A stretch of DNA of 44,987 nt, from the IMG/VR virus record IMGVR_UViG_3300049924_000088, positions 1 through 44,987 of that record. One strand, 5' to 3'. The stretch comes from a virus (lineage: Duplodnaviria > Caudoviricetes). The notes beneath the pieces were generated by a model, which searched no databases, had not been told where the DNA came from, and saw only the letters and a program-made list of their open reading frames with translations. The position numbers and the translations under genes are program-made. How positions within the stretch are numbered: position 1 is the stretch's first letter; each line of letters starts with the position of its first letter. Shown here one piece after another: positions 1 through 44,987 of this stretch.

Positions 1-42
1 GCCGCCGAATAGGGGCGGCCCTCCGAGCGAATCGATAATAAA

Positions 43-99
43 CTGGTGGGTGAGATTCGAACTCACATGCACGCTAGTATCGGCGGCGTGTACCACTAG
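43..99 (-). tRNA. tRNA-like fragment (acceptor-like stem + one arm + canonical T-arm); not a complete tRNA
   Basis: Minus strand CTAGTGG..CACGC-11nt-GCGTG..GTGAG TTCGAAT CTCAC CCACCAG; perfect T-stem/loop; no proper D-arm or 7-nt anticodon loop. Confidence 0.4.
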
Positions 100-150
100 C
101 GAACATACCCACACCCTAGCCGCGATCCCTATCGGCCTCCTACCACAGAC

Positions 151-399
151 CTAGCACACGCCAGTCATATCGACGCGAGTCCAACTATACGTCCCGCTAT
201 CGTCAACGCATTCGTACACTTCGCCACCTTTGTTGACCATCGCCCATCGTGTCGCTAGCTCGATGCTCAGCGTCACGTAGGCCGCTTTACCCTCAATCAT
301 GCCGAGGTAAATTCTTGCTCCCACTGTAGCCTCCCTTGTTGGCTGCGAGTCGTCATCCTCGATCGGAATCCCGCCGCGAAAGTCTTTGCCGTCGCTCAT
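151..399 (-). CDS. hypothetical protein
   Basis: ORF; start refined to MSDGKDF, ATGA-coupled to the upstream peptide. Confidence 0.6.
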   Translation of the reverse strand: MSDGKDFRGGIPIEDDDSQPTREATVGARIYLGMIEGKAAYVTLSIELATRWAMVNKGGEVYECVDDSGTYSWTRVDMTGVC

Positions 400-515
400 A
401 AAAATAGCCCTAGTAAAAACGCTGCAATGCACAGAACAATCCAGCCCAAGCCGATGTATAGCGCGAATGCAACGAGCCAAAACGCGGTGCCGATCAGGTC
501 GCTGAAAATGTTCAT
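396..515 (-). CDS. 39-aa hydrophobic membrane peptide (holin candidate)
   Basis: Hand translation MNIFSDLIGTAFWLVAFALYIGLGWIVLCIAAFLLGLFL; ATGA overlaps with both neighbours. Confidence 0.6.
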   Translation of the reverse strand: MNIFSDLIGTAFWLVAFALYIGLGWIVLCIAAFLLGLFL

Positions 516-1003
516 AGCGCCTTCCGTTTCATCGCTAGATTCTCCCGCAGCTTATCCATAAAGTCCCGCGTATTGTTGATGAAAAAACATTCACCAGGAA
601 CGCATACTCTCCAGCGCGGATAGGTCACACCTCGCGGAGGATAAACGACTAGCACCCGATCTACCTCCCAGCCAACCCGTCGTAGCTCCACCGGATCAGG
701 ACCATTCCACCACGCTTCACACGCTGGGCAAATCGACTGGCCGTTGGTGTCGACAAGTGCTTCAACCGTGATCTTCGAGACAAACTTTTCCGCCGAACCT
801 ACGCCCTTAAGTTTGGCCAGTTCCGCTTCCAACTCTTTGACGCGCCGCTGACTTGCCTCAAGCTTCAGAAGCAAATCAGAATAGGCACGCTCTGCACCTT
901 CGCCAATTGCTTGGCCGAGGTTACGTGGCTCTGAGAGATATTCAAATTGGCCTGCACTGGTTCGCGTTAATAGCACCAGAGCAAGCACGATAATCGTTCG
1001 CAT
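512..1003 (-). CDS. secreted protein with coiled coil and thioredoxin-like CxxC domain
   Basis: Signal peptide MRTIIVLALVLL, coiled coil, CPAC motif and downstream YP. Confidence 0.6.
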   Translation of the reverse strand: MRTIIVLALVLLTRTSAGQFEYLSEPRNLGQAIGEGAERAYSDLLLKLEASQRRVKELEAELAKLKGVGSAEKFVSKITVEALVDTNGQSICPACEAWWNGPDPVELRRVGWEVDRVLVVYPPRGVTYPRWRVCVPGECFFINNTRDFMDKLRENLAMKRKAL

Positions 1004-1006
1004 AAA

Positions 1007-1981
1007 CTAACTCCATAAGCTTTGCGTGGACCAGTCAAACACCTCTGGCCGCGCTGGATATCCATCATAACCTGACAGTGCGTACACCTCCGCATTTTGT
1101 GCTTTGCAAAATCGGTCGACTTCCTCGAATGCAACCCACACACCACCCGGCGCCGCACCGCTTGGGCAAGTACCGTAGGCATTCGCGCCCCACTGGTTCA
1201 TTTCGTAAAACAATTCACCCAGCTCCGGATGGTTCCAATAGCCAAGCCAAGATTCCTGGTGGCCACCTCTACCATTGTACGAGCCAACCAATGCACCGCT
1301 TTTCACACGTGACGTACCTGGATTGCAGAACACCATCCCGGCCCGCGTAACGCCGTATCCGTTGACAATGGAATCTCTGACCTGTACCGCAGCAGATAGC
1401 GGAGCCGAGATAAACTTGTGCTCCTTTGCTTCATTTCTCACTGGCTGTTCTGCCCTGGTTCCGTCGCTCCATTCCATCTCTGCAGCTTTGCCGATTTCCA
1501 TCTGGCCTGGATATTGCACGGAAGGTAATTGCACTCCCTCGACGTCCCATTCAGTGGCGCCGTCCTCGGATAACGACTTGGCAAAGGTGGAGCCGAAAGA
1601 GCCCTCGCCACGCCCACGCATGCCACCAAGCAAACGACTTCGGCCGTAATTGTATGGCCAAAACAACAGCACTGGTTTCTCTGGTTCCGCTCTGATTAAC
1701 TTGTCGGCAAGTAGTGTCGTCTGCGCACCATTACCGCCGCCGACACCCACGCAAGAGCCCGTGAATTGATGCCAACCAGTGAACGGCTTGCCTAGCACTT
1801 CGACCGTCTTGGGATGCTTCCACAAATCAGTGAGGATAATCTTGGTACCAACAGGCGGTTTCTCACCAGCCAAACCGAACGACGGCATGCGCGACACAAT
1901 CGAATTGTGGGCCGCCATCTGACTATCTGTACGTCGCTCGAAATCAACCCAGCCTAACGGCAAATCTAGTGGTAAGTCCAT
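1007..1981 (-). CDS. papain-like (C1) cysteine peptidase
   Basis: Q-x-x-GSCVG (oxyanion Gln, catalytic Cys), GGH (His), N-Q-W-G (Asn) in C1A order. Confidence 0.8.
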   Translation of the reverse strand: MDLPLDLPLGWVDFERRTDSQMAAHNSIVSRMPSFGLAGEKPPVGTKIILTDLWKHPKTVEVLGKPFTGWHQFTGSCVGVGGGNGAQTTLLADKLIRAEPEKPVLLFWPYNYGRSRLLGGMRGRGEGSFGSTFAKSLSEDGATEWDVEGVQLPSVQYPGQMEIGKAAEMEWSDGTRAEQPVRNEAKEHKFISAPLSAAVQVRDSIVNGYGVTRAGMVFCNPGTSRVKSGALVGSYNGRGGHQESWLGYWNHPELGELFYEMNQWGANAYGTCPSGAAPGGVWVAFEEVDRFCKAQNAEVYALSGYDGYPARPEVFDWSTQSLWS

Positions 1982-2691
1982 TATTTCACGCTCCTAAATC
2001 CTGCCGACACTTGACGCAATGTTGCGGGTGCATCCGCTGGTAGCGCAGCAGCACCTAGTTTTGGCTCAAGTATCGTAGCCATCTGTTTTTTGAAAACATT
2101 TCTTGTGGTCACGTCGAGCGGGACAGTGTACGACGATAGTTCAAGCACCGTCTTAATCTTGCCTGATTCAATCTCAAGTGCAGCCGCGTCTAGATCGTTT
2201 GCCATGCCAGCCACGAGCCCTTGCATAGCTTTACGCGACTCAGCCGTTACCAATCTCAATGGCAATGGATTAGGTTCCACTGGCTCAACTGGCTTAATCG
2301 GATCAGCACTGAGCACCACGCGAATCTCATCGGTATCGTGGCCCTTCTCTGCGTCAAACAATTCGTAGATCACAAGATACTCGCCAGCAGGAGTACCGGC
2401 TTTGAATCGAAATTGCCCATTGCCTAACTCATCTAGAGAAACCCTCTCGTAGCTGGGCAACCGTCGCGCGTAGAGCCTGCGAAATTTGTATTCAATCGCC
2501 GACTCAGCAACGATTGTGACGTCAACTTTGTCAAGCTTCGGCTTACTACCGGCCCTCGAAACAATCTTGCCATCGACGACAATGGGCGTGTCAAAGCCGC
2601 TCCATGTCTCGGTGCGTGCCTCAGACAACTTGATTTGCCCGTGCGCCACACTGGCAAACAGGCACAAGCACAACACTCCAAAAATTCTCAT
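1981..2691 (-). CDS. secreted protein, beta-rich domain + Pro linker + helical domain
   Basis: Signal peptide MRIFGVLCLCLFASVAHG; DPIKPVEPVEPNP linker. Confidence 0.65.
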   Translation of the reverse strand: MRIFGVLCLCLFASVAHGQIKLSEARTETWSGFDTPIVVDGKIVSRAGSKPKLDKVDVTIVAESAIEYKFRRLYARRLPSYERVSLDELGNGQFRFKAGTPAGEYLVIYELFDAEKGHDTDEIRVVLSADPIKPVEPVEPNPLPLRLVTAESRKAMQGLVAGMANDLDAAALEIESGKIKTVLELSSYTVPLDVTTRNVFKKQMATILEPKLGAAALPADAPATLRQVSAGFRSVK

Positions 2692-2716
2692 CTTTCCCTC
2701 AACTTGGAAATTGTAA

Positions 2717-2980
2717 TTATCGATACCTCACCACCGCATAGTGAAAGCCGTTGCGAAAGCTGGTCTGAATCGAAACAGGCTGGAGTTGCCCCCAGTAGCA
2801 ACAATTACGAATAGCTTGCTCGCGCGACCTTGACGAAACGCCGACGCCCTCATGTGTACCGACTCGATGCGGTCTGATCCCGCTCTGTGCCACTAGTCGC
2901 TGGTGTCCTCCGGCTAGCACCGGCTGTGTGAGTAGGACGATAGCCAGCAGAATTTTTGCAAATTGTTTGACCGAAACCAT
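2717..2980 (-). CDS. small secreted protein, possibly CAP/SCP-like
   Basis: Signal peptide; H..EGVG..CCYWG..YAVVRY pattern. Confidence 0.5.
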   Translation of the reverse strand: MVSVKQFAKILLAIVLLTQPVLAGGHQRLVAQSGIRPHRVGTHEGVGVSSRSREQAIRNCCYWGQLQPVSIQTSFRNGFHYAVVRYR

Positions 2981-3005
2981 CTCGAACTCCGTCTATATTT
3001 GTGGG

Positions 3006-3254
3006 TCACATTCCAGGCGGACGTTTGTCCAAGCCTTTTTCAGCAAGCAATGCCGCAACATCCTCTACGTGCAGGCAATCACATAGGCAAGCATATTCCG
3101 CTGGGCTCTGCGTGATCGCGATTCGCCCATTACAATAGTCGTTGCCTGGTACGGCACTGTGTAACACGCCAGTCGCGGTTACTTGCCCGGCGCCATTCAA
3201 TTGCACGATCATGTCGCCGTTCTTCGCCTCTCGACCATTTCGATAATGCATCAT
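3006..3254 (-). CDS. conserved phage hypothetical protein
   Basis: MHYRNGREAKNGD N-terminus, Cys-containing C-terminus. Confidence 0.65.
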   Translation of the reverse strand: MMHYRNGREAKNGDMIVQLNGAGQVTATGVLHSAVPGNDYCNGRIAITQSPAEYACLCDCLHVEDVAALLAEKGLDKRPPGM

Positions 3255-3265
3255 TAACCTTTTTG

Positions 3266-3397
3266 TTAAAACCCAGCTTGTTTCATTGCCGCCTTGAATC
3301 GCTTGTCTCTCTCGATAGCCTCTGCTATCTCTTCCTCTGTCAGCCCGATACCTCGCAAATTTGCGATTGCCTCAGCGTAATCTTCTTCGTCGTCCAT
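3266..3397 (-). CDS. 43-aa hypothetical protein
   Basis: Hand translation MDDEEDYAEAIANLRGIGLTEEEIAEAIERDKRFKAAMKQAGF fills the gap. Confidence 0.5.
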   Translation of the reverse strand: MDDEEDYAEAIANLRGIGLTEEEIAEAIERDKRFKAAMKQAGF

Positions 3398-3478
3398 GTT
3401 GCACCGTCTATAGGAAGCGGTGCCACGCGGTAGCTAGACATGGAGCAGCTAGCCCCAATACGTGGCACCCCCGTATTG

Positions 3479-4051
3479 TCAAGAAAACAAATCGATCAGC
3501 CGCAAAATAATCTCAAACAGCTTAGCCCAGTCGATCTTCCCGCCGCTGACCGCTGCATCCTCATCAACCGCTGATTTCAATCGAGCCAGTACGATCGGAT
3601 TTGCACTAGCCATCCGCACCGCAGCAAACTCCAATTCGCTCATTGTGCCCGCGTCACGAGCCGCCCTAGCTTCACTCAACAATCGTTGCCGAAATGTGCG
3701 GCGTTCTGCCGACATAGCCGATTCTGCAATCGCTGGCGATATCACAGAGCCCACGCTAGGTGGCATCGGCACCGACTGAGCAATTGCAACACTGCCCGTC
3801 GAGCCGTAGCCAACGGTAGGCGGTGAGGAGTACGAGCCACTTGTACTCGCCACCGCACTACCTGTTGACCCGTAGCTACGTGATACTGTGCCGGTTGATC
3901 CACCTGAGTCTGACACGTCCACCGACACCGAATACGCACTATTCGCGTAGTTCGATTTCGCCCGATTCCACGGCGCACGCGGAAACAGTTGCCCGTAGCT
4001 ACTTGATGCCATCACACACACGCACAATATCGTCAACGCAAATCTAATCAT
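3479..4051 (-). CDS. secreted Ser/Gly-rich protein
   Basis: Signal peptide; repeated (Y)GSTGS; amphipathic C-terminal IDWAKLFEIILRLIDLF. Confidence 0.7.
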   Translation of the reverse strand: MIRFALTILCVCVMASSSYGQLFPRAPWNRAKSNYANSAYSVSVDVSDSGGSTGTVSRSYGSTGSAVASTSGSYSSPPTVGYGSTGSVAIAQSVPMPPSVGSVISPAIAESAMSAERRTFRQRLLSEARAARDAGTMSELEFAAVRMASANPIVLARLKSAVDEDAAVSGGKIDWAKLFEIILRLIDLFS

Positions 4052-4235
4052 TACTCACCTTTTTCAATTTTGTTTTTACCGCCTTGCTCGTTACCCAGCC
4101 GCAAATAGCGTAGGCCATCTTCATCTTTTGCTCCATACTAACCAATGGCAACCACTTCAGCACAAAGCACGATCCTTTGATTAATGGCATGCACCACCAA
4201 CGCAATCGTATTTCGATAACCGGATCAGTTGCCAT
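4044..4235 (-). CDS. hypothetical protein
   Basis: Start refined to MATDPV just after the upstream stop. Confidence 0.5.
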   Translation of the reverse strand: MATDPVIEIRLRWWCMPLIKGSCFVLKWLPLVSMEQKMKMAYAICGWVTSKAVKTKLKKVSND

Positions 4236-4239
4236 CGCA

Positions 4240-4524
4240 TTACGCCAATGAGTCGTAAATTTTGTGCACTTCGCGTACGAGTGCTTCGACCAAAATGTTG
4301 TCGATAAAATTGGGAATTTCAAGTGGTCGCATGTAGGTGTCATAGGCCAATCGCACACCAGCCTCAACCACAGACCACGCCGGCAGATTTTCCATAAGCA
4401 TCTGGCTTGCTCTGTCCAAGATACGCTGGAAAAAATCAGAGAATCGCTCCATCTTCCACGCACCGGCGCCGAACGCCTCAAGCTCGTGTCCACCGTCAAT
4501 CTCGATCGCAAATCCATCAGACAC
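4240..4524 (-). CDS. hypothetical protein
   Basis: GTG start with GAGGGGGTGA RBS. Confidence 0.6.
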   Translation of the reverse strand: MSDGFAIEIDGGHELEAFGAGAWKMERFSDFFQRILDRASQMLMENLPAWSVVEAGVRLAYDTYMRPLEIPNFIDNILVEALVREVHKIYDSLA

Positions 4525-4658
4525 GGATCACCCCCTCACCGCCACATAAGTGAAAGGCTGGGCCGGTTAGTTTGTGGCTGTCCGGACCCAGCGAGTGCGA
4601 GTTGAGACACACTCACAACCAACAATACCAAATTGAGGGGATAACTGCAAGCTAGCTG

Positions 4659-5024
4659 TCAAACGCATTGCACAGGTGGCAATTGAATTTCGATTGGACT
4701 GCGCCACAGGTGCAAGCACGTTGCCATGTTGTTGACATAATCTTTTTTTGGTGGATGAAACTGCAAAACCAATTCATCATCGCGCCAAAACAAGTGCTTA
4801 ACAAACGCCATTTCTCGCCACGTCGGACACCGATTCGGTAACGATACGCTCACATGCTCCCACGCTTCGGCGCCCATTCCATGTGATTCACCGCTACTGA
4901 TCACATTCAATTTCTTGCCGTCAAGTGGCACAACGAAGTAGCCCCACAATGCACCTGCAGGACTATCGCCCCATGCTGGGTGAACTTGTCGATATTTGTC
5001 TAAATGCTGTCCGTTTTCTTTCAC
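4659..5024 (-). CDS. conserved phage protein (WEHVSVS..PTW.EM..HPP..LHLW family, probably DUF7694)
   Basis: Motif recognition; start refined to the GTG overlapping the upstream stop. Confidence 0.65.
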   Translation of the reverse strand: MKENGQHLDKYRQVHPAWGDSPAGALWGYFVVPLDGKKLNVISSGESHGMGAEAWEHVSVSLPNRCPTWREMAFVKHLFWRDDELVLQFHPPKKDYVNNMATCLHLWRSPIEIQLPPVQCV

Positions 5025-5182
5025 CACCACGCCCCCACTGCAATAGTCCCGAGCACACCTAGCACGATGCCAGCCACCAGCGCCCACCATTGATCTTGCC
5101 GCGCCATACGCAAGTGCTCTTTGGCCTGCGTTAGGTCGTAGATCAGCTTGCAATTTTCATCGATCCACACTTCATCTTGCAT
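5021..5182 (-). CDS. small membrane protein
   Basis: C-terminal TM WWALVAGIVLGVLGTIAVGAWW; GGAGG RBS. Confidence 0.6.
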   Translation of the reverse strand: MQDEVWIDENCKLIYDLTQAKEHLRMARQDQWWALVAGIVLGVLGTIAVGAWW

Positions 5183-5420
5183 CTTCGCCTCCGTTGTTTT
5201 GTGCCTGATTCTGTTCAATCATTGCGTGCAGCTTGGCAAGGGCTGGTGCCATGTTGATCCCCGCTGCTTGCAATTCTGCTGCGATTTCTTCATCAGTCAT
5301 ACGGTTAATGACTTCGACCATAGCGTTTTCTAGCTCCTGGATCGTTGGTCGACGAAACGGCGGAGGACCAAACCGCAACAACTCTATCGGAGTCTCACCA
5401 TTTATCATCATATCCTCCAT
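5172..5420 (-). CDS. hypothetical protein
   Basis: ORF in series. Confidence 0.55.
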   Translation of the reverse strand: MEDMMINGETPIELLRFGPPPFRRPTIQELENAMVEVINRMTDEEIAAELQAAGINMAPALAKLHAMIEQNQAQNNGGEDAR

Positions 5421-5501
5421 TAGTTAGCCACAGCCCATCGTTGCGCCCGCCTCTCGTTTATCCTCGCTTTCATTGTTTAACGATCGCAACGACGGGCTGA
5501 G

Positions 5502-6560
5502 TTAAAACAAAAGTTTCTGTTTCTCAAATCGTAAACATAGCGGGCTAAACCAGAGCCGCTCCTTAGTTGCGTTCTCGCGACCTTGGCTGCCCTCCTCGCT
5601 TTGGTTTGCATAGCCGCCGTGTGCCTTCCATTCGACCACTTCCCAATCGTCTGGCATTGCGTGCTCGCCGTCGTAGCCAGCCAAGCAGATACGCATTCTA
5701 TGGCCGTTTGCTATGGCCCACTCTCTTACCTCATGCGCAACCTGCAGGCAATCCTGCGCGTAAATGTCCTTCGTTCGCTTAGCCGTGTCAGCGTACGGCG
5801 GGTCAAGGAAAACGCCAGTTAGTCCATGCAACACAGTAACCGAATCGCCCGTAACCCGTTTCCAATCGCCGCAACAAACACGCACACGTCTAAGCCGGTC
5901 GCATAGCGCCGAAAACCACTCACTACATGGATGCACGCCCATGCCGTTGTTGCCCAAATGCGGTAGCTGACGATGTACGCCCATGCCGTTGCCCAGATGC
6001 GGTAGCTGACGATGCACGCCCATGCCGTTGTCGCCAAAATGCGGTAGCTTGCCGCCGCGTTCTAGATCTCGCACGTTTACGCCCCTTCCTGAATTCTTGC
6101 CATCGGCACCGTTCCATTCGCCTGAGCACCACCCGCAACCTATCCACTGGCACAATCCCCAGCACCATCGGCCAGCTATCACCGCGTCGTAATACTCTGG
6201 ATCGTCTTTGCAGTTGGCCGCTAACTCAGCTTTGCGCCCAGCCGTGACTAGCCATTTGTGCCACGCCTCTAGGTCAACTTCGTTTACTGGGTTATCGCAA
6301 ATTTCTGCTAGTCGTTCGGGCTCGTTTTGCATAGCCCGCCAAAAATTTGCAACGTACGCGTCTAGGTCATTGACGGTTTCGTTGCCGTGAAAGTCTGCCG
6401 GGCGATTGAGCAGCACGGCGCCCGAACCGAAGAAGGGCTCGATAAAATTGTCAACGTCTCCCAGCCGCGACCAGACCAATTCGGCAACGGTACGCTTGCC
6501 TCCAAAATACGGATAGGGAGCCTTCATCAATTCGTGCAACTCACACCTCGACAATTTCAA
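5502..6560 (-). CDS. Dam-like (D12 class, alpha group) DNA adenine methyltransferase
   Basis: YPYFGGK (motif X), EPFFGSG (motif I), NDLD, FLDPPY (motif IV). Confidence 0.9.
   Translation of the reverse strand: MKLSRCELHELMKAPYPYFGGKRTVAELVWSRLGDVDNFIEPFFGSGAVLLNRPADFHGNETVNDLDAYVANFWRAMQNEPERLAEICDNPVNEVDLEAWHKWLVTAGRKAELAANCKDDPEYYDAVIAGRWCWGLCQWIGCGWCSGEWNGADGKNSGRGVNVRDLERGGKLPHFGDNGMGVHRQLPHLGNGMGVHRQLPHLGNNGMGVHPCSEWFSALCDRLRRVRVCCGDWKRVTGDSVTVLHGLTGVFLDPPYADTAKRTKDIYAQDCLQVAHEVREWAIANGHRMRICLAGYDGEHAMPDDWEVVEWKAHGGYANQSEEGSQGRENATKERLWFSPLCLRFEKQKLLF
5930..6049 (-). repeat. three in-frame tandem repeats (42/39/~39 nt) in the methylase TRD
   Basis: LPH(F/L)G(D/N)NGMGVH(RQ) x3, near-identical at DNA level. 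Confidence 0.95.
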
Positions 6561-6999
6561 TTCCGTAGATCGCTTCGACTAGCTTCTTTTTGAGTCGATA
6601 CACTGGAGTCTTGAAACCTTTGGCGTCCTCAATAACGCAAGCGTGTTTCTCCAAATCACCGTACCAAAAATCTGCGATGTAGGTGCAAATCAAATTACCG
6701 CAGCAGTAACAAGGCAATTTCACTTGCAATCTCAACCCGTCGATTTTGCCAGCCTCTTGCAGCAACTTGAGTTCGCTATACCGTTTCGCTTCGCGCTGAC
6801 TGGCAAACATGATACCATCCACCACAGTCCGCTTGTTGCGATACTTCGACGGCTTGGCTACCTTCATCGACTTACGCGCCGCCGCAATCTGCTGCTTTAC
6901 GCTAGGAACTTTCGTTGCCGGCCGTACCCGTGCGATTATCTGACTATCCGTTAGTTGCTTAGCTTTTTTCTTCATTGCTTCGGCCTCAACGCGACCCAC
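6541..6999 (-). CDS. DUF1064 family PD-(D/E)XK endonuclease
   Basis: SKYRNKRTVVDGIMFAS.REA.RY..L, YIADF.Y, EDAKG..TPVY.LKKKL. Confidence 0.85.
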   Translation of the reverse strand: MGRVEAEAMKKKAKQLTDSQIIARVRPATKVPSVKQQIAAARKSMKVAKPSKYRNKRTVVDGIMFASQREAKRYSELKLLQEAGKIDGLRLQVKLPCYCCGNLICTYIADFWYGDLEKHACVIEDAKGFKTPVYRLKKKLVEAIYGIEIVEV

Positions 7000-7330
7000 T
7001 GCTCAGCGCGTGCACGTTCAACCAAGACGGGATCACCATACCCCAGAGCCGTCTGCTTTGCCATTCGAAGCCATCGTCACTTACCTCGACTTCATGCCCG
7101 ATGTCCGCAATGTCTACGTCTCGATAAACAACCGGCGGCTCGATTACTGGCATGTCGTAGACGCGACAATAGTATCGCCAAGCCGCCTGTGGGCTCGTGG
7201 AGTAAGCTTGCGCATCCTTTGGCGGTTCTGCGTCCGTCAATGCCCAGATGCCCGGCAGATCATCTTTGCCAGGTCGATCAGTCCGCCACTGTAATTTGTT
7301 GCTTTCGTTACTCATGCTTACCCGCTCCAT
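6986..7330 (-). CDS. hypothetical protein
   Basis: ORF in tightly packed series. Confidence 0.5.
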   Translation of the reverse strand: MERVSMSNESNKLQWRTDRPGKDDLPGIWALTDAEPPKDAQAYSTSPQAAWRYYCRVYDMPVIEPPVVYRDVDIADIGHEVEVSDDGFEWQSRRLWGMVIPSWLNVHALSSGSR

Positions 7331-7575
7331 TAAAATACGTTGTTAGCCTTCATCTTTTCCAGGGCAGCCAACGCATTGTCAGCCGCATCGCAAAACGTGT
7401 CGCCTGCGCCAATTGCATCGCCTGAATTGCACGCTGGCATATGGTCGATACGCCCTCTCCTATAACCGCATAGTCGAACCAGCCATTTGCGGTTACAGTT
7501 CGGCGAATACTCCACCGCAAATGTGCGTTGCAGTAACCATTCAGGAGCCACGTTACTCATGCTTAACCGCTCCAT
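7330..7575 (-). CDS. hypothetical protein
   Basis: ORF in series. Confidence 0.5.
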   Translation of the reverse strand: MERLSMSNVAPEWLLQRTFAVEYSPNCNRKWLVRLCGYRRGRIDHMPACNSGDAIGAGDTFCDAADNALAALEKMKANNVF

Positions 7576-7894
7576 TTTTAGGTCGCCTCATTTCCGCCAC
7601 AACATTAGCCGCATCGTCCAACCGTTTGGACAATGCCGCAATTTTCTCCTGCTGACGTTCCATCGCATCACGCAGCAGGTCGTTAGTTGCAATTACTGAG
7701 CCCAGCATTGCCTTATCCGACTCCCGATCCTTGCGAAGTTGGTCAATCTCTTTGCGATACAGCCGCACCTGCTGGGCTAGGTCCGCTTCCTCAACCAGAC
7801 ACCGCTGCCAGTGGTGATTGAGCCCGCGAAACTGCTGAGCGTACCAGGCTGCGGTATAGGGCTCCTCGTTAACTCGGTGGCTGTCGTCACTCAT
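7553..7894 (-). CDS. coiled-coil hypothetical protein
   Basis: Heptad-rich; ATGA overlap. Confidence 0.6.
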   Translation of the reverse strand: MSDDSHRVNEEPYTAAWYAQQFRGLNHHWQRCLVEEADLAQQVRLYRKEIDQLRKDRESDKAMLGSVIATNDLLRDAMERQQEKIAALSKRLDDAANVVAEMRRPKNGAVKHE

Positions 7895-8142
7895 CGCTGC
7901 TCCAATTCAATGCACTTCAACAACGCATGCACAGCGTTAATCGAATTAATGATGTCCTCATTGGGTGCTATGCAGTTCATTGACCGAAGCGACCCCTCCA
8001 TCATTAGCAACTCTTCGCGCGAACTCACACCAACCAGGCCAACTAGTGCATCGTGCAGTAGTTGGCACTTAGCCAGCAGCCTACACCGCTCGCAGTTGTC
8101 AACGTTGGTTCCCTCAGGCAGTCCACATACGCATTGCATCAT
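7891..8142 (-). CDS. hypothetical protein
   Basis: ATGA overlaps on both sides. Confidence 0.55.
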   Translation of the reverse strand: MMQCVCGLPEGTNVDNCERCRLLAKCQLLHDALVGLVGVSSREELLMMEGSLRSMNCIAPNEDIINSINAVHALLKCIELEQR

Positions 8143-8492
8143 GCACCCCCTATTACTCGACGTGCAGCCTCAAGCAAATCGCAACCCGTAATCTGATTGT
8201 CGTCACCATGCGTTACGATGCTGGCAACCCAGCGAATCGTGCCAAACTTCTGCAACGACAGAATCCACTCAGCCTCTTCGCGCGTTGGCTGCGACTCTGG
8301 CCAAACGCTAGACAGACAGCCGAACATGCCAGCCAACCCAGGTGGCAACTCACCCGCTTCGTGTTTGCGTTGCCACTCTTCGTTTACGATTGTGCGCGGT
8401 AGAAACGACTCGGCACGATCGCCAGTGAGCGACACCGGACGCGCTCGGATGCAATCGTCAACAGTTGCATACTCCATCGCCAAACCCTCCAT
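8139..8492 (-). CDS. hypothetical protein
   Basis: ORF in series. Confidence 0.55.
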   Translation of the reverse strand: MEGLAMEYATVDDCIRARPVSLTGDRAESFLPRTIVNEEWQRKHEAGELPPGLAGMFGCLSSVWPESQPTREEAEWILSLQKFGTIRWVASIVTHGDDNQITGCDLLEAARRVIGGA

Positions 8493-8929
8493 TAGGATTC
8501 CAAAAACGTCACGCCGCCTTGCAAATTAAACGGCAACGTTGCTCCAACAGGCAGTACCCAGAGCCACCGCATGTCCGCCACGTCAACAATCGCATCGTGT
8601 GGTGGGTAAACCTCAATCGCAATTCGATTTGGCCAGAAGTAATCCTTGATACGCTGCAAGTCATCCCATTCAATCGGCTTGGCAAAACCACGCCGCGTAA
8701 CCTGCTCAGGCGTCTTACCACGCGTATGCTTGACGCTCACCCGCAGCGTACCTTCCCACGGTGTATCGTCACAGCCAGGCGTTGCGTCCTCCCACACTTG
8801 CACAACTACACCGCGTTCACGATCCACGTAGGCTCTCTGTGGTGCGTTTGGATACTGCAGCGTACCGCTAACGTCTTGCAATCGCGTTGGGTCAATCACC
8901 GCCAAACCTCCACTTTCAAAAGCCTGCAT
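8492..8929 (-). CDS. conserved phage protein (I.WDDLQ.IK..EVYPP..VDVA.MR.LW family, probably DUF7694)
   Basis: Motif recognition. Confidence 0.65.
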   Translation of the reverse strand: MQAFESGGLAVIDPTRLQDVSGTLQYPNAPQRAYVDRERGVVVQVWEDATPGCDDTPWEGTLRVSVKHTRGKTPEQVTRRGFAKPIEWDDLQRIKDYFWPNRIAIEVYPPHDAIVDVADMRWLWVLPVGATLPFNLQGGVTFLES

Positions 8930-9293
8930 TTCTCAACACTGACTGGGCCAGCCACACAACGCACGCTCGCACCTGCGCAGAGTCTGGTAGACGTAAGTGC
9001 CATTACCCTGAACAAATGCGCAACACCCCCTAGCCCACCGCGTTTTATGTCCGCAACATCTCGCGTATCTAACACCTCGCGAGCCCTCGACGTTGGCTAA
9101 ATTTTATCGACACAAAGTTGCGCCGCCTGCCAGTGGATAGTCGCCCACGTCCGCGTTGACCTTTGGTCCCCTTTGGCATCGGGCACTACTGGGTTGCGGT
9201 GGCTAGGATTTCGCCCGTGATTACTCAGCGCCTCAGCGCCATCGGTACGTCACGTGATACCGTTGCGGCAATCGGGCCGCTATGTGCAGTCGA
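8930..9293 (-). ncRNA. candidate structured non-coding RNA / cis-element
   Basis: Largest gap without a minus-strand ORF; several nested stems and a long-range helix 9029-9041/9196-9207. Confidence 0.4.
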
Positions 9294-9482
9294 TTACCCT
9301 TCCTCAACCACAGTTTCTGTCACTTGCAAAATCCGCAGCTTGCCTTTGGGATTGTTCGCTTTCATGTCGGCAAATTCTTCCTTAGCATCTTCAAGCGTTG
9401 CGATGTTCATTCGCACGACGTTCCAGCCGCCGTTCTCTGGTGAGTGCCGCATAATTATGTAGCTTGTCATCGTTACCTCCAT
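9294..9482 (-). CDS. hypothetical protein
   Basis: ORF; GGAGGT RBS before the second Met. Confidence 0.6.
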   Translation of the reverse strand: MEVTMTSYIIMRHSPENGGWNVVRMNIATLEDAKEEFADMKANNPKGKLRILQVTETVVEEG

Positions 9483-9575
9483 TTAATTAAAAAACCCTTG
9501 CGACTACGGAACGGCTGGCAGTGCAGTCACCAGACTCTTGGGCGCTCGGATCGAACGAGCCGCTACCCCTGTCCC

Positions 9576-9809
9576 TCACCGTAGTTGCTCCGTCGCATTG
9601 CAATAGCCCTCGAGCCACAATCTGGCAAGTCCATCGTTATTTTTGTATGGATTCGCTTCAGCATTGATATGTGACATAGCTGCCCGATGACCTTCTTTGC
9701 GAACTGCTTCATAATCTGCATTCTTGAGGCGCGACATGCCAATCGCGAACAACACAACTACACACAAAATTACAGTTGTCCAAAAAGCCACTTCTATTTT
9801 ATAGCTCAT
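9576..9809 (-). CDS. small membrane-anchored protein
   Basis: N-terminal TM; ANPY..W.EGY C-terminal motif. Confidence 0.6.
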   Translation of the reverse strand: MSYKIEVAFWTTVILCVVVLFAIGMSRLKNADYEAVRKEGHRAAMSHINAEANPYKNNDGLARLWLEGYCNATEQLR

Positions 9810-9823
9810 ACTATCAGTCCATG

Positions 9824-9862
9824 AAAAAACCCTTGCTACTCCACTACAGGTAGCAAGGGTTT
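9824..9862 (-). terminator. intrinsic terminator
   Basis: 13-bp stem AAACCCTTGCTAC/GTAGCAAGGGTTT, 10-nt loop, U6 tract. Confidence 0.75.
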
Positions 9863-9920
9863 ATGTCGGGTTGCCCCGTTGAATCCGATTGTTACGCCGT
9901 AGTGGTTGCGTGTGGTCATG

Positions 9921-10157
9921 TTACGGTCGCTCGGTGTTGGTGTCAAGTTGTGATGGTTCGATCCGCAGTATCTTTACAATGCGCTTCAACAACACATCCC
10001 TGCTCAAACCGCCTGCGTTTTGCCTGTCGATTACGAGCACAATGGAATCGGCAAGCTCTCCGGTATCCGTCCTCGTAATGTCGTCCACGATCGCCTCAGC
10101 AATTTGCCGCCGCCGCTCGTTGTCCGCTTGCTCTGACATACTAGCTAGACTTGCCAT
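9921..10157 (-). CDS. hypothetical protein
   Basis: AGGAG RBS. Confidence 0.55.
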   Translation of the reverse strand: MASLASMSEQADNERRRQIAEAIVDDITRTDTGELADSIVLVIDRQNAGGLSRDVLLKRIVKILRIEPSQLDTNTERP

Positions 10158-10368
10158 GTTCTTGCTCCTGTATCACTATCTCGAATCGCACCACTTCGGG
10201 AAACTTGCTTGGCTCAATTCCTACGCCGACGCCCATCAGTTCTAACATTGTGCTAGCCGAGCAATCCTCATCAATTCTTTCCTCGAATTGGCACACCTGC
10301 CGCTCGCTCATAATCGCAATGTCTTTGTGATAGCCGTCCGCGTTGAATGCCCTAATGACAACTCTCAT
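10141..10368 (-). CDS. hypothetical protein
   Basis: GGAGCAAGAACA leader, same as the leader of the next gene. Confidence 0.55.
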   Translation of the reverse strand: MRVVIRAFNADGYHKDIAIMSERQVCQFEERIDEDCSASTMLELMGVGVGIEPSKFPEVVRFEIVIQEQEHGKSS

Positions 10369-10414
10369 TGTTCTTGCTCCAAATGTCTCATCTGGTCGGT
10401 TGTGTCGTAGGCTG

Positions 10415-10675
10415 TCATTTGACTTGCACCAGCGAATCCTTCCAGTCGCCTACGAGGGGTGGAACGTCGAGCCATAGCGGAACTTCGCCACAATAGGCGG
10501 GCGACGAAACATCCCACAATCTCCCGTCATTGGTCGGCTTTCTTCTATAAAAATAAGCCTCACCATCCGCATCATACGCAAACCAGATGCCCCGCTTGAT
10601 AAACGGCGGCCACTCAAACGGCTTGGCTTGCTCAATGATTACGTCCGGCAACTCAACTTCAATCGTCATTTTCAA
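10415..10675 (-). CDS. hypothetical protein
   Basis: W.A.D.DG..Y.Y..KP motif common in phage small proteins. Confidence 0.6.
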   Translation of the reverse strand: MKMTIEVELPDVIIEQAKPFEWPPFIKRGIWFAYDADGEAYFYRRKPTNDGRLWDVSSPAYCGEVPLWLDVPPLVGDWKDSLVQVK

Positions 10676-10860
10676 AATGGCACCCCTTCCATCCTCTTTG
10701 TATAGGCTGCAATCTCTTCATCAGTTCGTAAAAATTGCCAAGCTTCATCTATCTCCGCGTGCATGTCCAACAACTTGTCATACGCTTCACGTTTGCGACC
10801 GGCCCTCAATAGGTCAAGTATGGTCTGTAGCTTCTCTTCCAGTCGATTTGTGTAGCTCAA
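10672..10860 (-). CDS. hypothetical protein
   Basis: TTGA-coupled ORF. Confidence 0.5.
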   Translation of the reverse strand: MSYTNRLEEKLQTILDLLRAGRKREAYDKLLDMHAEIDEAWQFLRTDEEIAAYTKRMEGVPF

Positions 10861-11045
10861 AATGGTGCGTCCCTCTCTTCGTCGTCGACAGTAAGAAAAT
10901 CAATCTCACGCTCAATCTGATCGGACAACTTGTGCAGCAACCGCAGCGACCTCCGATAGCGTCGCTTGTACTTTGACGCGATGACTTCCTCAATCAACTC
11001 AGTGATAACGTCTTCGATAGCGTCGTGGATTTCTTCAAGCGTCAT
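10857..11045 (-). CDS. hypothetical protein
   Basis: ORF in series. Confidence 0.5.
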   Translation of the reverse strand: MTLEEIHDAIEDVITELIEEVIASKYKRRYRRSLRLLHKLSDQIEREIDFLTVDDEERDAPF

Positions 11046-12858
11046 TGGTCACCCCATGTAATTCCGCCCGTCGCTGTATCCATGCTTTGCGAAGTTCAGG
11101 CAACAGTTTTTTGACAAAGTATTGCTCACTGAAATCCTTGATTCGTTGGCCGACGGATTGCAATTCCGCATGCGTTGCCGCCGTACTTATTTGCCCAGTC
11201 CAAGTCGTCTTGGTCCGCGCAATGTGCTTACCGATCATCGAGCTTGCTTCGCGTGCCGTGATTGTCTTGGCTCGCTTTTTAGCAACCCCCATCTGTCGCA
11301 ACGCGTATTGCTGATTCTTTGACGCCTTCGGTTCACCGCCGCTATAGTCGAATTGCTCACCATCAAACATATCCACATCGACCGCATGATAGTCCGCGGA
11401 GTCTGCTTTCGTTCGCGTCATCAATCGCTCTCTACGAGCCTTCTCCGCTCGCTCTTTTGCTTCCTTGCGTGCTTGCTTAACTTGCTCTGCCAGCGCTTCC
11501 ATGTCGACCGTATCGCCCGACTTCTTGGCAATCGCTAGAGCCTCTTCGATATCAATCTTACCGACCGAAGATCCCGCTAACACGTCGATCACACTGGCCA
11601 ATCGATGCTTGCCTGAGTTGCCGACAAAATCGAGAATAACGCAATGGCTCTTCGCGCTCTGTGCAATTGCTTGCCGCCTCTCATGGGCCGTCGCTAGCCC
11701 ATCAACCACGCCCGGCAATGTTCGCGTTGCCCGCCCGACGATTTGCAGTAGCAACGATTCACTTTTGGTCATCCGGCAATTGACAACAACCGCCGTTTTC
11801 GGAGCATCGAAGCCCTCGCAAAACACTAGGCAATTGACTAGCACTTGCAAATCGCCGTCGCGATACTCTGCTATGTACCGCTCGCGTTCCGATGGAGGCG
11901 TATCCTCAATTACACATTCAACTCTTACGCCATTAGCCCGAAAGCAGGCTGCCAATTTCTTCGCGTGTTCCTTGCCCGTCGCAAAGACAAGCGTTTTTTC
12001 CCCGTTAGCTTCGAGCAACGCAGGCTTGACCACTGCATGTAGTCTAACCTCCTCCTCCTTATCCGTGCCCAGCCAAGCAGCTTGCAATTGCCCTTCCGAT
12101 AGGTCGCCTCTTGTTACGTCGACTTGGCTTATATCCAGGCTCTCGACCGTCACAAACTTCTGACGAATCGGGACCAGCCAGCCCTCCTTAATGCCCAGTG
12201 GTAGCGGCATTCGATACGCGACTGACTTGCAAACGTTGTGCAAACCCACTTTGTCCGATCTGTTCGGGGTCGCCGTTACAAATAGTTTCTTGAGCCGTTT
12301 GTTTTGTTCGAACCAAGCAAACGTCTTGCGGAACTTCGGCGCGACCGCGTGATGCCCTTCGTCAGTGGTCACTAGCCCGAAATCATCTGGATCAAATCGT
12401 GTGAATCGTCGCACCTTGCCATCAGTGCACTTGTCGCATCCTTCGCTACACTCTGGACACCGCCTCAGAGCTGTTAGCGTGTCGATAGACGCAACCACAA
12501 CATCGCTCTTACTGCATGCCCAATTGCCTGCCATCTCGATAGCTGCACTGATACCAGCCCGCTTGGCATGGCCCATAGCTTGGAGGATCATCTCCTTTCG
12601 GTGAGCAATCAACAGAATCCGCCCGTGATTCTTCACATCCCATCGGCGCATGACCTCACTGAAAATAACGCTCTTGCCCAGTCCGGTAGCCATGTCGACC
12701 AGCGTTGAATCGACCTCCTCCCACTCGCTGAAAACGGCCTCCACCGCTTCACTCTGGTAGGGACGCAAGATGATTTCACACTGTGACGCAATGCGGGCAA
12801 TCGTCGACTGTGCGGCCTCTTCGTCCCATTCGGTGAATAGTGAATACGCTGCGCTCAT
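11035..12858 (-). CDS. superfamily 2 (DEAD/DEAH-box) helicase
   Basis: LRPYQ, MATGLGKS, DEGHH, TATPNRSD, EGFD.P, Q.VGR.TR. Confidence 0.92.
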   Translation of the reverse strand: MSAAYSLFTEWDEEAAQSTIARIASQCEIILRPYQSEAVEAVFSEWEEVDSTLVDMATGLGKSVIFSEVMRRWDVKNHGRILLIAHRKEMILQAMGHAKRAGISAAIEMAGNWACSKSDVVVASIDTLTALRRCPECSEGCDKCTDGKVRRFTRFDPDDFGLVTTDEGHHAVAPKFRKTFAWFEQNKRLKKLFVTATPNRSDKVGLHNVCKSVAYRMPLPLGIKEGWLVPIRQKFVTVESLDISQVDVTRGDLSEGQLQAAWLGTDKEEEVRLHAVVKPALLEANGEKTLVFATGKEHAKKLAACFRANGVRVECVIEDTPPSERERYIAEYRDGDLQVLVNCLVFCEGFDAPKTAVVVNCRMTKSESLLLQIVGRATRTLPGVVDGLATAHERRQAIAQSAKSHCVILDFVGNSGKHRLASVIDVLAGSSVGKIDIEEALAIAKKSGDTVDMEALAEQVKQARKEAKERAEKARRERLMTRTKADSADYHAVDVDMFDGEQFDYSGGEPKASKNQQYALRQMGVAKKRAKTITAREASSMIGKHIARTKTTWTGQISTAATHAELQSVGQRIKDFSEQYFVKKLLPELRKAWIQRRAELHGVTNDA

Positions 12859-13604
12859 TTCAGCCCGTCCACGCTCTTAGCCGCACCCTTCGACAGCCAG
12901 CCAATTGACCGACAGTTTGCACATCCCTTGCCCTTGCACGACTCGCACTCTCGACAATAGGCCGTTGCCCGTATGTCAGACTTGAGTTGCTTGCAGGTCA
13001 GTTGCACGCTCTGCATGATCAGTTCCAGATACTCGCCGCCAATCTCCTGTGAGTATTCCGTTAGCTCGCGGACGATGCCATCGAGCCTATGAGCCGACGA
13101 TATGATTTTTGCGGCCAGTCGCTCGGGGTGGTTTTGTTCGGGCTCCGGTTCTTGCTCCTCGACCGGCTCAGCCTCTTTCGGCTTGCTTGTGACCACTTCG
13201 ACCGCGTTTCGATAGTCGCTGGCCGTTGGTTTGCGGTCCTCAGCCGCCGCGATTTCTGCTGCCATTTGCACTACTTCCGCTTGTTTTTCGACAGGGGCTT
13301 TACCAACTTCTCGCAACTGAGACTCCACGATTGGCAGTTCAGTTTTGTGTAAAATTTTACACAAATTCGCGTTGACCTCAGCCGCCTCAATTAGCTGGTA
13401 AGCACGCCGCCGCTCGATGCTAAATGTCTCTTGCACAAATGTCTCAAACGTGTCATGAGTCTCCTTATAGACGCCCAAATCACGCAGTTCGATCAAGTAG
13501 GTTCCAACGCGGACGAATGCGGGCAAGTCCTTATTGATCGCTTTGCACAGTTCGTCGTGGCGTGCCTTGTTGCGTTGTGCGATGACTCGATCGTTGACAC
13601 TCAT
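12855..13604 (-). CDS. hypothetical DNA-binding protein with C-terminal CxxCxGxG Zn ribbon
   Basis: G..L.E.RD..Y..TFE..RRRAYQLI N-terminus; CESCKGKGCANC; GAGGT RBS. Confidence 0.6.
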   Translation of the reverse strand: MSVNDRVIAQRNKARHDELCKAINKDLPAFVRVGTYLIELRDLGVYKETHDTFETFVQETFSIERRRAYQLIEAAEVNANLCKILHKTELPIVESQLREVGKAPVEKQAEVVQMAAEIAAAEDRKPTASDYRNAVEVVTSKPKEAEPVEEQEPEPEQNHPERLAAKIISSAHRLDGIVRELTEYSQEIGGEYLELIMQSVQLTCKQLKSDIRATAYCRECESCKGKGCANCRSIGWLSKGAAKSVDGLK

Positions 13605-13763
13605 GCTTACCTCAAGTAAAGGGAGACCCCGAGCCAATGTTTGAGCATCACTTGCCGCAGATACGGCGTAGAATCACTGGCTCGGGATCGTGTTCATAGT
13701 GATGCTCAATCACTGCCAATCAATTTATTCGTTCGCGGTGCCGTTGTCAACTGCATCGTAGCG

Positions 13764-14339
13764 TCACCTTTGGCCGAATTCGATTACCCATACCCACGGA
13801 TTGTGCTGCCAACTGCCTTTGCCGTTGATAACCTCCCACAGTTTTGCAAATGCTCCTCTATTTGTTAACGCGGCAGGCACACCCTCGCACTGTGCACCTT
13901 CTGCTATGGCGTCAACTTCCGTGATGTCGTTAAGTCGCTCAGTTCGCACGCCGGTAATCTCAATAGTAATTCTGCTAGCCCGTCGTGGCATATGAATTGA
14001 CGGTTTCCATTTGATGCCATCCCATGGATCAGGCTTACCGTCCGCCTTGTAAAAAATGTTGTTGTCCGCGCAGATAGCGAATGTTTCGCGAACCCAAAGG
14101 CGGTCACCAACTGCACCGTATGGGCAATCAGCGCAAACAGGCGTGTCATAGCCGTCGATGCCGAACCAGCGACCGTCTTGCAATCGCCATTCGTACACGT
14201 TGGCCATCAACATTGACAGCGTGATGCATCGCTTCGGGTCCGAGTCTTTGGCTTTAACAATCCGTCGTGTCTGGGTCTTTCGACCGTCGAGAATGGCACG
14301 AACCATAGGGCCGGCAAATAGTATTGGCCGTTCGTTCAT
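13764..14339 (-). CDS. ASCH/PUA-like phage protein
   Basis: ERPILF..PMVRAIL.GRKTQTRR, GDRLWVRET, WKPSIHMPR.ASR, NPWVWVIEF. Confidence 0.85.
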   Translation of the reverse strand: MNERPILFAGPMVRAILDGRKTQTRRIVKAKDSDPKRCITLSMLMANVYEWRLQDGRWFGIDGYDTPVCADCPYGAVGDRLWVRETFAICADNNIFYKADGKPDPWDGIKWKPSIHMPRRASRITIEITGVRTERLNDITEVDAIAEGAQCEGVPAALTNRGAFAKLWEVINGKGSWQHNPWVWVIEFGQR

Positions 14340-14884
14340 TTGATTTGCACCTTTCGGCGGTAGTCATACTCGTAGTATGTGATGGCATATTTGGAATTGA
14401 ACTTATCGACGGCCGCTTGCAGTTCGGCCATGTCTTCTTCCGCAACGTGTAGTTCGCAATCATCGTACGTGTCCTCCTGCATCGCCTCGATTGCTCTATC
14501 GATGTCGAGCAGACGAACACACTTTAGACCAAGAAAAGCAAAGTCTGGCGCTTCGAGTTCATCCCGCGCATAGTCCGCTAAATCCTCTGGCGAATCAAAC
14601 CAGCCGTCACGATTGCCTTGCACCTCCTCGCTGAAAATCATTGAATCGCCATCCCACTCGACTAGTTCAGCTTCTTCGAGTTGCTTGCGTCGTCGTTCCT
14701 TACGGGCAGCCTCGCTACAGTCGTTACACTTTGTGGCCCACCTGTACGCCTTTGACTTGCCGCAAGCGCATGGAGTACAGCACCGCTCGACGCATTCTTT
14801 AGGCGTAACCAAGTTGCAAACGCCGCACACCCACACGCCGCACGGCTTGCCAGTCTTTGGGCTGATCAGTTCGTATGCGTTCAT
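14336..14884 (-). CDS. hypothetical protein with Cys-rich N-terminus
   Basis: Multiple CxxC; ATGA overlaps. Confidence 0.6.
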   Translation of the reverse strand: MNAYELISPKTGKPCGVWVCGVCNLVTPKECVERCCTPCACGKSKAYRWATKCNDCSEAARKERRRKQLEEAELVEWDGDSMIFSEEVQGNRDGWFDSPEDLADYARDELEAPDFAFLGLKCVRLLDIDRAIEAMQEDTYDDCELHVAEEDMAELQAAVDKFNSKYAITYYEYDYRRKVQIK

Positions 14885-15123
14885 AGTTCACCTGTTCCGT
14901 TGCATTTTGGACACTCGCGATACTCTGTAGTTTCATTTGGCAGAACGCCACTTCCGCTACACCTTGGACACTCTAGCGGATCGTCATAGTAGTCGGCGTC
15001 TTCGTCGTTGTGGTCGCAATGCTCACACATCGCCGCATAGCCTGCGTCCGGCAGCAAGATGTCGTCAATGTCGCCGTTGCAATGACACGTTAAACCGCAT
15101 TCAGGACACTCGTGGGCCATCAC
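14881..15123 (-). CDS. small Zn-finger protein
   Basis: HECPECG..CHC..DIDD and CxxCxGxG repeats. Confidence 0.6.
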   Translation of the reverse strand: MMAHECPECGLTCHCNGDIDDILLPDAGYAAMCEHCDHNDEDADYYDDPLECPRCSGSGVLPNETTEYRECPKCNGTGEL

Positions 15124-15521
15124 TTGTCCTCCAGTATCTTGAGCCCGACAATCGATTCGCCAAAAACTTTTTTCTTCACGCTCGGCTTAGGTCGCTCGCC
15201 TGTAACCAGCACGCGCAGGCCAAGCGTGTTTTTCTCACCGAACCAATCGCCACGCACTGGAATGATCGTTAGCTTTTTACCGACCAACTTTTCACAATCG
15301 ATCGAACCAAGTTCTGCTTTGATCATCCGATAATTAACTTGATCCACTGGACAAAAAAGCGGCTTGTGTGCTTTGGCAAATTGGATTAGCAGCCCTTCCT
15401 TTTTGACGTTCTCGTTTTCGCGCGTCACAATTTGAGCTGACTCGATTGTGAGCGTGAAGCTTGAGTAAACGCCGTTCACGATTAGGTCTTCGCCCTTGAG
15501 TAGTGCGGGGTCTTTGTTCAT
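15120..15521 (-). CDS. hypothetical protein, possible ssDNA-binding/annealing partner
   Basis: Beta-rich; near the exonuclease gene. Confidence 0.5.
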   Translation of the reverse strand: MNKDPALLKGEDLIVNGVYSSFTLTIESAQIVTRENENVKKEGLLIQFAKAHKPLFCPVDQVNYRMIKAELGSIDCEKLVGKKLTIIPVRGDWFGEKNTLGLRVLVTGERPKPSVKKKVFGESIVGLKILEDK

Positions 15522-15844
15522 AGTCGTGGTACCGCATTAGGTGCTATCAACTCGACGACGATAGACGCAACCGCCTGACGAATGCACTTTACTGGACTAT
15601 CGCCGTTTTCGACACCGACTTTAATCATCCAGCCGCCATACTTTTCAACAAACTCATCGTTATTTACGGCGGCTTTAAAGGTGTGATCCAGCCAATGCCA
15701 TAGCGCTCCTTCACATGCGCCATCCCAGGCTTGTTGGATTATCTCCGGTAGTTCGGCAAATTGTGGCATTGGATCACCGCGAAAATTCTTCCAACCAACT
15801 ACTTCGCCATACGCTGCGTATGCTGCTTTAGCTCGCTCACTCAT
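15518..15844 (-). CDS. hypothetical protein
   Basis: AY.AY..KNF.G.PMP...LP..IQ.AW motif. Confidence 0.55.
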   Translation of the reverse strand: MSERAKAAYAAYGEVVGWKNFRGDPMPQFAELPEIIQQAWDGACEGALWHWLDHTFKAAVNNDEFVEKYGGWMIKVGVENGDSPVKCIRQAVASIVVELIAPNAVPRL

Positions 15845-16719
15845 TGCACAGTCCCCCAATCAAAATCGTCATCCCGCATTTTCCAATTCGGTACGTAGAG
15901 ATCCACCTCAGCCTTGCCCTTATCGACGCCCGGCCACACGCCCGACTCCATGCACTGTAGATAGTCTTTGCAAACACGATGCACGTCATACACTGCATTC
16001 TCCAGCACGATGTCGGGCACATTGGTTACGCATGTGTCGTAATCGCCGCCGACCTCTTGCACAATAATTTTGACCTCTGGGAATTCACCGTACTCTTGCC
16101 GGTACAGTTCCCAGTAGATGGCAAGTTGAAAATCGTAGTTGAGGTTCGCGGCTGATCGACCGAATGCGTAGGGTGATGCGTTGCTAGTTGTCTTCAGGTC
16201 GCAAAGAAAACCTTTGCCCACGATGTCAGCACGGCCCTTAAACGGGATGCCGCAAATCTCACCTAGTAGCTGCTGCTCAGTGTGCGCACCTTCGAGATAC
16301 TTTGGCGCTGAGTGATGCGAGCGGATAGCCTCAATCGCGTGCAAACACTTGTCGAACATTTCGCGCGGTACAACTGATCGACCGACGTTAGCCGCTAGAA
16401 AATCTCTGACTCGCTGTCCGTAGTATGTCGTAGCCTTGCTGTCGGTTCTGCGGTCTTCTTCTGGTTCGTTTTTGTTCTTGGCCTTGCGCAGATTGTTTGG
16501 GTCAAGATGAAAGTCCGGCATCACCACGAACCGCCGTTCGAACTCCTCGGGCTCAAGTAATAGCACGTGTGTTGTCGTGCCCAGCTCTTTGCTAATCGTC
16601 GGGTCCTCATCGCCGCCGCTCTTAATGCGATTGTGTAGCCGCAACATCGAGTGCAGCCCGTGGACAATCGTTGACGCGTTCATCCTATCGATGCTTTGAT
16701 ACGCCGCGAAATTATTCAT
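15841..16719 (-). CDS. PD-(D/E)XK exonuclease, RecE/ExoVIII C-terminal-like
   Basis: GT..H..LLEP, KGRAD, DLKTT, Y..Q.A.Y. Confidence 0.85.
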   Translation of the reverse strand: MNNFAAYQSIDRMNASTIVHGLHSMLRLHNRIKSGGDEDPTISKELGTTTHVLLLEPEEFERRFVVMPDFHLDPNNLRKAKNKNEPEEDRRTDSKATTYYGQRVRDFLAANVGRSVVPREMFDKCLHAIEAIRSHHSAPKYLEGAHTEQQLLGEICGIPFKGRADIVGKGFLCDLKTTSNASPYAFGRSAANLNYDFQLAIYWELYRQEYGEFPEVKIIVQEVGGDYDTCVTNVPDIVLENAVYDVHRVCKDYLQCMESGVWPGVDKGKAEVDLYVPNWKMRDDDFDWGTVQ

Positions 16720-17068
16720 CTGAGTTACCTTCCACGAAATCGGGATGATACGGCAATAAACACGTTATCGCGCCGTCGAAAATCTCCTTGCCGTCAGCGT
16801 CTTTCGGGAAGTGATATGCACGACAAGGCCAACCGCACTCTATTCCAGTGTGACCGCCGGTACAAACTCCTTCGCCGTAGGCCAATCCCCAGCGAAATGA
16901 ACCCAGAAAGCCGCCTAATTTTGAACCACATTTTGGACAAACGCCCGGCGAGCAAAACGTAGCAAAATACGCGTCAAGTGCACTTTTTATGTCGGACCAA
17001 TCTGCACCGTCCGAATTGATTTTCAACACGTCCTCGCAACCCAGCTTCGATATATCTTTCGTTTGCAT
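16712..17068 (-). CDS. hypothetical Zn-ribbon protein
   Basis: CPKCG, F.WG..GEG.C..CGWP.R.YH. Confidence 0.6.
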   Translation of the reverse strand: MQTKDISKLGCEDVLKINSDGADWSDIKSALDAYFATFCSPGVCPKCGSKLGGFLGSFRWGLAYGEGVCTGGHTGIECGWPCRAYHFPKDADGKEIFDGAITCLLPYHPDFVEGNSDE

Positions 17069-17166
17069 CACCAAATCCTAAACAAATGTTCGCTAACCAC
17101 CGCCAACAAAATCGCCGCAATGATGGCCAACGAAAACATCATGGCCGTTGAGTTGTTCTCACTCAT
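17068..17166 (-). CDS. 32-aa membrane peptide
   Basis: Hand translation MSENNSTAMMFSLAIIAAILLAVVSEHLFRIW; TGATG coupling. Confidence 0.5.
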   Translation of the reverse strand: MSENNSTAMMFSLAIIAAILLAVVSEHLFRIW

Positions 17167-17449
17167 ATTTGCGCCGCCTCAGTCTTGGCATCTCCGCATA
17201 AAATCTTGGCTCGCGCAAACTGTCGTCGCGTTTGGCGTAGACCATGTTCCGCATAGCCTCTAGCCTTTTCGCTTTGACTATCGCAACTCGCTCCGCAATC
17301 TCTTCGGGTGTCGGCGACTCAACTTCGTCGCTGTCTAAATCTTCTCCGCGTGCTATTGCCCTGATCTGCCCAAAATCAATTTGCAGCATCCGCGCAATGT
17401 GACGCAAACCATGACCCTCATCGAGTAGTTGTTTAATTCGCTCTTTCAT
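17159..17449 (-). CDS. HTH-containing protein
   Basis: G.GLRHIARML HTH-like segment; PTPEEIAER motif. Confidence 0.55.
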   Translation of the reverse strand: MKERIKQLLDEGHGLRHIARMLQIDFGQIRAIARGEDLDSDEVESPTPEEIAERVAIVKAKRLEAMRNMVYAKRDDSLREPRFYAEMPRLRRRKYE

Positions 17450-17667
17450 TATCGTTGCCCCGGTAGTGTGATTGATTCGTGGATGCCAGTACGCTTGGCA
17501 ATCTCAATGATTTTTTCATCATCAAGTTTGCCCAGGAATTCGACTACGCGACCAACCAGCATTGGCGTTGACTTGCCATCGGCGTCCTTGATCGTTCCGC
17601 ACCGAGGGCACCACCAAACGCCAGCAATTATTGAGTGCATCGTATGATCGCAATTAGGACACGCCAT
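17449..17667 (-). CDS. Zn-ribbon protein
   Basis: CPNCDHTM..WCPRCGT; GAGGGGAG RBS. Confidence 0.6.
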   Translation of the reverse strand: MACPNCDHTMHSIIAGVWWCPRCGTIKDADGKSTPMLVGRVVEFLGKLDDEKIIEIAKRTGIHESITLPGQR

Positions 17668-17794
17668 AATTTCTCCCCTCAACTCTGAGCCGGACCAACG
17701 GGGGCTAAGCACCGTGCCTCACCCCCGGTCCGACGATCCTACTGGCATCGCTGCCATCTACCGCGTCAATGCGGCTCCTCGTCCTGTCGATCCT

Positions 17795-17911
17795 TCAATT
17801 GCACATTAAATAGATTGCCCAAATCGTCGTCGCAACTATGATTGCTCCGAGTGAAACGCCGACAAATACGCCGCCATTGCAATCGTCGTTGTCGTGCCAA
17901 TCGTAGTTCAT
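17795..17911 (-). CDS. small membrane protein
   Basis: MNYDWHD..TM helix; GGAGG RBS. Confidence 0.5.
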   Translation of the reverse strand: MNYDWHDNDDCNGGVFVGVSLGAIIVATTIWAIYLMCN

Positions 17912-17912
17912 G

Positions 17913-18146
17913 TCAATTTCCTCCGAGAATAGCACCGCAGCAGTTGCATCCATAAGCCAAGTTGTCATCCCATAGATCACGACTGCCGCAGTGTGCGCAT
18001 CTGCCGGTATGGTGACCCACTGGTTCAGTGTGCGGATTGTTTGTGCGCCGCATGTTTGCAAGCTGTTCTTGGTCTATTTCTTTCGACCTAAAAATGCACC
18101 GATTTTCGTGTAGGTCAACATAGGCTCGCTGCTCGTCGTTAGCCAT
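17913..18146 (-). CDS. Zn-ribbon protein
   Basis: CAHCGS.DLWDD..YGCNCCG. Confidence 0.55.
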   Translation of the reverse strand: MANDEQRAYVDLHENRCIFRSKEIDQEQLANMRRTNNPHTEPVGHHTGRCAHCGSRDLWDDNLAYGCNCCGAILGGN

Positions 18147-18348
18147 GTTTCGCAGTCCTCATCAATTCGCGTGCTTTTGCAACCACCCGCGCCGCATCGA
18201 GCCAACTAAAATCAAGCCGACTCGATACAGCAAATTTGCCGACCTGTTTACACAAGAGAGGAAACGTGCAGTCGGTGAAATGAAATGCGTAACAGTGATT
18301 AGATTTTGTCGCATAGCAAAATTTGTGCGTTGTGCCGATGCGGTTCAT
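18139..18348 (-). CDS. hypothetical protein
   Basis: G.FA....L.FSW.DAA motif, remembered from Planctomycetota hypotheticals. Confidence 0.55.
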   Translation of the reverse strand: MNRIGTTHKFCYATKSNHCYAFHFTDCTFPLLCKQVGKFAVSSRLDFSWLDAARVVAKARELMRTAKHG

Positions 18349-18728
18349 GCTGTGATCTCCGGATCATTGTTGCGTTGCACAAACCACCGCACTGCATCGC
18401 GAAACCAATAGAGTTGCGGATTGTAGTTCTTGCCTTGCTTGACCTTAAACGTGTTGTGGTCAAGCTTTTGCAAAAAGTAATCCGTATCATCCACCGCGCC
18501 GCGACACCACGGAAGCATGTCGTACGCTCGCGTAACGACAAACGTTGACAGGTCTCCCGTAAAAATTAGGTGGCCTGGAATTGTAGTTATTACGAAAGCA
18601 TATGTGCCGCTGTCTTGTCGACCACAAATCCAAGAGCGGTAGATGTCCTGTGCCAATACTTGGGTAATCTTGTGCTCCGCGAAACATCGGTCGCTCATTT
18701 CGCGAATACGTTGCTCCATCGCGTTCAT
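18345..18728 (-). CDS. hypothetical protein
   Basis: PGHL.FTGD motif; ATGA overlaps. Confidence 0.6.
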   Translation of the reverse strand: MNAMEQRIREMSDRCFAEHKITQVLAQDIYRSWICGRQDSGTYAFVITTIPGHLIFTGDLSTFVVTRAYDMLPWCRGAVDDTDYFLQKLDHNTFKVKQGKNYNPQLYWFRDAVRWFVQRNNDPEITA

Positions 18729-18970
18729 TTCTGCATCCTCCGAGCACGTTCAGCCATCATCGCCTCAGCAACGCCGAAAGCATGTTCGGCTATCTTGGAA
18801 TAATCCGATTGCGTTGAGCCATACGAATACCGAACAAAATCTATTGACGCCAGCGCTTGCCCAGCAAACCAATCGAGCAATGTCATGCCGGTAAATTCGT
18901 GTGCGCTACCTTGCGTTGGAAAAGCAAATCCGCCGCTAGTGTCGCTGTTGTCAGATGTTTCGTCGCTCAT
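18725..18970 (-). CDS. conserved phage protein (GG.AFP..GMTL.D.FA.QAL family)
   Basis: Motif recognition. Confidence 0.7.
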   Translation of the reverse strand: MSDETSDNSDTSGGFAFPTQGSAHEFTGMTLLDWFAGQALASIDFVRYSYGSTQSDYSKIAEHAFGVAEAMMAERARRMQK

Positions 18971-19200
18971 AATTTCAACTCCACCACAAAGCAAACATAC
19001 GATTCGTTACCCTCGCAGCTAGTCCATGCTGCTAGTTCGCTGTCCCACCGCACCGCAGCGTTACCGTGCACTTGCAAAAAATACGCCTTCTCAAATCGAT
19101 CGACAAACATGCGAGTCCGTGGCCCGCGTCGTGTGACCTTGATTCGCTCGATTCGGTCTACGCTGATGTCGCGCAGGATGTTGGTTGTTGTTGTGCTCAT
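18967..19200 (-). CDS. hypothetical protein
   Basis: GAGGACAAA RBS before MSTTTT. Confidence 0.55.
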   Translation of the reverse strand: MSTTTTNILRDISVDRIERIKVTRRGPRTRMFVDRFEKAYFLQVHGNAAVRWDSELAAWTSCEGNESYVCFVVELKL

Positions 19201-19324
19201 TTTGTCCTCGCGAAATGTTTGCCAGCGAATGGTTGCGTTGTTGTACCAGGTTTCCACGATTCACCTCAATTGTAAGAGAGCTGGCAGAGCCCCAACGGTT
19301 GCCAGCACACCGTCCCGCCAAGGA

Positions 19325-19513
19325 CTACAGCCCTGCGACTCGGTGGTACCGCTGCAGCGTTGCCGCCGACTTGCGAGCGTCGCGACCCATCCGGTCGATG
19401 CGCAGCGATTGTGCGACTTGCAGTCGATAAGACGATCCACGGACGCATTCGTCAGGTGTGCGTGCGAGTCGTAGCAGATGGACGGTAAGGATAGCTTTGG
19501 TTGTCGGTTTCAT
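19325..19513 (-). CDS. 62-aa basic hypothetical protein
   Basis: GAGGACAAATT-ATG leader; Arg/Lys-rich. Confidence 0.6.
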   Translation of the reverse strand: MKPTTKAILTVHLLRLARTPDECVRGSSYRLQVAQSLRIDRMGRDARKSAATLQRYHRVAGL

Positions 19514-19545
19514 AATTTGTCCTCATTGGCGGAAAGGTTAGTTTT

Positions 19546-19603
19546 GGCCTGCCTCATCAGTGTGCGTAGGCCGGATCGCACAGAGCCCCGTAGGGCTTTC
19601 GGC
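19546..19603 (-). ncRNA. type II hammerhead ribozyme
   Basis: GCC GAAA GCCC-UACG-GGGC UC | UGUGCG-AUCCGGCCUA-CGCACA CUGAUGA GGC AGGCC: full core, stems I-III, loop I GGCCU pairs with 3' AGGCC. Confidence 0.93.
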
Positions 19604-20064
19604 TATAGGGCACGCAGACCGGCCGCCAGCTGATCATTGCCGCATTCCTCAGCAGCATCGGCTAGCACGTCGATCGGAGTATCTGACGACATGCCCAATG
19701 CACTCGCACGCTCCAGTAGGCTATCAACACGAGCGTATAGGTTAGGTGACAACTCGCCCGTTGGCGGAACCCATGCTGATCTGCGGCCAAATCCAGTTGA
19801 GCCTTTTTTTGCGCTAGTCGTAATGATGTACGTCCACGCCACCCCATCACTGTCGCGCCACACGACAGCAGCGGTAGCGTAAGCGTCATATCCGTAGCTG
19901 TTGGGCACATGGCCTGCGTGCAAAAATACGTGCTGACCCGATAGCAATTCTTCTGCCGCTCGATTAATCTGCTCAATCGTCATAATGCGCTTGCGACGAC
20001 TACCATTAGCGCGACGTAGTAAAGTTGCGACTGATACGCGTTGTTCTGTTGTTGCTACTGTCAT
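19603..20064 (-). CDS. hypothetical early protein
   Basis: AGGA RBS; C-terminal P..VLADAAEE.G resembles a TIGR02996-like motif. Confidence 0.65.
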   Translation of the reverse strand: MTVATTEQRVSVATLLRRANGSRRKRIMTIEQINRAAEELLSGQHVFLHAGHVPNSYGYDAYATAAVVWRDSDGVAWTYIITTSAKKGSTGFGRRSAWVPPTGELSPNLYARVDSLLERASALGMSSDTPIDVLADAAEECGNDQLAAGLRAL

Positions 20065-20126
20065 AATTCTGTCCTTTGGCGGAAAGGTGTTGCGTCAACT
20101 GCGATGTGCGATTGACTACGTACATA

Positions 20127-20154
20127 AGTATTGCAGATATCGACCGCGTGTCAA
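20127..20154 (-). promoter_or_regulatory. sigma70-type early promoter
   Basis: TTGACA-16 nt-AATACT with extended -10 TG, in an AT-rich gap. Confidence 0.65.
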
Positions 20155-20209
20155 CAATAATTTACAGAATCGGGATCCGTTTTCCCGGAATTTTCAGAAA
20201 AGCCTTATT

Positions 20210-20425
20210 TTACTTGGCTTTTTTCGCAGAAGTTTTTTTGCAAATCAGCTTGATTTCGCCGCCACAAGCCTGCGCAAGACGGGTCGCAAGAGCCAGCGAC
20301 GGGTCTTTTTCGCGCTTGGCCACAGCGTAGACGGTCTGTCTGCTGCAATCGGCCTGCTCAGCGATTGCGATTGCGGTTGATTTGCCGCTGGAGATAGTGC
20401 GTGTAATTAGCTCTGGTAGTTGCAT
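20210..20425 (-). CDS. XRE (Cro/CI) helix-turn-helix regulator
   Basis: IAEQADCSRQTVYAV...KDPSLALATRLAQACG. Confidence 0.8.
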   Translation of the reverse strand: MQLPELITRTISSGKSTAIAIAEQADCSRQTVYAVAKREKDPSLALATRLAQACGGEIKLICKKTSAKKAK

Positions 20426-20432
20426 GTCATTT

Positions 20433-20461
20433 ATCGTACACACTTGACGCTACAATTACAA
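20433..20461 (-). promoter_or_regulatory. putative promoter giving a leaderless repressor mRNA
   Basis: TTGTAA-17 nt-TACGAT, then 7 nt to ATG; no RBS. Confidence 0.45.
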
Positions 20462-20465
20462 TGTG

Positions 20466-20798
20466 CTATTCGCGCGTGCTGAACTGATCGCAGCCACGGC
20501 AACAGCGAAAGTTTTCGCCAGTCAGTATCGTGCCATGGAAATCGGCAAACTCTAGTGGCTGCTTGTTGCCGCAATAGATTTGCAAGAGATTGCAGCGGTA
20601 GATTGCGCCGCATGCACACGATGCTTGGCCGAGATGCTCGCCGCGATGTTGACATATTTGAGGCGGTGGCAATGTAGGTCCGCGCCATTGCTCATATCCC
20701 TCTGGTATCTCCAATTGAGTGCCGCATGAGCAATAAAACGGTGGCCTAAGTTTCGTTGGTGGATTCAACTGCAAATGGCAATGCGTACACTCAATCAC
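20466..20798 (-). CDS. Cys-rich protein at the end of the tail module
   Basis: Many CxxC/CxC motifs. Confidence 0.6.
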   Translation of the reverse strand: MIECTHCHLQLNPPTKLRPPFYCSCGTQLEIPEGYEQWRGPTLPPPQICQHRGEHLGQASCACGAIYRCNLLQIYCGNKQPLEFADFHGTILTGENFRCCRGCDQFSTRE

Positions 20799-21565
20799 GC
20801 TAGGCTCACATCTACATCACAGAGCCACGATACCGGAGTTAGTCCGCATGGAGTGTAAGTACCTGGTATCGTTGCATCGCAGTCCACTTGGCTTACGTTT
20901 GTACCTAACAGCTTTTGGTAAAGCTGCATATCAGCACAATCAGATGGATCAGTTACCGTGTAGCTGATTCCCAAAATAGCGTAGACATTTGCGAGGTTCA
21001 TACCAGCACAATCACCTTGTTGCACCTTCAAATAAATACGCCATGGTCTACGCACGTATTGATGGGGAAACGTACCGCAGATAAGTTGTCCTCCGAACGG
21101 CCCGCCAGTCCATTCGCAACCACTGCCCGTCACAGTGAACGAACCATCGAACTCCGCACATCGGCCAACTACGTCATCATGATCGCAATCACACTCATCA
21201 TGCAATGCTTGGTTGGCAAACGTCACTGTGTAGCTAGTGCTGTTTGTGCCCGATTGACACTTCGAGCAATTACCGCCTGTGCAACTATCGGCAACCAGAC
21301 ATTGAGTAGTACCACACGCATTAGTTGCATACAGCACGTAGTTCCGACATGCACCGCCGACGATGTAGAAGTTTGTGTAGTTCAGTGCAGTGGAAATCAT
21401 GTTGCCGAGGTTGTCATAGATCGCTACTGAATTGGCGCCTGTCGTTGTCCAAGTAAGTGTAATGTCTGACCCTGGTGTGCCACCGCTTGCAACGATAGTC
21501 AGTGTGCACGTAGGAGGATCAGTACAACAGCAACCGCAATTCCCGCTCGGTCCAAACCAGCCCAT
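20795..21565 (-). CDS. Cys-rich putative tail tip protein
   Basis: CGCCC N-terminus, TLTWTT..A..V.I Ig-like segment. Confidence 0.6.
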   Translation of the reverse strand: MGWFGPSGNCGCCCTDPPTCTLTIVASGGTPGSDITLTWTTTGANSVAIYDNLGNMISTALNYTNFYIVGGACRNYVLYATNACGTTQCLVADSCTGGNCSKCQSGTNSTSYTVTFANQALHDECDCDHDDVVGRCAEFDGSFTVTGSGCEWTGGPFGGQLICGTFPHQYVRRPWRIYLKVQQGDCAGMNLANVYAILGISYTVTDPSDCADMQLYQKLLGTNVSQVDCDATIPGTYTPCGLTPVSWLCDVDVSLA

Positions 21566-21574
21566 GAATCACTC

Positions 21575-22276
21575 CTACGCAGGACATGCCGCTTGAATGA
21601 CCCAATACTTACCGTCTTGATACAGACACAAGCCCGCAGCGTTAACAGCCGTCAGCGTTGCAAAGATGCCGACTGGATCGCGCACAGTGTCATCGATGCC
21701 CGTGTCTGTGCCATCCATCTCGAGTATATCAGCGTCAGCCGTTCCATCTGCCAGCGACTCGTTGAGCGTGAATCGATAGAGCCTTGCAACGTCGTCACGC
21801 ACGACACGAAAAACATCGGTAGCGATTGCATCTTCACCGACCACGACATATGGCCCGGCACCTTTGGTCAAGTAGTACTGACTAGTCGTCACTGCCCAGC
21901 GATTGCCCAGCGTAACCGTGCCAGTGCTTTTATACACACGATAGATTGGGCCAGTCTGTGCCGCGCCGTAGCCGTTGGCTTCAATTGCTGCATGGCCATT
22001 GAACAGAAATAGAGTACCGCTAGATGTTGGCTTTTTTACCTTGACATACCGCCGCAAATCATCGCTAGGCCCCTCGCTCACCATGCCGTCTACTTGCATG
22101 CAGCCATATGCCGGGATGATGGACGACTCGGTGTTTTTGACCGGCGTACCCGTGAAATCGGTACGTATCTGTTCGCGCTTGCTGTCCAGTTCGTTGAATC
22201 CACGGCGACGAAAGTAGCGGATGATTGCCGCTAGTTCTTGTATCTCGCGCTCGCCAAATTGTGACAGATCGACCAT
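21575..22276 (-). CDS. putative minor tail protein
   Basis: Position after the tape measure gene; beta-rich. Confidence 0.55.
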   Translation of the reverse strand: MVDLSQFGEREIQELAAIIRYFRRRGFNELDSKREQIRTDFTGTPVKNTESSIIPAYGCMQVDGMVSEGPSDDLRRYVKVKKPTSSGTLFLFNGHAAIEANGYGAAQTGPIYRVYKSTGTVTLGNRWAVTTSQYYLTKGAGPYVVVGEDAIATDVFRVVRDDVARLYRFTLNESLADGTADADILEMDGTDTGIDDTVRDPVGIFATLTAVNAAGLCLYQDGKYWVIQAACPA

Positions 22277-22638
22277 TACGACTCCAGCGCATAAACAACT
22301 ACCTTGCAGGCGGCCGTATTAGCTTTCAGGTAAAGAGTCGACCCAGGGTTCAATCGAAACTGTGCAGTCTCGCCAGCACGCATGCGACCGCCATAGACGC
22401 CCGTTGCAAAGCCCCATTCCACGTAGTTGGTCGCGTCAAGGTTTTGCATGATGAGCCAGCCCAGCGTTGACAGTTCGCCAAATGCAATTGACTCTTCGCT
22501 CGTACCGATTGTCACGTAACCGGGTGTTGGTCCACCGACGCCGGTTTGCGTTACGCTCAGTGCTGGGGGCGCGTGCACAAAATTTAGATTGCCGTTGAGC
22601 ACCCGAAGCGAATTCTGAACAGTGATTTCATTGGCCAT
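22276..22638 (-). CDS. putative minor tail protein
   Basis: Position; NLDATNYVE..G..LKANTAAC beta-sandwich pattern. Confidence 0.55.
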   Translation of the reverse strand: MANEITVQNSLRVLNGNLNFVHAPPALSVTQTGVGGPTPGYVTIGTSEESIAFGELSTLGWLIMQNLDATNYVEWGFATGVYGGRMRAGETAQFRLNPGSTLYLKANTAACKVVVYALES

Positions 22639-23732
22639 TAGAATAATCCCAATCCCGCGTATGGTAGCGAGTAAACTTTTTTCTTGCGTTCAATCCAGAT
22701 AGCAGCGTTAGGGTTCAGTTCGCGCGACCCGTCTAGCTTCAAACAAACTGGCCTTGGTTCAGGTTGCTCTAGCCCATCGGTAGCACGCACTAGCCTGGAC
22801 GTGTATCCACTGCCGCCCGCGCCGACTGATACACTTGTTACGCGACCGCCTGATACGGTAGCCGTTGCGCTAGCGCCGGTTCCACCTGTGTCCGATGTAA
22901 TTGTGACGGTCGGTGCACTTGTGTAATCACGCCCGCCATAGGTAACAATGATGCCGTTAATTACACCACCTGCTATCGTTGCAAATCCGGTAGCCTGTGC
23001 AGTTGCACCGCCGCCTGAAAATGTGATGCGTGTTCCTGTGCGTACGTTCATTCCGTCATTGCGGTATCTGTGCCACCATGCACGCGCCGGTATTGTCAAA
23101 TAGGGTACGCGAAAATCGATTACCGCTGTGACGTCGTAGTATAGCCCCGCACCAGTGCCAACAGTCGGCGCAGTAAACGTACGAAGCGCTCCGGTACCGA
23201 TAGGCCAAATTGAATCTGGTGAGCCGAACGGGTCGGAGTTAGTCGAGTCTAGATAGTTGGCCAGTGCATACGTATTGATCGCAGCGAATGAGCGATTGAC
23301 GGTCAGCGTGAAGTCGGAAACCTCTTTCGTGAAACCTTCCTTGATTTCTCCGTTACTGTTCACAAATGGCAGGCCGTCTGCGTCGGTATCGATTGGCTCC
23401 ACAGTAATCGAGTTGCTCCACGTCCACGATACTGGCACCGTCGACGGATCGTTGCTCGTACCGACCTCGCCTTGCCATTCTGCTACGACGATAGAAAGGT
23501 TTGGGCCAACTGGTTCCCGCCGCGTGCGAATGCAGAAGACGCCGAACTTGCCCGGGAAGATATCGCGTGTGCGTGGTAGCGAACTTGCCAGTAGTATCGT
23601 ATCCTCGCTATCGTCTGCCGCATGCACAACCTGATACGCAGTTGTTGCCGAAAACGTTTCCGTCTTGCCGTCCTGTGACTCATAGCCAGCGTTACGACGC
23701 GACCACATTTCCGTTACGCTTGTGACTGTCAT
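22638..23732 (-). CDS. putative distal tail/hub protein
   Basis: First gene after the tape measure; internal GG..YTSAPTVTI insertion. Confidence 0.55.
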   Translation of the reverse strand: MTVTSVTEMWSRRNAGYESQDGKTETFSATTAYQVVHAADDSEDTILLASSLPRTRDIFPGKFGVFCIRTRREPVGPNLSIVVAEWQGEVGTSNDPSTVPVSWTWSNSITVEPIDTDADGLPFVNSNGEIKEGFTKEVSDFTLTVNRSFAAINTYALANYLDSTNSDPFGSPDSIWPIGTGALRTFTAPTVGTGAGLYYDVTAVIDFRVPYLTIPARAWWHRYRNDGMNVRTGTRITFSGGGATAQATGFATIAGGVINGIIVTYGGRDYTSAPTVTITSDTGGTGASATATVSGGRVTSVSVGAGGSGYTSRLVRATDGLEQPEPRPVCLKLDGSRELNPNAAIWIERKKKVYSLPYAGLGLF

Positions 23733-25117
23733 GGCACCACCAACGTCTTTAGAATGATGCCACGTTCTTTCTGTCTGCGGTACAGTTCATCGGCTTTGAG
23801 CTGATCTTGTGCCACTCGTACAAGTTGTTTGATTTGTGCGAGTATCTGAGTCTGTGGGTCGCCACCAGTGCCACGCGTTAGCAATCGGCCTTGCGTAGCT
23901 TGCTGTGGTGACGTGTCAACTTGCTTGTCTTGCTGCTTGGCTGCTTTGGCTTCATCCTGCCTTAGCAATTCTTCTTGCCGTGCCAACCGTTCGGCCGTAG
24001 CCTTGGATAGTCCTTCTTGTTCCAGCCTATAGGCTGCCGCTGCCTCTTTGCCCTTCACAAGTTCAATCCGACGTGCCTCTAAATCCGTTACACGTTTCTT
24101 TTCCAAGTCTGCTATCCGCTTGACTGCATCCTCTTCTTGCTTTGCTTGCTGCTCGGCTTCGACTTCCGCCTTTTTTCGTTCCTCAGCCTGTGCCCTCAAT
24201 GCTTCGCGTTCCCGCAAGAGCTGTTCGGCCTTACCCTGATCTTTTGGCAATGCATTACGCTGTGCCTCAAGCTTTAGCTGCTCGTCTTTCGTGGCACGCA
24301 GCATTTCATTTTCCGCCCGCAATCCCTCTATAAAAGCTTGGCTCTTATCAGCCAATGAGTTTTCTTGCTTGCGAGCTTCAATGGCTTTTGCTCGCTCGCT
24401 GGTCATTGCTCGCAGCGCAGCCGCTTCACCGTCCAGCGAATCGCGAATTGCTCGCAAACTGTCGAGCTGGCTATTGGCCGCGTCCAGATCTTCTTTCGCA
24501 GCAGTTTTGAATAGTGCTGAACCAAGAGCCTTTTCTTTATTGGCAACCTCTTCGCGTGCTTTGGCTAATTTGCCGTCTAGTTCCCGGGATTGCTTTTCAA
24601 GCTTTGCGGCCGCTTCATTGATTGCCTGCTCGCGTTCAGCAGGATCGCGAATAAGGCCGACGTCTTCGCGCGTCTGTGAAAACGCCTTTTGTCGTGCCGA
24701 ATCCATCGCGGTTGACATGCTAGAAAAAGCTTTGGTTGCCTCCTCAGCTTTGTGCTTTGCTAGGTCAATTTGCATCCACCACGAAGCAACCTTTTCAGCA
24801 ACACTATACGTTACCGCTGCCGCCGCCGCTGCGATACCAAGCTTGAATGCAAATACGCCAGCCGTTCCCGTTTTCGTGACCTCGGAGAATGCAGACATCT
24901 TTTCCGTGAGTCCGCCAAGTTGCGATGCAAACGCGCCAATTGCCGTGCCGCCGAATGCATTAGCTAGCGAGCCAACAACCTCTACCGATGCCTTGGTGCG
25001 GCCGCCAAACTCCTTGGCTTGCTTTGCCATACCAACGAAATTCTGCTCGACCTTTTGTAGAGTGCCGGTCGCTTTATCTTCAGCAGATACGATTATGTTT
25101 ATTGATTCGCTCGACAT
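23729..25117 (-). CDS. tail tape measure protein
   Basis: INIIVSAEDKAT N-terminus, Ala-rich helical/coiled-coil sequence, follows the chaperones. Confidence 0.8.
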   Translation of the reverse strand: MSSESINIIVSAEDKATGTLQKVEQNFVGMAKQAKEFGGRTKASVEVVGSLANAFGGTAIGAFASQLGGLTEKMSAFSEVTKTGTAGVFAFKLGIAAAAAAVTYSVAEKVASWWMQIDLAKHKAEEATKAFSSMSTAMDSARQKAFSQTREDVGLIRDPAEREQAINEAAAKLEKQSRELDGKLAKAREEVANKEKALGSALFKTAAKEDLDAANSQLDSLRAIRDSLDGEAAALRAMTSERAKAIEARKQENSLADKSQAFIEGLRAENEMLRATKDEQLKLEAQRNALPKDQGKAEQLLREREALRAQAEERKKAEVEAEQQAKQEEDAVKRIADLEKKRVTDLEARRIELVKGKEAAAAYRLEQEGLSKATAERLARQEELLRQDEAKAAKQQDKQVDTSPQQATQGRLLTRGTGGDPQTQILAQIKQLVRVAQDQLKADELYRRQKERGIILKTLVVP

Positions 25118-25413
25118 CTCTGCTCGTATTCGATCTTGGATTCTTGTCGCCTGAGAAACCTTGCAGCTTGTACAAAGCTAGATGATTGGTCCAAGCTTCC
25201 ACCAGCAACAGGTGGCATCCCCTCGTAAAACAGGTCGATCGTTTCGCAAAGTGTAACCATCCCATGCGTTTCTTCTCGTGGACAATGGACGCTTATCCGA
25301 CCGTCTGCGCACTGATCGCAGCCGTAGCCCTCGCATGTTGGGCAGTCTATTAGTAGTCCGTTTTCCTTGCACTCTTGCCCGCACCCTTGGCATACCTCGC
25401 CACAGCGAAGCAA
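25099..25413 (-). CDS. tail assembly chaperone gpT-like part (reached by -1 frameshift)
   Basis: In the -1 frame of the upstream slippery site; GMPP..GG.LDQ motif. Confidence 0.7.
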   Translation of the reverse strand: MLRCGEVCQGCGQECKENGLLIDCPTCEGYGCDQCADGRISVHCPREETHGMVTLCETIDLFYEGMPPVAGGSLDQSSSFVQAARFLRRQESKIEYEQRCRANQ

Positions 25414-25424
25414 AGCCGCAAGCG

Positions 25425-25763
25425 TTAATCTTTTTTTTCGTAATGGTCCAAGTGATTATTGGTCAGCACCGCACGCAATAGCTCTCTGGCTTCGTTGTAG
25501 CTAATCGAGTCCATCAGCCATTCCGCTGACAAAGTTCCTGTCATGTTTTCGATGCGAGTAAATACTTTCAACAGCACAGCAATGGTTGACTCAAACAGTT
25601 CTTTCGAGTTGACATCACCGAGCCACTTGTCCAGCACCTCAGCTACATCTTGCTGCAGCCGCATTGATAGCGACCTTGCGTAAAACGTAGGGCATGGCGT
25701 TTTGGCTTTGTCCGATTCAAGCACTACTGGGAACTCGCGCCCAGGCTCTAGGTAAATTGGCAT
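25425..25763 (-). CDS. tail assembly chaperone gpG-like
   Basis: Between tail tube and tape measure; ends in the slippery site. Confidence 0.75.
   Translation of the reverse strand: MPIYLEPGREFPVVLESDKAKTPCPTFYARSLSMRLQQDVAEVLDKWLGDVNSKELFESTIAVLLKVFTRIENMTGTLSAEWLMDSISYNEARELLRAVLTNNHLDHYEKKD
25431..25438 (-). other. programmed -1 frameshift slippery site
   Basis: GAA AAA AAA GAT TAA; the -1 frame continues AGA TTA ACG CTT GCG GCT TTG into 25099..25413. Confidence 0.8.
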
Positions 25764-26701
25764 TAAGTCGCCGCCGTAAAGGTAATCTGCAAACACTGGT
25801 CATGGGTCGCGCCGTTCTTGTTGCACGCAAACTCAAGGTTATCGACAGTGAGCTTCTCGCGGTCCCCGTAACCGATTTTGATAATCTGAGCTTTGGCCGC
25901 ATCGAACTTCAGCAGCGAATTGCCAACTCCACCACAGTGTAACGCCAAAGCGTTCTCTGTGCCTGCTAGCCAAGCGCCATCGCGGTCTTGAGTTGCTACC
26001 AGCACCTTCTCAGCATCAAGCGTTACCTTCGGATATCGACTTGTAACAATGCCCGCCAAGTATCCGCTACTCTTACTCGGGTCTTCGCGCATCGTAATGA
26101 CGTTGCCTGCATCAATCGTCGTAGTGCTTGGCAATAGTGCAACGCTATTCCACGTACACGCGCCGCTTGAGAATCTGTAGTTCAAGTCGGTTACATACGT
26201 CGGGCTAATAATCGAAACGTCAGTCTCTCCTGCCCATACACCCATGAAATCCCACTCGATGTAGCCAAGCTTGCCGGTGGGCAATGTCACCTTGAAAGTG
26301 CCGACGCATCCAGTCATCTTTCGTAATGCACCGTCAACGTAGTGCGATATGGTCAAGCTCCGCGGATCGCTGCTGCTTGTGCCAGTCGGCAAGCTAACGG
26401 GCGAATAAACTTGACCGCTCTTGACCCAGCCACAAGCAGGAAAAAACGTATCGGCCCATGATGGCTCTGTCGCCGATCCATCCCACTGTAAATTTGTGCG
26501 AAAGGTTACGCGTGCTTTGCGTGCTCCATTGATTTGCGAAAGCATGTCGAAGCCGCCTTGCCCCTCGCGCTCTTCCATCTCCGGTTCAGGGTTCATCACT
26601 GCGTTGTAGGCGTTGAACGTAGCATCACTGGCGCCAGGAGTAACGTCAGTGCCGATGGTCGTTTCAAGCTTGGCAGCTAGTACTGACTTGCGATATAGCA
26701 T
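25763..26701 (-). CDS. major tail tube protein
   Basis: AK.ETT.GTD..P N-terminus, SLTI..Y.DG..TGC.GT; position. Confidence 0.75.
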   Translation of the reverse strand: MLYRKSVLAAKLETTIGTDVTPGASDATFNAYNAVMNPEPEMEEREGQGGFDMLSQINGARKARVTFRTNLQWDGSATEPSWADTFFPACGWVKSGQVYSPVSLPTGTSSSDPRSLTISHYVDGALRKMTGCVGTFKVTLPTGKLGYIEWDFMGVWAGETDVSIISPTYVTDLNYRFSSGACTWNSVALLPSTTTIDAGNVITMREDPSKSSGYLAGIVTSRYPKVTLDAEKVLVATQDRDGAWLAGTENALALHCGGVGNSLLKFDAAKAQIIKIGYGDREKLTVDNLEFACNKNGATHDQCLQITFTAAT

Positions 26702-27258
26702 TAGATTGTTCCTTGATTCTTCAGTACGTTAAAGCGTATTCGTCGTTCAATTTGTTTTTGCAGTTCTGCCCGCGCCGTTGCTTCCGCTTTCGCCTTTGTG
26801 CCAAGCTGCCCATAGTACTCACCTGGGCTTGGCCCAAACTGCTTTTCAATCGGCAGACGTTCTGCTGTCGTTCGCTTGTAAACGTGGTTGCCCCATTGCC
26901 TGGCAATCCACGCATCGCGCACTATTGACCTGCTCTGTCCACGTCGCATCTTGACGCTAACGCCCCGCTTGAGTTGAGTTGGCTTGAACATCCTCAACGG
27001 AATCGGATAACCTTCACCAACACTCACTACAGCACGCAAATTATCTGCCGTCGCTTTTGATTTCTGCTTGACGATTTTCTTTAGTGTCTTTTGTTTTAGT
27101 GGCAGGATCTTCGCCAAGTCTTTCGCCGTCTCACTGGCTACCTTGCGAGCCGTCGCATTGATCGCCGTTTGTATTTCACGTGGTAAGCGATGAGCCTTTT
27201 TGCCCAGCGATTGCTTGAGTCGTTCCACTTTTCCCTGGTCAATGGATATGTTGATCAT
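26701..27258 (-). CDS. minor tail protein, lambda gpZ-like
   Basis: Basic; AIN.TA, V.KR...RLPI...GPS. Confidence 0.7.
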   Translation of the reverse strand: MINISIDQGKVERLKQSLGKKAHRLPREIQTAINATARKVASETAKDLAKILPLKQKTLKKIVKQKSKATADNLRAVVSVGEGYPIPLRMFKPTQLKRGVSVKMRRGQSRSIVRDAWIARQWGNHVYKRTTAERLPIEKQFGPSPGEYYGQLGTKAKAEATARAELQKQIERRIRFNVLKNQGTI

Positions 27259-27740
27259 TATCGCGCCGTATAGGGGTCGCCTTCATTGTGCCGATACCGA
27301 ACAACCAACTGTACCAACACACCTGAACCGCCGTCGTCCTCTTGCGTTATCACCGAGTCGCCAAAATACGCGTCAACAGCCTTGCCGCTGAAACCATACC
27401 AATCAGAGGCCGTGCGAATTGCTTTGCACACGTCTGCGGAAAATTGGTTGGCATAGGTGTCCTTAGCCGTTGGGTCTGTCTCACTTGTCATGCACCGACA
27501 ACGCAAATTGAATATCGTCTCTTGCCCAACAGCAGGCGGATTACTCGGAATGTCATACGCCTCAAATGGCCTTGTCTCGCCCTGGTTAACTACTACCTGC
27601 CAATCTCGTGGACGATAGCCGCCAAATCGTGTAGGCTCCGCTACCTCGCTAATCGTCGTGTTCTCCACATCGTCAATTAGCAATGCTTCGAGTCTGGTCA
27701 CTATCGTCGTGCGTATCGATTCCACTACCGCTACAGGCAT
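27258..27740 (-). CDS. tail terminator-like protein
   Basis: Acidic; V.YRH...DPY C-terminus; position. Confidence 0.6.
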   Translation of the reverse strand: MPVAVVESIRTTIVTRLEALLIDDVENTTISEVAEPTRFGGYRPRDWQVVVNQGETRPFEAYDIPSNPPAVGQETIFNLRCRCMTSETDPTAKDTYANQFSADVCKAIRTASDWYGFSGKAVDAYFGDSVITQEDDGGSGVLVQLVVRYRHNEGDPYTAR

Positions 27741-28078
27741 ATAAGGACCAACATCCCGTTATCTTGACCTGCTATTTTTTTAATCGTGTGCCGTGTTGCT
27801 GTCTTGCCATCGCGCGGAGGAAACCCGAGGACATCACCTCCGCAGTTAATTGAGTTGCTCGATATCCCCGTTAGTGCATCGTTGGCTACATGCACCTCGT
27901 AGGCTGCCATGGCGTTCTGCGTATCGTCGATAAAATACTGCACGCCCTCGCGAAACACCACAGCGTTAATCGACCTAGAGCCACCGCCGCGCGGATAATA
28001 CACGACGGATTCTGCAAAGTCGTCCACATTGCAAAAGACCGTCGTGGCATCGTCCTCGATCGTTTCACGTAGTGTCAT
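27731..28078 (-). CDS. head-tail joining protein (FII-like)
   Basis: D...VF.N.DDFAE.V.Y pattern; position. Confidence 0.65.
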   Translation of the reverse strand: MTLRETIEDDATTVFCNVDDFAESVVYYPRGGGSRSINAVVFREGVQYFIDDTQNAMAAYEVHVANDALTGISSNSINCGGDVLGFPPRDGKTATRHTIKKIAGQDNGMLVLICL

Positions 28079-28080
28079 GG

Positions 28081-28749
28081 TTAGCGACGACAAACAACCT
28101 TGACGTAATCGATTGTTACTGCGTTGGTGTTTGTCGTGGCCGTCTTCTGAATCTGCACGAACGGCTGAAGCGAACTTGTCGCCGCTGCCATCGTAAAGGT
28201 AGTCGAAGTAGCCACCCGCACGCCGTCGATGTAGAACTTGACGTCCGACTTGCCGCCCGTGAAATCGATCACAAACTTTTTGTAAGTCGTGCCAAGCGTT
28301 ATGCCGGTTGCCTTGTCGTCCAGGTCTGTGGTGCCGTCGTCGGTTTCCACAACTACCAGCGTAGTCGATGTAGCCCCGACCATCTTGAACTGAGCGTTAT
28401 TGGCCGTTGCATCGGTGTCATCGTTGCGAGCCGATTGCAGACCAAACGCCAGCGTCGTTCCACTGGTGACCGCACCGCTAACTTTGACACGCGCCTCGAA
28501 TCGCTGGATGTTGTCGATGTCGAAGCAAAGCTTGTCGCCAAAGTCCATGCAAACATTTTGCACTTCGCTAGTCGATTCCAACGTCAACGCGACTTCACCA
28601 GTCGCCGAAGGGCTAACTGATGCGTACGTTGGCGTACCAGATGAACTGGTATCGGTTATCTTCCAGTTGCCTTCACCTACGGTTGCCGCGTAGGTCTTGC
28701 CGCCAACAAAGTCATCCTCGAACACGCAAAAATCTTGAATCCCTGACAT
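28081..28749 (-). CDS. putative capsid decoration protein (lectin-like beta fold)
   Basis: Directly after the capsid gene; Thr-rich; FEDDF, VKFYIDG, IDYV. Confidence 0.55.
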   Translation of the reverse strand: MSGIQDFCVFEDDFVGGKTYAATVGEGNWKITDTSSSGTPTYASVSPSATGEVALTLESTSEVQNVCMDFGDKLCFDIDNIQRFEARVKVSGAVTSGTTLAFGLQSARNDDTDATANNAQFKMVGATSTTLVVVETDDGTTDLDDKATGITLGTTYKKFVIDFTGGKSDVKFYIDGVRVATSTTFTMAAATSSLQPFVQIQKTATTNTNAVTIDYVKVVCRR

Positions 28750-28796
28750 AATCGTTTCTCCGATTTCTCATTACGTAGTTTGAAAATCGTCACACA

Positions 28797-28832
28797 AAAC
28801 AGTGGCAACCGATCACCGTGACCGGCTGCCAC
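28797..28832 (-). terminator. hairpin/weak terminator after the capsid gene
   Basis: GTGGCAGCCGGTCA-CGG-TGATCGGTTGCCAC then TGTTTT. Confidence 0.55.
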
Positions 28833-28847
28833 ACTACAGCTCTGTCA

Positions 28848-31049
28848 CTAAGCAGCGTTACGCCACAGACCGCGCCAGTCGATCGCCTTGACACCGAACG
28901 TTTGGCGAATCTTCTGCTTGTAGGTGTCATTGTCAAACACCCATTCAGTTTCCATCACAGGCGATTCTTCACCAGCTAGGAATGCCAGTTCAACAGTGTC
29001 GATCTGTCCAGGGTCAGCTGCCAAGTACCAAACGGTCGTGCTGGCTGCATCGAGTACCGGCTCGCCGATAACCGACACGCTGCGGGGTCCGCCCGGTCCG
29101 TAGATGTTTTTGACGCCCTCGTTGTTGTTGGCTGCGTTGTAGCTGATCGAATTGATCAGTTCCAAGGCAGTCGCTTCGTAGTTGACTGGCACAATCAGGT
29201 AGCGCGGTACAACGTTAATCGTTACCGTGCTATTGAGCCCCTTCTGCGTCCGCATGGCTGCGAATCCAGTATTGAGCGTTGTCACGCTAGGCGCTGCTGC
29301 TGCACCGCTGGTATTGGTTCCAGAAGTATGAGCACCGAACAACGCTACGCCATCGCCCATCGTTGGGTTGCTCGTTAGCACTTCGTACACCTTGCGGTTT
29401 TGCGTACGACGCGCCGCGTTGCCGTGCATTGCAGGCACTCGGCTAATCGCATCCAAGTCATCATTGACAATCGTTTCCCACGAGACGGAAAACATCTTGC
29501 CGAACTTGGCGACCTTGTAGGATTCCTTCGAGTCGCTCATCACGCCCTCGGGGTAGTCCGCATTCTCCGGCACTTCCTCCAGGTCTGGCGATTCGCTGAA
29601 CCGCATGCGATTGACGTTCTTGAAATCGTCGACCGAAGCTGCACGACGTGCCCACAGTTCCCACGTATAGGGAGCTTCTTCATAGGCAGCTAGTAACGAC
29701 TTATTGCTTGCATCTTGCAGAAGGTTCGTAAAGGTTCCCGTTGTGTGATAGGCATAGTCACGACGCACGCCCATCCGCTCCAGAATCGTACGATTGCCCA
29801 TAGCAGCCCGAGCGATTTCAGGCGAACTAAAGCGATGCGTAGCCACGTTGCCACGTCGCAAAATCTCTTCAGCCATTCGCATCAGCGACATGTGCTGAAA
29901 CTCTTCGGCTCCTGGCGACGGCGTTGCACCGACCAGAATGCGAGATACTCGAGCCGATCGCTGCGACCGCATTAGCAGTCCATCGCGGATCGCTCCGTAA
30001 AACTTGTCGTCACCAGACTCGGTAACACGAACATCGGCACCCACCGACGTTCCCACAGTAGCGGCGTTGGCTGCCATACGTTCAATCACCTTTTCGCGAA
30101 CTACTTCCAGAGATACCCCATCGCGTGTCCATTGGTCGGCAATCGTTCGCTCAATGCCAGCCTTGGTACACAGGGCAGAAATTTCTAACGCTCGCTTGCG
30201 TTCAGCAAGCACTATGGAATCGGTATCGATCTTTGCTCGTTCCATCGCTACCTCTTCCTTCGGTTTGTCTTCTTCAGCGGCTGCGTCTGGCATTGGTGCA
30301 ACAGCGTCAGCCGCTTGCATCTCAACAACGCCTTCGGTTGACTCGCCATTGCTGGCTGATAGGTTGCCAAGAACCCATGCCATGATTTGATCAGGGTCAG
30401 TTAAGTCCGATGGCATACCTTTTGCCACTAGTTGGGCAATTGCTTCAGGTGTCATAGCTCTTGCTATTCCTTTCGATAATTCGTAGCTGCGCCGCACTTT
30501 CGATCGAACATCAGCACCGGCAGCTACTAGTGATGCGTCCGTTGGTTGCCACTTCGTTACGACGTTTGCAGGCCCTTGGATTTCGCGGCCCTCAAATACT
30601 GCCACCTGACCACGCTTGACCTCTGCAATCTCCAGGCAGTCAGCCGTGATTGAGAAGTCTGTTATGTGCCCATCGAGCACTTTGTAATAAGCGTCTTGGC
30701 TGTCGGTATCGCGTGCAAACATCGGCACGCCCTCACACTCGCCATTGATAATCTGAATGTTGCGAATCGACCCAAGAACGTTTCGCGTTGTGCTCCGGTC
30801 GTGGCTATCGACAATCGGCAATTGGTTCCGACCGTCGCGATATTGCAGGCCGCTCATCAGTAGAATTTCTTGCACGACTTCCTGCCGCGTTTCATCCCAG
30901 CGTGCCACAGGATTCTCTGAGGCAATAACCGCCGTGAAGCTTTTATTAGCTTCGTCCTGTGAGCCTTCGCGTATGACCACCGATCGCTCAATAAGCCGCG
31001 CGTCAGGTCGGTCATGCTTAAAGCTCTTGACCTTCTTTGTCATCGTCAT
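28848..31049 (-). CDS. fused prohead protease / scaffold / major capsid protein
   Basis: DSH and FSI..E/DASLV..GAD protease motifs; acidic linker; Mu-T-like capsid (V.DFK, IVNDDL.A, ID.RG). Confidence 0.88.
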   Translation of the reverse strand: MTMTKKVKSFKHDRPDARLIERSVVIREGSQDEANKSFTAVIASENPVARWDETRQEVVQEILLMSGLQYRDGRNQLPIVDSHDRSTTRNVLGSIRNIQIINGECEGVPMFARDTDSQDAYYKVLDGHITDFSITADCLEIAEVKRGQVAVFEGREIQGPANVVTKWQPTDASLVAAGADVRSKVRRSYELSKGIARAMTPEAIAQLVAKGMPSDLTDPDQIMAWVLGNLSASNGESTEGVVEMQAADAVAPMPDAAAEEDKPKEEVAMERAKIDTDSIVLAERKRALEISALCTKAGIERTIADQWTRDGVSLEVVREKVIERMAANAATVGTSVGADVRVTESGDDKFYGAIRDGLLMRSQRSARVSRILVGATPSPGAEEFQHMSLMRMAEEILRRGNVATHRFSSPEIARAAMGNRTILERMGVRRDYAYHTTGTFTNLLQDASNKSLLAAYEEAPYTWELWARRAASVDDFKNVNRMRFSESPDLEEVPENADYPEGVMSDSKESYKVAKFGKMFSVSWETIVNDDLDAISRVPAMHGNAARRTQNRKVYEVLTSNPTMGDGVALFGAHTSGTNTSGAAAAPSVTTLNTGFAAMRTQKGLNSTVTINVVPRYLIVPVNYEATALELINSISYNAANNNEGVKNIYGPGGPRSVSVIGEPVLDAASTTVWYLAADPGQIDTVELAFLAGEESPVMETEWVFDNDTYKQKIRQTFGVKAIDWRGLWRNAA

Positions 31050-32779
31050 GCTGGCACCTCGTCAAGCACACCGTCAGCCATGTCGAGTATCAAAGCCTCA
31101 ACAGTTTGCGGAGAGTAACCTAGGGCCGATAGCTGCACTCTGGCTTGCGTTTCGGTTAGTGCTCCAAGTTTGAATTGATTCAGTACGTCAAGCATCGCCT
31201 TGTTGGTATTGGTCCAATCCTTGCGCCCCATGCCCTTTAACTCGCTCGTGCCGCCGACCGCTGCTGCTACGTCTGCTTCGGTTTGCAGGTCGTCGTTAGG
31301 CTGGACGTTGTAAGCTTTTTGGGCTGCCTTTTCTTTGGCACGTTGTCGCAAGTTCTCACGCCAGTTGATACCGTTCTTTGCACACTCACGCTGTAGCGTT
31401 GACATATTCGCATTGATCGCCGCCTCGCTGGCTGCTTGATCGTTTTGCGGGTCGACCCATTCCCACTCCGGCACTTGCCATGTAACCGGCACAAGCTTAC
31501 GTCGGTCGCTCAGAAGTTCCGATAGCGTTGGAAATCCTTCTATGCCCGCAATGGCCGCCGCTTCGCAAAATCGATCCCAAACAGGCTGGCATAGGTGAGC
31601 AATTAAGTACTGTTGAAAGCGTTTGAATCGTCGTCGGTCCTCTAACTCGCTAGTGCGTGCTGAACTGTAGGACGTGCGCGAAAAATCCCGAGAAACCTTT
31701 TCGTAGCCTAGCCCAACACCTACACCAATTTCACGTGTGATTAGATTGATCCAAGGCTCTGCTGCTGAATTAGGTCGGCCTGGATTGATCGGCACAACGT
31801 CCTCGTCTTTGTTGAGCCGAACCACTAGTCCCGGCTCTAGATACTCAAACGCGTTACCATTGGCATCTACAGCATCTTCGCCTTCAGGAGCCGACAGCCC
31901 GCCGATTGTTCCGCTACTCTTGATCGCAGCAGTAAAGCATGATGCAACTGCCGAGGCTTGTAGTTCGTTCTCTTTGTAAATCGTTAGGTCACGCACCGGA
32001 GTAATGACCGGAGCGAACCACGACACTCCGCGCGTTTGGCCAATTCGATCGCGCCGGAATAAGTGCAGTATCTCCGATGCCGGTACTCTGATTGGCGTCG
32101 TGCTACGTGTTACGTAGGGGCTGTTAGGATGTTCTGGATAAATCCAGTAGGCAACAGGTCGACCTGTTTCGGATAACTCGACGCCACGGACGACGCGGTT
32201 TTGTGACGTTCCGGTTTTGCTGCGAAGCATGTACGTGTCGTGGTCAGTTGCAATACGATCCGCTTCGATCAGTTCCAAAGCAAACGGTACCGGCCTTGCA
32301 ATGTCGCTGCCCTTGGTTGGCACTAACCGCACTAGACACTCGCCCGCTTCAACGATTTCGCGCATTGCAAGAAACTGCAGCTCCGCGAATGTCATCTGGC
32401 CATTGATTTCGCAAGTCTCGCACCATGCCCGCCAGACTGCATCGCGTGCATCATTAATGGGCTCTACGTCGTTGCCCTCGATGTCCTCGACCATAGATTG
32501 TGCATTGATGCCACAGCCAACTACAGCCGTTGCAATTGTCTCGACGATGCCCGTTGCGATAGCAGAATCGCGGACAAACTTACGCGCCCAGGCACGAACA
32601 GCGTCGGCGCCGGATTGCCCTAGACTCTCGCTGTCTGCTGCTTGGTTCTTTGGTCGAACGCCGGACATACGGCTAGGCTCAGCACCGGCATAGCCACGCT
32701 GTAACGCACGCCGAGCAATAGCCCGACGCAAACCAGCTTGTGGTGACACGTACGATATGAGGCGGTCTAAGACGTTCAC
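31046..32779 (-). CDS. portal protein, lambda family
   Basis: LIEAD, GVE....RPVAYW, R.GQ.RGVSW, SYSSAR, WVDP. Confidence 0.92.
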   Translation of the reverse strand: MNVLDRLISYVSPQAGLRRAIARRALQRGYAGAEPSRMSGVRPKNQAADSESLGQSGADAVRAWARKFVRDSAIATGIVETIATAVVGCGINAQSMVEDIEGNDVEPINDARDAVWRAWCETCEINGQMTFAELQFLAMREIVEAGECLVRLVPTKGSDIARPVPFALELIEADRIATDHDTYMLRSKTGTSQNRVVRGVELSETGRPVAYWIYPEHPNSPYVTRSTTPIRVPASEILHLFRRDRIGQTRGVSWFAPVITPVRDLTIYKENELQASAVASCFTAAIKSSGTIGGLSAPEGEDAVDANGNAFEYLEPGLVVRLNKDEDVVPINPGRPNSAAEPWINLITREIGVGVGLGYEKVSRDFSRTSYSSARTSELEDRRRFKRFQQYLIAHLCQPVWDRFCEAAAIAGIEGFPTLSELLSDRRKLVPVTWQVPEWEWVDPQNDQAASEAAINANMSTLQRECAKNGINWRENLRQRAKEKAAQKAYNVQPNDDLQTEADVAAAVGGTSELKGMGRKDWTNTNKAMLDVLNQFKLGALTETQARVQLSALGYSPQTVEALILDMADGVLDEVPA

Positions 32780-32997
32780 AGGCCCGGCCTCCGCAACTTG
32801 GCAAGCCTGATAGCACCACTACCGGACGATTCCCGCTGGGCTTCCACCTGTAGCATTCGCCGTTCTTGGAACAATTGCTCTAGGTCAAGCTTCGTTACCG
32901 ACCTTGAGCCAATCGAATAAGACGACGCGCCGCCAGTCAACAGAGCTTGAATGGCCGTTTCAATTTGGGTCAGTAGTGCAGATGCAGATAGTGCCAT
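32776..32997 (-). CDS. head-tail adaptor, gpW-like
   Basis: AI.ALL.G..SYSIG.RSVT..DL..L; directly upstream of portal. Confidence 0.75.
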   Translation of the reverse strand: MALSASALLTQIETAIQALLTGGASSYSIGSRSVTKLDLEQLFQERRMLQVEAQRESSGSGAIRLAKLRRPGL

Positions 32998-33048
32998 TCC
33001 TATAGGTTGGCACAAGATGAGTCATTTACTCAAGCGGTTCTAGGGTGT

Positions 33049-33070
33049 TAGTTCCACACGTATGGAACTA
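33049..33070. promoter_or_regulatory. perfect 8-bp inverted repeat
   Basis: TAGTTCCA-CACGTA-TGGAACTA. Confidence 0.5.
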
Positions 33071-33328
33071 GCCTAACGGTCGTGAATCCTTGTACGTGTT
33101 GCCGCAAAAGTCGCATCGACAATAACGCACGATTGACCCCTCAGTTTTCACCGTAGCGTAGACCCGTGAATAGCTCTCGTCCGGCGGCCTCAGTTCGGTG
33201 CATAGCGAACAGGGCGGAGGCGCGTAGGATCTTGGCTCAATTAGCCGCTGGTCGGCCTCTTTGGCTAACCTGTCGTCCTTTGCTTCGAGCCGTCTTTCAT
33301 CTCGCCGTTTGTGCGTCATGCGTGTCAT
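33068..33328 (-). CDS. Ogr/Delta-like Zn-finger transcription regulator
   Basis: CxxC..SRVYAT....RYCRCxxCG.TYK. Confidence 0.65.
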   Translation of the reverse strand: MTRMTHKRRDERRLEAKDDRLAKEADQRLIEPRSYAPPPCSLCTELRPPDESYSRVYATVKTEGSIVRYCRCDFCGNTYKDSRPLG

Positions 33329-35574
33329 TATCGCCTTCTGTTTCTGTTGATTCGTTGCATCCATCCGCTAGGGTCACGTGCAAAGCCATGTTGTTTCGAC
33401 GCGGGCTTTGGCTTGTCTTGCTTCGGTACCGCTTGCAGTTCCACAGTCTGGCCAATCAGTTTAATGCCCATTGCCTCAGCCCCAGCCGCTGCCATGTACG
33501 TAGCGTCCAGCCAGTGGTTGTTGTCGTTCCGCACGTCCCAGTATGTTTTGGTGCCCTTACCTTCCTTGAACTCCGCTACCAGTTGCTCCGCTACGATGTG
33601 GTGCGAGTAGCTGTTGTGCTCACGCCCCGGCACGTCAAACAGCGACAGAGATCCCTTCCTCAGCATGTTGTTTTCGTCGAACGTCGGCGTCAAAAAGCGT
33701 TCATGTACAAACTGCTTCCAGTAGCTTGAGTCGAGATGGTAAAGCCAAAGTTGCTCTGATACCTGCTTGGCTGCGTAGATGTTCGAGCCTGCGATTATCG
33801 TGTCGGTTGACTTTGTTTTTGCATGGAACGGTACTTGACCCTTTGACGGATGAAACACCCCGCGAACTTGACGGCAAAACTCATAGGCTGCCCGAGTGTA
33901 CGATCCCGAGTCCACAAGCACAAAATCCACCCGCCGCTCTAGGCCGGTTGTATCAACATACACCTTATTGATCAGTTCATCGCGCCAATTCAGTAGCGCC
34001 GTGTAAATCCCCGGTTCGCTCGCTTCCATGTCGGCAAGCTTCGATTCTGCCCTCACGTTCTTATTGCCGACCACTTCAACGATGCCATAGTCAACCACCA
34101 CACCGCCGGCGCCACGCCACCAGGCAATTGTGATCCAGTGGCAATAGTGCTTGCCCAAGTCGATAGCCGACGTAATAGCCGTACAGTTTGCCGGTAGCTG
34201 CAGCCGCGCCAAACCGCTACGCCGACTCTGAACAATGTCCGCCGTTAGCCCTGAGCCAATTGGGCCAACTTCCTCCGGTGGGTCGTTGTCTATCTCAGTT
34301 GCCACTGCCCGGGCGCTCGTGTCAGCTACTCGATTGTAGTAAGCGTGGCAGGTCGACAATTCAATCGGTTCACCGTCCGAATGTAGCTTGCGGTTAAACG
34401 AATTGGGATTGGATACAACGCAGCCCGATTCAATCTCTGCTTGGTTGTCCCTCCAGAATCGGAAGGCTACCCGCGCGTCAGGGTCATCATCCTTGTGACT
34501 CTTTCGCATATCGATGTATTGTTCAACCAAGTCCATCCGGTCTGGTGGCCTGATCATCTTGCGGTATCGCCGACCGTTCCAGCTTGGCTTAACCGTTCGG
34601 TCTGTGTACTTGTATGCGTTACACTTGCGATTGAGTGTAGTACATAAGTAGACCCGTGCGATACGCTCCGCACTGGAGCCCATACCGCCGATATCCTCCT
34701 CGATAATCTTTTCATTCTTCTCGATCTGTTCGTCTGAGCGTGCAGAATCCTTGTCTTCAATATCGTCAATGATTGCCAGCGTTGGACGCAATGAGCGAAA
34801 CTTGAATCCACGTATCCGCCCTTCAATACCAACAGCGCCAAGCACCTGACCATGAGCCACAGACTCGACACCATCCGGCCAATGTGGCAACTGTTCCTTG
34901 GTTATCTTCGGGAATGCAAAATGCTTTTGCCCGATAAACATCCCGATAAACTTGCCCGGCCCGCCAACAGTCTGCAATCGCGCATTGGCCGTCGATGGCC
35001 CGATGGCAGCTAGCGGAACTCCGATCTCGGGGAAGTCTTCGACGAACGCCTGTGAGTAGGTGAGCCGCTCCCGAAGTGCTTTCAGTTCATCGCTAGCCGC
35101 GTCTTGATTCTTGCCAATGATGACGGGGAACATCGACAGACCGGCAAGCATTAGGCACAGCCCACCGTCAATGGCAAGCGTTGTTTTTCCTTCTCCGCGT
35201 GGTCCGGCTATAGCTTGGTCACCTCCGTACATGGCAGCCCGCTTAATCGATAGCAGCATGTCGCTACGGTCCTGCGTAAACTCTTCGTAATACGTCACTG
35301 GAAAGTAGGTCGTTAGCAACAACTGCGGATCGGCCAAGCACGCATTACGCCGCTCGATGTTTCTCGGCACCGGGATAAATAGTTCGCGACCGATTGCCCG
35401 CTTGACCGCCTTGCGTTCCCGGTCTGCTTCCTTCTCATCATAGACTTGCGGTTTGCGCTGCCTCAGCGTTTCCACTAACGTCGATGCTCGATCCTTCGGC
35501 ATCGATAATAACACCTTGCGAAACTCCGAGTTCGGCAGCGATTCTATCCAGGTCAAAGTTTCTTGTGCGAACAT
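33328..35574 (-). CDS. terminase large subunit with gpA-like nuclease domain
   Basis: Walker A GPRGEGKT, Walker B IIDD, AIDLG, VDSG, NHWLD. Confidence 0.9.
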   Translation of the reverse strand: MFAQETLTWIESLPNSEFRKVLLSMPKDRASTLVETLRQRKPQVYDEKEADRERKAVKRAIGRELFIPVPRNIERRNACLADPQLLLTTYFPVTYYEEFTQDRSDMLLSIKRAAMYGGDQAIAGPRGEGKTTLAIDGGLCLMLAGLSMFPVIIGKNQDAASDELKALRERLTYSQAFVEDFPEIGVPLAAIGPSTANARLQTVGGPGKFIGMFIGQKHFAFPKITKEQLPHWPDGVESVAHGQVLGAVGIEGRIRGFKFRSLRPTLAIIDDIEDKDSARSDEQIEKNEKIIEEDIGGMGSSAERIARVYLCTTLNRKCNAYKYTDRTVKPSWNGRRYRKMIRPPDRMDLVEQYIDMRKSHKDDDPDARVAFRFWRDNQAEIESGCVVSNPNSFNRKLHSDGEPIELSTCHAYYNRVADTSARAVATEIDNDPPEEVGPIGSGLTADIVQSRRSGLARLQLPANCTAITSAIDLGKHYCHWITIAWWRGAGGVVVDYGIVEVVGNKNVRAESKLADMEASEPGIYTALLNWRDELINKVYVDTTGLERRVDFVLVDSGSYTRAAYEFCRQVRGVFHPSKGQVPFHAKTKSTDTIIAGSNIYAAKQVSEQLWLYHLDSSYWKQFVHERFLTPTFDENNMLRKGSLSLFDVPGREHNSYSHHIVAEQLVAEFKEGKGTKTYWDVRNDNNHWLDATYMAAAGAEAMGIKLIGQTVELQAVPKQDKPKPASKQHGFARDPSGWMQRINRNRRR

Positions 35575-35776
35575 CGATTACCTTGTGCTCATCGGCTACG
35601 TTCTGCCCTTCGGCTGCTATCAGTGCCTTACTCGCTGCGGTTACCTCACGCGGACTACTGCCTGGATCAGCTATGATCGACACCAGACGGCGCACCAGTG
35701 CCGCCCGGTACTCAGGTTTAATCGGCCAACGCTGCTCTAGTGCTCGCTGTATCATGCGTGTGTCGCGGATGCCCAT
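35438..35776 (-). CDS. putative terminase small subunit
   Basis: Small helical protein directly upstream of TerL. Confidence 0.55.
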   Translation of the reverse strand: MGIRDTRMIQRALEQRWPIKPEYRAALVRRLVSIIADPGSSPREVTAASKALIAAEGQNVADEHKVIDVRTRNFDLDRIAAELGVSQGVIIDAEGSSIDVSGNAEAAQTASL

Positions 35777-36513
35777 CGTGGTATTGGATACTCTCGCACA
35801 ATTTGTCCATCTAGCTCAATTCCCAATTCAGTCCGCCAACCTGCCGACTGCTTATGAAAAAACGCCGTTCCGTTTTCGCTGCACTTGCGATGCATGACCC
35901 GAGCCCAATTTTTATCTTCTGGACGGTGGCCTGGACCAGACTCGCCGCCATAGATAATCCAATCAATGCCGGTGATATCCAAATCGTCTAGTGGTCCTAA
36001 AGCAGGCTCGTAACTGATGAATCGCACCGCCGCCGGAATTGTGCGCAAGTGGTCGACGCGCCCTGCCACCCGCATATCTTCGACTGAAGTTCCCAGCCAA
36101 ACGTGATCCCATCCACCATCCCAATCAGTCGGCAAGTTCCCTGCAATACGTTCCGGACGCTTTGTCAATAGCTGCCAGTCCAACGCCGTACACTTGCGAA
36201 TTAAGTCCCACAGTCGAGGGCGAGTCTTGTTAGCAACTGGATGATCCTCAAATACATCGCATAGGGACGCACAAAAAACCCGCCGCCTAACACCATCACT
36301 AGCCGCTTGTCGATTCCAACCGACAACGTTTTGCCATGGTGCTTTGGTGACTTGCCTCGTCGTAGTTGATGCTGGCCCCCACAAGTCCAAGCCCATTCGA
36401 TTCTTAGTCAGCGTTGCAGCGTAGCAGTTCTTGCATCCATCAGATACTTTGACGCAACCCATCCATGGATTGAATGTGTGGTCGGTCCAAGCTATGATCG
36501 TAGATTCAGACAT
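35752..36513 (-). CDS. DUF5131 / phage Gp37-Gp68 family (radical-SAM-like three-Cys protein)
   Basis: I.WTDHTFNPWMGC.KVS.GC.NCYA, LLTKRP, S.EP.LG, GGESG, KQ. Confidence 0.92.
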   Translation of the reverse strand: MSESTIIAWTDHTFNPWMGCVKVSDGCKNCYAATLTKNRMGLDLWGPASTTTRQVTKAPWQNVVGWNRQAASDGVRRRVFCASLCDVFEDHPVANKTRPRLWDLIRKCTALDWQLLTKRPERIAGNLPTDWDGGWDHVWLGTSVEDMRVAGRVDHLRTIPAAVRFISYEPALGPLDDLDITGIDWIIYGGESGPGHRPEDKNWARVMHRKCSENGTAFFHKQSAGWRTELGIELDGQIVREYPIPRWASATHA

Positions 36514-37141
36514 TGCATTGCTCCTTTTCAGCATTGCTTGTTTGCGTGCCGGTAGTTGACGCTATCGGCACACTTTTTATCGGTTCCAATCGCACGCCGA
36601 TATACCGTGCAAATCCGGTTGAGACAGCCTCAACCACTTCCTTTATTGTAGCAGTTTCCGCAGCTTTTGAAAACGCGAGTAAAACATCGTATTTCCTTGC
36701 AATTATGCCTTTAATCGACTGCGGAGTTGACGGCGGGAATCTAAACCCCAATGCACTCGCGCCGTGTGCTTCTGGACTCATGGCAGTTTGGTTCTGGTTG
36801 CCGATCGTCAAAAATACCGTCATCGGCTGAGAAATGTTTTTAGCAATCTGAATCCAGTGCTTCCATGGAGAGCCATACGTGTCTACGTCAATGATGTTCT
36901 GACACCATCCAGGCTGTTCCAATATCCTCACTGAATCTATTTGCAACCGCCCTTTTTTTGGCTTCAAATCAACGCCCCAATAGCTGGAAATATCAAACTC
37001 TTGGCGTAACGTGCTCCACATAACTCCGCCGCCTTGACAGCAATCCAGCACACTCCCATCGCCATCGGCATGATACTTTCTCAGAAAATATCGCCGCAAA
37101 TCAAGCTTAACTTTCGGATTGTGATTATCAGTCTTTGGCAT
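36506..37141 (-). CDS. class I SAM-dependent methyltransferase-like protein
   Basis: VLDCCQGGG (motif I), GVD, IDVDTYGSPW (motif IV-like). Confidence 0.65.
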   Translation of the reverse strand: MPKTDNHNPKVKLDLRRYFLRKYHADGDGSVLDCCQGGGVMWSTLRQEFDISSYWGVDLKPKKGRLQIDSVRILEQPGWCQNIIDVDTYGSPWKHWIQIAKNISQPMTVFLTIGNQNQTAMSPEAHGASALGFRFPPSTPQSIKGIIARKYDVLLAFSKAAETATIKEVVEAVSTGFARYIGVRLEPIKSVPIASTTGTQTSNAEKEQCNV

Positions 37142-37697
37142 CAGTAACCGTTGTTTCGCATATCTCCACAATGGACGCTAAGCGTTCCACGTCACTAGCA
37201 ATATCACCAAAGCGAATTGTTGGAATCCCGAGCAATACCCACGCCATAGCAGGCGGCGCTTTTGTACTCAGTGGCTTTAACTCCGTGTCCTTTTGCTCAC
37301 TATCGCCTAGTAGTGCATCAATCTCTTGTTCGCTAAATCCAGTAGATACTAAAAGACCAGCATCGTCGTCTAGTAGCCCTTGCAGGTTCGCTGCTAGCGT
37401 GTCATCATCCCACGCAGCTAGCTCAGCCGTCCGATTGTCCGCAATCGCATAAGCAATTGCCTCTGAGCCATCCAGCGGCGTCCTAACGCAATCCAAATGC
37501 GTCCAGCCCAATGACTTGGCTGCGACCAGAGTTCCGTTGCCAGCTCGTACAATGTTAGCCCGATCGATCACGACTGGTTTCTGCTGGCCGAACCGAATAA
37601 GCGATCCAGCTATTGCGTCGATGTTCCGTTCATCATGTTTCCGCGCATTTGCCGGATCACTGTGCAGCTTGTCAATCTCTATACGTTCGATTTGCAC
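37128..37697 (-). CDS. ParB/Srx N-terminal domain protein
   Basis: DP.NAR.H..SL.RFGQQKP, AGNG, IADNRTAELA.WD. Confidence 0.88.
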   Translation of the reverse strand: MQIERIEIDKLHSDPANARKHDERNIDAIAGSLIRFGQQKPVVIDRANIVRAGNGTLVAAKSLGWTHLDCVRTPLDGSEAIAYAIADNRTAELAAWDDDTLAANLQGLLDDDAGLLVSTGFSEQEIDALLGDSEQKDTELKPLSTKAPPAMAWVLLGIPTIRFGDIASDVERLASIVEICETTVTDAKD

Positions 37698-37813
37698 CTT
37701 GCCCCCAAACCCCCGCGAAAACTTAACCATGGACAGACGGATTTTTGATCAGTATTTCGGGATGATTTCGATCGCATATCATGTCACCCTCTCTAGGAGT
37801 ACCTTGGCTTTTT

Positions 37814-38761
37814 TCACGTGTACTTCTCTTGCAATACTGTCTCGCCCCCGAAGCTTACCGTATGCTCCGCCCCTGCTGCTGACTTGACTTCCACCGTCCA
37901 ATCGTAGACCCCTGGCGCTACTGCTGTATCGGTCTTGGTCAAGTTGAATGATAGTCGCCACGTTGACCCTAGATCAGTAATAGACCCACTCACTAGCCAT
38001 CCGTTGCCATTCTCGTCTTGAGCGCCAAACGAGCATGTAGACGTTGCAGCCACGAATCCCACAGGCTCGGCAATGGTCCACAGGAAAGCACGCTCATGGA
38101 TGGCCAAATAGTCATCGCCGATGAAGATGCGCGGTATGGTGCCACGCTCGCTAACGGGTGACTGGACAGTAGCCGACCCGGTGCCCAGTGTATTGAGCCC
38201 AGCCAGCGACGGCCCAACAACCAGCGTCAGATACTCGCTACGTTGCCCCGACTCATTGAATCGATAGAATGCCACACCCTCAGCACTTGGCCTATCCGCT
38301 GCATTGTAGGCTAATCGATATTGATAGTATCCAGCCGCCGTAATTCCGGTCTGACTGATCGGACCAGCAACCGCAGCAAATGCCCCGCCATCGATCGCTA
38401 CTTCACCCGTGATAGTCGATCCGTCGCGAGGCCAGAGGAAATCGATTGCATTGGTGTCGTCCGCGCTGACCTCTTTGGCTTGATAAATGATTGGAGCAGG
38501 AGAATCACCTATCCAAATAGGTCCATCACAATACACCTTACCACGCGCAGTCACAGCAGTAGCGGTCGTGCCAACGTAATAGAGATGCTCTCCGTTTGCA
38601 CTTTCGGCAACGGTCGCGCTAAACAATCCAGAATCACCGCCATCTTCCGTTAGGGTATCGCCACCGCTATTGACTAGCGGACCTTTGTACGGGTAGATAA
38701 ACACCTTGAGCCCGCTGGTGCCGCTCAGTTCATTTAGTCGGACGTAGAATGTAGATGCCAT
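37814..38761 (-). CDS. putative virion structural protein (BppU-like C-terminus)
   Basis: Beta-rich; GDD..L...DT...PGVY.W.VEV. Confidence 0.5.
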   Translation of the reverse strand: MASTFYVRLNELSGTSGLKVFIYPYKGPLVNSGGDTLTEDGGDSGLFSATVAESANGEHLYYVGTTATAVTARGKVYCDGPIWIGDSPAPIIYQAKEVSADDTNAIDFLWPRDGSTITGEVAIDGGAFAAVAGPISQTGITAAGYYQYRLAYNAADRPSAEGVAFYRFNESGQRSEYLTLVVGPSLAGLNTLGTGSATVQSPVSERGTIPRIFIGDDYLAIHERAFLWTIAEPVGFVAATSTCSFGAQDENGNGWLVSGSITDLGSTWRLSFNLTKTDTAVAPGVYDWTVEVKSAAGAEHTVSFGGETVLQEKYT

Positions 38762-38896
38762 CTTTTTCTCAGTGAGTTGATCAGCGTTTGAATCCGCTTC
38801 TGTTCAGCCAGATTGTATTGACGATAGCAACCTGTGCCGCGTTTCTTTCGCAGTCGTACTTTCCGCAGTAGTCTGCCGCCAGGTGGTTTCATAATT

Positions 38897-41059
38897 CTAG
38901 CTAAGTGTGATTGTTCCGCTGCGTACCACACCGTCAGAGCCTTTTAGCTTGACTGTGATCGTCGTATTGCTTGTTTTTTCAAACGTCAAATGACCATTAG
39001 TCGCTGGTGTGACCGATGCAAGCGGCGCCCACGTCAATGCGTATTCCATCGTTTTGTGCGCGGTTGATGAATCGAGCGTTGAGATTACGCCAGCGTTGGT
39101 TATCTCAAGGAAATCCGAGTCGCCCGAACCCTTGCTGAGTGATAGCAGCCTAATGTAGCCCGCGCCGCTTGACCTATTGCCAAGCACTATTTGCGCGAAC
39201 GAATCGACAGTTATGTTTTCATTGAAAACCAGTAGCGTGCCTTGGTTAGTCTGGAGACCAGTCGTCTGAGTAGTGGCATCGTCAGCCCGACAATCTAGGT
39301 TAGGATTGCTGAAATCCCCTGCCGTAGACTTGCCAAAGTAGCCCTTAGCAGATTTTACTTGCGTAGTAAAATTAGCCGCCGTTCCAACTAGTGCCCCTGT
39401 GAGCGTACCACCGCTAATTGGCAGAGATGGAAACGTGTCAACATAGATTCTATTAGGACCGACGAACCATTCACCGCTGATAATGCAGTGGGCGCCGCTG
39501 GGTATTGACGTTGGCAAATCTACACCGCCGACCGCTACAAAATACGAGCCATAGGCAAGTGTGATTGCCCCGCCTGTGCCATTGTTGATTGAATAGGTTA
39601 CCCGCTGCCCATTGGTCAAATTGCTTGGGTTTGCGAGCGTTAAATCACCGCTGGCCTGAATGTTCAACACGTTCTGATCGCGGGCATCAAATGCAATGCT
39701 ACCGCTAGTTCCTGGATTCGTTGCTACCGGCCGACAGATGCCCAGGCTACTATCGTTCGGATGCGCTGCGCCATTGCCTCTATAGTGTGTATCGGTGCCT
39801 GTATTGGTAAGCGTACCGTCTAGGTCCTCGACAGTATTGCTGGCCGCGCCGCTGCCTGACACGTTGACTAGGCCACGGCAACCTATGACTCTATTTTTGT
39901 CACCTGTAATTTTGATGTATCCGCCACCGGCAGCCACATTATCGACTGTTGAGTGCAGAAAATCATTGCTTGCCCCACTGATCAAAACATCCTGAGCCGT
40001 AAGCGTGGATGAAATCAAATTCGCTTCGCAGGCAAGTCCAATAAAAGTGTTGTGCTCACCCGCACAAACGAGCGCTTGACCTAGATTGGATTCACTCGTG
40101 CCACCGGCAAAGACGTTGTTGTAGCAACCTGCTTCGACGTAGATGCCCACATCGCGAGTGAACTCCGCCACAAAATTCTCAAAGACGTTACCAACGCAGA
40201 ACGTGCCTGACCTATTCGACAAAAGCAGTGCGTACTTCTCGCGGACGAAAATCCCAACTGGATGAGTGTAGTAAAAACTACGCAAGTTCGTAAAGACGTT
40301 GCAAATGAGCGCTTGGCCATAGAATGCTGCACGCCCAACATTCTTGGCCGAACAATGCACTACTGTTGCCGAACGCAGCCCATCGAACCACCAACCATCC
40401 GTTGTCTTGCCGATCCGGAATTGTTGCCCTGTGCGACTTGTTGTCCATGCAACGTCAACCGTTAGGCTTGTATTTGATGCGATGGCGGTGACGGTGCGCG
40501 TTTCGACGTCGATAAAGTCGTCGGTCCAAAATGTGATCGTGTCACCAACGTCCACGCTCGTTAGCCAATTCGTTCCGCTGCCTGTCAACGACGTTTGGCC
40601 CGATACTGGTGACGCCGTGCCTGTACCAGTGGAGTAGTTGCCTTCCACGTCGATGTTTTCGATGTAGATGTTTGAAATGAACGTGTTTTCCGAATCAAAT
40701 TTCATCCCTGGACCGGAGCCGGTGTGCTGAATGACAACACCACCTTCACCGATTAGCGCAATGCCCTCTTCCAGGAAATTAGTCGAGCCGTCATGTGCGT
40801 AGAACCCGGCACGAAATCGATACTCAGTACGCGCCGCCCACGTGATCGCCGTATCCCAGCCGGTCCATGGACTGCCCGACGTGCCATCGCCGCCAGTTGC
40901 CGCTGCTGCAACGTCGACCGTCGTAGATGCACTCGATGATGACTGCGTAGAAATCACACCAGCAGACGAAACAATGAGATACGATGTGCTGGCAGGGTAA
41001 GCACTTGGCCCCGTCAGTATCACACCGTTTGCCCGTACACCTGGTATTAGTTCGGCCAT
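38897..41059 (-). CDS. tail fibre/tailspike with right-handed beta-helix
   Basis: GDGTSGSPW, Asn-ladder repeats (NVF, NTF, NDF, NRV), KLKGSDG.VRS C-terminus. Confidence 0.7.
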   Translation of the reverse strand: MAELIPGVRANGVILTGPSAYPASTSYLIVSSAGVISTQSSSSASTTVDVAAAATGGDGTSGSPWTGWDTAITWAARTEYRFRAGFYAHDGSTNFLEEGIALIGEGGVVIQHTGSGPGMKFDSENTFISNIYIENIDVEGNYSTGTGTASPVSGQTSLTGSGTNWLTSVDVGDTITFWTDDFIDVETRTVTAIASNTSLTVDVAWTTSRTGQQFRIGKTTDGWWFDGLRSATVVHCSAKNVGRAAFYGQALICNVFTNLRSFYYTHPVGIFVREKYALLLSNRSGTFCVGNVFENFVAEFTRDVGIYVEAGCYNNVFAGGTSESNLGQALVCAGEHNTFIGLACEANLISSTLTAQDVLISGASNDFLHSTVDNVAAGGGYIKITGDKNRVIGCRGLVNVSGSGAASNTVEDLDGTLTNTGTDTHYRGNGAAHPNDSSLGICRPVATNPGTSGSIAFDARDQNVLNIQASGDLTLANPSNLTNGQRVTYSINNGTGGAITLAYGSYFVAVGGVDLPTSIPSGAHCIISGEWFVGPNRIYVDTFPSLPISGGTLTGALVGTAANFTTQVKSAKGYFGKSTAGDFSNPNLDCRADDATTQTTGLQTNQGTLLVFNENITVDSFAQIVLGNRSSGAGYIRLLSLSKGSGDSDFLEITNAGVISTLDSSTAHKTMEYALTWAPLASVTPATNGHLTFEKTSNTTITVKLKGSDGVVRSGTITLS

Positions 41060-41062
41060 TGA

Positions 41063-41497
41063 CTAGCTCGCTGTGAAGAATCCGCTGGCATTGATGGTCA
41101 GTGTGACGTTGTTGCCGTCCGTCGTGAATACCGCATCGAGTTGCACAAGAGGTACGCAATTGGCGTCACCTGTGCCCGGGTCCTCATAGATAATCACATC
41201 GGTCGTGGTGTTGTTGCTCGCGCCACCAGCCGCGGTGAATGTTACGTCCGCACAATCAACAGCCATCAAGTCGGTGGTATCGTCAACCGTTGCCGTGAGA
41301 CTTGCTAGAGTTTTTCGTGCGTAGTTGGTGAAATCTGCCTCAGTGTTGCCGCCTGCTAAGATCGCCGAAACTGTGTCAAAATCCTTGTTGGTTGCGTCGC
41401 TGGCTGCTGTTTTGAGCACCAATAATTTGATAGTCGCGCCGTCCGCAACCTTCTCCGCCACTTTCCCCTTGGCGATGTTGAATACAAAATTTGCCAT
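41063..41497 (-). CDS. putative virion structural protein
   Basis: MANFVFN.AK, YARKTL, D..D.TF, G.F C-terminus. Confidence 0.6.
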   Translation of the reverse strand: MANFVFNIAKGKVAEKVADGATIKLLVLKTAASDATNKDFDTVSAILAGGNTEADFTNYARKTLASLTATVDDTTDLMAVDCADVTFTAAGGASNNTTTDVIIYEDPGTGDANCVPLVQLDAVFTTDGNNVTLTINASGFFTAS

Positions 41498-41499
41498 AG

Positions 41500-42720
41500 T
41501 TAAACCGATCGCAAAGTGGAGTAGTAAGGAAACAATAGCCCTGCCGATTGTGTGCCGGAACTCGATATCGTTAGCCCGCGTGCTGTATCTGTCTCTGTCG
41601 CAACGCCTAGTGAGTAGCTGCGGGGATTGAGTATTGATACTGCCAGCGCCGCATTCACCTCAGTAGCAACCCCTACAGCATAGCTTCGCGGATTGCTAAT
41701 CGTCAAACCAGGGGCAGCGTCCGCTTCAGTGGCTACACCTAAGGCAATCGTCTGTCCGCTGCCTTGACTGATTGTCAGTCCGTTGGCTGTATCTGTCTCA
41801 GTTGCAAGCCCCAGCGAATAACTACGCGGATTATCAATCGATAGCCCGTTGGCTGCATCGGTCTCCGTTGCAACACCTACCGCGTAGCTGCGTGGGTTGG
41901 CGATCGTAAGTGCCGTTGCCGCGTCTGTCTCAGTGGCTACTCCGAGCGCGTAACTGCGTGGATTGCTGATCGATAGCCCAATCGCCGCATCTGTCTCGGT
42001 CGCCACGCCCAACGCAATTGTCTGGCCACCCGCCACAGCACCGCGCACTATCGGCATGCGTACCGTATCGTGCTCAATGCCACGCGACCGACCTAGCGTG
42101 AGAATCTCCGAGTAGGTTAGCACTCGATCGTAGACGTTGATTGCATCGAGTTGACCAGCGAAATAGTTGCTCGAATAACCCCAGCCAATTCGCGTATTGG
42201 TAATGCCGAATCCACTGTCAGCCGCACCGGCCGTAGCCGCTACACCATTGACATAGAGGGCATCTACTGAGCCATCGTAGGTAGCGACCGCGTGAAACCA
42301 CTCACCGCTGACCACACTGATACGACGATTGGCCGGTACCGCATTACCACGCAATAGAAAGCAATGACCAGCCGTCGAATGAAAGCCTATCCCATTGCCA
42401 GACACTGAACCAAACTTGCCTACCCACAGGCCAGAGTATGCACCACCGGCAACCACTGGCCAACGTCCCCACAAACTGACGGTCCAGCGTGCCATGTCGC
42501 CGTAATCATTGGGCATCAATACGTAATCATTTGAGCCGTCTAGATCAAGTGCAAGCTTGCCACCGCTCGCTACCCAATCAGTTCCTGCGTCCATGTTGGT
42601 CAGCACGCCATGATTGCCGAGTCCGCTACGATCAACCAGCAAGTTGCCTGTGTATCCGCGCGATGGACACCAAGATCCTACTAGCCCTCTCCGCAATGTC
42701 GAATACAGATAACGCGTCAT
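41500..42720 (-). CDS. LamG/ConA-like domain protein with repeated stalk
   Basis: GLVG.W, D.SG.GNHG, DG.NDYV, W.H.VATYDG, LYVNG, F.G.LD. Confidence 0.8.
   Translation of the reverse strand: MTRYLYSTLRRGLVGSWCPSRGYTGNLLVDRSGLGNHGVLTNMDAGTDWVASGGKLALDLDGSNDYVLMPNDYGDMARWTVSLWGRWPVVAGGAYSGLWVGKFGSVSGNGIGFHSTAGHCFLLRGNAVPANRRISVVSGEWFHAVATYDGSVDALYVNGVAATAGAADSGFGITNTRIGWGYSSNYFAGQLDAINVYDRVLTYSEILTLGRSRGIEHDTVRMPIVRGAVAGGQTIALGVATETDAAIGLSISNPRSYALGVATETDAATALTIANPRSYAVGVATETDAANGLSIDNPRSYSLGLATETDTANGLTISQGSGQTIALGVATEADAAPGLTISNPRSYAVGVATEVNAALAVSILNPRSYSLGVATETDTARGLTISSSGTQSAGLLFPYYSTLRSV
41562..42015 (-). repeat. seven ~22-aa (66-nt) tandem repeats
   Basis: (A/S)LGVATETDAAxGLxIxNPRSY units. 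Confidence 0.9.
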
Positions 42721-43235
42721 GCAATAATCTCGTACAAGCCCTTGGTCGTGACTTGATTGCCAGATGCGGCAAGTTGTGCATTCGTGCTAGTTGCGGCCGA
42801 ACCAGTAATGAATATCGCACACTTCGCAGGCACAAAACCAAACGCTGCTCTTAGTGAAACCGGGCGCATGTTGTGCACTTCGCTTGTACCCGTATCGGTT
42901 ACCGTCGACCAAAGCAAAACGAACGCTTCTGCCTTTTGCTCATCGTCGTGTATGGTTGCGGTGCCTTGCGTGCCTTCGGTGCCCGACGAAAACACATCGG
43001 GCCACGTCGAGTCGTCCAGCATAGCGTAACCCCACACCTGGATCACGCCCGCCTGCATGTTGCTCGATGCTTTGGTAAACTGAGCGCTAACAACAATGTC
43101 GGTATATTTTGTTGACGTATTGTCAATCGTGCCGCTTGTCCACCCAGAGAGTAGGCTGGTTGACGCTGCGAGCGAATGCAGATTAGTTACAGTGAGATTA
43201 CTACTGGCCGCGTACTCTTGAGTGACTGTTGCCAT
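42717..43235 (-). CDS. putative virion structural protein
   Basis: Thr/Ser-rich; SLA.S....W.S..IDN, AAFG..P. Confidence 0.6.
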   Translation of the reverse strand: MATVTQEYAASSNLTVTNLHSLAASTSLLSGWTSGTIDNTSTKYTDIVVSAQFTKASSNMQAGVIQVWGYAMLDDSTWPDVFSSGTEGTQGTATIHDDEQKAEAFVLLWSTVTDTGTSEVHNMRPVSLRAAFGFVPAKCAIFITGSAATSTNAQLAASGNQVTTKGLYEIIA

Positions 43236-43238
43236 CTG

Positions 43239-43727
43239 TTACCATCCCATCGCTTGCATTACGTCTTGATACGTGATCGTGAACCCATCGTCGTAGGCCG
43301 AAGTAGCTGGGCTTACGTCGGTGCCTGTGCCGGTAGCAATCAGCTTTTCTATTCTCGTTGCTGATCGCTTGCAATGCGTATAGACCGTAGCCCTTACTGC
43401 CAAGTCTGCCGCTGTGCCGACCCACGTAGCATCTATCCCTGCGCGTATGTTAGGCCTCGATGCGTTGAGCGTTCCAAGCCGCCCGAGCCAATCCCAAATG
43501 CGAGCCTTGCCGACTGAAAGGTTATCGACGCGCGCCCAGTCCATACCGTTACGCATGATTTCATCAATCGACACCGACGTTTTCCACACAATGAAAGCCG
43601 GGCTAACAATTAGATTCATCGCATCGGCTATTGCATATGCGTTGTCCGGACCAGGGGTAAGTTGTGACAGTACTGAATCCGCTTGCACTGATGTCTTGAG
43701 CGATTGTCGTTGTGGTGCTGTTAGCAT
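43239..43727 (-). CDS. conserved phage hypothetical protein
   Basis: LT..Q...LK..I.AD N-terminus, R.ATR.EKL..GTGT..SPA. Confidence 0.65.
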   Translation of the reverse strand: MLTAPQRQSLKTSVQADSVLSQLTPGPDNAYAIADAMNLIVSPAFIVWKTSVSIDEIMRNGMDWARVDNLSVGKARIWDWLGRLGTLNASRPNIRAGIDATWVGTAADLAVRATVYTHCKRSATRIEKLIATGTGTDVSPATSAYDDGFTITYQDVMQAMGW

Positions 43728-43730
43728 TGT

Positions 43731-43991
43731 TTACCTCAATTTGGCTTCGTTGACCGTCTGCTGAATCTCATTGATTGTACTACTCAATTGCGATACCGTT
43801 GACCACAACATAACCGCGTAAATCGTCGCTACCGCTGCCCAGATTGCGAGGGCTGCAATACCGTATCGACTGAGTTTTTGGCCTGCTGTGCCTCCCTCAA
43901 TGCGCTCAGCAATCTCTCTGATCCGCCGAACATCAAGGTACTCAATATTGCGGCTACTGTGATCAGAGTCTTCCAGTTGTCCCGAGTCCAC
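43731..43991 (-). CDS. single-TM coiled-coil protein overlapping the PAS gene
   Basis: AGGTGA RBS + GTG; TM YGIAALAIWAAVATIYAVMLW followed by a coiled coil. Confidence 0.5.
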   Translation of the reverse strand: MDSGQLEDSDHSSRNIEYLDVRRIREIAERIEGGTAGQKLSRYGIAALAIWAAVATIYAVMLWSTVSQLSSTINEIQQTVNEAKLR

Positions 43992-44434
43992 GTGATCACC
44001 TTTCGCCAATCGACCGCCATTACTTGCGACGTTGCCGTTAGCTTGTCCTGGTACGGCCGAAACTGAACTCTGTACCCCAAGAATTCTTTGGTCGTCAAAT
44101 CCCATTTGCCCGCAACAGAGAGCATTCCCCATACTATCCTCGGATTTTGCGGAGTCGATCCGCGCTGTATGTATCGCTTCGCCAACGTGTAGCTTGGCAC
44201 CTCGCCATTGGCTACTTGCTCAGCCAACTTCTCGTCTATCTTAACATCTTCCGGATGCGTCCACTCTGCAAATTTGGTCCCGATAATCAGGTCAGCCGGA
44301 GCGTTGAGTATCGCACAGTAGGCCGGATTGACCCAGCAAAAGTTGCCGTGTGGGTCAACCTCCGCAAAGCCCCACGCCGCATCGCAAACGAACGCTATGG
44401 CATCCTCGCAACTGATTGTAGCAACTCGAGACAT
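43829..44434 (-). CDS. PAS (S-box) domain protein with C-terminal TM helix
   Basis: VD..G.F..VNPAYC.IL, THPED, Y...KRY, VW..LSV; TM WKTLITVAAILSTLMFG. Confidence 0.85.
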   Translation of the reverse strand: MSRVATISCEDAIAFVCDAAWGFAEVDPHGNFCWVNPAYCAILNAPADLIIGTKFAEWTHPEDVKIDEKLAEQVANGEVPSYTLAKRYIQRGSTPQNPRIVWGMLSVAGKWDLTTKEFLGYRVQFRPYQDKLTATSQVMAVDWRKVITWTRDNWKTLITVAAILSTLMFGGSERLLSALREAQQAKNSVDTVLQPSQSGQR

Positions 44435-44449
44435 TCATTGCACATTTCT

Positions 44450-44692
44450 CTATGGTGGGCCGCCAAGTCGATCACACTCTTCCTGCCAAGCTTGCGCCAT
44501 CGCACATGCGAAAATCCGCAAGTCCTCTAGTTCGCCGTCAGTTGCCGGTAGTGGTGTCTCCATCATGCTCGTTACTGAATCACCTATCAGTCGCCTGCAA
44601 TTTCGCACGCATTTCTGGGCCAATTTGCGACGCTCTGGAGATAACTGCGTCGTACTGCTTTTGCTGGACGGTTTGCACTTTGCTTTGGGCAT
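44450..44692 (-). CDS. hypothetical protein
   Basis: GAGGTAGGA RBS. Confidence 0.45.
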   Translation of the reverse strand: MPKAKCKPSSKSSTTQLSPERRKLAQKCVRNCRRLIGDSVTSMMETPLPATDGELEDLRIFACAMAQAWQEECDRLGGPP

Positions 44693-44771
44693 GTATTCCT
44701 ACCTCTAGTCCAATTGCGAAAACGAACAAATGAGACAGCACCAATTCAACAACAACGACGGGCACACGCAC
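44580..44771 (-). CDS. small membrane protein
   Basis: TAAGGA RBS + GTG; N-terminal TM. Confidence 0.45.
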   Translation of the reverse strand: MRVPVVVVELVLSHLFVFAIGLEVGIHAQSKVQTVQQKQYDAVISRASQIGPEMRAKLQATDR

Positions 44772-44782
44772 CCGAATTTTCC

Positions 44783-44920
44783 TTACCGCGTCAGCCAGTG
44801 ATAGGCTACCGCTCCTATGACGATTATCTCCACAATCCATCGAGCCCACCGCCATGCTGGATGCCTCTGCTGCCGGGCAACGTTGCCGTCGATCTCTAGT
44901 TGGGTAAACTCATCCACCAC
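44783..44920 (-). CDS. 45-aa membrane peptide
   Basis: Hand translation ..RHPAWRWARWIVEIIVIGAVAYHWLTR. Confidence 0.4.
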   Translation of the reverse strand: MVDEFTQLEIDGNVARQQRHPAWRWARWIVEIIVIGAVAYHWLTR

Positions 44921-44987
44921 AGCAGTATAGTTTCATAGGAATTTTTTACGTTGGCAATTGGCCCAACAGCTTGGCCCGGTGTGCCGC

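Follow-up and report, generated by a model that had tools for sequence, protein, structure and literature searches.

The window, that is, the whole stretch of DNA analysed here, is an entire virus record of 44,987 bases that is rated 100% complete and carries genes for a terminase, a lambda-type portal, a capsid-protease, tail proteins, an exonuclease VIII-like protein and a helicase on its minus strand. The capsid matches of this phage lie below 35% identity. The sole sequencing run found to contain the window DNA is a freshwater sediment metagenome, which may be its source, and no RNA runs containing this DNA are listed. At 43829-44434 on the minus strand, an ORF encodes a PAS-fold domain (PF08448, E 4.8e-06), which is unusual in a phage. 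The locus of interest forms the start of a run of small genes that reaches the recombination and replication genes, and it is preceded by an HTH gene and a promoter-like site. Its features are as follows:

20443-20210, minus strand: HTH gene, upstream of the locus and on the same strand as ORF1 and ORF2
20127..20154, minus strand: sigma-70-type promoter-like site (TTGACA, 16 nt, AATACT, with a TG extension), 10/12 consensus matches
20071..20090, minus strand: leader 1, the anti-leader's strongest target; its Shine-Dalgarno-like (SD) AAAGGA stands 6 nt before the ORF1 ATG
19603..20064, minus strand: ORF1, 153 aa, a soluble alpha/beta protein of an unnamed family with 49 homologues
19756..19779, minus strand: third copy of the 9-mer TTCCGCCAA, inside ORF1; pairs with the anti-leader as strongly as leader 1 does
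19543..19604, minus strand: type II hammerhead, with stem II opening in the ORF1 stop codon, stem III with a UACG loop, and stem I
19519..19539, minus strand: leader 2, with a Shine-Dalgarno-like GAGGA; 12 identical bases plus GGAC in common with leader 1
19325..19513, minus strand: ORF2, 62 aa, basic (pI 11.4), without a hydrophobic helix; no homologue found
19307..19325, minus strand: anti-leader, 19 bases, whose first base is the last base of the ORF2 stop codon
19280..19306, minus strand: hairpin with a 7-bp stem, directly 3' of the anti-leader, with which its loop can pair as an alternative
19271..19281, minus strand: weak boxA-like string, 9/11 matches to GYTCTTTAANA
19204..19220, minus strand: weak third leader, in front of the ATG at 19200; forms ~12 bp together with the anti-leader (-20.5 kcal/mol), unpopulated in folds

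Both leaders, the anti-leader and the hammerhead had been recognized in an earlier note on this DNA, and its three strings are found on the minus strand at these positions; the copy inside ORF1 and the weak third leader are added here. ORF1 and ORF2, described there as the first two early genes, are indeed the first two after the promoter-like site at 20154, but the HTH gene lies upstream of them on the same strand, and gene position is what suggests their early status. The promoter-like site (20154-20127) is the best of 3 sites in 17000-21000, where shuffles give 3.6 sites of any strength, and transcription presumably starts near 20120. A consensus scan of the plus strand detected no promoter-like site closer than 1.4 kb to the element.

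The ORF1 protein is modelled as a confident alpha/beta fold (pLDDT 86.7). Most of its 49 homologue alignments begin at residues 1-17, so that a start behind leader 1 is likely; the database call of the protein begins at residue 28. It has no Pfam, PHROG or NCBIfam match, its best sequence match among solved structures has an E value of 0.31, and its Atlas structure matches remain below TM 0.5 by query. The family comprises about 50 clusters with the conserved motifs NGRRRxR, HGGHVANxY and KGSTGFG, and its matches include long proteins in which the central motif forms 3-7 repeats. Some members possess a C-terminal helical tail with a weak TIGR02996 match (1/31 homologues, E 0.0015), and this genome contains no TIGR02996 match. 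ORF2 is a putative gene, its leader being the evidence for coding. The best 19-residue hydropathy is 0.61 for ORF1 and 0.43 for ORF2, and neither product resembles a Hok-type membrane toxin; the toxins of hok/aapA-type type I toxin-antitoxin systems are small hydrophobic membrane proteins.

The hammerhead has a canonical core (CUGAUGA and GAAA) and a GGCCU:AGGCC pseudoknot between loop I and the 3' tail, and is predicted to be cut between 19583 and 19582. The characteristic features of type II members are all found, namely the CUGANGA, GAAA and NUH core elements, the A15.1-U16.1 and G10.1-C11.1 pairs, closed stems I and III, an open stem II and the loop I pseudoknot. The match to Rfam RF02276 is full-length, with 30 bits (E 0.0017 / 8.1e-6), which is below the gathering score of 37 bits, and the element is therefore classed by its anatomy. 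A hammerhead pattern scan returned 41 loci, 25 of which were kept and 16 dropped as duplicates or as lacking stems. In an alignment of 16 of the 25 loci with the window copy (n=17; stem III fixed by the search pattern), 97.6% of cells are paired, and double-sided changes occur in 5/5 stem I, 4/4 pseudoknot and 2/3 stem II pairs, none of them fixed by the pattern. A stop-like triplet in any frame lies at most 7 bases before the core in 24/26 hammerhead copies, which suggests that the stop-ribozyme-leader arrangement is ordinary for this class. The ribozyme does lie between the two leaders, as had been reported, but not midway, the cut site being 488 nt after leader 1 and 43 nt before leader 2.

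Several other hammerhead-like sequences were encountered. The source run contains, on a 151-base contig, a near-identical copy (5 differences in 61) with other flanks and no continuation into leader 2. At L007:1-3051 and L084:1-2143, single small genes are flanked by tandem hammerhead-plus-leader modules, as described for prophages. A look-alike of the enzyme half (U for C3, one-pair stem II) is located at 18165-18147 on the minus strand, where it overlaps the leader of the gene that starts at 18146; the genome offers no substrate half to match it, and the look-alike is probably an SD coincidence.

ORF2 spans 19513-19325, and the last base of its stop codon is the first of the anti-leader, whose pairing with the two leaders has the order of strength described previously. 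With leader 1 it forms 18 bp (one G.U, one U/C mismatch, a 1-nt bulge) plus 2 flanking pairs, at -33.5 kcal/mol; with leader 2 it forms ~16 bp with a 3-nt bulge, at -24.5 to -25.8 kcal/mol by the window used. Within a non-coding spacer of 67 nt, the leader 1 helix covers the SD, and it closes near where the 5' end is predicted. Of the two positions in it that are not Watson-Crick pairs, one is a G.U on the transcribed strand, a single wobble and hence a weak indication. The ORF1-internal copy pairs with the anti-leader at -33.8 kcal/mol, with the bulge placed as in the leader 1 duplex, and its strand-wide best partner is likewise the anti-leader. Given the residues, this copy has a chance of 0.034 from codon usage alone; it is also predicted to be locally sequestered and is never populated in folds, and on both grounds its role as an anti-leader target is suggestive only. 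The 9-mer TTCCGCCAA has 3 copies on the minus strand, all in this locus, compared with 0.12 expected. The two leaders, the anti-leader and the hammerhead are confirmed as a real feature, in one genome. In the preferred reading, the anti-leader would be an antisense mask with ORF1 as its main target, and four other explanations have to be weighed against it.

The first, an unlikely one, holds that the four copies represent a DNA-level or protein-binding motif (for example, sites of the HTH protein), or relics of leader duplication and small inversion, in which case RNA pairing would be incidental. Such an origin would fit the clustering of three same-strand 9-mer copies and one inverted near-copy within 800 bp, the location of one copy within coding sequence, where no start codon follows it, and the adjacent HTH gene. 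It would also fit the fact that duplicated leaders are common at other hammerheads, where 4/15 other leader pairs score at least 15 compared with 18 here, and that leaders are repeated in L101, the one viral locus with an ORF1 homologue. However, the match of the inverted copy runs past the 9-mer and takes in the SD as well as 5 bases upstream, no copy overlaps the promoter-like site, and the low codon-usage chance of the internal copy also argues against this origin. Elsewhere in the genome, near-identical upstream sequences precede small genes at 10368 and 10157, and at 9809 and 9482, on the minus strand, which indicates that short duplications are common here.

It is improbable that the locus is an ordinary phage hammerhead with a duplicated leader, in which a G-rich spacer happens to match a C-rich leader and so yields the complement. 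When 73 leaders hand-picked from the ORF list are ranked by their strongest partner in the downstream 1 kb, leader 1 ranks 1/73 (median -19.6, next -30.8 kcal/mol), and among dinucleotide shuffles of that 1 kb 0/150 reach the value of leader 1 and 2/150 that of leader 2. Across the entire minus strand, leader 1 has its best partner in the anti-leader (-33.7, next -26.4), a gap of 7 kcal/mol on a 45-kb strand; for leader 2 it is also the anti-leader, though narrowly (-24.5, next -24.1). The position of the anti-leader, at a stop codon and in the spacer after both genes, likewise speaks against coincidence. On the other side, the pair was chosen post hoc among many leaders, the runner-up leader reaches -30.8 kcal/mol, and in the reverse control the G-rich anti-leader has three equally strong unrelated minus-strand partners (-33.9, -33.5 and -33.2). 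A pattern built from the leader and anti-leader strings has 3 matches in the window and 0 in 100 shuffles, which is a circular test.

Coincidence would also be consistent with the scans, in which no conservation was found. No relative carrying the anti-leader appeared in any scan of viral contigs, metagenomes or annotated phages. ORF1 had one weak C-terminal match in viral contigs, a word search with it returned the window's own protein only, an exonuclease-based search yielded no relatives, and annotated phages gave no match to ORF1 or to the 1-kb DNA. The leader-2 pattern occurred at 3 loci, one of them coding sequence; the hammerhead-tail plus leader pattern occurred at 55 loci, none of which is a hammerhead on inspection; and the hairpin pattern had 0 occurrences in metagenomes and 13 in viral contigs, all unrelated. 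The leader/anti-leader pattern, in a scan that covered 61/64 parts, matched 119 loci once each, 79 of them distinct; a second core is present in 4, a start codon follows in 18, a loose hammerhead-like string occurs in 1, and the layout in 0. L101 has neither a hammerhead nor a leader:anti-leader helix. It carries a local hairpin directly upstream of the leader of the ORF1 homologue (L101:2889-2976), and its repeated leaders precede neighbouring small genes.

The 25 other hammerhead loci contain no clear counterpart of the anti-leader. Among their leaders, 3/35 tests reach z <= -3 compared with -6.5 here (12 shuffles each), and another scoring, which took 146 leaders from 26 loci, places leader 1 first (z 4.5), with 5/138 non-window leaders above z 3 and one above 4, the latter being a point for coincidence. 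These tests indicate that the anti-leader layout is not a general feature of these ribozymes. Two look-alikes were set aside, one in L083, where the partner lies in coding sequence and was judged to be at chance level, and one in L077 (L077:83-66 with L077:735-715), judged to be near it. In L077, 12 bases of the post-ribozyme leader, outside the SD, are exactly complementary to a hairpin in a spacer further downstream, just before a promoter-like site.

The stretch behind the anti-leader has a partial match in the source run, where a different 151-base contig, of depth 4, has 31/32 hairpin bases (19306-19275) in common with the window, continues into a boxA-like string and a different leader, and ends just short of the anti-leader. 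The sharing of the hairpin with this low-depth contig hints that it is a reusable intergenic module. Compared with shuffles, the hairpin has a z of -1.65, which is not significant (alternative fold, z -0.95), and the terminator scan did not call it; it is possibly a weak terminator or a 3' protecting stem.

The same neighbourhood bears on another explanation, as improbable as coincidence, in which the long-range helix is an RNase III leader-trailer processing stem that would, together with the hammerhead, trim the transcript into gene-sized pieces. RNase III processing stems are long, regular helices of about two turns; here the 18-20 bp helix does bracket both genes, but it is broken by a mismatch and a bulge. 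In rRNA transcripts, leader-trailer helices with boxB/boxA are RNase III substrates, as described in the accessible part of PMC10250234, and they resemble the present locus in that complementary flanks bracket a transcript block and a hairpin is followed by a boxA-like string. Unlike in those transcripts, the helix here is shorter and interrupted, and it takes in the SD, which a pure processing stem would not need. The boxA-like string, moreover, is imperfect, with 2 mismatches in 11 relative to the consensus GYTCTTTAANA given in the accessible part of PMC5725501, and is situated downstream of the trailer; at 2 mismatches, no other boxA-like string was found, and so none upstream of the leader strand.

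The least probable of the four explanations is the one originally put forward, that self-cleavage shifts silencing from ORF1 to ORF2, a swap of the silenced gene. It was examined with equilibrium folding models, which exclude pseudoknots and ribosomes. In uncut RNA ending at 19300, 19270, 19200 or 19050, the anti-leader pairs with leader 1 at 0.92-0.94, and in the isolated 3' cleavage product it pairs with leader 2 at 0.41-0.83; folding supports these two parts of the claim. Leader 2 would moreover be the only cis partner if cleavage preceded synthesis of the anti-leader, 236 nt later, and a type II hammerhead with a pseudoknot has been measured at above 1.2 per min (accessible part of PMC3088659), a comparable time scale. 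Cleavage as the cause of the swap, however, is not supported by two-strand folding, which keeps the cut products joined through leader 1 with a binding energy of -16.9 to -18.6 kcal/mol (anti-leader with leader 1 at 0.92-0.94 and with leader 2 at 0.0, for three 3' ends); an energy-only version agrees. The 3' product also prefers leader 1 in trans, binding a fresh 90-base leader 1 at -13.6 to -15.3 kcal/mol while leader 2 stays at 0.0. From these folds, cleavage is not predicted to release leader 1.

Partner choice also flips without cleavage. When ORF2 and the downstream genes of the uncut RNA are held unpaired to mimic translation and ORF1 is left free, the anti-leader pairs with leader 2 at 0.62-0.81 for 4/5 3' ends, which suggests that translation influences the choice as much as cleavage does. 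Both helices vanish when unconstrained RNA is extended to 18960, but are retained if the coding regions are held unpaired. A swap requires both a cut before the anti-leader is synthesized and a free leader 1 that is kinetically out of reach; the models do not support it as the default behaviour, and it is judged very unlikely.

The antisense mask is the reading that these results favour, and it is advanced tentatively, at somewhat less than an even chance. The leaders, their complement and the ribozyme anatomy are read from the sequence, while helix strengths and partner preference are computed. According to this reading, the anti-leader would bind leader 1 first, in the uncut transcript, so that ORF1 would be translated during the seconds before the anti-leader is made and masked thereafter. 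The hammerhead cut would leave leader 1 still bound, and the 3' fragment with its 5'-OH end, containing ORF2 and the anti-leader, would accumulate and capture leader 1 of new transcripts, giving ORF1 a burst-then-off expression profile. Leader 2 may serve as a weaker self-hold for the anti-leader, and ribosomes terminating on the ORF2 stop codon could peel the helix apart over its first half, so that release would be coupled to ORF2 translation. Terminating ribosomes could modulate both the anti-leader and stem II, since these begin in the stop codons of ORF2 and ORF1, respectively. The mask is supported by the rank of leader 1 and its shuffles, the strand-wide best partner, the 9-mer count, the helix over the SD in a non-coding spacer, the continued binding of the cut products, capture in trans and the covariation of the hammerhead. 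Counted against it are its occurrence in a single genome, the missing helix in L101, the other flanks of the near-identical hammerhead in the source run, the results for the 25 other hammerhead loci, the unrelated strong partners and the loss of the helix in longer unconstrained RNA.

An extended form of the mask, itself rather unlikely, is an all-RNA timer, in which the released fragment would be both the ORF2 mRNA and a multi-target antisense RNA that silences ORF1 in trans and itself in cis. Ribosomes would then act as gates, those at the ORF1 stop codon on the ribozyme and those at the ORF2 stop codon on the anti-leader. The roles of bacterial self-cleaving ribozymes are called largely elusive in the accessible part of PMC6765202, and such a timer, if true, would provide a concrete regulatory job for a natural hammerhead of a bacterial virus, with promoter, two leaders, ribozyme and mask all within one 850-base unit. 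If only chance or a duplication relic is involved, the locus is one more ordinary phage hammerhead.

Judged from its features, the ribozyme belongs to a known class, and the antisense addition is a predicted and apparently unusual one. Type II hammerheads (RF02276) are located between small genes of phages and prophages and have been proposed to cut long transcripts into gene-length RNAs, as far as the accessible part of Perreault et al. 2011 (PMC3088659) describes. The present element resembles them in its canonical core, in having stem II open and both other stems closed, in the pseudoknot that loop I forms with the 3' tail, and in its location between short phage genes. It differs in having a downstream complement to leaders on both sides of the ribozyme, of which that part of PMC3088659 makes no mention. 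A literature search for a hammerhead with a downstream anti-leader found nothing relevant within its scope, which excluded most subscription journals.

The assertion that no described system has such a layout was nevertheless overstated, as both the P4 CI RNA (PMC4825925) and the SD masking of hok and aapA (PMC6733600) are comparable in the accessible parts of these papers. CI is an antisense RNA that arises by processing and has two targets, seqA and seqC, within the transcript it comes from (PMC4825925, accessible part). As there, one antisense element at the present locus would be released from an early transcript by processing and has two complementary sites in that transcript. CI, in contrast, lies between its targets and causes premature termination according to that part of the source, whereas here both strong targets lie upstream, the element would stay on an ORF-bearing fragment, and the cutter would be a ribozyme. 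The c4 RNA of P1/P7 is grouped with P4 CI as an antisense immunity RNA. Rfam gives no match to a catalogued RNA family up to E 10 in 19150-19560.

The hok and aapA toxin mRNAs mask the SD by long-distance 5'-3' pairing (accessible part of PMC6733600), and the comparison with hok fold-back drawn earlier holds insofar as a long-distance helix, with a far-downstream anti-SD over the SD, is predicted here as well. It fails in that no Hok-type membrane toxin is encoded; in addition, the helix encloses two genes and a ribozyme. No sign of activation by 3' trimming was seen, and the consensus scan gave no nearby plus-strand promoter-like site from which a cis-encoded antitoxin RNA might start. Taken together, the anti-leader would work like the P4 CI RNA and the hok/aapA fold-back while belonging, on this comparison, to neither.

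Four further candidates were rejected: a hairpin ribozyme, as inspection against the consensus revealed A-GUC at the start of the anti-leader but neither an AGAA partner loop nor a loop B; a split hammerhead with the helix as a stem, no core lying beside the helix; a bulge-helix-bulge element, the inspected bulges being on the wrong side by the usual criteria and the promoter of bacterial type; and a plus-strand gene with the inverted copy as its leader, no start codon following it. A separate pairing of similar kind was observed at the gene picked at 4517, whose leader (4547-4523, minus strand) forms ~14 contiguous bp with ~3840-3820, 700 nt downstream, and at -30.8 kcal/mol is the second of the 73 leaders.
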